Positions 1 through 64,000 of a DNA stretch of 64,000 nucleotides are shown in pieces. This stretch comes from Candidatus Binatia bacterium. Lineage in GTDB: Bacteria > Desulfobacterota > Binatia > Bin18. Position numbers and translations under genes: made by a program. Location: contig OY761159.2 in the NCBI GenBank assembly GCA_963664395.2, positions 1,568,001 through 1,632,000 of the forward strand. The letters are read 5' to 3'. Below the pieces are notes generated by a model. That model worked only from the letters and a program-made list of their open reading frames with translations. It searched no databases and was not told the origin of the DNA. The first letter of the stretch is position 1; each line of letters begins with the position of its first letter.

Positions 1-1
1 G

Positions 2-697
2 GAACTCATCGAAGTCTGGACCGACTTTCGCGACGACCCGGACGTCTGGGTCGCTATCCTCACCGGGAGTGGCGAGCGGGCCTTTTGCGCCGGGGCCGAC
101 CTCAAGACCTATACGCCGAGTATTGGCAGCGGCAATCCGTACTCGGTCAGACAGGTTGCCAACGGCCTGGGATTTGGGGGCATCACCCGTGGCCTCGAAA
201 TCTGGAAGCCGATTATTGGGGCTGTCAATGGCTACGCCTTAGCCGGAGGATTAGAACTGGCGCTGGCGTGTGATATTCGCGTGGCGTCGGACAACGCCCA
301 GTTCGGCTGCTCTGAGGTCAAGCGGGGGTTTCATCATTGTGATGGTGGAACGGTCCGTTTGCCGCTGATCGTCGGCTTGGCCAATGCCCTCAAGATGCAG
401 CTCACCGGGGAGCCGATTGATGCCCAGGAAGCCCTGCGGATCGGTCTGGTGAGTGAGGTCGTGCCCACCGCGGAACTCATCCCAACCGCCGAGCGCTATG
501 CCCGGACCATTCTGCGCAACAGCCCGCTGGGCGTGCGGTCGGCCAAAGAATCCATGCTGCGCAGCCTCGGCCGCGTGCTTGAAGACGCCCTGCGGTTTGA
601 GAACATCTTATTCTCGACGCTGACGCAGACCCAGGATTATACCGAAGGCCCACGCGCGTTTGCGGAAAAGCGCCCGCCCGAGTGGAAAGGACAGTAG
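2..697 (+). CDS. Enoyl-CoA hydratase/isomerase (crotonase family), 5'-truncated by window edge
   Basis: Frame open from base 2: ...VAILTGSGERAFCAGADLK...GAVNGYALAGGLELALACDIR...EGPRAFAEKRPPEWKG, all crotonase motifs; the ORF track start at 281 is internal. Confidence 0.93.
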   Translation, partial: ELIEVWTDFRDDPDVWVAILTGSGERAFCAGADLKTYTPSIGSGNPYSVRQVANGLGFGGITRGLEIWKPIIGAVNGYALAGGLELALACDIRVASDNAQFGCSEVKRGFHHCDGGTVRLPLIVGLANALKMQLTGEPIDAQEALRIGLVSEVVPTAELIPTAERYARTILRNSPLGVRSAKESMLRSLGRVLEDALRFENILFSTLTQTQDYTEGPRAFAEKRPPEWKGQ

Positions 698-927
698 GGG
701 CGAGGGCGGTCGGCCCTACTGTCGCCTCGCGCCGGTAACGGTACGATATTGGTATACGGGAACAACTCCGTCTTCCGTCCCAGCCGGCGGTGGTTCCCCT
801 ATTCAAAGCCCATCGTGTTTTTTTCTCTATCTCTCATAGTTGCCGACGGTAGAGACTATCCGCAGCCTCATTGTGTCAAGTGCCCTGTTCCCAGGGTAGT
901 GTCTCCCTTCCGCGCTTCCAAGCCGCT

Positions 928-1099
928 CCGCAGGACGCCCGCCCGCCCCCACTGCTGGAAGCGGCGCTGGCACGTCTGGTAGGGAGGAAGCCGCTCCGGT
1001 CAGTCCTGCCCCCGCGCCCCAGAGCGGAGAATCCACAAAATCCCACTGTGTCGTAATTTCCTCCCATTTTGGAGGCGACAGGAGCGGCCGGACTGTGTA
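928..1099. repeat. Conserved 172-bp non-coding leader, copy 1
   Basis: Aligns without gaps to 5513-5684 (ccgcaggacgcccgcccgcccccactgctggaagcggc...gagaatccacaaaatcccac...cctcccattttggaggcg). Confidence 0.9.
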
Positions 1100-1288
1100 A
1101 GGATTCACAGCGAAGCACTACCCTGCCCATACCCCTCCACTCCTGCTCGGGAGGCGCGTCTCGGGCGGCGGGCTGACTTCTCCAGGGCTATGGTCTATTT
1201 TTCGGCGCTTTGTCGGCGGCGAGTGATGCCGCATTAACAGTCCGGTCCGGCGAGACCGGGGTGCCGAGGGGCACGTAAGGGAGAGACG

Positions 1289-4200
1289 ATGGTACACGAT
1301 CAGCGAATCCAGCGTGGGGCGGCCCCTTTTTCAAGGTGCAAGGCTGAAGGGGGCCGGGGCGGCTGGTCCGTTGGCGGGCTGGGGGTGGTGCTGTTCCTGC
1401 TGGCGGCCTTCGTGGTTCCCTCTAGCGGAGTAGAGGGGGAGCCGCGGGGGGTGGTCGAGAATCCGGGGGCCAACTCGTATCAGAGTGGCCTCGGCCTCAT
1501 TTCGGGCTGGGTGTGTGAGGCCGACTTAGTGGAGATTGAGATTGGGGACTTTCTGCCGCAAGCGGCTGCGTATGGCACCGAGCGAATGGACACGGCCGGG
1601 GTGTGTGGGGACGCGGACAACGGCTTTGGCTTACTCTTCAACTGGAACCTGCTGGGGGCCGGCGAGCATACGGTACGGGTGCTGGCCGATGGGGAAGAGG
1701 TTGGGCAAGCGACCTTCACGGTGACGACGCTGGACGCGGAGTTTCTGAGCGGGGCTGAGGGGGAATGTGTGGCCGAGGACTTCCCGGCGATGGGCCGGAC
1801 CGTGACCTTGGAATGGCAACAGACCAGTCAGAATTTTGTGATCGCGGGCGGGAGTGCCCCGGCAAGGGCTCACACCGGCACCCGGCCGAGTGGTCTGACG
1901 GGGTATCTGGAGAATCCGGGGGCCAATTCGTATCAGAGTGGCATCGGAGTGATTTCGGGCTGGGTGTGTGACGCCGACACAGTCGAGATTGAAATTGGGA
2001 CCACCGGGCGGCAGGCGGCCGCGTATGGGACCGAGCGGCTCGATACGGAGTCGATGTGTGGCGATATGGACAATGGCTTTGGGTTGTTGTTCAACTGGAA
2101 TCTGTTGGGCGAGGGCGAGCATGAGGTGGTGGCATGGGTGGATGGCCTTGAGTTGGGGCGGGCCACGGTGCGGGTGACGACGCTGGGGGCGGAGTTTCTG
2201 CGGGATGTGGAGGGGGCATGTATGGTCGAGGACTTCCCGGATATGGGACAGACCGTGACCTTGGAATGGCAACAGAATAGTCAGAACTTCGTGATTGCCG
2301 GGTATGAGGCGGTGGACGAGGGCGGCACGCCGTCCGAGGAGCCGCGCGGGTCGGCAACGGGAGGCGGGTCGGCAACGGGAGGCGGGTCGGCAACGGGAGG
2401 CGGGTCATCGGCGTCGGAGGGCAGGTCGTCAACGGGGGACAGTTCTTCGTCGTCCGGGGGGTCAGGTCAGTCGTCTGAGGAGAATACGCCGACTCCGTCA
2501 AGCGGGTCATCGTCCGGGAGTGAGACCACCACGACCGATGAGGAGGACGGGTCATCTGAGGAGGACGGGTCATCTGAGGAGGACGGGTCGGCGTCCGGGA
2601 AAGGGAGTGAGACCACCACGACCGATGATTCGTCGGTCGCTATCGAATCTCAGGGGGTATTGCTGCCCGTCACACCGACCTACGGCACGGTCGCCCCGGC
2701 GGGAGATGAGAGCTGGTGGGCGGTGGATTTAGGGGCGGATGGAGAATATCTGTTTGAGGTAAAGCCGGGGGGCGCGGACCCCTTGGCCGACCCGCACCTG
2801 GTCGGGCTCTATAACGAGGAGAGGCAGCTAATGGAGGGCACGGGGGCCGCCCCTGCGGGGGCGCGCACTCAAGCCATACTCACGGTCAAGGAGTGGGGGC
2901 GGTACTATATTGCGGTGGGTAGTCGGAGCGGGGAGCAGACTGGCAGCTATGAACTCGCGATGTATGTCATCACGCCGCCGTCGCGAGTCTCGTCGCCCGA
3001 TGATTTTCCGAGGGACACGAGCACCACGGGACGCCTGGTGGTCGGGCAGGAGGTGACAGGGGAGCTTAGCACCTCACCCATCGTGGACGATGACTGGTTT
3101 GGGGTGGATCTGGAGCGGGGCTACGAGTACACGTTCGAGGTGCGGGGTGGGGACACGATGCCGGCCGAGTTTGCGACGGTGAGACGGCTGTCAGACGAGC
3201 AGGGGCGATTCATCGGGATTACGAATACGAACTTTAATCGCCCCCGGCTGGTTTTCACAGCCCGGCGGACGGGGCGCTATTATGTTGAGGTCACCTCGAT
3301 CGCCACCTCGATAACAGCGGCTCTGCGGGACACCGGCGGCAGCTACGTGTTGACGGTGACGGCCAAGGCGGTGACGTTGTCCTCAGTGCCGGAGCCGGAC
3401 GATGACTATGGGGAGGCGACGGATGCCACGACAGCACAACTCTTGGTAGGGGGGACGGTGACGGGGATAGTCAACTATATGAACGACCTGACCTATGGGT
3501 ACGATCGGGATGTGTTTGCCCTGGAGTTGGTGGCGGGTCAGACCTATCGGATGGATATACAGCGAACCAGCGGCACCTACTGGAGACCCGACCTGGAGGG
3601 GATTCATGATGCCTCCGGCACGCTGATTCCCGACACGGCGGAGGCGGACTATCTTGTGTCAGGCGCCTGGCGCCTGTGGTTCAAGGCGACCACGACCGGC
3701 ACACATTATATCGCGGTGAGCGGCACCGCCAGCTCACATTCCGGGGGACAAGTGCACGGTTATCGGCTGTCGGTTGTGGCCATGGAGCTATCCGACGACT
3801 ACGCCGCCGACACCACGACGACGGGGCGGGTTGCGGTGGGCGGTTCGGTGACAGGCAGCTTTGAGCGAGCACGGGATGAGGACTGGTTTGCGGTGGAGCT
3901 GGAGGCCGGCACGGACTATCAGATCAATCTGAAGAAAGACCCCTATGATACCGACCCCCGCTTAGTCGGGGTCTACGATGCACAGGGTACCCGGCTGCCC
4001 CACGTCACGAGAGATGAAGGGGTCCCATACGGGAACCAGTATGGGAGGTATGGGCGCCTGTATGTGACGCCGGCCGAGGCGGAGACGTATTACATTGCCG
4101 TCCGCAGTCACTATGACGAATACGAGTACGAAGTGGAGGTGGTTGAATATACCGGGGAGTTGGCGGACCTCCCGACGGATACGAGCACGCCGAAGCGGGT

Positions 4201-5281
4201 TGAGGTCGGGACTGAAAGCTCGGTGACGGGCAGTATTGACCCCATTTTCTTATACGATAAATCAAGCAGCGACGCGGATTGGTGGGCGGTGGAGTTCGTG
4301 GCGGGTCAGACCTATCGGATTGAGGTGAAGACGGGGGGGTGGAGCGGGTATTGGGGTTGGCGTTCGTGGGCTGCCTTCCTGCCGGGGGTTTACAATGCGC
4401 AGGGCACCCGGATTGCCGACACGGCGGGGCCGGATTACCGCCTCAGTCATTTCCACCGCCGTCGGTGGTTCACCGCGACCACGACCGGCCCGCATTATAT
4501 CGCGGTGAGGGGCTGGCTCGATGTCCTACATCCCGGGGCCGGCCCAAGCCCGGCTCATTATAGGCTATCGGTCGTGGCGGATACGCTGCCCGCCGACGAC
4601 TATCCGGCCGACACCACGACCACGGGGCAGGTGACGGTGGGGGGGACGGTGAAGGGCCAAACTGAGCATCCGGGGGATGTGGACTGGTTTGCGGTGAAGT
4701 TGGAGGCCGCTGTCATCTACCGGATTGAGCTGAAGCGCCAGCCGGATCCTCTGGACCCTGTCCTGACAGGGGTTTACACAGACGAGGGGACCCTGCTGCC
4801 CGGCACCACGGATGACGATGGGGGCCGCAACGGGACGCGGGTGTATGTGACGCCGTCCGTATCGGGGAAGTATTACATTGGCGCTCGCGGGGATGGGGGA
4901 GATGGGGAATATGAGCTGGGGGTGTATATCGCTGACAAGGCGGACGACTTTGCCCCTGACACCACCACGACGGGGAGAGTCACGGTGGGGGGCTCGGTCA
5001 CGGGCGAGATTGAAGCGGCCGACGACCTGGATTTGTTTGCGGTGGAGCTCACTGCCGGAACGACTTACCGGATAGAGATGGAGGGTAGCGCCACGAGCCA
5101 GGGTACACTGACGAGTCCACTGCTAGGTAGTATCTTTAACAGTAGGGGCAAGGTGATCGGCGGCGTGGGCAGAACCGCCGGGGACTGGACGGCTTCGTAT
5201 ACCGGGACCCATTACATCATGGTTGAGGCCGCTTATCAGAGGACCGGGACCTACCGACTGTCGGTGACGGAGCAGGAGTAG
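1289..5281 (+). CDS. Large exported/surface protein: signal-like hydrophobic segment, 2x Cys-containing beta domain, Ser/Gly/Glu linker, 7 PPC-like repeats
   Basis: LGVVLFLLAAFVV segment; ENPGxxSYQSGxGxISGWVC twice; repeats DDYxxDTTTTGxVxVGGxVTG...DxDWFAVxLxAGxxY typical of pre-peptidase C-terminal-like domains; GGGAGAG RBS. Confidence 0.85.
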   Translation: MVHDQRIQRGAAPFSRCKAEGGRGGWSVGGLGVVLFLLAAFVVPSSGVEGEPRGVVENPGANSYQSGLGLISGWVCEADLVEIEIGDFLPQAAAYGTERMDTAGVCGDADNGFGLLFNWNLLGAGEHTVRVLADGEEVGQATFTVTTLDAEFLSGAEGECVAEDFPAMGRTVTLEWQQTSQNFVIAGGSAPARAHTGTRPSGLTGYLENPGANSYQSGIGVISGWVCDADTVEIEIGTTGRQAAAYGTERLDTESMCGDMDNGFGLLFNWNLLGEGEHEVVAWVDGLELGRATVRVTTLGAEFLRDVEGACMVEDFPDMGQTVTLEWQQNSQNFVIAGYEAVDEGGTPSEEPRGSATGGGSATGGGSATGGGSSASEGRSSTGDSSSSSGGSGQSSEENTPTPSSGSSSGSETTTTDEEDGSSEEDGSSEEDGSASGKGSETTTTDDSSVAIESQGVLLPVTPTYGTVAPAGDESWWAVDLGADGEYLFEVKPGGADPLADPHLVGLYNEERQLMEGTGAAPAGARTQAILTVKEWGRYYIAVGSRSGEQTGSYELAMYVITPPSRVSSPDDFPRDTSTTGRLVVGQEVTGELSTSPIVDDDWFGVDLERGYEYTFEVRGGDTMPAEFATVRRLSDEQGRFIGITNTNFNRPRLVFTARRTGRYYVEVTSIATSITAALRDTGGSYVLTVTAKAVTLSSVPEPDDDYGEATDATTAQLLVGGTVTGIVNYMNDLTYGYDRDVFALELVAGQTYRMDIQRTSGTYWRPDLEGIHDASGTLIPDTAEADYLVSGAWRLWFKATTTGTHYIAVSGTASSHSGGQVHGYRLSVVAMELSDDYAADTTTTGRVAVGGSVTGSFERARDEDWFAVELEAGTDYQINLKKDPYDTDPRLVGVYDAQGTRLPHVTRDEGVPYGNQYGRYGRLYVTPAEAETYYIAVRSHYDEYEYEVEVVEYTGELADLPTDTSTPKRVEVGTESSVTGSIDPIFLYDKSSSDADWWAVEFVAGQTYRIEVKTGGWSGYWGWRSWAAFLPGVYNAQGTRIADTAGPDYRLSHFHRRRWFTATTTGPHYIAVRGWLDVLHPGAGPSPAHYRLSVVADTLPADDYPADTTTTGQVTVGGTVKGQTEHPGDVDWFAVKLEAAVIYRIELKRQPDPLDPVLTGVYTDEGTLLPGTTDDDGGRNGTRVYVTPSVSGKYYIGARGDGGDGEYELGVYIADKADDFAPDTTTTGRVTVGGSVTGEIEAADDLDLFAVELTAGTTYRIEMEGSATSQGTLTSPLLGSIFNSRGKVIGGVGRTAGDWTASYTGTHYIMVEAAYQRTGTYRLSVTEQE
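2348..2589. repeat. 18-bp coding VNTRs (GSATGG x3; EEDGS(S) x3) in linker
   Basis: gggtcggcaacgggaggc and gaggaggacgggtcatct tandem units. Confidence 0.9.
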
Positions 5282-5512
5282 GGCGGGGAAGGGGGACCGG
5301 CGCCCCCATACAGAAGCGGAGACAGGCACGGGGCGGGAGGATTGTCACAGTGAAGGACCCCGAGCCGTGGTCTCATAAAGAGCAGCGGCGCAAGAGAAGG
5401 CTACAGCCCCGTCCGTTTTTTTCGCCCCGATGAAGGGGGCATCGCTGAAACACTCGCTGAGGTCCACCTCGCCCCGCGTCCGTACCTCCTCGGCCAGCGC
5501 CTCCAAGACGCC

Positions 5513-5684
5513 CCGCAGGACGCCCGCCCGCCCCCACTGCTGGAAGCGGCAAGGGCAGGTCTGGTAGGGGGGAAACCGCTCCGGTCAGTCCTGCCCCCGC
5601 GCCCCAGAGCGGAGAATCCACAAAATCCCACCGTGTGGTGATTTCCTCCCATTTTGGAGGCGCCAGGAGCGACCGGATTGTGTA
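5513..5684. repeat. Conserved 172-bp non-coding leader, copy 2
   Basis: Near-identical to 928-1099. Confidence 0.9.
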
Positions 5685-5768
5685 GTGTTTTGCTGGCGGC
5701 GGGTGATGCCGCATCAACAGTCTGGTCCGGCGAGACCGGGGTGCCGAGGGGCACGTAAGGGAGAGATG

Positions 5769-8700
5769 ATGGTACACGATCAGCGAATCCAGCGCAGGGC
5801 GGCTTCTTTTTCAAGGTGCAAGGCTGAAGGGGGCCGAGGCGGCTGGTCCGTTGGCGGGCTGGGGGCGGTGCTGTTCCTGCTGGCGGCCTTCGTGGTGCCC
5901 TCTAGCGGCGTAGACGGGGAGCCGCGGGGGATGGTCGAGAATCCGGGGCCCAACTCGTATCAGAGTGGGATTGGGGTGATCTCGGGCTGGGTGTGTGCGG
6001 CGGAGGCGGTGGAGATTGAGATTGGGGACTTTCTGCCGCAAGCGGCTGCGTATGGCACCGAGCGAATGGACACGGCCGGGGTGTGTGGGGACGCGGACAA
6101 CGGCTTTGGCTTACTCTTCAACTGGAACCTGCTGGGGGCCGGCGAGCATACGGTACGGGTGCTGGCCGATGGGGAAGAGGTCGGGCAGGCGACCTTCACG
6201 GTGACCACGCTGGGAGAGGAGTTTGTCCGGGGGGCGGAGGGGCGGGTCAGGGTTGAGGACTTTCCGAGTACGGGGGAAGCCGTGCAATTAGTGTGGCAAG
6301 AAAGTTTACAGAACTTCGTGCTCGCCACGGGGGCCGCGCCCGCCGGGGTGAACCGCGCCGGGGTAGCGGGCGTAGGGTATCTGGAGAATCCGGGGGCCAA
6401 TTCGTATCAGAGTGGGATTGGGGTGATCTCGGGCTGGGTGTGTGCGGCCGACTTAGTGGAGATTGAGCTCAATGGTGCCCGCCAGCCGGCGGCGTATGGG
6501 ACAGAGCGGGCGGACACCGAGAGTGTGTGTGGGGATACGGCTAACGGGTATGGCGTCTTGGTGAACTGGAACGAGTTCGGGGACGGGGCGCACACGGTAC
6601 GGGTGCTGGCCGATGGGGAAGAGGTTGGGCAGGCGACCTTCACGGTGACCACGCTGGGAGAGGAGTTTGTCCGGGGGGCGGAGGGGCGGGTCAGGGTTGA
6701 GGACTTTCCGAGTACGGGGGAGCAGGTCCGGCTGAGATGGCAAGAAAGTTTACAGAACTTCGTGATTGCCGGGTATGAGGCGGTGGACGAGGGCGGCACG
6801 CCGTCCGAGGAGCCGCGCGGGTCGGCAACGGGAGGCGGGTCGGCAACGGGAGGCGGGTCATCGGCGTCGGGGGGCGGGTCATCGGCGTCGGAGGGCAGGT
6901 CGTCAACGGGGGACAGTTCTTCGTCGTCCGGGGGGTCAGGTCAGTCGTCTGAGGAGAATACGCCGACTCCGTCAAGCGGGTCATCGTCCGGGAGTGAGAC
7001 CACCACGACCGATGAGGAGGACGGGTCATCTGAGGAGGACGGGTCATCTGAGGAGGACGGGTCATCTGAGGAGGACGGGTCATCGTCTGAGGAGAATACC
7101 CCGACTACACGTTCGAGGGCAGAGCAGCAGAGTGCATTGCAGAGTGTCTCCGAGCCGGCGGACGCCGACCTGCCGGCCGATACCAGTACTTCCGGGCGGG
7201 TAGTGGTGGGCGAGACTGCCACCGGCACCATCGCCGTGGTGGGCGACCGGGACTGGTTTGCGGTCACGCTCGAAGCCAGGACCGTCTACCGAATCGACCT
7301 GGAGGGCGTGGCCACGAGCCAGGGGACCCTGTCCGCACCCTGGCTGTCCGGGGTCCACGATGCGCAGGGTATTCTGCTGGACGACACCTCGGACTATTAC
7401 TTTACCGAGTCGCCTAACAGCCGGGTATTCTTCACGCCCCAGACTAGCGGCAAGTACCACGTCGCTGCGGGGGGAGACATTGGCTATAGGAATGTGGGCA
7501 CCTATCGGCTGGCGGTGAGTGAATTTCCAGACGACTATGCGGCCGATAGGACCACGACCGGGACGGTCAGTGTGGCCGGGAGCACCACCGGCAGGGTTGA
7601 TTTTCCGAATGACCGGGACTGGTTTGCGGTCACGCTCACCGCCGGGACCGTCTACCGAATCGACCTGGAGGGCGTAGCCACGAGCCAGGGGACCCTGCCC
7701 CAACCCTTGCTGGACGGGGTCCACGATGCACAGGGTATCCGGCAGGGCGGCACCGGGGGCCATTACGGTGCCGTGTCTGACGGCCAGGTATTCTTCACGC
7801 CCCAGACTAGCGGCAAGTACTACGTCGCTGCGGGGGGAGTCGTTGGCTACAGAAATGTGGGCACCTATCGGCTGGCGGTGAGTGAATTTCCAGAAGACTA
7901 TGTGGCCGATAGGACCACGACCGGGACGGTCAGTGTGGCCGGGAGCACCACCGGCAAGGTTGATTTTCCGGGCGACCGGGACTGGTTTGCGGTCACGCTC
8001 AAAGCCGGGACACCCTACTGGATTGGTACGACAGCGCAGAGAGGCTATCCTGTCCGGTACGGGGTGCATGACGCGGACGGCAACCTGATTGCCAATACCG
8101 CGGATGATAACAGTGGCAGGGACTGGGGAATCTGGGTGCTCTTTACGCCGCAGACTGACGGGCCCTATTACATCGTCACCGGGGGCAGTTATAACAGCGA
8201 CTACAGACTGACGGTGATGGACGCGACCGATGATTATGCAGCGAATACGGGTACCACCGGCACGGTGACGTTGGGGAGCGTGAAAAGAGGGGAGATCGAT
8301 CAGCCGGGTGACCGGGACTGGTTTGCGGTCACGCTACGCGCCCAGCGGACGTACCAGATCGACTTGCAGACCGACTTGCGGGTCCCTGTGAACCGTGTAA
8401 CCAATACCCGCCCCGATCCCTATCTGTACGGGCTGTATGACACGAACGGTGACCGGATTGCCAATACCGAGGATGATGCCAGGGTGATTTTTACGCCGGA
8501 GACGGCCGGGAAGTACTACATTGAGGTCGGGGAGGTCGGGACCGGGATTGGCGCCTACCGGCTCACCGTAGTCCAGCAGGACCTGCCGGCTGATATACAT
8601 ACCCCGGCCACGATTGCGGTCGGTGGGTCGACCACCGACTCGACGGATGGCCCCACCGATGTGGACTGGTTCAAGGTCACCCTGGTGGCGGACACGTACT

Positions 8701-9707
8701 ATCAGATTGATCTGAAGAGGACTGTTGGAGGAACGCTTCGTGATCCCTCTCTGCGCGGGGTGTATGACATGAACGGTACCCTGATTGCCAATACCGCGGA
8801 TGATGACAGTGGCGAGTGGTCCAATAGCGTCGTGTTCTTCAAGCCCTCGGCTGACGGAATCTACTACATTGCTGCCGGCAGCGCTCGCGGCGGCGGCTAC
8901 CGGCTGAGCGTGCGTGCCGTGCCCGCAGATGACTACACGGCCGATATCAGTACCACTGCCACGGTCAGTGTAGGCGGCTCAGCCACTGGCCAGCTCGAAG
9001 TGCCAGATGACAGGGACTGGTTCCGGGTTACCCTCACCGCCGGGACCACCTACCAGATTGACCAGGTTCACCAGGATGGTTATCGGAGGTGGAAGTTATG
9101 GGGGATTTATGACGCGACCGGCAATCTGATCCCCAATACCCAGGATAATAACGCTCACTTCAAGAGCCGGGTGTTCTTCACGCCCTCAACCACCGGTCCT
9201 CACTATATTGCCGCCGGCGCCACCGGGAAGTTCGTTGACCACACTCCCATAACCACCAACATACTAGTGGACTACAATGCCGCCCTCCACGTCGGCGGCT
9301 ACCGGCTGAGTGTGAATATCATTACGGATGACTACACGGCCGATGCGACTACCACTGCCACGGTCAGTGTAGGAGGCGCCCCAGTCATTGGCCGGATCGA
9401 AGTGCCGGGCGACGTGGACTGGTGGGCGGTGGAGCTCACTGCCGGGACAAGCTACCGAATTGACCAGAAGAAGCGTGAATATTCGCTTAATCCCTACCTG
9501 CGCGGGATTCATGACTCGTCCGGGATTCTGATCCCCAACACCACGAACGATAACGGGGGCGAGCCGGACAACATTTTTCTCCGGAGCTACAACAGCATAG
9601 TGTACTTTACGCCCTCAAACACCGATACTTACTATATTGCCGCCGGCGCCAACGGCAGTAATCCATACAAAATCGGCTCCTACTCGCTGTCGGTGAAGGT
9701 GCAGTGA
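5769..9707 (+). CDS. Paralogous large exported/surface protein with 2x N-terminal Cys domain, linker and 7 PPC-like repeats
   Basis: Start placed at ATG 5769, equivalent to 1289 (MVHDQRIQR); same architecture as the upstream paralog. Confidence 0.85.
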   Translation: MVHDQRIQRRAASFSRCKAEGGRGGWSVGGLGAVLFLLAAFVVPSSGVDGEPRGMVENPGPNSYQSGIGVISGWVCAAEAVEIEIGDFLPQAAAYGTERMDTAGVCGDADNGFGLLFNWNLLGAGEHTVRVLADGEEVGQATFTVTTLGEEFVRGAEGRVRVEDFPSTGEAVQLVWQESLQNFVLATGAAPAGVNRAGVAGVGYLENPGANSYQSGIGVISGWVCAADLVEIELNGARQPAAYGTERADTESVCGDTANGYGVLVNWNEFGDGAHTVRVLADGEEVGQATFTVTTLGEEFVRGAEGRVRVEDFPSTGEQVRLRWQESLQNFVIAGYEAVDEGGTPSEEPRGSATGGGSATGGGSSASGGGSSASEGRSSTGDSSSSSGGSGQSSEENTPTPSSGSSSGSETTTTDEEDGSSEEDGSSEEDGSSEEDGSSSEENTPTTRSRAEQQSALQSVSEPADADLPADTSTSGRVVVGETATGTIAVVGDRDWFAVTLEARTVYRIDLEGVATSQGTLSAPWLSGVHDAQGILLDDTSDYYFTESPNSRVFFTPQTSGKYHVAAGGDIGYRNVGTYRLAVSEFPDDYAADRTTTGTVSVAGSTTGRVDFPNDRDWFAVTLTAGTVYRIDLEGVATSQGTLPQPLLDGVHDAQGIRQGGTGGHYGAVSDGQVFFTPQTSGKYYVAAGGVVGYRNVGTYRLAVSEFPEDYVADRTTTGTVSVAGSTTGKVDFPGDRDWFAVTLKAGTPYWIGTTAQRGYPVRYGVHDADGNLIANTADDNSGRDWGIWVLFTPQTDGPYYIVTGGSYNSDYRLTVMDATDDYAANTGTTGTVTLGSVKRGEIDQPGDRDWFAVTLRAQRTYQIDLQTDLRVPVNRVTNTRPDPYLYGLYDTNGDRIANTEDDARVIFTPETAGKYYIEVGEVGTGIGAYRLTVVQQDLPADIHTPATIAVGGSTTDSTDGPTDVDWFKVTLVADTYYQIDLKRTVGGTLRDPSLRGVYDMNGTLIANTADDDSGEWSNSVVFFKPSADGIYYIAAGSARGGGYRLSVRAVPADDYTADISTTATVSVGGSATGQLEVPDDRDWFRVTLTAGTTYQIDQVHQDGYRRWKLWGIYDATGNLIPNTQDNNAHFKSRVFFTPSTTGPHYIAAGATGKFVDHTPITTNILVDYNAALHVGGYRLSVNIITDDYTADATTTATVSVGGAPVIGRIEVPGDVDWWAVELTAGTSYRIDQKKREYSLNPYLRGIHDSSGILIPNTTNDNGGEPDNIFLRSYNSIVYFTPSNTDTYYIAAGANGSNPYKIGSYSLSVKVQ
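7425..8000. repeat. Recent intragenic duplication (213-bp near-identical blocks, 363-bp period)
   Basis: 7425-7637 vs 7788-8000 differ at about 11 positions. Confidence 0.88.
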
Positions 9708-9828
9708 GACGGGTGTGAATGCAGCAGGGAAACGTCAGGCCACTGCGGGCCCGCTGCGCGGGCGTCCGCAGCAGGAGGGAGGGATAATGCCTACAGGCAG
9801 GTCAGTTGGAGGCACCCTATGACTTGCG

Positions 9829-11088
9829 TTAGAGCTTGCCTGCCGCTCGCAGCTCTTTGACCTGCGCCTCTTGTACCAGTGCACCGTCTGCATACAACGC
9901 GGCGACCTGCTCTTCCGAATAGGCCAGCTGCTCCTGCAATACCTCTTCATTATGTTCGCCCAGGAAGGCGGCCCGAAAGGGGATCTCGACGTTCGCATTA
10001 GAAAAATGAAACGGCGATTTGGCAATCGGGGTTGAGCCGAGCAGCGGGTGGGGTACGTCTTGAAACAGTCCGCGGGCTTTCAATTGCGGATGCGCCGCGG
10101 CGCCGGGAATATCCAATATCGGAGCGGATGGCACCCGGGCTTCGGCCAGAATTTTCAGTGGCGTGTCGTCGTCCTCAAACGTCTGGAGCCAGTCTTCAAT
10201 ATATTTACGAACCTCTGTACTCCGCTGTATACGACCCTCCATTGTGGCGTAGCGTTCGTCCGTCGTCAGTTCCGGCTTGCCCATCGCCTGGGTAAGGGCT
10301 GGCCATTGGTGACCGGCGACGGCAAAAACGAGATAGCCTTTTTTTGCCTTGTACACGCCATAGGGACATATATTAAAAAAGTCTCCACCAAAACGATGCG
10401 GCACAATGGAGCCTTGACTCATCATAAAAAGCGGGAAGTTGACGTAGTCCAGGTAGACCAGAGATTCGAGCTGCGACACGTCAATATACTGGCCCACCCC
10501 ACTGGTGGCGCGGTGAAAGAGCGCGGCACAGATTGCGAGGGCACCATGAATACCCGCATTCGGGTCACCAAAATAGTTGCCAACATAGGTCGGTGGCCCA
10601 TCCGGTTCACCCGTCATGGCCATCACCCCACTCTGGGCCTGAGCGATAATGTCAAAGCTGGTATGGCTGGCGTATGGCCCATCCTGCCCATAGCCTGACA
10701 CCGAGCACATGATCAGTTTGGCGTTCAGCTCTTTGAGGGTGTCATAATCCAGTCCGTGCCGGGCCATGACCCCAGGACTGTAATTTTCAACAACAACGTC
10801 AGCCTTGCGCACCAGTTTATGGACGATTTCCTTTCCCTTCGGGTGCTTGATCTCAACACAGAGACTTTTCTTGCCGGCGCAGGCTGCGAGATAGAGCGCA
10901 CTTTGGCCATGCTCAACAAGATGGATCTGACGTCCCAGATCACCGCCGGGCGCGCGTTCAATCTTGATCACATCCGCCCCAAGGTCGGCCAGAATCCGGG
11001 TCGCAGATGGGCCGGCGAGATATTGGGTAAAGTCGAGAACCGTGATGCCGGACAGAAGTTTCTGGGGGCCCTTCGTATTGTCAGCCAT
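9829..11088 (-). CDS. CaiB/BaiF family CoA-transferase (family III)
   Basis: LSGITVLDFTQYLAGPSATRILADLGADVIKIE; DVVVENYSPG. Confidence 0.95.
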   Translation of the reverse strand: MADNTKGPQKLLSGITVLDFTQYLAGPSATRILADLGADVIKIERAPGGDLGRQIHLVEHGQSALYLAACAGKKSLCVEIKHPKGKEIVHKLVRKADVVVENYSPGVMARHGLDYDTLKELNAKLIMCSVSGYGQDGPYASHTSFDIIAQAQSGVMAMTGEPDGPPTYVGNYFGDPNAGIHGALAICAALFHRATSGVGQYIDVSQLESLVYLDYVNFPLFMMSQGSIVPHRFGGDFFNICPYGVYKAKKGYLVFAVAGHQWPALTQAMGKPELTTDERYATMEGRIQRSTEVRKYIEDWLQTFEDDDTPLKILAEARVPSAPILDIPGAAAHPQLKARGLFQDVPHPLLGSTPIAKSPFHFSNANVEIPFRAAFLGEHNEEVLQEQLAYSEEQVAALYADGALVQEAQVKELRAAGKL

Positions 11089-11280
11089 TTCTCCTCCTCA
11101 GAGTAGTCGTAATGAGATGAAGCCTGTTGAATTGTGGCTGATCAATCCATAATTGACAATGAGGCCGCAGGCATTGTCAACTTGACTCTCGTTGCCAGTC
11201 CCCTACGATAATGAGAGGCGATTGAGGGCACCGGGCCAGACACGTAGCAGAAATACATAGCGCAGCAGAAAGGATACAGC

Positions 11281-12255
11281 ATGTTGATCAAAACCCCACG
11301 CGGCTGGGAAATTCCTGAGCGCACGGCAACCCCGGAAGACGTTTTCCTGAACCGGCGCACCTTTCTGCAAACGCTCGGGATCGCCGGTATCAGCACGCTG
11401 GGTGTGTTCGCCGGGTGTGAAAGCTTGGGCGCAAAAGAAGCCCCGCTGATTCGCGGCCTCCCCGAACCAAGTGCCAGCGCCGGCCTCTACCCGGCGCAGC
11501 GCAACGAACAGTTTACCCTGGACCGAGCGTTGACGTCCGAAGTGGACGCGGCCAATTACAATAATTTCTACGAGTTCAGCGCGCGTAAAGAGATGGTCGT
11601 GCGCCTGGTCGAGGGCTGGCAGACCCGCCCCTGGCAGGTTGAGGTGGCCGGTCTGGTGCATAAGCCACAGACCTTCGATATTGACGACCTGGTGCGGAAG
11701 ATGCCGCTTGAAGAGCGCCTGTACCGCCACCGCTGCGTGGAAGCCTGGTCCATGGCCGTGCCCTGGACCGGCTTTCCCATCAAGGCGCTGGTTGATCTCG
11801 TCCAGCCGCTCGCGTCGGCCAGGTATCTGCGCATGATCACCTTTCACGACCCGCAAGCGGCACCCGGCCTGCGCAACGACACCTATCCGTGGCCGTATCA
11901 CGAAGGGCTCAGCATGGCCGAGGCTACTAATGATTTGGCCCTGTTCGTAACCGGCATCTACGGCCATGAGCTGACCAAACAGCACGGAGCACCGATTCGG
12001 CTCGTGGTGCCGTGGAAGTATGGCTATAAGAGCATCAAGTCGATTGTGCGTCTGGAGTTTGTCGCAGAACAGCCCAAGACTTTCTGGAATACCCTCATCC
12101 CCTGGGAGTACTACTTTGTTGCCAACGTGAATCCCGCCATCCCGCATCCCCGTTGGTCCCAAGCGAGGGAGCGCATCCTGGGGACGAGAGAAGTCAAGGC
12201 AACCCTCCCCTACAACGGGTATGGGGAGTTTGTGACGTCTCTGTATCAGACCTGA
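11281..12255 (+). CDS. msrP: Protein-methionine-sulfoxide reductase catalytic subunit MsrP (YedY)
   Basis: Tat motif RRTFL; YNNFYEF; RHRCVEAWSM; GAPIRLVVPWKYGYKSIKSIV; HPRWSQ. Confidence 0.95.
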   Translation: MLIKTPRGWEIPERTATPEDVFLNRRTFLQTLGIAGISTLGVFAGCESLGAKEAPLIRGLPEPSASAGLYPAQRNEQFTLDRALTSEVDAANYNNFYEFSARKEMVVRLVEGWQTRPWQVEVAGLVHKPQTFDIDDLVRKMPLEERLYRHRCVEAWSMAVPWTGFPIKALVDLVQPLASARYLRMITFHDPQAAPGLRNDTYPWPYHEGLSMAEATNDLALFVTGIYGHELTKQHGAPIRLVVPWKYGYKSIKSIVRLEFVAEQPKTFWNTLIPWEYYFVANVNPAIPHPRWSQARERILGTREVKATLPYNGYGEFVTSLYQT

Positions 12256-12269
12256 AAACAAGCTTCTGA

Positions 12270-12357
12270 TCCTTCGACTTCGCCCCTCCGGGCTACGCTC
12301 AGGATGCGCGGATTCTCCCTCCGTCGGTCCTGAGCGTAGCGCAGCAGAGTCGAAGGA
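12270..12357. repeat. Intergenic palindromic (REP-like) element
   Basis: Arms tccttcgact...gctacgctcagga / tcctgagcgtagc...agtcgaagga form a long stem-loop. Confidence 0.75.
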
Positions 12358-12400
12358 GGACTTTTCCTCTCGGAGAGGGCTGGATAGAGCAAAACCTCCC

Positions 12401-13447
12401 ATGTATACCCGTATCCTCTCCAGCGCTGTTTTGCTTTTCTTTTCCCTCTCCTGTTCGGTTCCCCCCGACCGCACGCCCGAGCTGAACCCCGACCCGTCGT
12501 TGCTGTATGCGGCCCACGGCCAGCCTGGGGCCTGGTTCAACCCCTGGCGACCCTCAAACAAGCGCTGGACCGATCTGTTTCGCTGGGCGGTCTCGCGCAG
12601 CGCCTATAGCGGCGAGTGGCGCGACCCGCCGCTCGTTCGGCGGGTGGACAACGACGGCCGCTCGTTTGCCTCCCCCGAAAACTCGGCCGCCATCACCTGG
12701 GTGGGCCACTCGACTTTTGCTGTCCATGACGCCGGGGATGTCTTTCTGACCGACCCCCACTTCGGAAAGCGGGCGCTTATCCCAAAGCGTTACCATCCAC
12801 CCGGCGTGCCAATAACTTCGATTCCGGGGAACGCCTTTGCTGTGGTTTCTCATAATCATTACGACCATCTTGATGCGTATACGGTTGAGAACTTGCCCCA
12901 GACCCTTACCTGGTTTGTCCCTATGGGACTCGGCGAGTGGATCGAAAAGAAGGGGAGAAAGGCGGTCGAACTCGACTGGTGGCAAACCGCCAAGCACGGG
13001 CGCTGGCAGGTCACCTGCGTTCCGGTGCAACACTGGTCGCAACGCATCGAGCAATCACGAGACTCCACCCTGTGGTGTGGCTGGATCGTTGCCAATGCCG
13101 AACGGACCTATTTTTTCGCCGGTGACACCGGCTATTTTCACGGCTTTACCGAGATCGGAAAAAAATTCGGTCCGATCGATGTTGCCATGCTGCCCATTGG
13201 AGCCTATGCGCCCCGCTGGATCATGCACTATTCCCACCTGAACCCAGCCGAAGCCTATCATGCCTTTCTGGACCTCAAGGCGCGCTGGATGCTGCCCTGC
13301 CACTGGGGCACATTTCGCCTCACCGACGAGCCGTTAGACGAACCACCGCGAGAACTCCGGCGGGTCGTTGAGCAAGCCGGCGGGACGCTTGATCCAATTA
13401 AAATTTTCGCCGTTGGCGAGCGGTGGGAGATTCCGCAAGGACACTAA
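12401..13447 (+). CDS. MBL-fold metallo-hydrolase (NAPE-PLD/RomA-like), probable lipoprotein
   Basis: SHNHYDHLD, FFAGDTGY, LPIGAYAPRW, HWGTFRL; lipobox-like LSC. Confidence 0.9.
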   Translation: MYTRILSSAVLLFFSLSCSVPPDRTPELNPDPSLLYAAHGQPGAWFNPWRPSNKRWTDLFRWAVSRSAYSGEWRDPPLVRRVDNDGRSFASPENSAAITWVGHSTFAVHDAGDVFLTDPHFGKRALIPKRYHPPGVPITSIPGNAFAVVSHNHYDHLDAYTVENLPQTLTWFVPMGLGEWIEKKGRKAVELDWWQTAKHGRWQVTCVPVQHWSQRIEQSRDSTLWCGWIVANAERTYFFAGDTGYFHGFTEIGKKFGPIDVAMLPIGAYAPRWIMHYSHLNPAEAYHAFLDLKARWMLPCHWGTFRLTDEPLDEPPRELRRVVEQAGGTLDPIKIFAVGERWEIPQGH

Positions 13448-13526
13448 GAAGCGGAGGGGCACGGCTGCCGAAGGGGGGCGAGGAACCCACCCCTCCAAGG
13501 AGGGGATATCTCCAAACCCCTCTCTA

Positions 13527-14471
13527 TTACTGCGTAAACGTTTCGATCGCCTTCCGGACGGCCTGCGCGTAGGTCTGGTCTCCGACCGGCACTGGATTGA
13601 GGATCGGCAGGTGGATACCGGCTTCGCGGAAGGCGGCGAGCTGTTCCTGGCAACGCGAGGGCGGGCCTATCACTGACAGTTCGTCCGCCATCGAGTCTGT
13701 CACGCCGTGCCCCTGACCGTCCACGAGTTGTGCCGCTTCCCCTTCAAACCCGCTGTCGTGAAACAGCTTGTTATAGAAGGGCAGGCCACCATAAAATCCT
13801 AAGTTGGCTTTGGCCGCCTGCATGGCCATGTCCATATCGTCATGAATGCAGGCCGGAATACCCGTGGTAATATCAATGTCCGCAAGCGGCCGGCCGGCTT
13901 TGGCCGCCCCTTTCTCGACCGCAGCCAACGCCCTGGGCAGCCGACTCTTGGGACACAGATACAGCATGACGCCATCCGCCAGCTCGCCGCTGAGGCTGGC
14001 CGTGCCCAAGGCCAGGGCCGCGATATAGATGGGAATGTGATGTGTTGCTGCGCGCGGTTGCATGGCCATGCCGGGCAGCTCTTTACCTGCGGCCATATCG
14101 CGTATCGCGCCAATATACTGGCGCATGAAGGTGCGTGGTTTGTCCATTTTTTCCTGGTACAACCCTTCAACAATGGGGCGGTGACTCACCCCGAGACCCA
14201 AAATCAGCCGGCCGTGCGAGGTATCGTCAATCGCAATTGCCGTTTGCGCACACAGCGCTGCGTGTCGCAGGTAGATGTTCGCAATCCAGCTGCCGACCTT
14301 AATCCGTGAGGTGGCCTGGGCCATGATCTGGCAGTTGAGCAGAGAGTCGTTCATGAATTCCGGTGAAAAAATAGCCTCAAACCCAGCCGACTCCGCACTC
14401 TTGGCCAAGTCCTGTAACTCGGTGAACGTCAGTCCCGACATATTGGCAGCAACCACTCCGATACGGGCCAT
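13527..14471 (-). CDS. LLM-class flavin/F420-dependent oxidoreductase
   Basis: AQATSRIKVG, SHGRLILGLG, IPIYIAAL, GELADG motifs. Confidence 0.9.
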   Translation of the reverse strand: MARIGVVAANMSGLTFTELQDLAKSAESAGFEAIFSPEFMNDSLLNCQIMAQATSRIKVGSWIANIYLRHAALCAQTAIAIDDTSHGRLILGLGVSHRPIVEGLYQEKMDKPRTFMRQYIGAIRDMAAGKELPGMAMQPRAATHHIPIYIAALALGTASLSGELADGVMLYLCPKSRLPRALAAVEKGAAKAGRPLADIDITTGIPACIHDDMDMAMQAAKANLGFYGGLPFYNKLFHDSGFEGEAAQLVDGQGHGVTDSMADELSVIGPPSRCQEQLAAFREAGIHLPILNPVPVGDQTYAQAVRKAIETFTQ

Positions 14472-14602
14472 AGCAATACCTCCTTTTTCTGGTCATGCAG
14501 TATTTCAATGCGGAGGGTAGCGTATCACCTCTCCACGGTCAGACAAGAGAACTGAGAGGACCTGTTTATTGCTTTATGCTGCCCTTTCCGTTAGCACAAA
14601 GC

Positions 14603-16126
14603 ATGCTTTCTACAGCGATTTCCGGGGCATTGGTTGGCATTGATGGGTTGTTGGTTGAGGTCGAGGTTGATGTGGCGCTGGGTTTACCCCAGTTTACAAC
14701 TGTCGGCCTGCCTGAGGGAGCCGTCCGGGAGAGCAAAGACCGGGTACGCTCTGCCATAAAGAATTCCGGCTACGAATTTCCTGCGCGACGCATTACCGTC
14801 AATCTCGCTCCCGCGGACGTCAAGAAAGAAGGGTCAGCCTACGACCTCCCGATTGCCCTTGGTATTCTTGCGGCTGAGGGCTGGCTCACCAAGGAGCAAC
14901 TCGAATCCCACGCAATTTTAGGCGAACTCTCACTCGACGGCCGAGTCAAGCCTGTCCATGGAGCTTTACCCTTAGCCGTCATGGCAAAGGAAAAAGGGCT
15001 CAAGGGATTGATTGTACCCACAGAAAACGCGGCCGAGGCCGCCGTTGTTGACGGGGTTGCGGTCTTCGGCGTGTCCACCTTGAGTGAGGCGTTTCTGCTC
15101 CTCAACGGCGAGCGGCCCCTCGACTCGACCGTTGTTGACGTCAACGCCCTCTTTACCCAGCACTCCAAGTACGAGGTTGATTTTAACGATGTGAAAGGCC
15201 AAGAGCACGTCAAACGCGCCCTCGAAGTCGCGGCCAGCGGAGGGCATAACCTGCTCTTAGTTGGTCCACCGGGGTCCGGAAAGACCATGCTGGCCAGACG
15301 CCTGCCGGCGGTTCTGCCCACGATGACCCTCACCGAAGCGATTGAAACGACCAAGGTCCACAGCGTTGCCGGCACCCTCAATGGCAGTGCCCTGGTTGCG
15401 ACTCGGCCATTCCGCACCCCGCATCACACCATCTCCGATGCCGGCATGATCGGCGGCGGCAGTGTCCCCAAACCGGGCGAGGTCTCCCTGGCTCATCATG
15501 GCGTGCTCTTTCTGGATGAACTGCCGGAGTTCCGCAAGAACGTCCTCGAAGTCCTCCGCCAGCCCCTGGAGGATGCAAGCGTCACGATTTCACGCGCGAT
15601 GGGGTCAATTACATATCCGGCTGACATCATGCTCGTTGCGGCGATGAATCCGTGCAGTTGCGGGTTTTTCGGGGACCCGCAGCACGAGTGCACCTGCTCT
15701 CCTCAACAAGTCCAACGCTATCGAGCCAAGATTTCCGGCCCCTTGTTGGATCGCATCGATATTCAAGTCGAAGTCCCGGCGGTCAAGTATAAAGAACTGA
15801 GTGACAAAACAACGGGTGAGGATTCGGCGACCATTCGGACACGAGTGAACCAGGCCCGTGAGATTCAGCTCAAACGCTTCTCACAGCGCAATATCTTCTG
15901 TAATGCCCAAATGTCCAGCCGGGATATCCGCACGCATTGTCAGCTCGACGCAGCCGGTGAAAAGCTCCTGGAAAACGCCATGCAACGCCTGGGTCTGAGC
16001 GCCCGCGCCTATACCCGCATTCTCAAAGTCGCCCGCACCATAGCCGACCTCGCCGGCGAGGGGCACATCACCAGTGCCCATATTGCGCAGGCGATCCAGT
16101 ACCGGGCCTTGGACCGGGGTGAGTGA
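14603..16126 (+). CDS. comM: YifB/ComM Mg-chelatase-like AAA+ ATPase
   Basis: [58 protein letters not shown]; start moved to ATG 14603. Confidence 0.95.
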
Positions 16127-16224
16127 GGAAATTCGCTCCCACTATCGGGTGACCGGTGTGGTCGCCAAGAAAGAGTACGGCTTTCCACTCCTACACGCTT
16201 GGTCGCCAAAACTCATAACCCTTG

Positions 16225-16953
16225 TTAATCGTCTTCGGCTTCTCGCACCTTCGACAGGGCGCTGGCAATGAGGCCGGCAGGGGCGGCAACCACGCCCAAC
16301 CCGATCAAGAGGATGATAAAGGTGAAAATCCTTCCACCGAGAGAGATTGGGTACACGTCCCCATAGCCGACCGTTGTCAGTGTCACTACTGCCCACCACA
16401 GGGAATGAAAAATAGAACTGAACGCTTCTGGCTGAATGGGATGCTCGAAGTAGTATATTCCTGCTGCCGCTATGAATAGCAGAATGAGTGTCGTGAAGAA
16501 GAACAGAGTAAATTCTTCTTTGGATTCAGATAGTGCGTTCAGCAATCTGTCCGACGCTCTGTTATAGCGAAAAATCTTTAGTAACCGAAAAATTCGGAGC
16601 AGTCGGAGCGCTCTGAAGGCGCGCAGCACCGCTATCTCAGACCCTAAGAAGAGATCAAGGTAGAAAGGGAGGATCGCTACGAAATCAATTATTCCATAAA
16701 AGTTGAAAGAGTAGTCTCTTTTTCGCTCCGCCAGATAGAACCTTAGAATATATTCAAGAGTAAAAAGCGCCGTAATCACTATTTCAGAAATCCGGAGAAA
16801 CTTTCTCGCGTCTTTGCTTAGGGCGGGTTCTGTTTCATAGACGAGTGTGGCTATTGCGTAGAAGATCAGAACAATTATCGCCCAATCAAAGGCTTTCCCC
16901 TCCCATGTATCAGTACCATTAACGATGGTTCTCAGTCGGACTTTGACACTCAT
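16225..16953 (-). CDS. Voltage-gated potassium channel / ion transporter
   Basis: S4 helix LRAFRALRLLRIFRLLK; filter TTVGYGD. Confidence 0.92.
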   Translation of the reverse strand: MSVKVRLRTIVNGTDTWEGKAFDWAIIVLIFYAIATLVYETEPALSKDARKFLRISEIVITALFTLEYILRFYLAERKRDYSFNFYGIIDFVAILPFYLDLFLGSEIAVLRAFRALRLLRIFRLLKIFRYNRASDRLLNALSESKEEFTLFFFTTLILLFIAAAGIYYFEHPIQPEAFSSIFHSLWWAVVTLTTVGYGDVYPISLGGRIFTFIILLIGLGVVAAPAGLIASALSKVREAEDD

Positions 16954-17094
16954 GTGCTACCTTTATTCCAAGCCGAGCCGTAGGTCAGGTTAGCATAGCG
17001 TAAGCTGACCTCCGAGTGAGCAACGGAAAAGCCCGCAGCTTGACAGGCCCAAGAAAAGCGGGCTATGGCTGTCTTCGTTAAGGAGGGAGAGTCT

Positions 17095-17898
17095 ATGCCG
17101 TACGTCGAAAGGGAAAAGGGAGTTCGGATTCATTACAATCACTATGGACAGGGGTTTCCCCTGGTCTTTTTACACGGTTTTTCTGCCAACGCCTGGCTGT
17201 GGGCGTATCAGGCGCCGGTCCTGGCCCACAAATACCACTGCATTGTCATTGAGGCGCGCGGACACGGGCTGTCCTCCAAGCCGCTCACGGGCTATTCCAT
17301 TCAGGACATGGCGGCCGACGATGCCGCCGCCCTGGCGGCGCTGGGCATCGACCGCGCCATTCTGGTCGGCAACTCGATGGGCGGGATGCGGGCCATGCAG
17401 ATGAGCCTCGACTATCCGCACCTGGTCGCCGGGAATGTCATCATCAGCAGTGCGACCAATCTGCACCAGACCCTGGATACCGCCGAACTGATTGCCAGCT
17501 TCCAGAACGATTACGAGGCCGCCGCGGAAAACTTGGTCGCCCGCTGCTTCTCGACCAAGACGCGGACCGAGCGGCCCGAGGTGTGCCAGATGATTAAGAA
17601 CAACTTCCTGAACGAGGGCGGCTTCCCGCGCCGGGTGGCCCTGGCCTGTCTGGAAGACCCCAGCGGTGTGTGGCAGTGGGATATCTCAGACCGCTTACAA
17701 GAGATTACCCAGCCCACGCTGGTCCTGGTCGGGGAAGAAGATCAGGCGACCCCAGTCGCGGCCAACCGCTTTCTGGCCGAGCGGATTCCTGGGGCCGAAC
17801 TCCGGGTGATCAAAGATGTGGGGCACTGCTACGAGATCGAACGGCCGCTCGAATTTAACCAGGTGCTGGAGGAATTTGTCGCTCGGCACGGACGCTGA
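17095..17898 (+). CDS. Alpha/beta fold hydrolase
   Basis: VFLHGF, RGHGLS, nucleophile GNSMGG, catalytic His in VGHCY. Confidence 0.92.
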   Translation: MPYVEREKGVRIHYNHYGQGFPLVFLHGFSANAWLWAYQAPVLAHKYHCIVIEARGHGLSSKPLTGYSIQDMAADDAAALAALGIDRAILVGNSMGGMRAMQMSLDYPHLVAGNVIISSATNLHQTLDTAELIASFQNDYEAAAENLVARCFSTKTRTERPEVCQMIKNNFLNEGGFPRRVALACLEDPSGVWQWDISDRLQEITQPTLVLVGEEDQATPVAANRFLAERIPGAELRVIKDVGHCYEIERPLEFNQVLEEFVARHGR

Positions 17899-17933
17899 GC
17901 CCAACGGGTCGGCGGCAGAGCAAGATACCCAAT

Positions 17934-18341
17934 ATGGCGCTCACACCCGACGACAATTATGGACGCGACGCCTGGGAGTTTTCCTGGCGGGTGCTGGGTC
18001 TGGATACCCTGTCCCAGACCGTTCGCTTTCCCAATACTCGGCTCACAATCATGTTGCGGAATAGTCAGACCGGTCAGTTCCAAGAGCGACGGACGGCTGA
18101 GCTAAAACTTATGGGAGACTCCTATCGATATTACACAGCCACTGACGGGGTAGCGTGTTATGTTGTGGAGGCCCAAGCCCAGGTGTCCTCCCCCGCTCTC
18201 TTTTTTTTACGGCCAGCCTTAGAGGAAGAGAAATTTCCCGCTGAGCGTCCGCTGCGGATTCCTCCCGAGGTTGCCGCCCGCGTCCGCGCGCAAGAGGCCG
18301 CGGGACGGCTGGTGTTTGAGATGAGTGGGGAACGGCGCTGA
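17934..18341 (+). CDS. Hypothetical protein
   Basis: 135-aa ORF filling the gap between hydrolase and amidase; no motif recognised. Confidence 0.55.
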   Translation: MALTPDDNYGRDAWEFSWRVLGLDTLSQTVRFPNTRLTIMLRNSQTGQFQERRTAELKLMGDSYRYYTATDGVACYVVEAQAQVSSPALFFLRPALEEEKFPAERPLRIPPEVAARVRAQEAAGRLVFEMSGERR

Positions 18342-18393
18342 GGCGATGGCGGCTTCCGTGACGATTCGGACACACAGAGTCAAACGTCCGGCG

Positions 18394-19767
18394 CTACACA
18401 GACGGGCGTTGCCAGCCGCCAAGATTCGTCTCCAGATACTGGGCGACGGCTAACGCGACATCTTCACGCCAGGGGCGGGCGACGATTTGGACACCAATCG
18501 GTAACCCTTCAGTAGACGTCCCACAGCGCACAACCGCGCCTGGCCAGCCGGTCAGATTGTGGGCGAAAGTATACGTAAAGTCCGGGCCGTCTGGGTCATC
18601 ATGGCGCGTGGCGGGTGTTGCGCTGACAGGACACAGCACCACATCGTAAGGCTCCATAAACGCCAGCATTTCACTCCGGTAGACGTTCCATCGGCTCAGT
18701 TCCTGGGTGAACTCCGTGAGCGATATAGGCTGAGCCTCCTGCATCCACTCCAAGGCGGAGGACAGACGCTCAGTCCCGGCTGCGTGGATGAGCCGCCGTA
18801 TCCAGGCCCCTCCATCGGCAAGATAGAGGCTGCGCCACAGCCGCTCGGCGTCGCTCACACCCTGCGGCCGATCTTCTGTGACCGAGACCCCATGGTCGGC
18901 AAGGACGCTGACCGCGGTACGGACGGTGCTGGTTGTGTCCGGGCTCGGGGATTTGATCCCGTTGTCGGTGTAGAATGCGACCCGTAGATTTCTCACACTC
19001 ACGTCCTGGGGGTCTCCCAGGGGAGCCGGCACGACCGCCGGGTCGTGTCCGTCCGGGCCGGCAATAATGGACAAGGTCAGACTCAGGTCTTCGACCTGGC
19101 GCGCCATGGGGCCAATTTGGGTAAAGGCATCCAGGGCGCCGACCTCAAAGGAAATGGCGTGCCCGGTGCGGGGCACCCGGCCCGAGGTGGGTTTGATACC
19201 GGCAATACCGCAGTAGTGGGACGGCATACGAATGCTGCCGCCCGTGTCGCTCCCCAGATCGAGCGCCGAGCCGCCCGCTGCAAGAATCGCCCCGGCGCCC
19301 CCACTGCTCCCTGCGGGCGACCGCTCCACATCATACGGATTATTTGTCCGGCCATAGACGTCGTTGTTGGTAATCCCCGCCAGGGTGAACTCCGGCGTAT
19401 TTGTTTTACCCAGGATGATGGCTCCCGCGGCACGCAGACGCGCCACCACTGTGGCATCCCGCTTGGGGGTAAAGTCAGCGCGTCCCATCGTCCCCCAGGT
19501 ACTGACCATGTCGGCTGTGTCTAACGAATCCTTGAGCGTGATGGGGACACCGTGCAGCCGGCCAACGCTAGCTCCGCGTGAGACGGCTTCGTCAGCCGCA
19601 CGAGCCTGTTGTCGCGCCGCATCAGCCCGAAGCTGTACGACGGCGTTGAGCTTTGGATTGACTGCTTCGAGGCGGGACAGGTGGGCATCCACCACGGCAA
19701 CCGAAGAGACGAGCTTCGTCCGAATAAATCGAGCCAGCGTCGTAGCCGACAATGAGGTCAGTTCCAT
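18394..19767 (-). CDS. Amidase signature family protein
   Basis: GVPITLKD, GKTNTPE, GSSGGAGA, GSDTGGSIRMPS. Confidence 0.95.
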   Translation of the reverse strand: MELTSLSATTLARFIRTKLVSSVAVVDAHLSRLEAVNPKLNAVVQLRADAARQQARAADEAVSRGASVGRLHGVPITLKDSLDTADMVSTWGTMGRADFTPKRDATVVARLRAAGAIILGKTNTPEFTLAGITNNDVYGRTNNPYDVERSPAGSSGGAGAILAAGGSALDLGSDTGGSIRMPSHYCGIAGIKPTSGRVPRTGHAISFEVGALDAFTQIGPMARQVEDLSLTLSIIAGPDGHDPAVVPAPLGDPQDVSVRNLRVAFYTDNGIKSPSPDTTSTVRTAVSVLADHGVSVTEDRPQGVSDAERLWRSLYLADGGAWIRRLIHAAGTERLSSALEWMQEAQPISLTEFTQELSRWNVYRSEMLAFMEPYDVVLCPVSATPATRHDDPDGPDFTYTFAHNLTGWPGAVVRCGTSTEGLPIGVQIVARPWREDVALAVAQYLETNLGGWQRPSV

Positions 19768-19933
19768 GGCGGTCTCCCTCCGTTATAGTCCATACACGTG
19801 GCGGCCTCTCGTTCGTGGGGTAGTGTACGAGAAGTGATTTCTGCTGTCGATGGTGTTATCAGGGTATGGGAGACGAGGAAGGACGGAGGAGAGTCTACCG
19901 GAGCGCAGAGAGTCCCTGCGAAGCGAGGAAAAA

Positions 19934-20128
19934 ATGAGCAATCGTGACCGTGAGATTCGGGACATGCTGGACCGGGCGTGGCGGCAAGAAGAACAAAAGC
20001 AGCGTGTCTTTCTGACTCTCTCAGAAAACGATATGCGCCTGCTTGAGGACTACTATGCGGCCGGCCTGCCGTATGGCAATACCCCAGAAGGCTTTAATCA
20101 GTGGTTGGAAGAGCTAGACTCCGTGTAG
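19934..20128 (+). CDS. Small hypothetical protein
   Basis: GAGG RBS before ATG 19934; 64 aa MSNRDREIRDMLDRAW... Confidence 0.5.
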   Translation: MSNRDREIRDMLDRAWRQEEQKQRVFLTLSENDMRLLEDYYAAGLPYGNTPEGFNQWLEELDSV

Positions 20129-20144
20129 CGCTTGCAAGCGTTTG

Positions 20145-20172
20145 AAAAAATGGGGGCTCCACAGGAGCCCCC
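20145..20172 (-). terminator. Rho-independent terminator of hsp20
   Basis: gggggctcc-aca-ggagccccc stem followed by a T6 tract on the minus strand. Confidence 0.8.
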
Positions 20173-20200
20173 GTTGCGGGGAGAGAAAGGAAAGAGGTAA

Positions 20201-20692
20201 TCAGGCTGAGGCTACATCTGTCGCAACTTCAGTTTTCACCTCAACCGTAATACGTTTCGGCTTGACCTCTGCCGGGAATGGCACCACGACTTCGAGCGTG
20301 CCGTTCTTTGCACTCGCTTCGATCTTCTCCGCATCTATGCCCTTGGGCAGAATAAACGACCGGGCAAACGAGCCGTACGAACGCTCTTTGTGGAAGTATC
20401 CACCGTCCTTCCCTGCGTGCTCTGCCTTACGTTCTCCCTTGACCGTCAGGCGGTTGCCGTCGAGTGCAATCTCAACATCCTTGGGATCCACTCCGGGCAA
20501 ATCCGCTTTGATATGCAGCGTGTTGTCGTCCATATAACTGTCAATCCTGAACGACGCTTCCGAAGGCACTCCCGGCCGCACTGCGGGCCCACTGCGGGAA
20601 AAGAAAAGATCGTTCATAACAGACTCCAGGTCATTTCTCCATGGATTCATCGCTCCAAACGGTGCGCGCCTTACACTCAGTTCTCGTCTCAT
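20201..20692 (-). CDS. Hsp20/alpha-crystallin small heat-shock protein
   Basis: ADLPGV, ERSYGSFARSFILP, ASAKNGTLEV; GAGGAGG RBS before ATG 20692. Confidence 0.95.
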   Translation of the reverse strand: MRRELSVRRAPFGAMNPWRNDLESVMNDLFFSRSGPAVRPGVPSEASFRIDSYMDDNTLHIKADLPGVDPKDVEIALDGNRLTVKGERKAEHAGKDGGYFHKERSYGSFARSFILPKGIDAEKIEASAKNGTLEVVVPFPAEVKPKRITVEVKTEVATDVASA

Positions 20693-20737
20693 CGTATTGA
20701 CCTCCTCTGGGTTCGGGTTCCTGTCTGACACAACACA

Positions 20738-20791
20738 AATCTAAGGACGACCGACTCCGAGTCAAGGGGTCATAATAAAAATTTTGACTCG
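20738..20791 (-). promoter_or_regulatory. Putative hsp20 promoter with overlapping inverted repeat
   Basis: TTGACT-N16-TAGATT on the minus strand; cgagtcaa(20758-20765)/ttgactcg(20784-20791) inverted repeat. Confidence 0.4.
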
Positions 20792-20835
20792 TTTGGAAAA
20801 AGACAATCTCCTCTTCCCGCCACTATGGGTGCGGC

Positions 20836-21603
20836 TTAGCGGCGGCCCGACTTCTTCAGCACCCGCACCACCGTTCGCGTACCTCCAGACTGTTGGATAT
20901 GCACGGAGAGTGGCCGGCCACGTGACGCAGAGACTTGCGCATAGACGGCCGTTGAGTGAATGGATTTATGCCCCAAATGCGCCTGTACCTCCTCTAGCGC
21001 GTGTCCGGCCTCGAGAAGATGGGTGGCCACCGAATGGCGTAAACAGTGGCTGTGGCGTTTAGACGGCGGCAGCTTGGCGTGCGCCGCATACATGCGAAAG
21101 AGCCGGTCAATACGCTGACGGCTGACCGGACGTGCATTCCGTGACGGAAAGAGATAGGGCAGGGCATCACTCCGAGTTTGTATATAATCGCGCAGCAGAC
21201 GCAGATACTCTGCGGTCATCGTTTTCTCTCCGGCGACACCACCCTTGAGGCGTGGGATATGAATCCGGCGGGTGTGAAAATCGACGTGCTCGCGCAGTAA
21301 GAGGCCAACCTCAGAGGTACGCAGTCCGAAATAATACATGGCGGCAAACAGCGCACGATCGCGCTCGTCTGTGATCTGGGCAAAGAACCGCTCGACCTCC
21401 CGACGAGTCAGCGTCACATATTTCTCGCGGGACTCCCGCTGCCGGGGTTCTGCATCGCGCAGTGTGGCTTGCTCTTGGCGTGTGACTTCAGCCTGGAGTT
21501 CTCGGAGATAACGGGCGACACTTTTTCCCTGTCGGGCGGCCTGCTGCGCGGCAAGCTGAAGGAGTTTTTCCTGTTGGCCGGATTGGTTTGAATCGTCTTT
21601 CAC
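20836..21603 (-). CDS. Stand-alone tyrosine recombinase (FimB/FimE-like, catalytic domain only)
   Basis: RDRAL...GLRTSE (R), RLKGG (K), HCLRHS (HxxR), HLGH, STAVY (Y). Confidence 0.88.
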   Translation of the reverse strand: MKDDSNQSGQQEKLLQLAAQQAARQGKSVARYLRELQAEVTRQEQATLRDAEPRQRESREKYVTLTRREVERFFAQITDERDRALFAAMYYFGLRTSEVGLLLREHVDFHTRRIHIPRLKGGVAGEKTMTAEYLRLLRDYIQTRSDALPYLFPSRNARPVSRQRIDRLFRMYAAHAKLPPSKRHSHCLRHSVATHLLEAGHALEEVQAHLGHKSIHSTAVYAQVSASRGRPLSVHIQQSGGTRTVVRVLKKSGRR

Positions 21604-21641
21604 AGGAGCTTCTCTGCTTAGAGTACTGGTGGGGAGCCGGA

Positions 21642-22283
21642 CTACGGAATCCCGAGCAGCTTATGCGTTTGCAGGCTGAGTCGCCAGCGCGGATGGGTGA
21701 GACAGTACTCCAGGCACGTGTGGGTATTGCGCTCCCGATCAGGACCATCCAGCGGTTGCAGGAAAAACTCCTGAAAATCGAGTCGGGCAAACAGCTCCGG
21801 CTCCGCACCGGACTGGGGAAAAACGAGTTTGAGTTCCCCGCCATGCGTGAGAACGAGTGTCGAGCCAGCTTTGGGACTGACACAGATCCAATCGATACCA
21901 GGTGGAGGCAGCAGTGTGCCATTTGTCTCAATGGCGATTTCAAAACCTTCTGCATGCAGGGCGTCAACAAGCGCAGCATCAAGCTGGAGCAATGGTTCGC
22001 CGCCGGTACACACCACAAACGGAACACCTTGAGGGGACCGCCGGGTCGGCCAGGTGGCAGCGACAGCCACCGCCAGCTCACGGGCGGACGCGAAACGCCC
22101 GCCCCCGGAGCCGTTCGTACCAACGAAATCGGTATCGCAGAACTGACAGACAGCCGTAGCGCGGTCCTTTTCCAGTCCGGACCATAAATTACATCCGGCA
22201 AAACGACAGAATACCGCCGGTCGGCCGGTATACGTCCCCTCGCCTTGGAGTGTGTAAAAAATTTCTTTGACTGTGTAGCTCAT
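21642..22283 (-). CDS. queE: 7-carboxy-7-deazaguanine synthase QueE
   Basis: KEIFYTLQGEG, CNLWSG...CQFCDTDF (CX14CX2C type), TGGEPLLQ, LSLQTHK. Confidence 0.95.
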   Translation of the reverse strand: MSYTVKEIFYTLQGEGTYTGRPAVFCRFAGCNLWSGLEKDRATAVCQFCDTDFVGTNGSGGGRFASARELAVAVAATWPTRRSPQGVPFVVCTGGEPLLQLDAALVDALHAEGFEIAIETNGTLLPPPGIDWICVSPKAGSTLVLTHGGELKLVFPQSGAEPELFARLDFQEFFLQPLDGPDRERNTHTCLEYCLTHPRWRLSLQTHKLLGIP

Positions 22284-22369
22284 GCAAAAAGAAAAGGACG
22301 CCAAAGACGTCCCATGTCGGACCTGGAAGAGGAGAAAAGAAAGGGAAAGTATCCGCGGACACAAGACCC

Positions 22370-22714
22370 TTAGGCTGACTGTTTCTTCCGGGCAACCTTC
22401 TTCGGTGCGGTTTTCTTCGCTACGGCCGTCTTTGCCGGGCCGAGAATGGACTCCTTAAACACTTTTGCCGGGGTGAAGGCGACTTTTTTTCGAGCCGAAA
22501 TTTTAATAGCTTCCCCTGTCTGCGGGTTGCGTCCCATTCGGGCCTTCAACTGGCGGAGCCGAAATGTTCCCAGGTTGGGAATTTTTAGCTCTTTGTCTTT
22601 TTTGACCGTTTTTGTAATAAACTCCACAAAGGAATCCAGCTTGTCGGCCGCCCCGCGGTTTGAGGTTTCTCCCCATGTCTCAGCCAGTTTTTTCACCATC
22701 TCGGTCTTCGTCAT
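22370..22714 (-). CDS. HU family DNA-binding protein with Lys/Ala tail
   Basis: LGTF...ARMGRNPQTGEAIKI...VAFTP. Confidence 0.92.
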   Translation of the reverse strand: MTKTEMVKKLAETWGETSNRGAADKLDSFVEFITKTVKKDKELKIPNLGTFRLRQLKARMGRNPQTGEAIKISARKKVAFTPAKVFKESILGPAKTAVAKKTAPKKVARKKQSA

Positions 22715-23064
22715 GCTACTAACCTCCTCACCCGATTGGGTTCTACACTACATCCCACACCAGAAGTCGAGAGGTCTTGCCACGAAGAGCCTCCGACTCA
22801 CCATTTGCTTATTGACTTCTCTCTACCAAGTCATTTCCTGTGCCCTGGTCCTCCTCTCATCCTTCTTCCACAATCGCGGCGTGAGACGTCCGGCTCCAAG
22901 CAGAAACGAGAGAAATGTGTCTGGCCCGGATCAAGAGATATCTCTTCAACTCATCCACACGACGTACTAGTCTGCGGTCCTCCCGCCCACTCAGGCTCAG
23001 TTTTTATCCGTCATGCTCGGGAATGTCAATAAAATCAGGCAAAAATCGCAAAAATAGCAAAAAT

Positions 23065-25491
23065 CTAACGATACATCTCGACCAGTTCGATCATGCCGAA
23101 ATCTTTGAGTGCGGAAAACAGGCGGCCTTTCACCTCGCGCGCCGTCCCTAGTTGAATAACCTCCTCGGTGAGGGAGTGTGCGTCCGTATAGGAGAGCGAG
23201 CGAATGAGACGTTTGATAACCGGGACAAAGAAAGGCTCCATACTGAGCTCATCCAACCCGAGACCAAGCAGCAAGAGCGTACACAGCGGGTCGGAGGCCA
23301 TTTCTCCACACATACTGACCCGTTTGCCGGCGCGTTGCGCGGCTTGGACGGTTGCGGCGATGGCATTCAAGACAGCCGGATGAAGAGGCTCGTAGAGAGA
23401 AGCGACCTTACGGTTGTTCCGGTCCACCGCAAGGAGATACTGAATGAGGTCATTCGTCCCAATACTAAAGAAGTCAACCTCCTGGGCGAGCCGACCGGCT
23501 AACCACACCGCGGCCGGTACCTCGACCATCATGCCGACCGGCATCCACGGGTCGAACGCTTTTCCCTCGTGTTGTAATTCATCCTTTGCCTGCGCCAGCA
23601 GGTTCTTGACTTGGAGCAGCTCTTCTACGCTTGAGATCATGGGAAACAAAATGCGGACCGGCCCCTGCGCACCGGTACGGAGAATAGCGCGCAGTTGCAC
23701 TTTAAAGAGGTCAGCCATCTCCAAAGAGATCCGAATCGAGCGCCAGCCCAAGAAAGGGTTATCTTCTTGGGGGAGCTTCATATAGTGGGGATATTTATCG
23801 GGTCCGAAATCCAAGGTCCGGATTGTCACTGGCTTCCCAGCCATGCCAGTCAAAACTCTTTGATACAGCGCCAACTGGGCTTCTTCGTCCGGGAAATCAC
23901 TATAGGTGAGAAACGGCACCTCGGTCCGGTACAGCCCAACGCCTTCCGCCCCATGGCGCTGGGCAAAGTCAACATCACTCAGCAAGCCAACATTGGCTGC
24001 GAGCGTAATACGCACTCCATCTTGCGTTTCCGCAGGGAGATCGTGGATCTCCTCAAGAGTCCGGTTAAACGCCCGATACTCACGGTCAAAGCGGCTATAC
24101 TCGCGCACGACTTCGGCGCCAGGATTGACATAGGCCACCCCGGCATTCCCGTCCACGATCACCGCATCGCCCGGCTGGATAAAGGCGGCGTGCTCGACGC
24201 CAACAACGGTTGGAATTTCAAAGGACTTGGCCAGAATAGAAGTATGGGAGGTTGCTCCGCCGTTGGCGAGGACCACACCTTTCAGCTGACTGTGATCCAC
24301 TCGGCAGAGGTCAGACAGAGAGAGATCGTCCGCAACGAGAATGAGATTCTCCCCTTTTGGCCCGCTCTTCTCCTCCAGGCCGAGCAGATGGCGGAGTACC
24401 CGCTGGCCAATATCCCGCACGTCGGCTGCCCGGTCACGCAGGTGCCCACCCCCTTCCAGGGTCTCTACATAGCCTTCCGTTACCTTCTTGAGAGCGGTAT
24501 CTGCGGCATAGCCGTGTTGGATATGAGTTTCAATCTTTTCGATAAACGCGACGTCTTCCAGCATCATACGATGGACATCAAAAATCGCCCGGTCGATCTC
24601 TGGCAGACGCTCCTGGACTTGTTCTTTGAGTGCCTCAATTTCCCGAACCGACTGCGCAAGGGCGACGTGGAGGCGCTGGAGCTCGGCGTCTGGATTTTCC
24701 GCACGACGCTCTTCAATCGCGTCAAGACGAACAAGGGGATGGACCAGGTGAGCTTGACCGGAACCGATCCCAGGCGAAGCACTGACTCCGGTGAGCCGCA
24801 AACGGCTCGTGCGCCCCTTCGTCTGTGTTTGCTGTGCCCGCTTGCGCTCATAGGCGCTCGGGCGTTGAATGGCCGCCAACATGCGTGCCCGATAATCCTG
24901 ACGCTCTCGCTCTTTTGTTTTGAGTGATTCCTGCAACCGGGCTTGCACAATGACGCCCGCAACCTGGGTTGCAATCCTTTTGAGCAAACGGACCTCTGTC
25001 CGAGGAAAACGGCGGCGACTCCGACTCTGGACTATGAGTGCGCCCAGCACGTTGCCCTTTTCGCTTATCGGAATACCCAAAAATGAATGGAATCGCTCCT
25101 CTCCGGTTTCCGGAAAGTATTTATTCCGTTCGTGCGTCATCGCATCAGGGACGACAACGGCTTCCCTGGTTTCAATCACGAGACCCGTCAGCCCCTCATG
25201 TTTGTCCAGGCTGACTTTCCCAACCGCCGTCCGGTCCAAACCCGTCGTTGCCCAGAGAGTAAGCCGTTCCCCTTTGGTATCTAGGAGATACAGCGAACAG
25301 ACATCGGTCCCCATTCGCTGGGTAATAATCTTTGTAATTTCCTGAAGCGTGGCTTGTAAGTCGTGAGAGCGAGAGAAGAGGGCGTCAATATCTTCGAGCA
25401 GGTGCATACTGTGCTGCTGTGCAGACTGAGGTTCTGGCCGTACCGGCCCCTCGGTCCGTTTTTTCGCAGCAGTTTTTGGAGATCCATTCAT
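23065..25491 (-). CDS. ptsP: GAF-domain PEP-protein phosphotransferase (enzyme I-Ntr)
   Basis: N-terminal GAF; GGATSH phospho-His; GLYRTE; NPFLGWR; SIGTNDLIQY; CGEMA. Confidence 0.95.
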   Translation of the reverse strand: MNGSPKTAAKKRTEGPVRPEPQSAQQHSMHLLEDIDALFSRSHDLQATLQEITKIITQRMGTDVCSLYLLDTKGERLTLWATTGLDRTAVGKVSLDKHEGLTGLVIETREAVVVPDAMTHERNKYFPETGEERFHSFLGIPISEKGNVLGALIVQSRSRRRFPRTEVRLLKRIATQVAGVIVQARLQESLKTKERERQDYRARMLAAIQRPSAYERKRAQQTQTKGRTSRLRLTGVSASPGIGSGQAHLVHPLVRLDAIEERRAENPDAELQRLHVALAQSVREIEALKEQVQERLPEIDRAIFDVHRMMLEDVAFIEKIETHIQHGYAADTALKKVTEGYVETLEGGGHLRDRAADVRDIGQRVLRHLLGLEEKSGPKGENLILVADDLSLSDLCRVDHSQLKGVVLANGGATSHTSILAKSFEIPTVVGVEHAAFIQPGDAVIVDGNAGVAYVNPGAEVVREYSRFDREYRAFNRTLEEIHDLPAETQDGVRITLAANVGLLSDVDFAQRHGAEGVGLYRTEVPFLTYSDFPDEEAQLALYQRVLTGMAGKPVTIRTLDFGPDKYPHYMKLPQEDNPFLGWRSIRISLEMADLFKVQLRAILRTGAQGPVRILFPMISSVEELLQVKNLLAQAKDELQHEGKAFDPWMPVGMMVEVPAAVWLAGRLAQEVDFFSIGTNDLIQYLLAVDRNNRKVASLYEPLHPAVLNAIAATVQAAQRAGKRVSMCGEMASDPLCTLLLLGLGLDELSMEPFFVPVIKRLIRSLSYTDAHSLTEEVIQLGTAREVKGRLFSALKDFGMIELVEMYR

Positions 25492-25606
25492 AAGGCAAGG
25501 AGCCGTATTATATCTGAGGCCCCAGCAGGCCACAAGGCACGGATACCCCGCAGACCCGAGTCTGGCAGGGGATGTATTCCACAAAACCCGAATAGGCGCA
25601 GTCGGC

Positions 25607-26392
25607 TTACAGATCAACTTGATGATTCAGAGGAGCATGCCCATGCCCAATCCGGAACCCCGCGGCGATCGCACGAGTCACAAAGTCTTTCGCATGGGCG
25701 ATCGCCTCCTCGACCGTTTCGCCTTTGGCCAGCTCGGCCGCGATCGCGGCCGAGAAGGTGCACCCAGCTCCATGCGTACAGACCGTTTCCATTTTCTGGC
25801 AGGAGTAGGCCCGAAAAGTGCTTCCGTCGAACAAAAGATCACAGGCATCTTCTTCGAGATGCCCGCCTTTCACCACAACATAGGCGGGCCCTAATGTTTT
25901 GATGCGGCGGGCCGCCTCTTCCATATCAGGCCGCTGGGTAACTTCCATGCCGGACAGCAGGCCGGCTTCATGCAGATTTGGTGTCACAACAAACGCCAAC
26001 GGGAGCAGTTTCTCGGTCAGTGTCTGGCGGGCGTCCGCTTGGAGAAGAGCGTGGCCCCCTTTGGCGACCATAACAGGGTCAACGACCAGCTTCCGGATGC
26101 CATACTCTTCTATCTTGCGACTCACCACCTCGACGAGGGGAATGGAGGACAGCATGCCAGTCTTCGCTGCCTGGATTTGCATATCGCCGAACACACTATC
26201 GAACTCTTGCCCGACAAAATCGGGCGGGAGCTCGACAACAGCCTGGACGCCCAGCGTGTTTTGGGCAGTCACCGCGGTCAGCACACTCAGGCCATACACA
26301 CCGCGCGCCATAAAGGTTTTGAGATCGGCCTGAATACCAGCCCCGCCGCCACTATCTGACCCGGCAATGGTTAAGGCTTTTGGGCGTGTCAT
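25607..26392 (-). CDS. thiD: Hydroxymethylpyrimidine/phosphomethylpyrimidine kinase
   Basis: TIAGSDSGGGAGIQADLKT, DPVMVAK, HGAGCTFS. Confidence 0.96.
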   Translation of the reverse strand: MTRPKALTIAGSDSGGGAGIQADLKTFMARGVYGLSVLTAVTAQNTLGVQAVVELPPDFVGQEFDSVFGDMQIQAAKTGMLSSIPLVEVVSRKIEEYGIRKLVVDPVMVAKGGHALLQADARQTLTEKLLPLAFVVTPNLHEAGLLSGMEVTQRPDMEEAARRIKTLGPAYVVVKGGHLEEDACDLLFDGSTFRAYSCQKMETVCTHGAGCTFSAAIAAELAKGETVEEAIAHAKDFVTRAIAAGFRIGHGHAPLNHQVDL

Positions 26393-26431
26393 AACCTCAG
26401 TGTCTCGTACGCACCGGTCGAAAGGTGGAGT

Positions 26432-27109
26432 CTATGGGAACACGCGCAGATCGCCAGTGTTCAGCCCTTGGCCAGTGGAATACCGTCCTGCTTTGAGTTC
26501 ATCAATAAGCTCTCGCGTGGTTGAGAGGGGACGCTCAAAAATTGTGACCGCACAGCCGATTGAAGAGGCCGAGTGGCTGTCGCTGCCTCCAATTCGCTTG
26601 TAGCCACCATGCTCGGCAACAGCCTGGGCGTACCGGTTTTCTTCTTCTGAGCAGGCACCGTTCACCACCTCAATGGCGTCTACATACTCCAGCACTTCAA
26701 GTGCTTTGCTCCCGGACGTAGGATCGGCCCGGTCTATGGGATCGGTTTTATGGATAAACTGGAAGCGTGGATCGAGCTTGTAGCGAAACGGGTGGTTGGC
26801 AATCAGAAAGCCGTCCACCTCATCGATAATGCGGCGTAACTCTTTGACCTTATAGATACCGCCGACATAGCAGTCGAGGCCAAAGGTTCCCACATGGCCC
26901 CATTCGGTCGTGACCTCAATCCCCAGAAATAAGGTCACCCCGCGGGCACGGGCGTACTCTGCAAGGTCCGGGTCCGTCCAGGCATTGTCGTGCTCGGTGA
27001 CGCAAATCCCCTCTAAGCCGATGGTGTGCGCCTGGTCGATCATCAGCACGGGATCAAGGTTGCTGTCGGAGCTGCCGCGGGTGGTATGAACGTGGAAATC
27101 AATACGCAT
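26432..27109 (-). CDS. PHP domain protein
   Basis: DFHVHT, CVTEHD, NHP, GGSDSH. Confidence 0.9.
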   Translation of the reverse strand: MRIDFHVHTTRGSSDSNLDPVLMIDQAHTIGLEGICVTEHDNAWTDPDLAEYARARGVTLFLGIEVTTEWGHVGTFGLDCYVGGIYKVKELRRIIDEVDGFLIANHPFRYKLDPRFQFIHKTDPIDRADPTSGSKALEVLEYVDAIEVVNGACSEEENRYAQAVAEHGGYKRIGGSDSHSASSIGCAVTIFERPLSTTRELIDELKAGRYSTGQGLNTGDLRVFP

Positions 27110-27306
27110 GGTTGGTGGTACGCTCCCGTTTCGTAGGCCGCCTTTCTATACCGTCTTCTGCATACGCAGGCAAGAGTGCGAGTCGGCGTCTCCATTCAGA
27201 CCTGGCTCGACTTTCTCATTCGATTCCTTTGTTCTCTGCCCGGCCTATGCTACAGTCCGTCTACCTCAGCTCTGTCACCAGAGCTATTCTAGCAGGAGGG
27301 GAAGCT

Positions 27307-28524
27307 ATGAAGCGACCGTTAGACGGCGTCCGCATTATTGACTGGACGATTTGGCAACAAGGGCCGGTCTCAACCATGATGTTGGCGGACCTGGGTGCTG
27401 AGGTCATCAAGATCGAAGAACGAGTCGGAGGTGACCCGGGCCGGGGAGTGCTCAGCATTGCCGGGGCCTTAGTTGGGGCGACGAGTGGCCCGAATTTCTA
27501 TTTCGAGGCCAATAACCGGCATAAGCAGAGTCTCACCCTCGATCTCAAAAACCCCAAGGCCACAGAGATTGTCTACAAATTGGCTGAGAAGTCGGATGTC
27601 TTTGTCCAGAACTTTCGGAAAGGCGTGGCAGACAAGCTGGGGATCGGCTACGAGACGCTCTCCGAGCGCAACCCGCAGCTCATCTACGCCAGCGCCAGCG
27701 GCTACGGTCCGTTCGGTCCGGATTCCGGTGAGCCGTCCTTTGACTATATGGGGCTGGCGCGCTCGGGCATCATGACCGCGGTTGGTGAGCCCGATATGGA
27801 ACCCCTCAGCATTGCCGGCGGCATCGCCGATCAGATGGGCGCCATCATGTTGGCCTATGGCGTCATGGCCGCCCTGCTGGCGCGCGAAAAATATGGCATG
27901 GGTCAGGAGGTCGATATCTCTCATCTGGGCAGCATGACGGCGCTCCAGGGGCTCAACGTGGCGTGTAAAACAATTTTAGGCAAGGAGTTTAAGCGTATAC
28001 CACGCGCCGCCGCGCCGAGCCCGCTGTGGAACCATTACAAATGCGGCGATGACAAGTGGATCTGTCTGGCCATGCCGCAACAGGAGCGATACTGGGCTGA
28101 TTTCTGCAAGGTCCTGGGCATTGAGCAGGTCATAGACGACCCTCGCTTTGCCACCATGGGCGACCGGGCCGACAACGCAAAAGACTTGATTCCTATTCTG
28201 GACGCCGCGTTTGCCTCTCAGCCCCGAGACGCCTGGATGAAAGCGCTCAAGGAGGGGGGCGATTTCATTTACACTGTGGTCAACAATATTGCGGACCTGC
28301 CCACTGACGAACAAATGCTCGCCAACGAGTATATTGTCGATTACGATCATCCGCGCATCGGCAAGACGCAGCTGGTCGGCGTCCCTGTCCGCCTGAGCAA
28401 AACCCCGGGCGATCCCAAAGGTGCGGCCCCGGAATTTGGCGAGCACACCGAACTCATTCTCACCGAGCTGCTCGACTATTCGTGGGAGGATGTGGCACAG
28501 CTCAGAGAAGAGGAAGTGATTTAA
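27307..28524 (+). CDS. CaiB/BaiF family CoA-transferase
   Basis: PLDGVRIIDWT...LADLGAEVIKIE; DVFVQNFR; APEFGEHT; GGAGG RBS. Confidence 0.95.
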   Translation: MKRPLDGVRIIDWTIWQQGPVSTMMLADLGAEVIKIEERVGGDPGRGVLSIAGALVGATSGPNFYFEANNRHKQSLTLDLKNPKATEIVYKLAEKSDVFVQNFRKGVADKLGIGYETLSERNPQLIYASASGYGPFGPDSGEPSFDYMGLARSGIMTAVGEPDMEPLSIAGGIADQMGAIMLAYGVMAALLAREKYGMGQEVDISHLGSMTALQGLNVACKTILGKEFKRIPRAAAPSPLWNHYKCGDDKWICLAMPQQERYWADFCKVLGIEQVIDDPRFATMGDRADNAKDLIPILDAAFASQPRDAWMKALKEGGDFIYTVVNNIADLPTDEQMLANEYIVDYDHPRIGKTQLVGVPVRLSKTPGDPKGAAPEFGEHTELILTELLDYSWEDVAQLREEEVI

Positions 28525-28540
28525 TGAGGGAATTGGGGAT

Positions 28541-28587
28541 TAGGGGTTGGGTATTGGGAAAGCTCAGCCCCCAACCCCCAGCCCCTA
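28541..28587. repeat. Heptamer-repeat hairpin (possible terminator)
   Basis: taggggttgggtattggg / cccaacccccagccccta. Confidence 0.5.
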
Positions 28588-28599
28588 GCGCAAAGCGCT

Positions 28600-29517
28600 A
28601 TGACCCATTCCTTTACCATCACGCCCAAAGCGCCCTACTCTTTTGATCTCACGGTCGCGCGCTTCATGCGTTTTGCGAGCGAGAACGTCGATTGTGTCGA
28701 AGGGAATCAATACCAACGCCTGCTCGCGGCCGGTCGTCAACTGGCGCTGGCTACGGTGACGAATGTCGGCACGGTGGCCAAGCCCCAGCTTGCAGTTGAG
28801 CTGCGCAGTCCGTCCAAGGCCGCCCTCAAGCAAGCGGAATTTCAAGCCCAGCTCCGTCATATCCTGTGTACCGACTTTGATCTCAGACCGTTTTATCGAT
28901 TGGCGCGCACAGATAACCTCCTGGCTCCACTCACCTCCGCCTTTCGAGGGCTTCGGATCACTGCCAGCCCAACAATTTTTGAAGCCCTGGTGATGGCCGT
29001 TCTCTCACAGCAGGTGAATCTCACCTTTGCCTATGCAATTAAGAAAGAACTGGTTGAAACGTTTGGCCGCAAGTGGCGACACCAGGGCCAGACGTATTAC
29101 GCATTTCCCGAGCCCCAGCGTTTTGCCACAGAATCTGAAGGCGGCCTGCGTCGTTTCCGCTTGAGCGGAGCAAAAGCGGCAACCCTCGTTCGTCTGGGTG
29201 AAGCGTTTGCCTCTCGGGCTTTGCAGCACAGCGAAATCGCTCAACTGCCAGACGAAGCAGCGATTGAAGCCCTGATTCAACTCAAAGGCATTGGCCGCTG
29301 GTCTGCCGAGACAGCGCTGATGCGCGGATTAGCCAGACCCGACGCGTTTCCGGGCGGTGACTTGGGCGTAGTCAAATATCTTGCCCAGGGCATGTTAGGC
29401 AAAAAAGAAAAGGCGACCGAAACCGAAATGCGCAACTTTGCCGAACGTTGGCGTCCGTATCGTGGGCTGGCTTTAGTCTATTGTTACGCAGAACTCGCCC
29501 GGCGGCAGGCCGTGTAG
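28600..29517 (+). CDS. alkA: DNA-3-methyladenine glycosylase II (AlkA family)
   Basis: FEALVMAVLSQQV; HhH LKGIGRWSAE; DAFPGGDLG; WRPYRG. Confidence 0.9.
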   Translation: MTHSFTITPKAPYSFDLTVARFMRFASENVDCVEGNQYQRLLAAGRQLALATVTNVGTVAKPQLAVELRSPSKAALKQAEFQAQLRHILCTDFDLRPFYRLARTDNLLAPLTSAFRGLRITASPTIFEALVMAVLSQQVNLTFAYAIKKELVETFGRKWRHQGQTYYAFPEPQRFATESEGGLRRFRLSGAKAATLVRLGEAFASRALQHSEIAQLPDEAAIEALIQLKGIGRWSAETALMRGLARPDAFPGGDLGVVKYLAQGMLGKKEKATETEMRNFAERWRPYRGLALVYCYAELARRQAV

Positions 29518-29565
29518 GGGCAGTTGCCCAAGTCAAGCAAGTAGGGCGGGTACAAGACCCGCCCC
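29513..29565. repeat. GTAG-type REP-like palindromes
   Basis: gtaggggcagttgccc and gtagggcgggtacaagacccgccc; related copies at ~694-719 and ~31265-31288. Confidence 0.55.
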
Positions 29566-29570
29566 TCCGC

Positions 29571-31244
29571 TCAGAACATGCCCGAAATTTTGCCGTTCTC
29601 GTCCATCCGCATCCCGGCTGCCGCAGGTTTTGCGCCCAGGCCGGGCATGGTGAGCATGTCTCCGGTAAGCGGGACGCAGAAGCCGGCCCCGGCTGAGAGA
29701 CGAATTTCACGCACGCTCAGCACAAAGTCGCGTGGCCGGCCGTAGCGTTTTGGATCGTCGGACAGAGACATCTGCGTCTTGGCCATACAAATGGGCACAT
29801 GACCATAGCCCAGATCGTTAATGCGCTTGAGATCGTTGCGAGCGCGTTGCAGCAAAGTAATATCCGCCGCGCCGTAGACTTGTTGGGCAATGGTACGAAT
29901 CTTGTCTTCAATCGGCATTTCTGACGGGTACAGAAAACGCTGAACTGGAGCTGGTCCGTCGCAGGCTTGCACCACCGCTTCGGCCAACGCTGCCCCCCCT
30001 TCTCCCCCCTGGTCGAACACATCAATGACCGTTGCTTCTACGCCCAGGGCTTTACTTTCTTCTACGACCAACTGAAGCTCCTCTTCGGTATCGGTCGCAA
30101 ACCGATTCACCGCAACAATCGGCCGGAAGCCAAATGCGCCCAGACTCTCGACGTGTTTGGCCAGGTTCTCCATACCCTGCTTCAAGGTTGACAGGTCAGG
30201 CCTGTTCACATCTGCCACCGGCGTCCCGCCGTGCATTTTGAGCGCCTTGACCGTTGCGACCAGGACCACCGCGGCGGGCCACAGGTCAGCCTCACGGCAT
30301 TTGATATTGAGGAATTTCTCTCCACCCAGATCAAACCCGAAGCCGGCTTCGGTCACCACATAATCGGCATAGCTCAGGGCGAGTCGCGTGGCGAGGATAC
30401 TGTTACAGCCATGGGCGATATTGCCAAATGGCCCAGCGTGGATGAAGGCCGGCACGCCTTCCACGGTCTGGACCAGGTTGGGCTTGAGGGCGTCTTTCAA
30501 AATAATGGCCATCGCCTCCGGCGCCTGAATCCGGTCCGCGGTGACAGCCTCCCCCTGGGACGAATAGCCCAGCACAATACGCGACAGACGCTGAATAAGA
30601 TCCGTGGGCCCACTCGTCAGAGCCAGAATAGCCATGACTTCCGATGCAGCGGTAATATCAAAGCCTTCTTCGCGCGGGATGCCCATGAGCCGCCCGCCGA
30701 GGCCCATCACAATCTGGCGCAACGCGCGGTCATTCATGTCCATGACGCGCCGCCAGCGAATCTGACGCACATCCAAATCCACCGTGCGGTGAAACATGGC
30801 GGCATCCAGCATGGCCGACAGCAGATTGTGCGCAGAGCTGACGGCGTGAATGTCGCCGGTGAAATGCAGGTTAATATCCTCCATGGGCAGCACTTGTGAG
30901 CGACCCCCTCCACAGCCTCCACCTTTCACCCCAAACACCGGCCCCATTGAGGGTTCACGCACCGCCACTGCCACTTTTTTACCAAGGCGGGTCAGCGCTT
31001 GGCCCAGTCCAATCGTCGTGGTTGTCTTGCCTTCGCCGGCCGGGGTGGGGTTAATGGCAGAAACAAGAATCAGCTTGGCCTGGGTCTGAGCAGGTGCAGA
31101 AGAGAGCGCCTCAAGCGCAATTTTCGCCTTCACGCGACCATAGGGCTCAAGGTGTTCCGGCGCTAACGATAGCTGAGCGGCAATCTCTTCGATCGGCTTC
31201 AAGCGAACGGACTGGGCAACGGCAAGGTTTTGGTCTCGGCTCAT
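29571..31244 (-). CDS. fhs: Formate--tetrahydrofolate ligase
   Basis: AINPTPAGEGKTT, NLHFTGDIHA, HAGPFGNIAHG, ICMAKTQ, TMPGL. Confidence 0.97.
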   Translation of the reverse strand: MSRDQNLAVAQSVRLKPIEEIAAQLSLAPEHLEPYGRVKAKIALEALSSAPAQTQAKLILVSAINPTPAGEGKTTTTIGLGQALTRLGKKVAVAVREPSMGPVFGVKGGGCGGGRSQVLPMEDINLHFTGDIHAVSSAHNLLSAMLDAAMFHRTVDLDVRQIRWRRVMDMNDRALRQIVMGLGGRLMGIPREEGFDITAASEVMAILALTSGPTDLIQRLSRIVLGYSSQGEAVTADRIQAPEAMAIILKDALKPNLVQTVEGVPAFIHAGPFGNIAHGCNSILATRLALSYADYVVTEAGFGFDLGGEKFLNIKCREADLWPAAVVLVATVKALKMHGGTPVADVNRPDLSTLKQGMENLAKHVESLGAFGFRPIVAVNRFATDTEEELQLVVEESKALGVEATVIDVFDQGGEGGAALAEAVVQACDGPAPVQRFLYPSEMPIEDKIRTIAQQVYGAADITLLQRARNDLKRINDLGYGHVPICMAKTQMSLSDDPKRYGRPRDFVLSVREIRLSAGAGFCVPLTGDMLTMPGLGAKPAAAGMRMDENGKISGMF

Positions 31245-31401
31245 TCGTACGATTTCCTTTCCCCGTAGCAGGTTTGAAACCTGCCCCTCCGGGAGATGCA
31301 ATCTTATACAAAATCAATGCATTCGCCTATCACAAACGGCTGGGGCAGCTCCTGACCATCGGGACCCATCATGCTATGGATACCACAGCGAAGGAGTTGG
31401 C

Positions 31402-32427
31402 ATGGCAGAAGACTCAGCCTCTGGTCGTCGTTTACTGAATTTCGCACTCAGCCTGGTGGTGAGTGGGGGCTTTCTGTATCTCGCGTTTCGCAACGTGCAG
31501 CTTGACGAATTGGGAGCAGCACTCGGACGGGTGAATGGCGGCTGGCTGTGTATTGCCGTCGTCGTCAGTCTGTTCATCATGGTGTTGCGCGCCTGGCGCT
31601 GGCAACTTGAACTCCGCCCGCTCGAACATGTTCCGGTTGGCCGTCTGTGGGTCGTGACCTCGGTCGCCTATATGGCCATCAATCTGCTTCCGGTGCGTCT
31701 GGGCGAAGTCGTCCGCCCCTGGCTCTTAGCCCGTCGCTCTCAGGTGTCAATCTCAAACGTCATCGGCAATCTGGTTGTAGAGAAGATGATGGATTCGATT
31801 TGCATCGTCTTGTATCTGCTGGCCGGCCTGCTGCTGATTGAAAGCCTGCCGGTGTGGGTCCGCCGCGGCGCTCTTATCCCGGCCGTGATTGCCGGAGTTT
31901 TCGTGGCTTTGGTCCTGCTGTTGTGGTGGAAAGGTGAGTCGTTTGTTGATCGCTGGGCGCTCCGCGTTCTCCCGGAGCGCTTGGGCGGTCGGGTGAAAAG
32001 CGTTCTGGCTGCAATCACCGATGGGATGCGGATTCTTCCCAATCCCGGCCTGCTCCTGGCCGTCTTTCTGGTGTCTCTGATGTTATGGTTCCTGCCTATT
32101 TTGTCGAGCTACATCATGATCCGCGCCTTTGACCTGTCGGCTCCTTTCAGCGCGGCCTTGGTCATTTTTATTTTTATCAGCTTTGGAACGGCGCTGCCCA
32201 ATCTGCCGGGCATGATCGGGCCGTATCAGTACGCGTGTCAGCTCGCACTTGGAATCTATGGGGTCAGTGAGGTGGACGGCCTGGCCTACGGCTTAGTCCT
32301 CAACACCGTCCAGTTTCTGACCCTCATTGGTCAAGGGTTGATCGCCCTGCCCATTGCCGGGGTGAGTTTTTCTGATATTCGCCAGGCGGGCGCTCAGCTG
32401 GCAAGGGAGAAAGCGGACGCGGGGTAG
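31402..32427 (+). CDS. Lysylphosphatidylglycerol synthase TM domain / UPF0104 flippase-like protein
   Basis: RAWRW, NLLPVRLGEVVR, PGMIGPY; multiple TM helices. Confidence 0.85.
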   Translation: MAEDSASGRRLLNFALSLVVSGGFLYLAFRNVQLDELGAALGRVNGGWLCIAVVVSLFIMVLRAWRWQLELRPLEHVPVGRLWVVTSVAYMAINLLPVRLGEVVRPWLLARRSQVSISNVIGNLVVEKMMDSICIVLYLLAGLLLIESLPVWVRRGALIPAVIAGVFVALVLLLWWKGESFVDRWALRVLPERLGGRVKSVLAAITDGMRILPNPGLLLAVFLVSLMLWFLPILSSYIMIRAFDLSAPFSAALVIFIFISFGTALPNLPGMIGPYQYACQLALGIYGVSEVDGLAYGLVLNTVQFLTLIGQGLIALPIAGVSFSDIRQAGAQLAREKADAG

Positions 32428-32464
32428 CGCACCAATTCTCTCCTCGCCCGGTGACAGTACGCCG

Positions 32465-33823
32465 TCAGAGCCAAATTTTCCCTGGATTAAGAATCCCGCC
32501 TGGATCAAAGACGTGCTTAATACCCTTCATCAGCTCAAGCGCAGCACCGTGTTCTTGCGCCACATATTTCTGGCTGCCGAGACCAATGCCGTGCTCGCCT
32601 GAAGCTGTTCCTCCAAGAGACAGGACAAGGGCGACCATCTCATCCTTGGCGTGGTTGGCGATTGTCCAGCGGTGTTCGTCTGCCGGGTCCTCACGCAAGA
32701 GGGCGTGCAGAATGCCAAGCCCGGCGTGGCCAAAGGTATGCAGGACAACGCCGTGCCGTGCGGCAATCGCATAACTCTTTTCGATGACTTCAGGCAGACA
32801 CGAGATGGGGAAACCCATATCAGTCCGAATCGTTTTGGCGCGCGGATTGAGAGCCTGAATCGCGCGGGTTGTAAAATGGCGAATCTCCCACGGGTTGCGT
32901 CCTCCGGGCAGGAGTATCTGCTTGCCCTGGTTTTCTTCACACAGGCTGTGCGTCGTACCGAAAACTTCTTCAACCACACTCTCGGAACCGTGGACTTCAA
33001 CAAACAACGAGGGCAGCTCGGTGAGACCAAAATCCCGAAAGCGATTCAGGGCGGCGATGGAACGTTGGTCAAGAAACTCGACCGCGGCAAGATCAACCCC
33101 ATAGCGCAGCATGGACGCGATAGCGGTCACCGCTGCTTTTTCAGAAGGAAAGGTAAAAGCGCCTTGTTTCCGCCCCTGCGGCAGACCAACCAGAGAGAGC
33201 GTCAGTTCGGTCGCAATCCCCAACGTCCCTTCGGAACCAACCAGCAGCCCCAGCAGATGGTAGCCCGAAGACGTTTTACGGCTGCGCGTCCCAAGTTCAA
33301 GGACTGCGCCGGTGCCGGTCACCACGGTAGCGGCCTTGACGTGGGCGCGGGTCCCTCCGTATTTGACCGAGTAGATGCCACTGGCGTTGTTCGCCACCAT
33401 CCCACCAATTGTTGCAACATCAGAACTGCCACCGGGCGACGGAGGGAAAAACAGGCCGTGTGCTTTGAGTTGGTCATTCAGAGCATTGTAGACAATGCCG
33501 GGCTGAACCGTGACCTGAAGATCCTCGGCGTGCACGCTCACAAGGCGGTCCATACGGGAAAGGTCCAAAACGATTCCGCCTCGGACCGGAATAGGATTGC
33601 CCTCTAAACTTGACCCCGCTCCCCGTGCGGTCAGCGCCACATCCTGCGCATAGGCATAGCGCACGACCACCTGAACGTCTTCAGTCGTCTCCGGCCAGAC
33701 AACCACCTCGGGTAACGTGGGCGGACAGGCTGACTCATCGTGCGAGGCGCGTTCCAGGTCGGCGGGCTGGGTTGAGACCTGCCCTGGGGAAAGCAGCGCT
33801 GTCAGATCCTGTGTCAAAGACAT
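32465..33823 (-). CDS. FAD-linked oxidase (GlcD / D-lactate dehydrogenase family)
   Basis: RGAGSSLEG, ATIGGMVANNASG, GSEGTLGI, GEHGIG, DPGGILNPGK; start uncertain (33823 or 33871). Confidence 0.92.
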   Translation of the reverse strand: MSLTQDLTALLSPGQVSTQPADLERASHDESACPPTLPEVVVWPETTEDVQVVVRYAYAQDVALTARGAGSSLEGNPIPVRGGIVLDLSRMDRLVSVHAEDLQVTVQPGIVYNALNDQLKAHGLFFPPSPGGSSDVATIGGMVANNASGIYSVKYGGTRAHVKAATVVTGTGAVLELGTRSRKTSSGYHLLGLLVGSEGTLGIATELTLSLVGLPQGRKQGAFTFPSEKAAVTAIASMLRYGVDLAAVEFLDQRSIAALNRFRDFGLTELPSLFVEVHGSESVVEEVFGTTHSLCEENQGKQILLPGGRNPWEIRHFTTRAIQALNPRAKTIRTDMGFPISCLPEVIEKSYAIAARHGVVLHTFGHAGLGILHALLREDPADEHRWTIANHAKDEMVALVLSLGGTASGEHGIGLGSQKYVAQEHGAALELMKGIKHVFDPGGILNPGKIWL

Positions 33824-33827
33824 AGGG

Positions 33828-35699
33828 CTACCCAAATTGACCGTTGGCAGCAGAGAGAGGGAGAGGTCCATCGTTCCGACGTTTGGGCCGCATGTTCCGG
33901 GCTAAGATCTTCTTGCGCAAGCGGATGGACTGCGGCGTCACTTCAACCAATTCATCAGCGCTAATCCATTCCAGGGCATCCTCTAAATCCATCGCTTTAT
34001 ACGGGACAAGGCGAACTGCCTCATCTCGACCGGACGCTCGGACATTAGTCAGCTTCTTCTCTCGACTCACATTCACATCGAGATCTTTATCGCGCGAATT
34101 TTCCCCGACCACCATGCCCTCATACACCCGAGTGCCGGCCGGAATAAAGAATACCCCGCGCTCCTGCAAATGAAAAAGCGAATACGGGGTCGCCGGCCCT
34201 TCACGGTCTGCGACCAGGGCTCCGTTAATGCGGTTCTGGATCGACCCGTGCCAGGGGGCATACCCGTTGAATAGGGTGTTCATAATGCCCGTGCCGCGCG
34301 TATCCGTCAGAAAACGCGAACGAAAGCCAATCAAACCGCGTGACGGAACAGAGAACTCCATACATACCCGGCCTGACTCCGGTGGAGCCATGTTTGTCAT
34401 GATCCCTTTACGCTGGGCCATGAGGTGAGAGACCTGGCCTACATAGTCTTCTTGGACGTCGATGAGTGAGAGCTCCATCGGCTCCTGGAGTTGGCCTTCA
34501 ATTTCTTTCACGATGACAGTCGGCTTGGACACCTGGAGCTCATAGCCTTCCCGACGCATGGTCTCAATCACGACCGAGAGCTGGAGTTCGCCCCGTCCCA
34601 GCACCCGAAAGGTATCAGGAGAATCGGTCTCTTCCACGTGCAGGCTCACGTTTTTATGCACCTCGGCGAAGAGCCGTTCGCGGATTCTGCGCGACGTCAT
34701 ATATTGCCCTTCCCGTCCCGCCCAGGGGCTAGTGTTCACCCCAAAGATCATAGCCAGAGTCGGATCATCAATCTGAATCGTGGGCAGGGCCACCGGATGT
34801 GCACTATCAGAGATCGTCTCTCCGATCTGAATCTCTTCAATACCGGCAACCGCGACAATGTCGCCGGCCTGCGCGGACGCTATCTCGTGCCGTTTGAGAC
34901 CCTGCCAACTATACAGCCGGGCGATTTTACACGGCACGAGGGAGCCGTCATCACGACACAGCGTATAGGCTTCCGTGCTCCGGAGCTCACCTTGGATAAT
35001 GCGACCGATAGCAATCCGGCCAACATAATCGTTATAGTCCAGATTATTCACGTGGAACTGAACGGGCCCGTCCACAGCATGGAACGGGCCCGGCAGGGCA
35101 GAGATAATCAGGTCAAAGAGCGGCTGAAGATTCTGCCCCTCTTCGGCCAGGTCGCGTTTGGCAATACCGGCCCGGGCGTTGGTGTACACCACGGGAAACG
35201 CAAGCTGCTCGTCTGAGGCATCCAGATCAATGAAGAGGTCGTAGACTTCATCCAGCACTGTGGCGACCCGCGCGTCCGGGCGGTCAATCTTGTTAATACA
35301 GACAATCGATGGCAGCCCGGCTTCCAGCGCTTTCTTCAGTACAAAGCGCGTTTGGGGCAGCGGACCTTCCGAGGCGTCGACCAAGAGCATCACGCTGTCA
35401 ACTATAGCCAGCGAGCGCTCAACCTCTCCGCCAAAATCCGCGTGACCCGGCGTATCGACAAAATTAATTTTCACGCCTTGATACGAGAGCGCGGCATTCT
35501 TGGCCAAGATGGTAATGCCGCGTTCGCGCTCCAGCACAAACGAGTCCATCACCCGCTCTGCTACCTGTTCATTGTCCCGAAAAGTGCCGCTCTGTTTGAG
35601 CAGGGCGTCAATCAGGGTGGTTTTGCCATGATCGACATGGGCGATAATGGCGACGTTTCGAATATCATCACGCCGGGGCGTGCCGTTGTGCAAAATCAT
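33828..35699 (-). CDS. typA: Translational GTPase TypA/BipA
   Basis: [39 protein letters not shown]...MRREG. Confidence 0.97.
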
Positions 35700-35846
35700 A
35701 TCCTCCCTACACGTTTACTTTTTCTCTCACCAAAAGTTTAAAATCTATACCGAGAATGTTCCCAGACCGTGGGCAATATCTCGGTTACGAGCTAGTTCCA
35801 GACTTCGGGCGGCCCGCTATCGGAAAGCCGTAGCGGGTCAACCCGC

Positions 35847-36248
35847 TCACTCCCGTGCATCCAGCCGGCGTAACTGGCCGGCCCAGCCGAGAATCCGCCG
35901 GTCGGCAGTCACCAGTTGATGACCGCCCAGCAGTGCGGTCGCCACGATCAGACGGTCGGCAGGGTCGCCAGGCAGGCTCGCGAGCCCGGCGGCATGGGTA
36001 CCTATTTCGCCATCCACGGTAATCTCGACCAGACCGTCGTCCAGAAGAGTGCGACGCCACGCACCAATGTCCTGCAGCAAGGTCAACCTGCCCTTATCGT
36101 GTAGCATAGCGACTTCCCAGAAAGAGATCGCGGAGACCGCGACAGCTTGTGCTGTCCAGGACGGCTCCACCGCTTCACGAGTCCGCCGTCCGAGCCTCCG
36201 GTCACCAATGCGCAGCCAGAGCAGAACGTGGGTGTCCAGCAGGATCAC
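35847..36248 (-). CDS. vapC: VapC/PIN toxin
   Basis: LLDTHVLLW, SAISFWEV, DPADRLIVATA, LVTAD; GTGA overlap with antitoxin stop. Confidence 0.92.
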   Translation of the reverse strand: MILLDTHVLLWLRIGDRRLGRRTREAVEPSWTAQAVAVSAISFWEVAMLHDKGRLTLLQDIGAWRRTLLDDGLVEITVDGEIGTHAAGLASLPGDPADRLIVATALLGGHQLVTADRRILGWAGQLRRLDARE

Positions 36249-36526
36249 AGCCGTCCGCCCTGGTTCGTACCAGCCATTACCTCCCATTCCACATCAACCG
36301 GTTCCATGATGTCGCCGTGTATCTGAAGGACATCCCGATCCCGGCCAAAAGGCGTCTTCGGGGTCGGGAGGTAGGGCGCTAGCCGCGAGATCGGACGGCC
36401 GTTCTTGGTGATGATGATCTCGGCGCCGCCCTCTGCGACTTCGTCCATGAGCTTGAGACATTTGGCCTTGAACTCCGACGCTTTCATGGTCCGCGGGCTC
36501 CGCACTCTATCGGATCTCTCTTTCAT
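36245..36526 (-). CDS. Phd/YefM family antitoxin
   Basis: KASEFKAKCLKLMDEV...IIITKNGRP. Confidence 0.92.
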   Translation of the reverse strand: MKERSDRVRSPRTMKASEFKAKCLKLMDEVAEGGAEIIITKNGRPISRLAPYLPTPKTPFGRDRDVLQIHGDIMEPVDVEWEVMAGTNQGGRL

Positions 36527-36573
36527 TGGACGTCTTCTCTCGTGGCGATTTGTCTGATCGCATATATGGCTAC

Positions 36574-36606
36574 AGTTATACGGCTATAACTATGGTCATG
36601 ACCATA
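36574..36606. promoter_or_regulatory. Two abutting palindromes, probable antitoxin operators
   Basis: agttata-cggc-tataact (36574-36591) and perfect 16-bp tatggtcatgaccata (36591-36606) upstream of phd. Confidence 0.6.
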
Positions 36607-36699
36607 TAATGCCGTGCGGCCCACCGCAACGCGGCCCGCACCTTAAACATTTTGCACCCACGATACTCCGCCCTCTGTACGCAGGCTCTTCTCGCTACT

Positions 36700-38270
36700 T
36701 TACGGGAAGCGTACAAAGCTGAAGCGGCTTTTCTTCAGATCAGCCAAGAATGGCTGATCCTCACTTCTGAGCGTTTTCTCTATCCACACCTGATAGATCA
36801 AAAGCCAAAGGCGGTCTTTTTCTCGGGGGTCCGCGCCTCTGAGCTTTTTCGACCGCTCTCGGATTACGTTTTGAATACTTTTGATTCCGTGTCGTTTTGC
36901 ATACTCTCGTAGCAACACCATCGAAACGCAGTCATCGATTTCGATAATCTTTTTGGTGATCTCCTTTTCGAGCTTGTCCTCCGACATGTTGAATTGGAGG
37001 CCATATTTGAGCGAGTAGTACAGCGCGTGGGCGATGGCATCCGGGTAAATCCTCTGAATCCCAATCGCGAGGAGTTCATCAGCGAACTCACGCATAACTT
37101 TCTCCATTCCATCATAGCGATGTTTGTCGAAAACATGCTCGTCCAGGAGTGGAGCAAGATACGGATATAGCAATGCCAAGTTGACAACGTGTTGAACAAA
37201 AAGTCGCTTCGCTCGACGGTTGAGACGCTTAGGAATCATCTTGATAGCATAGTTCAAAACGGCATAGGTCTCCGCTCCGTGCGATAGCTTCAACGCTAAA
37301 TCTAGTAATGCTTGAACCGGCCCAAAGCTGATTTTTCCTTTGCCCGGAAATCGGAAACTGTTTAATGCTTGAACCCAATCCTCTTCCAGCGGCACAGGCA
37401 TGGGCAGAATGTCAGTCTTGCGTTCGTTCAGTGTAAGCTCGTACTCGCGTAACTGTATCGCAAGGTCATGGATGAAGTTCTCAGCTTCGTTGTGGGTTTT
37501 GGCGTAGAAAGTGTAGTCGTCGATATTACGACTAAACCCTTCGTATCCCTTCTGGAGCATCTTATGATCAATTTGGGTCAGTATTATCTCGGAAATAACA
37601 TTGGATGTGTGCGGCCCGATCAGGAGCCCGTTTGTCTGCCCGTCTCGGGTATTCTGAGTGGCTTTATCCAAAAGATTTCCCAACAACGAGAGGCGGTAGT
37701 TCTTTTTTGACTTGCTACGCCCATGCAGTGCCCATGGGATCGAGTGGGTGTAGATGCTGGGAAAGTATTTCGAGATGTCGGTACGGACGACATAGTGCGC
37801 ACCTGTCATCATATGAATATCTACCTCTTCGTTCTCGAAGCGTTCCTTTCCTTTGTAATTCATATGGAAAATACGCTTGCTCGAAGTTTTGCGAGCAAAG
37901 ATGCGGCTCACGGGCGTCTTCGGTTTCGCGCAGTGACTTTTTATTTTCGCCCAATGTCGCTTCAGGGCTAAGCACTGGACAATGTGGCTTTTAGGGTGGG
38001 GAACCCCATCTGACGAGGGATGTTAACATCACGCAGTGCTTCATAGCGGATGAAATCGTGTCTTGTTTTAAGAAGATTTTTCAACCTATTTTCATTGTTT
38101 TCCGTGATTAGCTCTAGAAGATTTTCCGGTATGAGTTTGGAAAGTCCTTCGGAGGTAAAACAGGGTGGAAGCTTTTCACCGAATAGACCGTAGTCAACCA
38201 AGCCTACGAACGCCTCGTCCGCCGAAAGACCGCGCCCTGTTGTTTGTCGCATGGACGTAAGCTCACTCAT
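36700..38270 (-). pseudogene. Abi/DRT-type defence reverse transcriptase (AbiK/DRT4-like), split by a single-base frameshift near 38004-38007
   Basis: N-half GLFGEKLPPCFTS...RDVNIPRQMG; C-half DISKYFPSIYTHSIPWA, GQTNGLLIGP, RNIDDY, LTLNERKT, helical C-terminus; adding one G to the GGGG run joins the two halves in frame. Confidence 0.85.
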
Positions 38271-38353
38271 GGCGTCGCAGTGTTCACCGGAGTAGGTCCT
38301 CTTTACCTCGGCATGGTGTTTGCCAGATGGAGGGTTACAGGCGGGCCTTCCGT

Positions 38354-38758
38354 TTACGAGCGAGACGGCGCGATAATGTCGCACCGAGGGCCGCTGGCAC
38401 GGCTGAGCCGGCGGTCCAGCGTCATCAGCGGGCAGTCGAGCGCCTCGGCGAGGGCTACATACCAGGCGTCGTAGCTGGTCAGGTTGGCCCGTAATGCCCA
38501 GACGCGCTCGGCAAACGGCGCGAAGGGGAAATATAACTCAAGGGCAAGCCGCAGCAAGTCTCTGTGTGCGCTCGTCGCCTCAAGACGCGATATTTCGCCG
38601 GCGTGCTCCAGGCGGCGCAGAATATTGCTGGCCTCAACCAAGGCCAACTCCGGCCCGGCCAAGGAACCTTCGGCAAGGGCCGCCTCCGCCCATTGCCCGG
38701 CCTGCCCCGCATCGACCAAGGCCGCGACAAGCACGGACGCATCAACGACTCTCGTCAT
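38354..38758 (-). CDS. vapC: VapC/PIN toxin
   Basis: VVDASVLV, NLTSYDAWYVALAEAL, LMTLD. Confidence 0.92.
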   Translation of the reverse strand: MTRVVDASVLVAALVDAGQAGQWAEAALAEGSLAGPELALVEASNILRRLEHAGEISRLEATSAHRDLLRLALELYFPFAPFAERVWALRANLTSYDAWYVALAEALDCPLMTLDRRLSRASGPRCDIIAPSRS

Positions 38759-38991
38759 GTTCGGTCCGCATCACGGGCGTGCAGAATACTGGCCGGTCGG
38801 ACACGAGTTCCTGCGGCGTCCTTGCGGTCGCGCACCCCCTGTAACCATTCGTCAACAGTGGGCCGGGACGCAATGCGCTCTAGCTCTCCGCGCAGGAATT
38901 CCTGCATGGACTGGTGCTGCTGTGCGGCACGCGCCGCAAGTATGTCGCGCACGGTCTCGGGGACGCCTCGTATCGTAATTTGGACTGGCAT
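38755..38991 (-). CDS. FitA-like ribbon-helix-helix antitoxin
   Basis: QITIRGVPETVRDILAARAA...SMQEFLR; ATGA overlap with toxin. Confidence 0.88.
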   Translation of the reverse strand: MPVQITIRGVPETVRDILAARAAQQHQSMQEFLRGELERIASRPTVDEWLQGVRDRKDAAGTRVRPASILHARDADRT

Positions 38992-39040
38992 GACAGCATT
39001 ACACCATCGTTGACAGCAGACTGCAATCGACCCCTTCTCC

Positions 39041-39814
39041 CTACACCATGTACTTCACCATCCCGCCGTCAATGTCATAGGCCGCACCCGTAATAAAACT
39101 CGCCCGCTCTGATGCCAGGAAGGTCACCAAGCTGGCAATCTCTTCGGGGCGGCCGAAACGACCCAGCGGGATATTCGCCTGCGCAAACCCTTCGATCATG
39201 CCATCCGGGTCTTCAGGGTTAATCATCTTTGCAGCGTTCTCCCACAACGGAGTACGAACCGGCCCCGGACACACGGCATTGACCAAGACGTTGTCTTTGG
39301 CGAGTTCATCGGCCAATGTCTTGGTTAGACTAATCACCGCCGCCTTGGTCGCGTTATAATCAATCATACCACCACCCGGTTGCTTCCCGAAAATCGAAGA
39401 GATGTTGATAATCCGACCCCAGCGCTGCTCACGCATGCGCGGCAGGGCGAGGCGGGAACAGCGCAGCACACTAAAAAGATTCGCGTCAATATTTTCCTGC
39501 CAGGCTTTATCAGGCAGATCGAGCAATTGACTTAAATGCATCCCACCGGCGTTATTGACAAGAATATCGAGCCGGCCGAACCGCTCGCCTGTTTGGGCAA
39601 AGAGTTTTTCGATGTCCGCTACTTGGGTCATATCGGCCTGTATCGCCAGCACCCCAGAGCCCAGCTCACGCGCTGTTTGGTCGAGCTGCTCCCGGTTGCG
39701 GGCACACAGCGCAACGTGCACCCCTTCTTGGACAAAACTCTCCGCAATTGCGCGGCCAATGCCATAACTTGCGCCGGTGATGATTGCCACACGGTCCTGT
39801 AAACCAAAATCCAT
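39041..39814 (-). CDS. SDR family oxidoreductase
   Basis: TGASYGIG, NNAG, YNATK; GAGGAGG RBS. Confidence 0.95.
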   Translation of the reverse strand: MDFGLQDRVAIITGASYGIGRAIAESFVQEGVHVALCARNREQLDQTARELGSGVLAIQADMTQVADIEKLFAQTGERFGRLDILVNNAGGMHLSQLLDLPDKAWQENIDANLFSVLRCSRLALPRMREQRWGRIINISSIFGKQPGGGMIDYNATKAAVISLTKTLADELAKDNVLVNAVCPGPVRTPLWENAAKMINPEDPDGMIEGFAQANIPLGRFGRPEEIASLVTFLASERASFITGAAYDIDGGMVKYMV

Positions 39815-40123
39815 ACGTTCCTCCTCACAGTGCCATATGCGAGATTGCCTGCGTTGGTTGTGCGCGCCTATTTTCCTGGCATTCAAGAGACTGTCAAGAG
39901 AGGAAAAATGAAAATCGGTCCAGTGATGTTTTGGCGGGCTGCTCTCAAAAGAAAGCCCATCCTCATACCATACCCGTATGCAAGAACCAATACCCAGCGG
40001 TTAGTGGCGGAACCGACCTCTCCATCGTCCGCAGCACGGCGGCGTTGCGCGTCACGCCCAGGAAGCGCAAGATGTATCCGAACTCGTTGAGGGGCAAGGA
40101 AGTGCGCCGGCTGGAATGCCGGC

Positions 40124-40924
40124 GTGACCAACGCTGCTATGCTGAAAGCCGTCTTTTTTGACTTTGATGGAACCCTGGCTGACGACGGCGCAACGATTGA
40201 TCAGGCGCTCCACGCTGCATGTGCGGTGATATGCGAACGCTGGCCAGACCTCGGTGCGACGCCTCTTGAATCAACATACCGCCAGATCTCCGATCGCGCC
40301 TGGGGAGATTATGATCGCTACCTCCGCCCCCTCGGGTCACCTGAATCCATGCTCGCCTCCCTGTGGCAGCAAACCCTTGAACGGTTTGGTTACTATGAGG
40401 CAGGAGTCGCACACGACGCAGCCACGACCTATTGGCAACAGCGTTTACACGCCTGTCAACCGTATCCTGATGTTCTGCCCTTCCTATCAGACCTGACACA
40501 GCTCTTTCATGTGAGTCTGCTCACCAACGGTGCCCCCAGCATGCAGCGGGCGAAAGTGAAAGCAGCCGGTCTCCAGGAGTATTTCCGCGATATCTTCGTC
40601 GGGGGCGAGTTTGACCAGGGCAAACCCGCTCCTTTTATCTTCTCCGCCGCTCTCAAAGCCGCCACCTGCCATCCCGAAGAAGCAGTGTACATCGGAGACT
40701 CTCTCCTGCACGACGTCGTTGGCGCCCGCAAAAGTGGTCTGCACAGCGTCTGGCTCAATCGCAAGCGGCAGCACAAACAAGAGGTCATTCAAGCCTATGC
40801 GCGGAGCGGCAGGGCTGATACGACGAACGCTGCTCCGCAACAGCGTCAGCTTGAGCAGTTGGCCCAGCCCGATTTTGAGATTACACATCTCACCGCGCTC
40901 TCAGCCTGCCTGGAACAACTCTAG
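40124..40924 (+). CDS. HAD family hydrolase
   Basis: FFDFDGTL, LTNG, KP, IGDSLLHDVVGA. Confidence 0.92.
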   Translation: MTNAAMLKAVFFDFDGTLADDGATIDQALHAACAVICERWPDLGATPLESTYRQISDRAWGDYDRYLRPLGSPESMLASLWQQTLERFGYYEAGVAHDAATTYWQQRLHACQPYPDVLPFLSDLTQLFHVSLLTNGAPSMQRAKVKAAGLQEYFRDIFVGGEFDQGKPAPFIFSAALKAATCHPEEAVYIGDSLLHDVVGARKSGLHSVWLNRKRQHKQEVIQAYARSGRADTTNAAPQQRQLEQLAQPDFEITHLTALSACLEQL

Positions 40925-40984
40925 GGATTTTCCGGACTGCTCTTCTTCTGCTCCCTTGTCCGAATAGTGTCCCACTGATAGCTG

Positions 40985-41575
40985 ATGCAGTATGAGGCAG
41001 AAGGGACCGGCATGGAAAAAAACGCCTACAAAATCCTGTTGTTCAATTATTATCGAGATGCCGAATTGCGCGGGGCAGACTTGATTCTGCGTCTTATCAA
41101 CCGTGCGGAGAATCAGAATATTCAAGAAAAGTTGACCCGTCATTTAGCCGATGCGACCAATCACGCCTGGCTCTGGACTGAGCGCATTCGGGCGCTTGGC
41201 GGTGAGCCTCTGCGGATTGAGAATGGCTACCATCGTCAACTCCGGCGCAAGGCCGGTCTGCCGGCTAATTTTCTTGACCTCCTGGCGCTCACCTGCGCCG
41301 TTGCCGAGCGGGCGCACAAACGGTATGCGGAACATGCCACTCGGCCCGATGTCGCTCCGGAGACGCTCACGGTTCTGCATGAGATGCAGGCAGATGAGAA
41401 AGCGCACCTGACCTGGATTATCGAAAAGATCGCTGAACTCGAAGCCAGAGAAGGCAAGGAAAAGGTGGACGCCGCCCTTCGGCATTATCGGGAGATAGAG
41501 GCAGCTGTTTTTGCCGACATGCAGCAAGAGGAGCAGCGCGCCTTAGCCCAGGTTGGGCCGGACGAAACCAGCTGA
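40985..41575 (+). CDS. Ferritin-like domain protein
   Basis: DAE...DATNH and ADEKAH metal-site-like motifs in a four-helix pattern. Confidence 0.7.
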   Translation: MQYEAEGTGMEKNAYKILLFNYYRDAELRGADLILRLINRAENQNIQEKLTRHLADATNHAWLWTERIRALGGEPLRIENGYHRQLRRKAGLPANFLDLLALTCAVAERAHKRYAEHATRPDVAPETLTVLHEMQADEKAHLTWIIEKIAELEAREGKEKVDAALRHYREIEAAVFADMQQEEQRALAQVGPDETS

Positions 41576-41597
41576 GGCCACCGGTCGGGCGAGCCGC

Positions 41598-43190
41598 TCA
41601 AATCTTCTTTTTTTGATTTGCGACATAGTCAACCAGGAGATATTCCCCAAGATTGTCCGGGCGGGTGTAAAAGGCACGGCCACGGTTCATCTTGGTCATT
41701 TTGTCCACAAAGGTCCGCAGGCTCGGACTGTCGTCGAGCATGAACGTATTAATCGTGACCCCCCGCTTGGTGACTTTCTCTACTTCGCGCAGGGTTTCCT
41801 GGGCCGCCCGCATACTGATCCCCCCAAAAGAGAGGGGCCATTCGCAATACAGCCGCCCCCGAGAAAAATACGCGGTGGGTTGGCCATCCGTCACCACGAT
41901 GATGTGTTGATTATGACCCGGGTGGCGGCGCAGCAGATCCCCGGCAAGACGCAGGCCGTCTTGTAGGTTGGTGAACGGGTCGCCCATATTCCAACTCGCC
42001 TCAGGCAAGTCTTTGATCTTGAGCTCCACCGCCCGCGTGAAAAAACCAACAATCGAGAAATAATCACGCGGATAGCGCGTCCGAATCAAACTCTCCAGCG
42101 CCAGCGCAACTTTTTTGGCGGCTCCGAATCGACCTTCCCAGCTCATGGACCAACTCATATCAAGGAGCAGGACGGTTGACGTTGTGGTCGTGTGGTCAGT
42201 ATCGAAGATCGTAAAGTCTTCCGGGTGGATAGACAGGGGGACGCCCGCGCTCCGCTGGATAGACTTTTTGAGCGTCCCGACCAGGTCGAGATGCATGGGG
42301 TCACCGTACTGGTACGGCCGCGTTTCGTCCATTTTGATCTCGGCAATACCGCGATGGTCTGTGGCGTGAGAGCCGTTCCGGTCGCGCAACAGATTGGCAT
42401 AGATGTCTTGCAGGGCGAGCTGGCCGATCCGCCGGACGCCTTTGGGCGACAACCGCACCCGGCCTTCGCGGGAGATCAGGAACCCGGATTCTTCTAACAA
42501 CGACTGCATCTGTTGGAGATTCTGAAAGTCCTGGCTGGCAGCCTGGCCAAGCAATTCCTGAAGCTGTTCCGGGTCTATCTTCTCCGGATGGCCTGACAGC
42601 AGGTTTTGCTCCATCTCCTGAAGCTGTTCCATTTCCTCCATCAGTTCCAGCGCCTCTTGATAGCTGAGCGGACGCGGTCCGTTAAACAGATCGTTGAAAC
42701 GGCGCTGAAAGTTCTCAAGCGAGTGAATATTGTCAAACTCCTGCATGAGCTCATCAAACGCGGCTTGCGCGGCTTCGTCCTCGAACGGATAGTCCGCCAG
42801 CTTCTCCATTTTCTCGCTCAGGCGTTGCGGCAACTGCTGGAGAAACTGCTCCTTCTCTTCGAGTGCGGGCTGCTGAGGCCGCTTCTGCTCCAGCGTGCGC
42901 TGCTCTTGATTCAGAATGGAGTCAAGACGCTCCTGCATCTCATCGAGCGAGGAGCGCATATTAGACTCACGGTAGCGTTTGCGCATCTCTTCGCGCAGGT
43001 CACGCACGAGATCGTCCAGACCCTTGAGCTTATCGTCCTCATCCCCCAGGCCCTGGCGCATGAGATGCTCAAGCGCCTGCTGCATATCATCCGTCGAGGA
43101 CAGATGTTCGGCCAGCTCTTCGAAGATTTTGTCGGCCGACAGCCGGACCCGTTGGCTGCCATCCCAGTCGGTATAGCGAATGGTGATCAT
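41598..43190 (-). CDS. VWA domain protein (partner of the AAA+ ATPase at 50881-52308)
   Basis: MIDAS LLDMSWSM, TNLQDGL, VTDGQPT; RYTDWDG N-terminus. Confidence 0.9.
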   Translation of the reverse strand: MITIRYTDWDGSQRVRLSADKIFEELAEHLSSTDDMQQALEHLMRQGLGDEDDKLKGLDDLVRDLREEMRKRYRESNMRSSLDEMQERLDSILNQEQRTLEQKRPQQPALEEKEQFLQQLPQRLSEKMEKLADYPFEDEAAQAAFDELMQEFDNIHSLENFQRRFNDLFNGPRPLSYQEALELMEEMEQLQEMEQNLLSGHPEKIDPEQLQELLGQAASQDFQNLQQMQSLLEESGFLISREGRVRLSPKGVRRIGQLALQDIYANLLRDRNGSHATDHRGIAEIKMDETRPYQYGDPMHLDLVGTLKKSIQRSAGVPLSIHPEDFTIFDTDHTTTTSTVLLLDMSWSMSWEGRFGAAKKVALALESLIRTRYPRDYFSIVGFFTRAVELKIKDLPEASWNMGDPFTNLQDGLRLAGDLLRRHPGHNQHIIVVTDGQPTAYFSRGRLYCEWPLSFGGISMRAAQETLREVEKVTKRGVTINTFMLDDSPSLRTFVDKMTKMNRGRAFYTRPDNLGEYLLVDYVANQKKKI

Positions 43191-43380
43191 GTCAGTCCGG
43201 AAGCACGGTCACGGAATGCCGGGATCATAGAGCAACCCGCCCGCCTTTACTATACCCACAGACCGGCGGGGCGGGGCAAAGGGGGCAGGGCTACTAGCTG
43301 GAGGGCCTGCTATACTGTCCTGTGGACATACGACGAGTTGATGAGCGGTAGACAGAGTCCACAAAGGAGAAAGGGTGAAC

Positions 43381-44016
43381 ATGAATTACGTCCTGATTGA
43401 CTTGGAAAATACGCAGCCGGAACACCTGAGTGTTTTAGCCGGGCAGAACTTCAGGGTTCTTGTTTTTGTGGGCCAGAACCAATCAAAGATATCGTTTGAT
43501 CTCGTATCCGCCATTCAGCATTTAGGGAAAAACGCCGAATACATCAAAATTCAAGGCAACGGACCAAACGCCCTTGATTTCCATATCGCGTTTTATATCG
43601 GCCAGTTTTCCACAGAAAACAGCGATTCCCATTTCCACATCATTTCAAAAGATAAAGGCTTCGACCCGCTGATTAAGCATCTTGAATCGAAAAAGATCCG
43701 GGTACACCGGCATCCGGCTATCAACGACATACCACTTACAAAGCCTGCAAAAGCGAAAAAAGAGCCTGCTCACGTTTCAAAACCTGCGAGTTCAGTAATA
43801 AAGGCGGAGAACATTCAGAAAATCGTTGAGTTCCTGATTGCCCGAGGGAATGCAAAACCAAGGAAATTGAAAACTCTGTCCAATTCGATCAATGCACTAT
43901 TTTCAAAAAGCTTAGCAGAGAACGAACTCGACGCTCTCATAGACGAACTGGTCAAGCGCGGCGTCGTTATTGTCAGCAGCAATCAGACCAGCGTGAGCTA
44001 TCAGTTGAAAGGGTAA
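43381..44016 (+). CDS. PIN-like (NYN/PIN7) nuclease domain with C-terminal winged-helix
   Basis: LIDLEN, NALDFHIAFYIG, IISKDKGFD; C-terminal PRKLKTLSNSI...LIDELVKRG. Confidence 0.8.
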   Translation: MNYVLIDLENTQPEHLSVLAGQNFRVLVFVGQNQSKISFDLVSAIQHLGKNAEYIKIQGNGPNALDFHIAFYIGQFSTENSDSHFHIISKDKGFDPLIKHLESKKIRVHRHPAINDIPLTKPAKAKKEPAHVSKPASSVIKAENIQKIVEFLIARGNAKPRKLKTLSNSINALFSKSLAENELDALIDELVKRGVVIVSSNQTSVSYQLKG

Positions 44017-44067
44017 TTGTTGAAGCGCTTCCCAATTGTGGTACAAAATGACCGAGAGTAATCGCTA

Positions 44068-44529
44068 ATGATACGTCATGTGTTTCTGAGCTTTTCTATG
44101 GGGGACGAGGGCATTGTCAACGTCTTTCGCGGCCAAGCGGCGAACAGGCAATCGGTCCTGGTGTTTCATGACTACTCCATCAAGGAAGCATTTGAGTCCA
44201 CTTGGAAAATGAAGGCGGAACGTCTCATCCGCGCCTGTAGTGTCACTATATGTTTGATTGGCAAAACAACGTATCGGAGCAAAGCTGTCGATTGGGAGAT
44301 CAGAAGGAGCGCGGAACTAGGGAAGACCGTCATGGCGGTTTCCATTGAGCCGACGGCGCCAAGAGTTCCGCCGGCCCTTACGGAACTGAACGTGCAACCC
44401 CAGCCGTGGGATATGGAGAGAATAATAGGGGAGTTGAATGACCTCGGAACCGAATACGGTCGAACAAGAGCTTTTCGGAGAGCACGAATCTGGAACGTTG
44501 AACGAGACCGAAGCCTCGACACTGCTTGA
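44068..44529 (+). CDS. TIR domain protein (ThsB / MTH538-like)
   Basis: VFLSF, DYSIK, SVTICLIGKTTYRSKAVDWEI with catalytic Glu. Confidence 0.85.
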   Translation: MIRHVFLSFSMGDEGIVNVFRGQAANRQSVLVFHDYSIKEAFESTWKMKAERLIRACSVTICLIGKTTYRSKAVDWEIRRSAELGKTVMAVSIEPTAPRVPPALTELNVQPQPWDMERIIGELNDLGTEYGRTRAFRRARIWNVERDRSLDTA

Positions 44530-44965
44530 ACAGTACAAACTCTTTGTGGGAACCTCGGAAGCTCTGGTCTCTCGTCGGCAGCAAGTCAATACTTTCTTCC
44601 TTTCTGTCAATTCCATCATCCTTGCGGCTACGGGTCTCCTCATACGTGAGAAAACGGCAAATAGCTTAGTCGGTCCCGCCCTCATCGTGCTCGGTATGGG
44701 CGGAATGGCTCTCTGTTTCGCATGGCGGCGAATGATATTGTCCTTTGGTCAACTCAACCGGGGCAAGTTCGATGTCATCCATGCCCTCGAACGCAGACTG
44801 CCAGCCCGGACTTTTACCGCGGAATGGGTCGCTCTGGGACAAGGTAAGGATCCGTCTAAGTACAAGCCGTTTACGCGAACAGAGTCGTTGACCCCGTGGA
44901 TATTCGGTATGCTTGAAACATTGGTGGTCGTTGCTGGAGTCGTTCTATGGTTCTGGCAGGGATAG
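44438..44965 (+). CDS. 3-TM membrane protein (RipA/octameric-membrane-protein-like), putative effector
   Basis: LLEQYKLFV...SRRQQVNTFFLSVNS, QLNRGKFDVIHALERRLP...EW; three hydrophobic helices; family call from memory. Confidence 0.75.
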   Translation: MTSEPNTVEQELFGEHESGTLNETEASTLLEQYKLFVGTSEALVSRRQQVNTFFLSVNSIILAATGLLIREKTANSLVGPALIVLGMGGMALCFAWRRMILSFGQLNRGKFDVIHALERRLPARTFTAEWVALGQGKDPSKYKPFTRTESLTPWIFGMLETLVVVAGVVLWFWQG

Positions 44966-44969
44966 AATA

Positions 44970-45413
44970 ATGAGCACACATCAAATCCACGTTTTTATCA
45001 GTCACTCCTGGGCCTATTCAAATCATTACGACACTTTGGAGGATTGGATATTCAACCGGAAATGGAGTCGAGGTCAGGCATCTCTCGACTTTCGGGATTT
45101 TTCCGTTCCAAGGAATGACCCAATTCATAATGCACCCTCCGACCGAGCACTCAGAGAGGCAATCTTTAACCAAATAGTCAGGTGTCACGTGGTCGTGATT
45201 CCGTTGGGAATGTATGCCACTTACAGTAAGTGGATCAGGAAAGAAATCGACGGTGCTAAACGCTACACAAAACCAATACTTGGCGTAAACCCGCAGGGAC
45301 AGGAACATCGCTCCTCTATCGTGGCCAATGCTGCACAAGAAACGGTTGGTTGGAACAGTAAAAGTGTCGTCGGGGCCATAGCTTGTATCGTGATTAAGCT
45401 CACTTCCGGCTAA
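44970..45413 (+). CDS. Second TIR domain protein (ThsB / MTH538-like)
   Basis: VFISHSWAY, DFSVPRNDPIH, GMYATYSKWIRKEI with catalytic Glu, KPILGV, VGWNSKSVV; ATG 4 nt after upstream stop. Confidence 0.88.
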   Translation: MSTHQIHVFISHSWAYSNHYDTLEDWIFNRKWSRGQASLDFRDFSVPRNDPIHNAPSDRALREAIFNQIVRCHVVVIPLGMYATYSKWIRKEIDGAKRYTKPILGVNPQGQEHRSSIVANAAQETVGWNSKSVVGAIACIVIKLTSG

Positions 45414-45432
45414 TAATTTCGAGACAGTCGTT

Positions 45433-45738
45433 ATGGTGGAACGTCCGGTCACACATTTGCAGAATCCTCCCCATCCGGGCGCAATCGTCAGACGCCAGTG
45501 TCTCGCGCCTCTCGGCCTGTCCGTTACCAGGGCCGCCAAAGGCTTGGGAGTCACGCGCCAAGCGCTCTCCGATCTCGTCAACGGCAGGGCTGGAGTCTCG
45601 GTCGAAATGGCGGTCCGATTGTCAAAAGCCTTCGGGTCGAGCCCGGAGACATGGCTCGGTATGCAGATGGCCTACGACCTCTGGCACGCGCGGGATAGAG
45701 TCGAGCAGATCACCGTCGAGAAGTTCGAGAGCGCGTAG
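45433..45738 (+). CDS. higA: Orphan HigA-family antitoxin
   Basis: PPHPG, AAKGLGVTRQALSDLVNG, SPETWLGMQMAYDL; no toxin upstream. Confidence 0.85.
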   Translation: MVERPVTHLQNPPHPGAIVRRQCLAPLGLSVTRAAKGLGVTRQALSDLVNGRAGVSVEMAVRLSKAFGSSPETWLGMQMAYDLWHARDRVEQITVEKFESA

Positions 45739-45754
45739 GCGTAGTTCCCGCATC

Positions 45755-45867
45755 CTCAAGAGGGCAATTCTGCGGCGCTTGGTCAAAGAGAGATTCGCGT
45801 GAAGCAAAAGGACTGTGAACGCTTGGTAAAAAGTGTCAAGCAGGCAGGAGCGATTCGCACGCAATGA
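45755..45867 (+). pseudogene. Remnant of a RelE/HigB toxin 3' end overlapping a truncated HTH antitoxin 5' end
   Basis: ...ILRRLVKERFA* overlaps (GTGA) MKQKDCERLVKSVKQAGAIRTQ*, resembling HigB2/NadS-type TA junctions. Confidence 0.5.
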
Positions 45868-45901
45868 AAGAAGTTCCAGCAGGCGCGGATTGGAAGAGTG
45901 A

Positions 45902-46171
45902 CTATGCCGCTTTCCTTGCCCGCGCAGCTTTATCGAGATCGTAGGTTGCCTGGAGATTCAGCCACACCTTCGGCGTCGTGCCGAGAACGGCGGCGAGGTC
46001 CAGCGCCGCGGCGGCAGTGACGCCACGCTTTCCGCGAATGAGTTCGTTCAGTCGGGTCCTCGTCCAACCGACCTTCGCGGCGAATGCCGCTTGGCTTATT
46101 CCTTGAGGCGCGAGAAATTCCTCCAAGAGGATTTCGCCTGGGTGAAACGGATTCTTCGGTTGTCTCGCCAT
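45902..46171 (-). CDS. higA: HigA antitoxin
   Basis: HPGEILLEEFL, ISQAAFA, WLNLQATYDL. Confidence 0.93.
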   Translation of the reverse strand: MARQPKNPFHPGEILLEEFLAPQGISQAAFAAKVGWTRTRLNELIRGKRGVTAAAALDLAAVLGTTPKVWLNLQATYDLDKAARARKAA

Positions 46172-46183
46172 TACGCCTGCTCC

Positions 46184-46474
46184 TTATAAATGGTAATCAA
46201 CGACTTGAACATTGAACGCACTCCCCGCACGCCATTGAAAGACCAGCCGCCATTGCCTGTCAATGCGGATCGAGTAGAAACCGTCCCATTCCCCTTTCAA
46301 CTTCTCCAGCCGATTACCAGGTGGGACCCGAAGGTCTCGTAAGTCAGCCGCGTCATGCAGAAAGAGCAGCTTCCGCCGGGCAGTCCGACGAAGCGACACT
46401 GGTAACGTCCGCACAGCGCGTCCGCTATCGTCAAACAGTTGCTCAGCCAGCGCGTTGCCGAATGTCTCAATCAC
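46184..46474 (-). CDS. higB: HigB (RelE/ParE superfamily) toxin
   Basis: DLRVPPGNRLEKLKG, YSIRIDRQWRLVF, VDYH. Confidence 0.93.
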   Translation of the reverse strand: MIETFGNALAEQLFDDSGRAVRTLPVSLRRTARRKLLFLHDAADLRDLRVPPGNRLEKLKGEWDGFYSIRIDRQWRLVFQWRAGSAFNVQVVDYHL

Positions 46475-46509
46475 GTTTCCGCATTACCAGAAACCGATAA
46501 TGCGGAAAC
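46475..46509. promoter_or_regulatory. Perfect 12-bp inverted repeat, probable HigA operator
   Basis: gtttccgcatta-N11-taatgcggaaac abutting the higB start. Confidence 0.7.
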
Positions 46510-46584
46510 CCATCTCCCCACTATGCAGAAAAGAGTGTTAGAGGACATCCGGGAGCATTAGCCGCCTATCTGGAGAGCCTATAC

Positions 46585-46614
46585 TTGATTCTTGATATAT
46601 TTATATATTATGAT
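46585..46614 (+). promoter_or_regulatory. Putative sigma70 promoter of the CBASS operon
   Basis: TTGATT-N18-TATGAT in an AT-rich gap; AAGGAGG RBS before 46670. Confidence 0.55.
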
Positions 46615-46669
46615 GGTCCTAATTTTTATTATAGTCATTTATTTTAGTAGCAATTAAGGAGGTGTTTCG

Positions 46670-47617
46670 ATGGAATATACAAACCAACAGCTCAACAACT
46701 ACGTCAACCGGATTAAGCTCACTCAGGAACAAAAATCGTCTTACGCGAATCAAATTGACAATTTGAAAGACAATGTTCTCAAAGCCGTTAATGGCATGGA
46801 GAACACTAAAGTAACGAAGGTCAAAAGAGCAGGTTCGTGGAAGAAAAGCACCGCTCTGGCACCAAAGGGAGACTATCCTCTCGATATAGACATGGTGTTC
46901 TACCTAGCCCTTAAAGAAGATGCTTCGTTTGACGCCGAGGAGCTTCGGGAGGAGATTATCAGCGTACTGTGCGAGGCATATCCTAACAAGGAAAGATCAG
47001 ATTTTACTGATGGTCAAAAGACTATTGGCGTCGTATTCAGGGGCTCCGGCCTTGAGGTGGATATTGTGCCGTTTATCCCGGAAAAGGGTAACACGACCTA
47101 TGGTAGACAACCTCGAAAAAAACTCAATTCAGGCGAGTTCAAAACCAGCGTTGACAAGCAATTGGATTTTGTAAGCAAAATAAAAGACAAGTGCTCTAAT
47201 TTCACTTCTATTGTTCGCATCCTGAAAAGTTGGAGAAACTATAAGGAGCTGGAACTTTCCTCTTTCTCCATTGAATTGGCAGTAGCCAATTTGATCCAGA
47301 CAGGGAGAATATCTGACTCTTCAATAAACCAAACAATTATCACTTTCTTCGAGTTTTTCGGTAACGGTACTCCCGTCAAGGTGTACTTCTCAGGGGCTAT
47401 CGGACCACAAACTGGCAGTGCTCCGTGGATAGCAGATCCAACGAACAACGAGAACAATACGGTCAGACTATCTGATAGCGAATGGGACGAGGTTATGGAA
47501 ATAGCCGAAAGCGGCTTTGAGAGCATTTCTTATGCACAAACCGTACAAGAGACCGGAAAAACATTGGATTTATGGAAGGAAGTTTTTGGACCAAGTTTCA
47601 ATATTAAGGAGGGATAA
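46670..47617 (+). CDS. CBASS cyclic oligonucleotide synthase (CD-NTase, CdnC/CdnD-like)
   Basis: AGSWKKSTAL...LDIDM (GS and DxD), EVDIVP, RILKSWR, LSSFSIEL, DPTNNENN, WKEVFG. Confidence 0.92.
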   Translation: MEYTNQQLNNYVNRIKLTQEQKSSYANQIDNLKDNVLKAVNGMENTKVTKVKRAGSWKKSTALAPKGDYPLDIDMVFYLALKEDASFDAEELREEIISVLCEAYPNKERSDFTDGQKTIGVVFRGSGLEVDIVPFIPEKGNTTYGRQPRKKLNSGEFKTSVDKQLDFVSKIKDKCSNFTSIVRILKSWRNYKELELSSFSIELAVANLIQTGRISDSSINQTIITFFEFFGNGTPVKVYFSGAIGPQTGSAPWIADPTNNENNTVRLSDSEWDEVMEIAESGFESISYAQTVQETGKTLDLWKEVFGPSFNIKEG

Positions 47618-47623
47618 TACCTA

Positions 47624-48106
47624 ATGAGCACTATTACGCAGACATATACCAGAACAGATATCCGTAAAGCTTTTGAAAACTTCCAGGCAGACCTGCAAAT
47701 GCTTGCTGTAAGGACGCAAGCAATGGAATTAGATCATGCACAGAAGTGTACCTATGATGTCTGTTTAATGGCCCAAGCGGGGTGTTTGAGGCGCGTCCAT
47801 ATACAATTGTATGACTCCTATGGAAATCTCATAAAAGTTCATCGGTATTCCGTGAAAGAAGATATATTACCAGACTCCCAAAGGCCAGGAGGAAATAGAT
47901 GGCCATGCTTACCTGACGGTAGCCTATGCGTAATAGTGGAATACTCTGATAACCAAGAGGCGGAAAAGCTTCAAAGATCAAGGACGTTAAAACTACATTG
48001 GAGCCCTTCATCTTTGTCAACTAATTACTCTGGAATGCGAAACGATAGCGAAAGACTCTATTCCAGTAATAGCTACGGATTACGGCGCGACACATTCGTG
48101 AACTGA
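47624..48106 (+). CDS. cap7: Bacterial HORMA domain protein
   Basis: STITQTYTRTDIRK...ADL N-terminus and YSSNSYGLRR C-terminus typical of bacterial HORMA; position between CD-NTase and AAA+. Confidence 0.82.
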   Translation: MSTITQTYTRTDIRKAFENFQADLQMLAVRTQAMELDHAQKCTYDVCLMAQAGCLRRVHIQLYDSYGNLIKVHRYSVKEDILPDSQRPGGNRWPCLPDGSLCVIVEYSDNQEAEKLQRSRTLKLHWSPSSLSTNYSGMRNDSERLYSSNSYGLRRDTFVN

Positions 48107-48119
48107 ATAAGGCAAAACA

Positions 48120-49010
48120 ATGGTGCAAAGTACGTTTGATACTCAACGAGAACTCCCATCACGTGAGTTAGAAAGTATTGCCGAAACCCTTATCGGCTTC
48201 GAGAGGCACTATGAAGCATTGAAAAACCATCTAATGGCAGTATTGATGCCCGACCGTATAGATAAGTGGAGTAAGGAGCACCACAAACAAATTATTCCAT
48301 TATGTAAGGTAATCCGGCAAAGGTACCCACTTTTTCTCTTTAGCGGGGATGTTGGGACGGGAAAGACCGTGACGGCTGAGTGTGCCGCAAACCGGTTGAC
48401 AAAGGATATGGGCAAAGAGGGTTTTCTCCTTAAGCTGAGCACCCGGGTGAGAGGTAAGGGGCTGCATGGAGAAATGAGTCAGCTTATCCAGGATGCCTTT
48501 GAAAATCTGACAATCCAGGCGGGTAAAAAACGATTGTCCTTTCTACTGATAGACGAGGCAGATTCCATCGCCTCGCTTCGGTCTACCGAACAGATGCACC
48601 AGGAAGAAAAGGCTGCCGTCAATACGCTGATACAGAAAATTGATGAGATTCGCCAAGTAGGCGGTCGAGCGGTTGTGTTTTTGTGTACTAATAGAGCAAA
48701 TATCATTGATCAGGCTGTCGTTAGGCGCGCCGCGTTACACATAGAATTTTCTCGACCGAATAAAGAAGAGTGTCTGAAATTATTAGCACATGATCTTGAA
48801 GGAGTAGGTTTGACATCGGAAGAACTCAGTGAATTAGCGTCTCTCACTTCAGCAGGAGGGCATTATGGCGATAATGGCTATACATTCTCAGATTTCCGAT
48901 TGCGGTTTTTTCCAGAAGCTCTCACTCGATCCTTTCCAGACCGGGCGCTGACATTTGGTATCTTAAAAGAAACAGTGCTGGCTGTGAGACCGAGCCCTCG
49001 GATTGACTAA
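48120..49010 (+). CDS. cap6: TRIP13/Pch2-like AAA+ ATPase
   Basis: GDVGTGKT, RVRGKGLHGEMS, LLIDEADS, QMHQEEKAAVNTLIQ, TNR. Confidence 0.9.
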   Translation: MVQSTFDTQRELPSRELESIAETLIGFERHYEALKNHLMAVLMPDRIDKWSKEHHKQIIPLCKVIRQRYPLFLFSGDVGTGKTVTAECAANRLTKDMGKEGFLLKLSTRVRGKGLHGEMSQLIQDAFENLTIQAGKKRLSFLLIDEADSIASLRSTEQMHQEEKAAVNTLIQKIDEIRQVGGRAVVFLCTNRANIIDQAVVRRAALHIEFSRPNKEECLKLLAHDLEGVGLTSEELSELASLTSAGGHYGDNGYTFSDFRLRFFPEALTRSFPDRALTFGILKETVLAVRPSPRID

Positions 49011-49011
49011 A

Positions 49012-49566
49012 ATGCAAGACGGCGATGTTCAATCAAGCCAGGAGCTTCTCAAAAAATTGAGAAGAAAAGCGGAACTTTGCCGATTTGCTCACTCGGAGTT
49101 AAAAGCAAAATATAGTAGGTGTCGAAGCCTGAAGGAATTTTCGGTTACTTTATTGTCTGTAGTTCTGGCAGGGCTAATCGGTTTTTATTATCGAAAAGTA
49201 TTGGAGGGTGATTTGATATTGTCGTTCATCTTCATCCTACCTCTTGCCACAACGCTAGTACAGGCGCTGGATTGCACTATATTTCAGTGGACACACAAAG
49301 TAGCCCGGCACGAGTCAGCAGTAGCAATTTGGGGAGATTGGATTAGAGAGGCAGATTTTCTTGAGAAGCGCATCCATCAGTATTCAAGTGATTTGGCGAA
49401 TGAAAAGATGCAGAATATACAAGAAAAATATAACGGTTGTATGGGTAATACAGAACAAATACCAAATAGCAAGTTCCTAATATACAAAAAGAAATTCAGA
49501 GCGTATGTGTTGAAATCCAAGGAAATTGATGAGATGTCCTTGGAAGATATAGATAGAGGGAAATAG
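49012..49566 (+). CDS. SLATT-like 2TM CBASS effector
   Basis: AH...Y preceding two TM helices (SVTLLSVVLAGLIGF; LILSFIFILPLATTLV), then W...H and a helical tail ending IP..KF. Confidence 0.7.
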   Translation: MQDGDVQSSQELLKKLRRKAELCRFAHSELKAKYSRCRSLKEFSVTLLSVVLAGLIGFYYRKVLEGDLILSFIFILPLATTLVQALDCTIFQWTHKVARHESAVAIWGDWIREADFLEKRIHQYSSDLANEKMQNIQEKYNGCMGNTEQIPNSKFLIYKKKFRAYVLKSKEIDEMSLEDIDRGK

Positions 49567-49577
49567 AGAGAAAAAAG

Positions 49578-50417
49578 TTGAAAGAGCGTAAAAAAAAGTT
49601 ACCTGCCGCACAAGAAGAAAGACTAGAGTTCGTTGAACTCCTTGCCTATTTCAACGGCACAGTGAGTCGCGATGAAATTATGAATAGATTTGGCATATCT
49701 GCGGCATCCGCTACCAATATATTGTCGAAGTATAGCCAAATGGCTCCTGAAAACCTCGGCTATAACGTACACCTCAAACGCTATGAGATTGGCAAATCTT
49801 TCAAGCCGGTTTTCAATGTTCGCATGTTGATCGAGCGTATCCCTGTGTACACCATGCCTCAGTTACACAAACCGGCTGACAACGATGTGATTGAAAGAAT
49901 CGCCCTAATATCAAGAGCCATTCAGAGAACACAATCACTGGCCATCACCTACTCTTCTGCTTCTAGTGGAAGAAGCACGCGGCAAATTGTCCCTGTTGCT
50001 TTTGCTGATAATTGGCTGCGGTGGCATTTACGTGCATACGATAGAAAACGAGAACAATATGTCGATTTTGTTTTCAGAAGAATTTTAGAAGTGCGCCCAA
50101 TTGAAGGTGATACGATACAGGGTCACGAACACCCGAAGAATGACAAACAATGGCATTCGTTTATTGACTTAAGAATAAAAGCACATCCACACAATCTGGC
50201 GGATGTCCAGGCTTTTACTATGGGTACTGATATTCATCGTGTGAGGATTCGTGCGGCTATGGCTGGATATTTTCTTCAGCTTTGGAACGTCGACTGTTCC
50301 CCAGATGCGAATCTAAAAGGGAAGGAATATCAGTATGTTTTGGCGAATGTGGCGGAAGTCGCTAAAGTAGCGGATTTAGGGTTAGCCCCCGGCTATAATG
50401 GTGAAATACAAAATTGA
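49578..50417 (+). CDS. capW: CapW-like wHTH-WYL-WCX transcriptional regulator
   Basis: ERLEFVELLAYFNGTVSRDEIMNRFGIS (wHTH), YSSASSG...RWHLRAYDR...DF...RI (WYL), RAAMAGYFLQLWNVDCS. Confidence 0.85.
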   Translation: MKERKKKLPAAQEERLEFVELLAYFNGTVSRDEIMNRFGISAASATNILSKYSQMAPENLGYNVHLKRYEIGKSFKPVFNVRMLIERIPVYTMPQLHKPADNDVIERIALISRAIQRTQSLAITYSSASSGRSTRQIVPVAFADNWLRWHLRAYDRKREQYVDFVFRRILEVRPIEGDTIQGHEHPKNDKQWHSFIDLRIKAHPHNLADVQAFTMGTDIHRVRIRAAMAGYFLQLWNVDCSPDANLKGKEYQYVLANVAEVAKVADLGLAPGYNGEIQN

Positions 50418-50611
50418 TACTTTGCCATGAGAGTCATTGTGAACAGTTTGTATGTACTCCTCAATTAGCTCCTGGGTCGTTGTGAGAGAACTGATTACAC
50501 AAAGGGACGCAACATCGCCGGCAACAAAGCCTCCACATCTTCCCCCACACTTCCCCGTAGTGTCTCAACTTGCTGAACCTGCCTCTGCAAGCGGTCGAAC
50601 CAGTGTTGCCG

Positions 50612-50835
50612 CGCGCCTTGGCCTCGACCACCGCAATCGGAAAGTCGGGCCGGTAGCGCAACAGGTAGTCGGCGCGTTTCTGCTGGCCGCGGCGGGCCGT
50701 GCGGCCGACGAAGAAGATGCGCCCGTCGGTAAGAGTGCGCTGCTCGTTAATAGCGTGTGGAGGGGTGTCCCAGCCGGCGGCCTGGAGTGTGGGCACAACA
50801 AATGTGCGGCAGGTGTCGGCTTCAGTCAGCACCAC
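50612..50835 (-). pseudogene. hsdR: N-terminal stub of a type I restriction endonuclease R subunit (EcoEI-like)
   Basis: TEADTCRTFVVPTLQAAGW...TDGRI...RADYLL...IAVVEAK; similarity stops after ~75 aa. Confidence 0.8.
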
Positions 50836-50880
50836 GGGCGCTCTTGCTGATGAGCGGGACGGTACGCCCGGAAACCGCGG

Positions 50881-52308
50881 CTAGGCGCGATAGGTGTGGC
50901 GTCCGCCCTGGCGTTCTTTGTTCAGCTTCTGATGCAAGTGCAGCCCTTCCAGGATGAACTCGGTTGCAGTGGAAATGAATCTGGGCTGGCCGGCAACGCC
51001 TAATACCGCCAGACTCTCCTGCATCCCTTGGATGTGTTGCACGCCTTCCAGGTATTCCTGAGACGGCATCATATCCGAAATTTCAACTCCCCCACCGTTC
51101 ACGAAATAGTCGATGACGGGCTTGAGATTTTCGATCTTGATATATTTGTCAAAAACTTTCTGGACGGCACGATTCACCAAACGCTCAATGAGGTCTCCAT
51201 CTTTCTGCTCTTCGCCCATGTATTCCAGCTCAATTTTTCCCGCAGTAGAGGGATAGAGCGCGTACAGGTCGCTGATGCGAGGCACCACATCGTGCTCGCC
51301 CAGGCGTACGGCTCGTTTCTCGGCATTACTGACCAGGCTCTCGAAGTTGTTGATCGTCATGCGGACACTCACCCCGGAGGATTGATTGATTTCGTTTGAG
51401 CCGCGCGCCTCCATGGTGAGTTGGGCACATATCTCTTTCATGAACCGTGGGGTGTCAACCACGAGGCCGTCATACGCGAAGCGGGCCGCTTCCTGCTCCA
51501 TAATGGAGATTTCTTCCTCAAGAGAGCGCGGGTAGTGGGTGCGAATTTGGACGTCAAAACGATCTTTCAGCGGAGTGATGATGCGCCCCCGACTCGTATA
51601 GTCTTCAGGATTCGCACTCGCCACAATAATGACATCGAGCGGCAGACGGACCTTGAAGCCTTTGACCTGAAAGTCTTGTTCTTCCATGAGATTGAACAGG
51701 CTAACCTGCACTTTCTCAGTCAGGTCGGGCAATTCGTTGACCGCGAAGATGCCGCGGTTCGTCCTGGGGATCAAACCGTAGTGGATGGTCTCCTCATCGG
51801 CCAGATAGCGCCCTTCGGCAACTTTAATCGGATCAACCTCACCGATGAGGTCGGCAACGGACACATCCGGCGTAGCCAGCTTCTCGGCATAGCGCTCGTC
51901 GCGTGACAGCCAGCTGACTTCAAGCGCCTCGCCGCGTTCTTCGGCGAGGCGACGCGCTTGTGGAGAGATAGGCGCCAGGGGATTCTCCGGAATTTCACTA
52001 TCACGAATAGTCGGCACATAGTCGTCCAGAAAGACTGTCAAGCCACGAATCACACGCGATTTTGCCTGCCCGCGCTCACCCAGAAAGACGATGTGATGCC
52101 CAGCCAGAACAGCATTTTCGATCTCTGGAATAACTGTCTCATCATAACCGATAATGCCAGGGAGCAAATTCCCCCCCACGGAGAGCCTACGGATCAAATT
52201 CGCCCGCATCTCTTCTCGCACGGAAAGCACTTGATAATCTACTTTCTTGAGGTCACCAACCGTCTGGACTTCACGACGGAGCGTTTCAGTTGGAATCGTC
52301 TGGTGCAC
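50881..52308 (-). CDS. Mg-chelatase/MoxR-like AAA+ ATPase
   Basis: LGERGQAKSR, EKLATPD, RGIFAVNELPDL, SANPEDYTSRGRIITPLKDRF. Confidence 0.9.
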   Translation of the reverse strand: MHQTIPTETLRREVQTVGDLKKVDYQVLSVREEMRANLIRRLSVGGNLLPGIIGYDETVIPEIENAVLAGHHIVFLGERGQAKSRVIRGLTVFLDDYVPTIRDSEIPENPLAPISPQARRLAEERGEALEVSWLSRDERYAEKLATPDVSVADLIGEVDPIKVAEGRYLADEETIHYGLIPRTNRGIFAVNELPDLTEKVQVSLFNLMEEQDFQVKGFKVRLPLDVIIVASANPEDYTSRGRIITPLKDRFDVQIRTHYPRSLEEEISIMEQEAARFAYDGLVVDTPRFMKEICAQLTMEARGSNEINQSSGVSVRMTINNFESLVSNAEKRAVRLGEHDVVPRISDLYALYPSTAGKIELEYMGEEQKDGDLIERLVNRAVQKVFDKYIKIENLKPVIDYFVNGGGVEISDMMPSQEYLEGVQHIQGMQESLAVLGVAGQPRFISTATEFILEGLHLHQKLNKERQGGRHTYRA

Positions 52309-52592
52309 AATACTGCCTGCCTTTATTCAGAATTTCCGGTCCGTATCAAGATTTTCTATCGGGCTATTCGGAATGGAGCGCGGCCAAGGAAGTAAAGAGA
52401 AAGATGGGGACAGGGCCGCCGCGATTTGTCTCCTTCTACTGGGAGCGCGGGCAGCCTGCCCGCGAACGGGGCGCGACCGGATGGGCGGGAGGCCTGAAAC
52501 CTGTCGCGTACGTAACGGAGAGGGGCGGGAGCCGTCGCGTCGCCGGCATCCGGTGCTTTCCCAACATCCACAGCACTCCTGACACATGCGCC

Positions 52593-52934
52593 TCAATCTC
52601 GTCCGCCCGCGCCAGCTGTTTCAGGCTCGGTCTCCGGTTCGACCGCCTCAAGAGGCTGGCTGTCAACGCGGAGACGCAACTCTTTGCCGACCTTGAAAAG
52701 CGGAACTTTTTTTGCCGCAACGGCGACCACTTCCCCAGTTCTCGGGTTGCGCCCTTCCCGAGCAGGACGATGTTTGACAATAAAACTGCCGAATCCACGG
52801 ATTTCAATCCGCTCCGGCCTGGCCAGGGCCTCGGTCATACTGTCGAATACCGTATTGACCATGACCTCGGCATCCCGGCGTGAAAAACGAGGATAGCGCT
52901 GGGCGATTTCCTCAATCAAGTCTCTTTTCGTCAC
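52593..52934 (-). CDS. ihfB: Integration host factor beta
   Basis: RIEIRGFGSF, GRNPRTGE, FKVGKELR; downstream of rpsA. Confidence 0.92.
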   Translation of the reverse strand: MTKRDLIEEIAQRYPRFSRRDAEVMVNTVFDSMTEALARPERIEIRGFGSFIVKHRPAREGRNPRTGEVVAVAAKKVPLFKVGKELRLRVDSQPLEAVEPETEPETAGAGGRD

Positions 52935-52961
52935 GTTGCTATCCTCTCCAGCAGGAAAGCC

Positions 52962-54845
52962 TTATGATTTCTGTTGGTCGCCGTCATCCCGATCAAGACG
53001 CAACTCTTCTCCCAAGATATCTTCAAAGGAGAACCGCGATCCGTCTCGTTCGCGCTGGAGATATGCCTCCATTTCCACTCGTTCTTCACTGCGTCGTAAT
53101 GCCTTTACACTCAGCCCCATTTTGTGTTCACGGGGATCAATATGGATCACCTCGGCCTCGACCTCGTTGCCGACCTCAAAAAGCGACGAGGGTTTCTCCA
53201 CTCGCTCCGTTGAGAGTTGAGAGATGTGAACCAGCCCCTCAATTCCGTCTGCAATTTCCACAAATACTCCAAAGTCTGTCACGCTCGTTACTTTTCCGTT
53301 GACCCGACTCCCCACAGGATGTTCTTGTTGGAGGGTGACCCAGGGATCGGCGCTTGATTGTTTAATACCGAGCGAGATTCGCTCGTTGTCGATATCAATG
53401 CCGAGAATAACGGCGTCAACCTCATCTCCCTTTTTGAACAGATCTGAAGGATGCTTAATTTTTCGGGTCCAATGCAGATCCGAGATATGCGCCAGACCGT
53501 CAATCCCTTCCTCAACCTCAATAAATACGCCAAAATCAGTAATACTTTTGACTTTGCCGTGGATGCGGCTGCCCACCGGGTGGGTGGCGCGTACAGTCTC
53601 CCACGGATTAGGAGAGACCTGTTTGAGCCCTAACGATATGCGACGGTGGGCGGGGTCAAGATCGAGTACCATGACTTCGACCTCATCTCCAACGGAGAGC
53701 AGTTTCGAGGGGTGAGAAATCCGCTTTGTCCACGACATTTCAGAGACGTGCAACAGGCCCTCCACTCCCTGCTCCAGTTCCACAAAGGCCCCGTAATCGG
53801 CCAAGCTCACGATCTTGCCGTGCACCCGACTGCCGGGCAGGTAGCGTTCTGTGACCGACCCCCACGGGTCGGGGGCGAGTTGTTTCAGTCCAAGTGAAAC
53901 ACGCTCCTTTTCCACATCAAACTTGAGGACAACGACCTGAATCGTCTCCCCAGCCTTGATCATCTCAGAAGGGTGACCGATCCGTCCCCAAGACATATCG
54001 GTGATATGCAGGAGACCATCCAGCCCCCCCAGGTCAACAAAGGCCCCGTAATCAGTGATATTTTTGACCATCCCCTCAAGGATGACACCTTCATCGAGAA
54101 CCTTGAGCGTCTCTCCCCGAAGCGAGGTACGTTCTTGCTCCAGCACTGCCCGTCGCGACACGACCACATTGGAGCGGGCACGATTGTATTTGAGGATGAC
54201 AAACTTACCGGTTTTCCCCAGGAATTGATCCAGGTCTCGGATGGGACGAATGTCAACATGAGAGCCAGGTAAAAACGCGGTCACCCCAATGTCGACGCGC
54301 AATCCGCCTTTGACTTTTCCAACGATTGAACCCTCGACTGGAGTATGACTGTTGAACGCCTCTTCGATGTCTCGCCAAATACGGAATTGTTCCGCTTTCG
54401 CTCGTGATAGAATGATCCCCTCTTGATCAGAGTCAGCCGAGTCGAAATAGACCTCTATTTCATCTCCTTCATTGACCGTTATCTGGCCATCACGCTGGCG
54501 AAATTCAGCCAGAGGAATATGTCCTTCTGATTTATAGCCGATATCAATTGTGACAAATTCCGGTCCGATATTCACCACACGCCCACCGACGATCTCACCC
54601 GGTTGAACCGAGCGCATGCTTTCTTCAAACATTTGGCCAAAGTCTTCTCCACCGCCTTTTCCCGGCTGGGCTGGTGCCGCCGGCGGGGTCTCACTGCCAG
54701 CCTCTACCGTCTCTGCCGGCTGGCTCTCGTGTGACGCTTGGCTCTCATTGTCAACGCTGCTTGTTTGGGCTTGCTCTGTGACCTCGCTGTGAGTTGGCGT
54801 GGTTTCTTCAACGTTGTTGTGTTCGTTATGTTCGTTATGTTCCAT
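52962..54845 (-). CDS. rpsA: 30S ribosomal protein S1
   Basis: Tandem S1 domains (DIGYKSEG, DYGAFVDLGG, DGLLHITDMSW). Confidence 0.97.
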   Translation of the reverse strand: MEHNEHNEHNNVEETTPTHSEVTEQAQTSSVDNESQASHESQPAETVEAGSETPPAAPAQPGKGGGEDFGQMFEESMRSVQPGEIVGGRVVNIGPEFVTIDIGYKSEGHIPLAEFRQRDGQITVNEGDEIEVYFDSADSDQEGIILSRAKAEQFRIWRDIEEAFNSHTPVEGSIVGKVKGGLRVDIGVTAFLPGSHVDIRPIRDLDQFLGKTGKFVILKYNRARSNVVVSRRAVLEQERTSLRGETLKVLDEGVILEGMVKNITDYGAFVDLGGLDGLLHITDMSWGRIGHPSEMIKAGETIQVVVLKFDVEKERVSLGLKQLAPDPWGSVTERYLPGSRVHGKIVSLADYGAFVELEQGVEGLLHVSEMSWTKRISHPSKLLSVGDEVEVMVLDLDPAHRRISLGLKQVSPNPWETVRATHPVGSRIHGKVKSITDFGVFIEVEEGIDGLAHISDLHWTRKIKHPSDLFKKGDEVDAVILGIDIDNERISLGIKQSSADPWVTLQQEHPVGSRVNGKVTSVTDFGVFVEIADGIEGLVHISQLSTERVEKPSSLFEVGNEVEAEVIHIDPREHKMGLSVKALRRSEERVEMEAYLQRERDGSRFSFEDILGEELRLDRDDGDQQKS

Positions 54846-54919
54846 AGTTATGGTTTACCCCCCTACGAAGCTCCCGTACCTTGCCACTGCATACTCCCCT
54901 CTCGGCTCGGTTGCAAGAG

Positions 54920-55633
54920 CTACGAGCCCGACTTTTCCTTTTTGCTTTCAATACTTGCATGGGCGCGGACTAATCCGGCCATACTGTCAACTACTTCAGC
55001 CTGGGTCAATGTGGTGGTATCGATACGCACGGCATCAGCCGCAGGTCGGAGGGGGGCATGAGCGCGTTCGCTGTCACGTCGGTCTCGCTCAGCCATCTCT
55101 TGGCGTGTCTGCTCAAGCGAAATATTGGCCGCCTCCCGTTGTTGCAGCTCAGCATAGCGCCGTCGACTCCGTTCTTCGATCGAGGCATCCAGAAATATCT
55201 TTATATCGGCATTCGGAAAAACAACCGTCCCAATATCGCGCCCGTCAAGGATTGCCGCTCCGCTCCCTCCGAGCCGACGTTGAAGCCCGAGAAGAGCGTG
55301 GCGGACACGCGGCTGAGCTGAGACTTTTGAGGCCATCTGACTCATTTCCGGGCGACGGATATCGGCCGTAACATCCCGACTTCCCAAAAGAATATGGGTT
55401 TCCGAGAGTACAATATCCGCGGTATCACATAACGCCGCCAGTCGCTCGCCGTCGTCAGGACTCACGCCCTGCTCCCAGGCGAGTAAGCCAATAGTCCGGT
55501 AGAGCGCCCCAGTATCAATATAGCGATAGCCGAGCCGTTCGGCCAAAAGACGGCTGACCGTACTCTTGCCTGCGCCGGCCGGACCATCGATAGCGATGAT
55601 GAGGCCCTTCTTCCCCTTCTTCGTCTCCGGCAT
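54920..55633 (-). CDS. cmk: Cytidylate kinase
   Basis: IAIDGPAGAGKST, DTGALYR, DGRDIGTVVFP. Confidence 0.96.
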   Translation of the reverse strand: MPETKKGKKGLIIAIDGPAGAGKSTVSRLLAERLGYRYIDTGALYRTIGLLAWEQGVSPDDGERLAALCDTADIVLSETHILLGSRDVTADIRRPEMSQMASKVSAQPRVRHALLGLQRRLGGSGAAILDGRDIGTVVFPNADIKIFLDASIEERSRRRYAELQQREAANISLEQTRQEMAERDRRDSERAHAPLRPAADAVRIDTTTLTQAEVVDSMAGLVRAHASIESKKEKSGS

Positions 55634-56958
55634 CAAACTGTCCCCAGATGGACTCCGGTCACCTCTTGTACCATGCGGTAATATCCGGGAAAGGAAATAG
55701 CAATGCACTCCGACTCTTCGACCACGACGCCCTCGTCTGAGCCGAGTCCGGCCACACTCAGCGCCATGGCGATGCGGTGGTCCCCCTGGCTGTGGACCGT
55801 TCCGCCCCACACGCGCGCCTGCCCGACGATCACCAGCCCATCCGGCAGTTCTTCAACCGTCACCCCGAGGGCAGCTAATGCGGCTGCCAGAGCGTGAATG
55901 CGATCGCTCTCTTTGACGCGGAGTTCCCCGGCCCCGCGAATGACGGATGTACCTTGGGCAAACGCCATGGCCACGGCAAGCAGCGGCAGTTCATCAATGG
56001 CTCGGACAACAAGCGCGCCGTCAATTTCTATCCCGCGCAAGGGGCTTGAGCGGACCACAATGTCCCCGCTGGGCTCCCCGCAGACGTCTCGTGCATTGTG
56101 TATCTCGATCCGTGCCCCCATGGCTCGAAAGATATCCACTATCCCCGTCCGGGTTGGATTAAGTCCAATATCGCGGATACACAACTCCGAGTGAGGCAGC
56201 AGGAGTGCTGCCCCGATAAAAAAGGCCGCAGAAGAGAAGTCACCGGGAACACTCACATCCTGGGCATGCAGCGGCGTCCCGCCTTCAATCGACACGGTTC
56301 GCCCCCGCACCTCAAGCCGCCCCCCGAATGCGGGTAACAGGCGCTCGGTATGATCACGGGAACGTTCAGGCTCTATGACCGTCGTCCGCCCGTTGGCGCG
56401 CAGACCAGCCAACAGGATGGCCGATTTGACTTGGGCGCTGGCCACCGGACTCTCATACGTAATACCGGTCAGTGTCCCGGCCCGGCCTGTAATCCGTAAA
56501 GGCGCACAGTGCTGTCCGCCTTCACTTTCAATCGCGGCGCCCATCAGCCGCAATGGCTCAATCACCCGCCCCATGGGGCGCCGCCGGAGCGACGCATCCC
56601 CGTCCAGACGGGACGCAAAGGAGCAACCGGCCAGGATACCGGAAAGCAGGCGCATCGTGGTTCCGGAATTCCCACAATCTATGCTGGCGTCAGCAGCGGT
56701 AGGCGGGTGTAGATGATCCCAGCCGGGGCTGCTCACGCTAACCGTTGTGTCCTGTTGTGCGATGTCAACTCCCAGCAATTGAACGGCCTGGAGCGTCCGC
56801 AGATTATCCTCGCCAAGCGAACAACCCCGGATGCAGCTTGCTCCTTTGGCCAAGGCCGCAAACAGCACGGCGCGGTGGCTGATGGACTTATCGCCCGGCA
56901 GGCGGACCTCGCCCCGTATTCCGTGAGGAGCGGGCGGGATCGTTACCGACGTACTCAT
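55633..56958 (-). CDS. aroA: EPSP synthase
   Basis: PGDKSISHRA, CGNSGTTMRL, SAQVKSA, ELRVKESDR, DHRIAM. Confidence 0.97.
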   Translation of the reverse strand: MSTSVTIPPAPHGIRGEVRLPGDKSISHRAVLFAALAKGASCIRGCSLGEDNLRTLQAVQLLGVDIAQQDTTVSVSSPGWDHLHPPTAADASIDCGNSGTTMRLLSGILAGCSFASRLDGDASLRRRPMGRVIEPLRLMGAAIESEGGQHCAPLRITGRAGTLTGITYESPVASAQVKSAILLAGLRANGRTTVIEPERSRDHTERLLPAFGGRLEVRGRTVSIEGGTPLHAQDVSVPGDFSSAAFFIGAALLLPHSELCIRDIGLNPTRTGIVDIFRAMGARIEIHNARDVCGEPSGDIVVRSSPLRGIEIDGALVVRAIDELPLLAVAMAFAQGTSVIRGAGELRVKESDRIHALAAALAALGVTVEELPDGLVIVGQARVWGGTVHSQGDHRIAMALSVAGLGSDEGVVVEESECIAISFPGYYRMVQEVTGVHLGTV

Positions 56959-57857
56959 TTCCCCTCTCGCAGACGAGTGAGGCGCTGACGTTCTTGGCGC
57001 GCCCGCGCAATATCCGCTGAGAGTGTTTTCCCGTCCCCCTCAGCCAGCGCGACTTTCATCTGAGCCAGCGCGGCTTCAAAACTGGAAATAGCAGACAGCA
57101 ACGCCTCACGATTCTCAAGACAGATATCACGCCACATCTCTACCGGACTCGCCGCCACCCGAGTCAGGTCAGCAAACGCACTGCCCGCATACACAAGCGG
57201 ATCAAGCTGTTCTGACGGTGACCGGGTCGAGTGCGGAAACGCCTGCAGGAGTCCATTTATTACACTAAACGCGATGAGATGGGGCAAGTGGCTCACCTGG
57301 GCGAGGATGCTATCGTGGACCTCAGCATCCATCTCTTCGACGCGCATACCCACGCCTTCCCACAAGGCCCGGACCCGCGCCAGCGCGTGAGCGTCGGTCT
57401 TGTCGGTAGGCGTCAACACACATAAACGTCCCTCAAAGAGCGTTGCAAAGGCGGCCTCAGCCCCGGCGTTCTCGGTCCCGGCGATAGGATGCGCGGCCAC
57501 ACAGGGCAGCGAGGCGGGGACAAGAGCTTCGAGCGCGGCCACCACAGGCGCTTTGACACTGCCCGCATCCGTCACAATACAGCCTGGCGGGAGATAGGGT
57601 ATAAACTGCTGCATGACCGGCCCGGTCGCCTGAACCGGAACAGCCAGCAGGACGCCGTCGGTTCCCTGGGCCGCTTCGGCCGGATCAAACGTATAGGAAT
57701 CAATGAGGCCGCGGTCGAGCGCAATTTTCAGATTGGCTTCGGTCCGCCCAAAGCCTACCACCTCTTCAACCAGGCCTCGCGCTTTGGCCGCCAGTCCGAG
57801 CGAACCGCCAATCAGACCAACCCCGACGATAAGAAGACGATGAAATAAAAGTGGCAT
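56955..57857 (-). CDS. tyrA: Prephenate/arogenate dehydrogenase
   Basis: GVGLIGGS, DAGSVK, HPIAGTE, SHLPH. Confidence 0.94.
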   Translation of the reverse strand: MPLLFHRLLIVGVGLIGGSLGLAAKARGLVEEVVGFGRTEANLKIALDRGLIDSYTFDPAEAAQGTDGVLLAVPVQATGPVMQQFIPYLPPGCIVTDAGSVKAPVVAALEALVPASLPCVAAHPIAGTENAGAEAAFATLFEGRLCVLTPTDKTDAHALARVRALWEGVGMRVEEMDAEVHDSILAQVSHLPHLIAFSVINGLLQAFPHSTRSPSEQLDPLVYAGSAFADLTRVAASPVEMWRDICLENREALLSAISSFEAALAQMKVALAEGDGKTLSADIARARQERQRLTRLREGK

Positions 57858-57873
57858 AGTGTATGCGGTCCGC

Positions 57874-58959
57874 CTACGAGTGCAGCTTCTCCAGAGCCGC
57901 AATAAAGCGTTCGTTTTCCTCAGGAAGACCCACACTCACGCGGGCGTAGCCGGGATAGCCATAGCCCTCCATGGGCCGAATAATAATCCCCTGGGGCAGG
58001 AGCTGTTGCGTCACGCCGGGACCCACTTTCACCAGGAGAAAATTCCCCCAGGTAGGAGCGTATGCCACCCCGAGGCGGTCCAACTCCCGACGCAGATAGG
58101 CAAGCCCGTGCCGATTATTGTCCTGGGTCTTGCGTATATGCTCGGTATCATCCAGCGCCGCTAACGCGCCCACTTGGGCGAGCGTATTCACATTAAAGGG
58201 CTGGCGGATACGGTTGAGCGCATCAATCACTTCCGGTGAGGAAATGCCGTAGCCAACGCGCACGCCGGCCAGACCACAGATCTTGGAAAACGTGCGCAGG
58301 GTGATGAGCGCCCGCCCATCCGAATGATAGTCAAGCGAATTGGGGTAGTCCGCATCTTCGACAAATTCAAAATAGGCTTCGTCGACGACGATCACCACAG
58401 CCGGGGGCACTTTCTCCAGAAAAGCCTCCCAGTCCGTCTTGGTGTAGATCGTCCCAGTGGGATTATTGGGGTTATCCAAAAAAATGATGCGTGTATCGGG
58501 CTCAATTGCCCGCGCCATGGCGTCCAAATCAAAGGCAAAACCGGTATGCGGAACGGTAATGGTGCGGCCGCCGGCCGCGTGCACACACAGATGATAAATG
58601 GCAAACGCGTGCTCCGCGGCGACAATCGATTCACCCACACGTAAAAAGGTCCGCACGATCATTTCGATTAATTCGTTCGAGCCGTTGCCAATAATAATCC
58701 GCCCACGGTCCAGCCCGAATTTCTCGGCCAGACGGTGTTTGAGATAAAAGGCATCGCCGTCAGGATACAGATTGAGCTGCGGCAGCGCTGCCCGAATCGC
58801 CTCAAGCGCTTTTGGAGACGGTCCCAAGGGATTCTCGTTTGAGGCGATTTTCACCGAGTTGCTGATACCGTATTCCCGCTCCACCTCTTCAATCGGCTTT
58901 CCAGGCTGATACGGGGTAAGACTCAAGACCCAATCCGGTACATATTTTCGGATATCCAT
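57874..58959 (-). CDS. hisC: Histidinol-phosphate aminotransferase
   Basis: ASNENPLG, GNGSNE, NPNNPTG, DEAY, RTFSK. Confidence 0.95.
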   Translation of the reverse strand: MDIRKYVPDWVLSLTPYQPGKPIEEVEREYGISNSVKIASNENPLGPSPKALEAIRAALPQLNLYPDGDAFYLKHRLAEKFGLDRGRIIIGNGSNELIEMIVRTFLRVGESIVAAEHAFAIYHLCVHAAGGRTITVPHTGFAFDLDAMARAIEPDTRIIFLDNPNNPTGTIYTKTDWEAFLEKVPPAVVIVVDEAYFEFVEDADYPNSLDYHSDGRALITLRTFSKICGLAGVRVGYGISSPEVIDALNRIRQPFNVNTLAQVGALAALDDTEHIRKTQDNNRHGLAYLRRELDRLGVAYAPTWGNFLLVKVGPGVTQQLLPQGIIIRPMEGYGYPGYARVSVGLPEENERFIAALEKLHS

Positions 58960-58965
58960 ACTCGT

Positions 58966-60090
58966 TCACCGTTTTTGTTGCACCGGCACAAAGGACGCAT
59001 ACGAACCCAGCACTTTGACCGACATACAGCGGGGTTCGATCTCTCGCAGTGCGTCGGCGAGAGCCCGGTCACTCGCATGTCCTTCAATATCGATAAAAAA
59101 GACGTATTCCCACGGGCGACCTTTGAGGGGCCGGGATTCGATCCGTAACAGGTTGATACTGTGATCGGCAAACGGCTTCAGCACCTGATACAGCACGCCC
59201 GACTCATCCCGGACAGACAGCACCAAAGAAGTTTTGTCATCCCCGGTTGGTTTGCCGGTCTGTGGGGTCCGGCTCAGGATGGCGAAACGGGTGTAGTTCG
59301 CCGCTTGATCCTGGATATCCGCCTCTATGATATTGAGCCGATAGCGCGCCGCGGCCAGCCGTCCGGCAATCGCTGCGGCCTGTGGATCGCTCCGCACCAG
59401 CTCGGCAGCGCGGGAATTGCTCGATGCCGCCTGCGTGGGAACACCCGGCAAATGCGTGGCCAGCCAGTGCTGACATTGCGCCAGAGACTGCGGATGGGCC
59501 AGTACGCGCTGAAGCCGCTCTCGCTTTGTCGCGCGGCTGAGCAGACAGTGCCGAATTTCCAGCGACCGTTCCGCAATAATATGCAGATTCGTTTCAATAA
59601 AGAGATCAAGCGTGATGGCGACCGAGCCTTGACTCGAATTCTCGACCGGCACGACTCCGTATTCGACCTGGCCACTTTCAACTGCTGAGAAAATCTGAGG
59701 AATCGTCTCTACCGGGACAAACTCAGCGTTTGACCCAAACTGCTCTTCACTCGCCATATGGGCATAACTCGCCTCCGGTCCAAGATAGGCAACCCGCAGG
59801 GACGTTTCGAGCGCGCGTGAGGCCGAAATAATCTCGCGATAAATGACCCGAATGGATTCGTCCGGGAGCGGCCCGGTGTTCAACTCAGCTAAACGGGCGA
59901 GAATGGCCCGTTCCCGGCTCGGCACATAGACCGCGCTTGTCTTCCCTTTCTTCTCTCCAATCTGTTGAGCCAGACGGGCGCGGCGATTCAACAGGGTAAG
60001 GATGTGTGCATCGATACGATCGATTTTCTCTCTGAACGCATCTAACGTCGCTTGTGCTGCGTGCGAAGAGGAAGAATGTTTGTGCGCCAC
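58966..60090 (-). CDS. pheA: Chorismate mutase/prephenate dehydratase
   Basis: CM domain REKIDRID; YLGP, PVENS, NYTRF, IESRP. Confidence 0.96.
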   Translation of the reverse strand: MAHKHSSSSHAAQATLDAFREKIDRIDAHILTLLNRRARLAQQIGEKKGKTSAVYVPSRERAILARLAELNTGPLPDESIRVIYREIISASRALETSLRVAYLGPEASYAHMASEEQFGSNAEFVPVETIPQIFSAVESGQVEYGVVPVENSSQGSVAITLDLFIETNLHIIAERSLEIRHCLLSRATKRERLQRVLAHPQSLAQCQHWLATHLPGVPTQAASSNSRAAELVRSDPQAAAIAGRLAAARYRLNIIEADIQDQAANYTRFAILSRTPQTGKPTGDDKTSLVLSVRDESGVLYQVLKPFADHSINLLRIESRPLKGRPWEYVFFIDIEGHASDRALADALREIEPRCMSVKVLGSYASFVPVQQKR

Positions 60091-60179
60091 ACGGCGTTTC
60101 TTACTATGATTTACCGAGCCAGTCTATGCGCGTGGGTCTATGCGCGTGGGTCTCTCCATCCAAACGATACGGCTGAATT

Positions 60180-61193
60180 TCAGAGCGGTCCGCCGACTCC
60201 ATTGACTTCAGTTTTCAGCTCCGCTGCCTTATCGACAATGCCAATTTCTCCCATCCGACGGAATTTCGCGTAGCGTTGCTCCATGAGTTCGGCGACGGAC
60301 AAGCCGCGCACCGTTTGCAGGTGCCGGGCGATTGCTTCTCCAACGTCGATTATAGCTGCTTGGGCATGACGGTGGGCTCCGCCTGGTGGCTCGGCGATCA
60401 CCTCATCAATCACACCTAAAGAAAGCAAATGCGGAGCCGTCACCTTCAGCGCCTCGGCTGCCCAGGCCGACCGTTCCGGCGTGCGTTCTCCAAACAGAAT
60501 CGCCGCACAGCCTTCGGGAGTAATGACCGAATAGCAGGCATTCTCCTGCATCAGGAGCCGGTCGCCAACACTGAGGGCCAGCGCGCCGCCACTCCCCCCT
60601 TCTCCAATAACCGTGACAACGATGGGTGTCTTGAGGCCGGCCATTTCCTGGATATTCCTGGCAATGGCTTCGGCTTGGCCGCGCTCCTCAGCGCCAACGC
60701 CGGGATAGGCGCCTTGGGTATCAATAAAGCTCAATACCGGCCGCTGGAACCGCTCGGCGAGATGAAAGAGACGCAGCGCTTTGCGATACCCCTCGGGACG
60801 GGGCATCCCAAAATTTCGGTGGACTTTTTCAGCCACCGTCTTTCCGCGCTGATGGCCGACAACAACAACGGGCGTGCCACGAAAACGCGCCAGACCGCCG
60901 ATAATTGCCGGATCATCACCAAAGACTCGGTCGCCGTGCAGCTCTACGAATTCGGAGCAGAGGGCCTCAATATAATCAAGCGTGTAGGGCCGGTCCGAGT
61001 GTCGAGAGAGTTGCACCTGTTGCCACGGCGAGAGTACGGCAAACACCTCTGTCTCGCGTTGCCGGAGCTGTTCTTCCAGTGCGGCCAGTTCAGTCTGTTG
61101 CGCTGCGGACCGGATTTCCAACTGGGTGAGGTACTGAACCTGATTGTCCAATTCCTCCAGAGGTTGCTCAAAATCGAGATAGGTTGTCTGCAC
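60180..61193 (-). CDS. accA: Acetyl-CoA carboxylase carboxyltransferase alpha
   Basis: YLDFEQP, ELHGDR, PEGYRKALR, GEGGSGGAL; GTG start with GAAGGAG RBS. Confidence 0.96.
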   Translation of the reverse strand: MQTTYLDFEQPLEELDNQVQYLTQLEIRSAAQQTELAALEEQLRQRETEVFAVLSPWQQVQLSRHSDRPYTLDYIEALCSEFVELHGDRVFGDDPAIIGGLARFRGTPVVVVGHQRGKTVAEKVHRNFGMPRPEGYRKALRLFHLAERFQRPVLSFIDTQGAYPGVGAEERGQAEAIARNIQEMAGLKTPIVVTVIGEGGSGGALALSVGDRLLMQENACYSVITPEGCAAILFGERTPERSAWAAEALKVTAPHLLSLGVIDEVIAEPPGGAHRHAQAAIIDVGEAIARHLQTVRGLSVAELMEQRYAKFRRMGEIGIVDKAAELKTEVNGVGGPL

Positions 61194-61266
61194 AATTGCT
61201 CCTTCATAAAGAGGGCGTGAAACGGCGGGAGTAAAACGGCACAAAAAATCTCTGCCTGCTCACCCA

Positions 61267-62199
61267 TCACGTTTTACTCGCCCGTCCAAAGAACTCCTGA
61301 ATCACGCGGTCAATATCTTGCTCTTGCGTTCGCGCATACCACTGCACCGCCGGTTCCGCTCGCAGCCAGGTCATCTGCCGTTTGGCCAGCCGGCGTGTTT
61401 CCTTGGCCATGTGGGCGACGGCTTCCTCCAGTGTGCAGCGTCCGTGCAACAGGTCCCCAATCTGGGCATAGCCTATGGTGCGGAGGGTGGGAAGCTGCTC
61501 ACCAAACCCCATATCCCAGACCCGACGGACCTCGTCAACAAGGCCCTCACGAATCATCTGCCGGCAGCGCTGTGTAATGCGCTGGGCCAAGACCTCCCGC
61601 TCCATGACCAGGGACACCAGGAGCGTCGAAAATGGTCGCTCTTGGAAGCCATGCTCTCGCTGCCAGGCACTCAGTGGCTTGCCACTCAACAACCAGACTT
61701 CCAGGGCCCGAATCAGCCGGACGCGGTCGTTTGGATGGAGCCGGCGGGCTGCGTCCGCATCAACTTGGTGCAGCTGGCTATGGAGAAAACCAGGGCCATG
61801 CTCTGCCTCCTGTGCGGCCAGACGTTTACGCAGCGCAGGGTCAGACTGCGGTCCGACAAAGAGCCCACGGGTGAATGCACGAATATAGAGTCCGGTTCCA
61901 CCCACAACAAAAATACGCTTGCCGCGCCGGGTAATATCGGCAACCGCTTCGTGCCCAAGTGTCCGAAATCGTGCCACATCAAAGTGTTCATCCGGATTGA
62001 CCACATCAATCACATGATGCGCAACCTGGGATTGCTCTTGTGTTGTTGGTTTTGCGGTACCAATGTCCAAGTGCCGATACACTTGACGTGAATCCGCACT
62101 GATAATCTCGGCGTTATAGCGTTGGGCGAGGGTGAGCGCGAGCGCTGTTTTTCCCGTAGCTGTCGGTCCGGCAATAACAACGATCTGCGGCTTTCCCAT
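61267..62199 (-). CDS. miaA: tRNA dimethylallyltransferase
   Basis: GPTATGKT, SADSRQVY, DIGTAKP, VGGTGLY, AKRQMTW. Confidence 0.97.
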   Translation of the reverse strand: MGKPQIVVIAGPTATGKTALALTLAQRYNAEIISADSRQVYRHLDIGTAKPTTQEQSQVAHHVIDVVNPDEHFDVARFRTLGHEAVADITRRGKRIFVVGGTGLYIRAFTRGLFVGPQSDPALRKRLAAQEAEHGPGFLHSQLHQVDADAARRLHPNDRVRLIRALEVWLLSGKPLSAWQREHGFQERPFSTLLVSLVMEREVLAQRITQRCRQMIREGLVDEVRRVWDMGFGEQLPTLRTIGYAQIGDLLHGRCTLEEAVAHMAKETRRLAKRQMTWLRAEPAVQWYARTQEQDIDRVIQEFFGRASKT

Positions 62200-62428
62200 A
62201 TGTCACCGTGAGTTTGTGAGACGCACGCGCAAGCGGCGGCGTATGGATACGACCGGTTCGCACAGCCCCCTCACCCCAGCCCTCGCCCGCCAGACGTGTG
62301 ATGCCCATGACCCTGAGTTCCGGCCAGACTGGCTGTGGCCGCCGGCCAGGAGGCAACCGCTGCCCTGCCCCGTGGTTGCCTGCGGCACGGCGTGTTGCAT
62401 CACACGGTCTCTTGCACGGTCTCTTGGC

Positions 62429-63106
62429 TCATCCCGACGACGGATCAACCCCAAGGGCAGGTAAAACATCCAAATCCTGCAACGCCTGATAGGTATGCGT
62501 CGCGGTTGGCTTTGAGGCAAATAGCTTGAGGTCTTCAACCGAATCAATGTCAAACGCAATACGCGGAGCCTCAATCACTCGGCAGGCGACATTTCCTTCC
62601 CGAGCCTGGACCTGGTGGGCGTTGAGGCTCGGTCCGCCAAAGCAGGTTGGGATAACGAGCGGCGGCGTGCGCAAGAGCGCATTGGTGCCCTCGCCTTCTT
62701 TGCACGTCACCAGCAAGACTTCGGGCTCATCCGTTGCTTCACACAAGAGCAGGTCAATGTCTTCAGAGGTGACCAGCGGCAGGTCTGACAGCAGGACCAG
62801 GAGCGTTGTCCCGCCCTGTTGCAGACAAAATTCGGCACCAATAGCAACGGCCCCGTTGAGCCCCCGCGGGTGGCCCTCATCAATGGCCTCAGCACCTAAA
62901 CCACGCGCGATGTCCAGTAAGATGTGGTCCGAGGTCACGACGCCGAAGCGGTCTACCGTAGCCGCCCGGCGCAGCTGCGCCAGAACGTCACGCAACATGG
63001 CCTGAGACAGGCTATACCGCTGTGCATCGGACAAGAGGGCTGCCAAGCGACTCTTGCCTTGGGCTAACGCTTTTATAGGAACGAGAACAAAGTTCACGTG
63101 AGCCAT
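62429..63106 (-). CDS. cofC: 2-phospho-L-lactate/PEP guanylyltransferase (F420 biosynthesis)
   Basis: VPIK...GKSRL, GLNGAV, SDLPL, GTNAL, FDIDSVEDL. Confidence 0.88.
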   Translation of the reverse strand: MAHVNFVLVPIKALAQGKSRLAALLSDAQRYSLSQAMLRDVLAQLRRAATVDRFGVVTSDHILLDIARGLGAEAIDEGHPRGLNGAVAIGAEFCLQQGGTTLLVLLSDLPLVTSEDIDLLLCEATDEPEVLLVTCKEGEGTNALLRTPPLVIPTCFGGPSLNAHQVQAREGNVACRVIEAPRIAFDIDSVEDLKLFASKPTATHTYQALQDLDVLPALGVDPSSG

Positions 63107-63194
63107 CCTGAAGAAATTCTCCTTGCAGAACAAGAGGGAATGTGGATATAGTTGGGCCTCTATCACCCACTGCCTATCAAGAAGGAGGAGCCCC

Positions 63195-64000
63195 ATGAGA
63201 GAAGTTGCCCTGGTTGGTGCGGGCATGACCCGTTTTGCCAAGCATCTGGATAAAGGCATGAAAGAGTTGTCCCGCGAAGCCGTTGAGGGGGCGCTTAAAT
63301 CCGCCGGGGTTGAGGCGCAGGCGCTAGAGGCGGTCGCGGTTGGGAACGCCATGGCCGGCCTGATTACCGGTCAGGAATGCATCCGCGGGCAAGTGGTCCT
63401 GCGCGAAATGGGTATTGGCGGCATTCCGGTCATCAACACCGAAAACGCCTGCGCCAGTGCGGCAACCGCGTTTCATCTCGCTTGGTTGTATGTTGCGTCA
63501 GGCATGTATGACGTCGTGCTCGCCCTGGGCATGGAAAAGCTCTACCACGAGGATAAAAAGAAATCGTTTGCCGCTCTTGGCAGCGCCATTGATGTTGAGC
63601 TGATGCAAGAAACCTTGGCGGATATGAAAAAGTCAACCGAGGAGAAAGGCGGAGGAGCCGAGGCAGGCAAGTCACGCAGCATGTTCATGGACTTTTACGC
63701 TGAGTTTGCACGCAGCCACATGCGTAAATACGGCACGACCAAAGAGCACTATGCACAAATTGCAGCCAAGAACCACACCAATGGCAGTCTGAACCCACAC
63801 GCCCAGTTTCAGACCCCGCGCAGCATGGAAGACGTGCTCGCCTCGCCCATGATCGCCGATCCGCTGACCCGGATGATGTGCTCGCCTATTGGTGACGGCG
63901 CTGCCGCCCTGGTGCTCACCAGCGCAGAGAAAGCGAAAGAACTCACCACCAAGCCGGTCTATGTCAAAGCCTCGGTGCTGGGTTCGGGTAAAGACCGTCA
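63195..64000 (+). CDS. Thiolase family protein (SCP-x type), 3'-truncated by window edge
   Basis: Not in ORF track; MREVALVGAGMTRF...ENACASAATAF...KNH...NPHAQF...CSPIGDGAAA; GGAGG RBS. Confidence 0.93.
   Translation, partial: MREVALVGAGMTRFAKHLDKGMKELSREAVEGALKSAGVEAQALEAVAVGNAMAGLITGQECIRGQVVLREMGIGGIPVINTENACASAATAFHLAWLYVASGMYDVVLALGMEKLYHEDKKKSFAALGSAIDVELMQETLADMKKSTEEKGGGAEAGKSRSMFMDFYAEFARSHMRKYGTTKEHYAQIAAKNHTNGSLNPHAQFQTPRSMEDVLASPMIADPLTRMMCSPIGDGAAALVLTSAEKAKELTTKPVYVKASVLGSGKDR

Follow-up and report, generated by a model that had tools for sequence, protein, structure and literature searches.

A conserved TIR/8xMP membrane protein cassette in a defence island of a Candidatus Binatia bacterium, a candidate member of the Thoeris family

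Analysis of a genomic window of 64,000 nucleotides from a Candidatus Binatia bacterium revealed a cassette on the plus strand in which two genes for ThsB-type TIR proteins (TIR1 and TIR2) flank a gene for a membrane protein of the 8xMP/RipA family with three transmembrane (TM) segments. The balance tips slightly toward an anti-phage cassette of the Thoeris family, in which the 8xMP/RipA-family protein would act as the membrane effector in place of ThsA. This reading is supported by the domain identities, the conserved Glu residues, the conservation of the cassette and the exchange of effectors among relatives of TIR1. The original prediction had described the locus as an atypical or undescribed TIR immune system, with TIR sensors feeding a membrane effector. 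The conserved cassette, the lack of a type I, II or IV effector and the lack of a recognizable signal-binding domain, each within the searches given below, stand; the novelty of the class and the broadening of sensing by several TIR proteins do not.

Results and discussion

Gene arrangement

TIR1 is encoded at 44068-44529 (153 aa) and the membrane protein, the presumed effector, at 44438-44965 (175 aa); the third ORF is listed at 44913-45413 with a TTG start. Because related downstream TIR proteins open with the consensus MSTHxIH, the ATG at 44970 is supported as the start of TIR2, which then spans 44970-45413 on the plus strand (147 aa). The last 92 nt of TIR1 overlap the 8xMP gene, which is followed by TIR2 after a gap of 4 nt; the predicted tight coupling of the three genes was confirmed by the ORF coordinates and by inspection of the start codons. 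Since the 8xMP homologues have the full-length N-terminus in common, the overlap is real and no start-codon artefact. A Shine-Dalgarno-like GGGGAG, read from the sequence at 44427-44432 of the plus strand within the TIR1 coding region, lies 5 nt upstream of the ATG of the 8xMP gene (44438) and may serve its translation. A scan of positions 43150-45800 gave no promoter-like and two terminator-like sites, which is not above the result for shuffled sequences.

Metatranscriptome contigs from two runs of one study are identical to the window at 44302-44573 and 44331-44634, i.e. at the TIR1/8xMP junction, and a contig from another study, about 95% alike, spans 44479-44763. With a depth of 2-4 and a possible carry-over of DNA, these contigs give a weak hint of expression only, and nothing can be read from the stretches that they leave uncovered.

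A gene for a PIN7-domain protein (43375-44016, plus strand, 213 aa, PIN7 E-value 6.7e-33) is located 51 nt 5' of TIR1 and may be an accessory gene. It was rejected as a core component, as its position upstream of TIR1 is conserved in no more than 2 of 79 loci (from the best 80 of 326 described below), namely the closest ones, L003 and L004. On the Polaromonas plasmid pH8NP2, a PIN-domain gene lies 3' of the TIR+8xMP pair.

The two TIR proteins

The ThsB_TIR family of Pfam (PF08937) matches TIR1, a minimal ThsB-type TIR, with an E-value of 2.3e-11 and TIR2 with 3.2e-15. PADLOC ThsB models also match the TIR proteins, and TIR2 is further related to MTH538 (1eiw, E-value 5.7e-4). The closest relative of TIR1 by sequence among solved structures is BcTir (8fz9, E-value 9.3e-9). 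Both proteins carry a putative catalytic Glu as predicted, Glu77 of TIR1 (VDWEI) and Glu92 of TIR2 (WIRKEI), and they are as dissimilar as had been stated, with 22.5% identity over a short stretch and an E-value of 0.5. Glu77 aligns with the Glu of the VRYEI motif in solved ThsB (6lhy/9b7d), which we take to be the catalytic residue, E85 of B. cereus ThsB. It is present in 81 of 81 rows of an alignment of TIR1-like (T1-like) proteins, and Glu92 is found in about 33 of 36 TIR2-type (T2) rows.

The invariance of Glu77 has to be weighed against a toxin-antitoxin-like arrangement, in which the membrane protein would be a constitutive toxin restrained by binding of the TIR protein with no NAD chemistry. 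Small overlapping genes, a small membrane-active protein and plasmid sites among toxin-antitoxin modules would suit such a pair. However, a purely structural antitoxin is hard to reconcile with a Glu that is kept in every T1-like row, and we regard this arrangement as extremely improbable.

The three proteins of the cassette differ in their divergence. The median identity to the window is 48.7% for T1, 57.1% for 8xMP and 65.7% for T2, and the T1 identity is the lowest in 27 of 28 loci when compared with 8xMP and in 28 of 28 when compared with T2. TIR1 is the fastest-evolving component, which fits a phage-facing sensor. TIR2, as the most conserved protein of the cassette, is a poor fit to a diversifying sensor, and the two sister loci nearest to the window lack it. 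Both observations sit badly with the original proposal that several TIR proteins broaden sensing. Strong matches to the T2 profile number four in 401 genomes of the phylum, and all four adjoin an 8xMP gene.

The membrane protein

The middle protein matches the Pfam family 8xMP (PF24838) with an E-value of 1.2e-33 and 116.2 bits, the curated cut-off being 30. One source annotates a homologue as 'RipA family octameric membrane protein'. With this name and the Pfam match, the assignment to RipA/octameric membrane proteins in the original prediction proved right, and the LLEQYKL...SRRQQVNTFFL motif on which it had drawn is present in the sequence. Hydropathy analysis gave three hydrophobic segments centred near residues 60, 85 and 162, and the AF2 model of the monomer (pLDDT 72.9) has three long helices at residues 23-70, 78-120 and 146-174, in agreement with the three hydrophobic helices expected. 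From hydropathy and K/R counts, an N-in/C-out topology is predicted. The polar residues R46, R47, K110, E118, E129 and W130 form invariant alignment columns and would lie on the cytoplasmic face, and an ELF motif is conserved in the N-terminal tail. These conserved residues are the sole basis for a putative ligand pocket.

No nucleotide-binding domain was recognizable in the Pfam, PADLOC, PDB sequence and profile, and Foldseek searches, which bears out the description of an effector with no recognizable signal-binding domain. Neither PADLOC nor NCBIfam models matched the protein, the PDB contained 0 matches at the sequence or profile level, and a Foldseek search of the PDB with the AF2 monomer gave nothing at an E-value of 0.001 or below; its top row, the ClyA pore with an E-value of 0.42, was left uninterpreted. 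For the homologue P0088, the nearest named cluster in the ESM Atlas was PycTM (score 0.76, share 11%), which is under the level of a lead. A complex prediction with two copies of 8xMP and TIR1, supplied as alignments, scored 0.00 and has no bearing on binding either way.

RipA, the namesake of the family, is presumably an envelope-related factor of Francisella, and to our knowledge the function of the RipA family is so far unexplained. The literature that could be searched yielded no article on the 8xMP (PF24838) family and nothing relevant on DUF7701, a domain associated with some 8xMP proteins (see below). One article retrieved as RipA literature (PMC13028475) was rejected, as it concerns RIPA buffer. 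In the sample of the phylum, a TIR ORF detected by HMM accompanies only 3 of 17 8xMP loci over the cut-off, and one of the loci over the cut-off sits between mnmE and gidB, a non-defence context. The wider 8xMP family is without an intrinsic link to TIR proteins.

Genomic setting and conservation of the cassette

The predicted location in a defence island was confirmed. Pfam and PADLOC scans revealed a DRT4-like reverse transcriptase (36700-37911), a HigBA-like pair and a type III CBASS (46670-49566) composed of CD-NTase, HORMA, TRIP13 and a 2TM effector, and the G+C content dips across 43 to 50 kb. SIR2, SLOG, Macro and caspase domains were found in none of the genes scanned at 33.8-54.8 kb of the 64-kb window, so the claim that such genes are missing holds for the genes scanned. 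The flanking ORFs of related loci include BREX, DISARM/IIG, DRT, Wadjet and RM genes according to PADLOC, which was run on 117 of the 271 flanking ORFs of at least 200 aa (a random sample of 149 that was then reduced to a residue limit); some flanks carry metabolic genes. As these are counts per family with no baseline, no defence enrichment of the flanks is claimed.

A motif scan of contigs from one genome per species yielded 326 8xMP relatives. Of the best 80, which were kept, 79 yielded a central ORF. In 73 of these 79 loci (best 80 of 326) a TIR ORF on the same strand ends at the 8xMP start; three further upstream TIR genes (L022, L024 and L059) were masked by an over-long call of the central ORF, which raises the count to 76 of 79. 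The upstream TIR is T1-like in most of the loci, and a T2-like gene follows 3' of 8xMP in about 27-28 of the 79, always within the best 80 of 326. An independent Pfam tally for loci of the same set is in agreement, as ThsB_TIR accounts for 73 of 96 upstream and 25 of 91 downstream candidate ORFs. These counts overstate the independence of the loci because related loci are kin.

The genome from which the window derives contains a second TIR+8xMP pair, which adjoins hsdR. In RefSeq, plasmids of Polaromonas and Haematospirillum and of the archaeon Haladaptatus encode a 'TIR domain-containing protein' directly 5' of an 8xMP homologue. Plasmid copies are located among toxin-antitoxin modules. Binatota, Acidobacteriota, Rhodothermota and Chloroflexota are among the phyla with the cassette, which is also present on haloarchaeal plasmids; the distribution of the TIR-linked 8xMP clade is patchy over many phyla, plasmids and archaea. 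Neither the 8xMP profile nor the T1 profile found a match in G110, a genome of the same genus. The combination of TIR and membrane protein is supported as a conserved cassette and no chance neighbourhood, in answer to the question of co-occurrence across genomes that accompanied the original prediction.

Exchange of effectors among relatives of TIR1

The seven best matches to the T1 profile in the 401 genomes of the phylum, those of the window's own genome set aside, adjoin different partners. Three are located next to a caspase (Peptidase_C14), and one each next to SLATT_1/DUF4231, TPR-S, RyR/AAA_5 and a helicase. In a quick tree of TIR proteins, from which T1-like ORFs longer than 175 aa were omitted and in which only 5 T2 rows were included, the caspase-linked TIR proteins nest within the 8xMP-linked ones (SH-aLRT 97 and 100); some of the rows labelled 8xMP are extra TIR ORFs of their locus, and the rows L001own2 and L077 do represent the adjacent TIR partner. 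Thoeris type IV uses a caspase-like effector and type VII a SLATT protein. The presence of both beside TIR1 relatives suggests that 8xMP occupies a swappable effector slot. The pairing of TIR1 relatives with known Thoeris effectors follows the same logic that nominates new Thoeris types, and this conclusion is supported.

This exchange also bears on a housekeeping role, in which a RipA-like ring would function in envelope physiology with MTH538/ThsB-like proteins as nucleotide-processing partners, the island being incidental. Such a role would be in keeping with the distant 8xMP members in non-defence contexts such as mnmE–gidB, with the metabolic genes in some flanks of related loci and with the presumed envelope role of Francisella RipA. 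However, the TIR-linked clade is patchy across phyla, plasmids and archaea, has hsdR, toxin-antitoxin modules, CBASS, BREX and DRT among its neighbours and is without a profile match in the same-genus genome G110, and relatives of its TIR proteins are paired with caspase or SLATT effectors instead. We therefore consider a housekeeping role very unlikely.

Comparison with known TIR systems

The available passages of the 2025 preprint of Yirmiya et al. (bioRxiv 10.64898/2025.12.03.692087) describe type V Thoeris as a TIR protein with a 3-TM ring effector that is gated by 3'cADPR, and type VII as a TIR protein with a SLATT effector, both with no classical sensor domain. Thus, a TIR system with a small membrane effector of this kind is no longer an undescribed class, which the original prediction had considered it might be. 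Type V (ThsB + ThsF/DUF2270) resembles the cassette in that a minimal ThsB-type TIR is located beside a small 3-TM protein, modelled in type V as a circular homo-oligomer. However, its effector belongs to PF10028 and the middle protein studied here to PF24838, and the present loci often have a second TIR family that is dedicated to them, together with variants carrying DUF7701 and fusions of a TIR to the effector. DUF2270 gave no Pfam match to the middle protein at an E-value of 0.1 or below and hhalign probabilities of 0.2% and 0.5%, with a DUF2270 profile of 7 sequences only, for which a very remote kinship is still possible.

Type VII (ThsB + SLATT ThsH) likewise combines a TIR protein with a small TM effector, and a T1-like TIR of the phylum adjoins SLATT_1/DUF4231. 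The layouts of SLATT and 8xMP are loosely similar (an N-terminal helix, a TM hairpin and a QLN-containing helix), but 8xMP has a third TM segment. SLATT gave no Pfam match to the middle protein and an hhalign probability of 0.8% for a 5-sequence SLATT profile against the 101-row 8xMP alignment; with a single SLATT sequence a weak 13.9% was reached, so that remote kinship is possible. At the available sensitivity of Pfam and hhalign, kinship of 8xMP to DUF2270 and to SLATT was rejected.

Types I, II and IV share with the cassette a ThsB-type TIR with conserved Glu and may likewise have several TIR genes to one effector, but differ in the effector itself. Type I has a SIR2-SLOG ThsA, which is found neither in the cassette nor in the neighbours scanned. 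The type II effector is a TM protein with a Macro domain, whereas the middle protein matches only PF24838 at an E-value of 0.1 or below. Type IV has a caspase-like effector; no Peptidase_C14 occurs in the genes scanned, although relatives of TIR1 elsewhere do adjoin caspases. For types VI and VIII-XI, the available passages of 10.64898/2025.12.03.692087 name DUF6650, CMP hydrolase, ThsJ (type IX), ion channel and hydrolase effectors, with the nature of ThsJ left undescribed there; in Pfam the middle protein matches PF24838 alone. The BcTir/BcTpr pair is comparable in that BcTir is the nearest solved protein to TIR1 by sequence and, in one locus of the phylum, a TPR-S protein comes after a T1-like TIR, but the partner is a TPR protein there and a membrane protein here.

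The features shared with the Thoeris family are a ThsB-type TIR that keeps its Glu, a conserved TIR-effector operon and a TIR clade shared with other effectors. Neither a paper naming a TIR/8xMP cassette nor an experimental study of any member was found in the literature, and PADLOC has no model for 8xMP. The cassette is a candidate new Thoeris type, possibly already contained among the 29 putative types that the available part of 10.64898/2025.12.03.692087 mentions.

Mode of action

As a Thoeris-family system, the cassette would detect infection through TIR1, its fastest-evolving component. Glu77 of TIR1 would convert NAD+ into an ADP-ribose-derived signal, which would bind the conserved positive cytoplasmic face (R46, R47, K110) of a homo-oligomeric 3-TM ring. 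The 8xMP ring would then breach or depolarize the inner membrane, and infection would be aborted. TIR2, a second, optional ThsB-type TIR dedicated to the 8xMP family, may provide a second source of signal or an amplifier.

Natural gene fusions have to be considered here. In 3 of the 79 loci (L052, L081 and L082; best 80 of 326) a T1-like TIR is joined to the N-terminus of 8xMP, each time with a separate T2-like gene 5' of the fusion; such fusions occur in Sporomusa-like genomes. DUF7701 takes the same N-terminal position, fused or as a separate gene, and an ELF/VLFPSGPP linker motif is conserved after TIR or DUF7701 in all forms. Together with the 92-nt overlap of TIR1 and 8xMP, which is maintained in the nearest clade, the three fusions are more easily explained by direct coupling than by a signal that diffuses. 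They point to a tentative alternative, in which TIR1 would sit on the cytoplasmic N-termini of an 8xMP ring that serves as membrane scaffold or sensor, docked here and covalently fused in some genomes; a membrane or phage cue would rearrange the ring and cluster the TIR domains, and NAD+ would be depleted, the TIR itself being the toxic effector; ring-held TIRs such as SARM1 provide the analogy. BcTir, which according to the available part of 10.1101/2023.05.26.542521 has no NADase activity and works in a protein complex, likewise counts against the mechanism outlined above, its action in a complex being in line with the alternative, and the available passages of 10.64898/2025.12.03.692087 caution that the TIR of an unverified type may itself be the effector and deplete NAD. 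On the other hand, the clade contains minimal TIR proteins (about 130 aa) that are paired in other genomes with caspase and SLATT effectors, where they make signals according to the cited work, fusions are rare with separate genes in most loci, and known signal-gated membrane effectors are similar to a 3-TM ring whose charged residues on the cytoplasmic side are conserved. Rather doubtful is a RipA-family ring that would serve as a platform for up to eight TIR1 at its N-termini, docked in the present cassette and fused in Sporomusa-like genomes, with the highly conserved TIR2 or, in other lineages, DUF7701 as obligate co-factor; the ring would then be the sensor or scaffold of a TIR machine anchored in the membrane. 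We retain the signal-gated Thoeris-family effector as our main reading.

Conclusions

The importance of the cassette would be smaller if it is already among the 29 putative types, of which the available part of 10.64898/2025.12.03.692087 speaks. If it is defensive, the RipA-type membrane ring would be a further effector family in TIR signalling immunity, occurring in phyla that are under-sampled by laboratory screens (Binatota, Acidobacteriota, Rhodothermota, Chloroflexota) and on haloarchaeal plasmids. The two dedicated TIR families and the natural fusions could reveal how a membrane assembly is gated by a TIR product or by the TIR itself, and the cassette could indicate a new signal molecule. 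Should the ring instead prove to be a platform for TIR1, TIR immunity would gain a new logic and the RipA family a molecular function. The cassette could also be a first entry point to the function of the 8xMP/RipA family.

Organization of the cassette and its proteins

According to the ORF listing, the genes for TIR1 (44068-44529, 153 aa) and for a membrane protein (44438-44965, 175 aa) lie on the plus strand and are followed on the same strand by the gene for TIR2, which extends over 44913-45413 by the longest-ORF rule. Since TIR2 homologues begin with the consensus MSTHxIH, the ATG at 44970 is its likely start (44970-45413, 147 aa). By these coordinates the first two genes overlap by 92 nt and the last two are separated by 4 nt; the ORFs are thus where the original prediction had placed them, and its observation on the trio as a whole is confirmed. 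The TIR1/membrane gene overlap is real, as homologues of the membrane protein retain its whole N-terminus including a conserved ELF motif. The sequence GGGGAG is located 5 nt upstream of the membrane-gene ATG at 44438.

Both TIR proteins match ThsB_TIR in Pfam (E 2.3e-11 for TIR1, 3.2e-15 for TIR2) and were scored as ThsB-like by PADLOC; NCBIfam gave no match for any of the three proteins. As had been proposed, the two TIRs are dissimilar: their alignment is confined to a short stretch of 22.5% identity (E 0.5), and they are unrelated beyond the fold. Both also keep the predicted glutamate: Glu77 of TIR1 (VDWEI) is present in 81/81 T1-like sequences and Glu92 of TIR2 (WIRKEI) in about 33 of 36. 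In an alignment with the solved ThsB structures 6lhy and 9b7d, Glu77 falls on the Glu of VRYEI, which we take to be the catalytic residue.

The middle protein belongs to the 8xMP family (PF24838; E 1.2e-33, score 116 bits, cut-off 30), and one homologue is named 'RipA family octameric membrane protein' in one source, in agreement with the family likeness suggested at the outset; no PADLOC model covers it. The three anticipated hydrophobic helices correspond to segments with midpoints around residues 60, 85 and 162. Nine K/R residues in the loop 101-149 and an RR immediately before TM1 suggest an N-in, C-out topology. The AF2 monomer is all-helical (pLDDT 72.9), and R46, R47, K110, E118, E129 and W130 are conserved in the alignment.

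Conservation and variation of the cassette

A motif scan of one-genome-per-species contigs yielded 326 relatives of the membrane protein, of which the best 80 were fetched; a central ORF could be called in 79 of these loci. Pfam detected ThsB_TIR in 73/96 upstream candidate ORFs, the window's own counted, and in 25/91 downstream ones. Counted per locus with a TIR HMM built from Pfam-verified seeds, an adjacent same-strand upstream TIR is present in 73/79 loci among the best 80 of 326 relatives, and in three more (L022, L024 and L059) it is masked by an over-long central ORF. Two loci (L073, L075) have TIRs on the opposite strand only, and in one (L063) the TIR HMM found none. A downstream TIR was detected in 28/79 loci. 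TIR and membrane genes thus co-occur in these loci, and the cassette is a real, widespread TIR system of two or three genes.

The window's form, T1/8xMP/T2, was found in 23 loci and T1/8xMP in 17. T1 with a DUF7701-8xMP fusion accounts for 18 loci, plus a few with extra TIRs, T1/DUF7701/8xMP as separate genes for four, and a T2-like gene with a T1-like-8xMP fusion for three (L052, L081, L082). DUF7701, for which our literature search found no paper mentioning it, is a helical domain of roughly 90 aa, either fused to the 8xMP N-terminus or encoded between TIR and 8xMP. It occurs, fused or separate, in about 27/79 loci (L045-L080, e.g. L047:3653-4468). A T2-type TIR lies downstream in only one of these about 27 loci; DUF7701 and T2 thus hardly ever occur together, which may reflect phylogeny. 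In two loci (L026:3989-4561, L030:3854-4966) the central ORF scores TIR2-like, in L030 extending to about the TIR2 gene end of close relatives. This seems more likely to be a sequencing or ORF-calling artefact, since the TIR would fall at the predicted periplasmic C-terminus.

Across 28 loci with all three proteins, which are kin and not independent, T1, 8xMP and T2 share a median of 48.7%, 57.1% and 65.7% identity, respectively, with their counterparts in the window; T1 lies below 8xMP in 27/28 and below T2 in 28/28. TIR2 is the most constrained of the three proteins. TIR1, having the lowest identity of the trio, thus appears to behave like the phage-facing part.

The window's genome carries a second TIR-8xMP pair (G000:C1:2400775-2401645; L001 1474-2371, minus strand), whose membrane protein is 27% identical to the first. 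It lacks TIR2, adjoins hsdR (type I restriction R subunit) and is preceded by a 328-aa protein with no family match. On plasmids of Polaromonas, Haematospirillum and the archaeon Haladaptatus, an annotated 'TIR domain-containing protein' lies directly 5' of the homologue. Polaromonas plasmid pH8NP2 (L120 357-5513) has the order hsdR, TIR, 8xMP homologue, PIN-domain protein; hsdR adjacency is thereby seen twice (with the L001 pair), as is a neighbouring PIN nuclease gene (with the window's PIN7).

Within the phylum, PF24838 exceeded the cut-off in 18/401 genomes, and only the three strongest of 17 fetched over-cut-off loci have a TIR ORF by the TIR HMM; neighbours at the others include mnmE/gidB, an integrase, a UvrD-like gene and the like. 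It is therefore one 8xMP clade, and not the family as a whole, that is linked to TIR genes. The T2 profile matched 7/401 genomes at E <= 1e-5, and since all four strong matches (E <= 7e-52, own included) adjoin an 8xMP gene, T2 is dedicated to the 8xMP effector.

The genomic island

G+C content is 0.42-0.51 at 43-50 kb versus 0.56-0.60 outside, and the low-G+C stretch contains the cassette and the PIN7 gene. Directly 3' of TIR2 lies an HTH_3 (Xre-type) gene (45433-45738, plus strand), convergent with a HigB/HigA-like pair (45902-46474, minus strand); a similar pair occurs near the cassette in the related locus L070. A complete type III CBASS operon follows on the plus strand with CD-NTase (46670-47617), HORMA (47624-48106), TRIP13 (48120-49010) and a 187-aa 2TM effector (49003-49566; PADLOC 'Effector 2TM', E 1.7e-12), succeeded by a WYL-domain regulator (49578-50417, plus strand). 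A DRT4-like defence reverse transcriptase (36700-37911, minus strand; PADLOC Drt4, E 1.3e-123) may start further upstream or be N-terminally short, as its match begins at profile position 112. With the CBASS, DRT4-like and HigBA-like genes in or near this stretch, the defence-island setting was recognized correctly.

The stretch is bracketed by a VWA-domain gene (41598-43190) and a MoxR-like AAA gene (50881-52308), both on the minus strand. Such genes are usually adjacent; here roughly 7.7 kb of low-G+C defence genes set them apart. The sister Binatia record L004 shares VWA-PIN7-TIR1-8xMP with the window and then diverges. Together, these sequence features suggest stepwise insertion into a MoxR-VWA locus. 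VWA-PIN7-TIR1-8xMP is common to the two nearest sister loci, where homology ends at 44973 and 45016; these loci thus lack TIR2. Sequencing runs from about 10 studies, several of them labelled sponge metagenome, contain DNA nearly identical to 43300-45500. At low depth, parts of PIN7 are represented in metatranscriptome contigs, as are the TIR1/8xMP junction and the TIR2 3' end.

Relation to Thoeris systems and possible mechanism

The T1 profile matched 20/401 genomes. At the seven best non-own places the neighbour is a caspase (Peptidase_C14) in three, and SLATT_1/DUF4231, a TPR-S protein, RyR/AAA_5 genes and a helicase in one each. In a quick tree, not a finished careful search, the caspase-linked TIRs cluster with the 8xMP-linked ones, the own genome's second TIR included (SH-aLRT 97). 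According to the preprint text, Yirmiya et al. (bioRxiv 10.64898/2025.12.03.692087) nominate new Thoeris types on the basis of such effector swapping, with types V-XI verified and 29 predicted in all. As described there, type V combines ThsB with ThsF (DUF2270), a 3-TM protein that 3'cADPR triggers and whose model is a ring bearing positive pockets, and type VII employs a SLATT effector and cADPR. On paper, the cassette would work in the same way as types V and VII; however, its effector is PF24838 and not DUF2270 or SLATT. No Pfam match to either family was obtained for the effector, and profile comparison gave 0.2% and 0.5% with DUF2270 and 0.8% (profile) or 13.9% (single sequence) with SLATT. 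Type V or VII membership was therefore rejected by the features tested. PF24838, RipA and 8xMP are absent from the running text of the preprint, which lists its unverified effectors in Figure 1C and Tables S1-S3.

Alternatively, TIR1 could be tethered to the 8xMP ring and itself be the NADase effector. Natural TIR-8xMP fusions, the TIR1/8xMP gene overlap and the occupation of the N-terminal 8xMP position by DUF7701 fit this main rival, as does the caveat in the text of Yirmiya et al. that the TIR in unverified types may be a NAD-depleting effector; we regard it as rather unlikely. That the cassette has a housekeeping function or forms a TA-like module are minor alternatives.

The original interpretation is supported in part: the pairing of TIR and membrane protein is conserved and widespread, but its view of two TIR sensors is hard to reconcile with TIR2, the most constrained of the three proteins. 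We lean, with some reserve, towards a Thoeris-type system in which TIR1 would sense infection and make a NAD-derived signal. This signal would gate a ring of the 3-TM protein via the conserved cytoplasmic residues, and the gated ring may then breach or depolarise the membrane.
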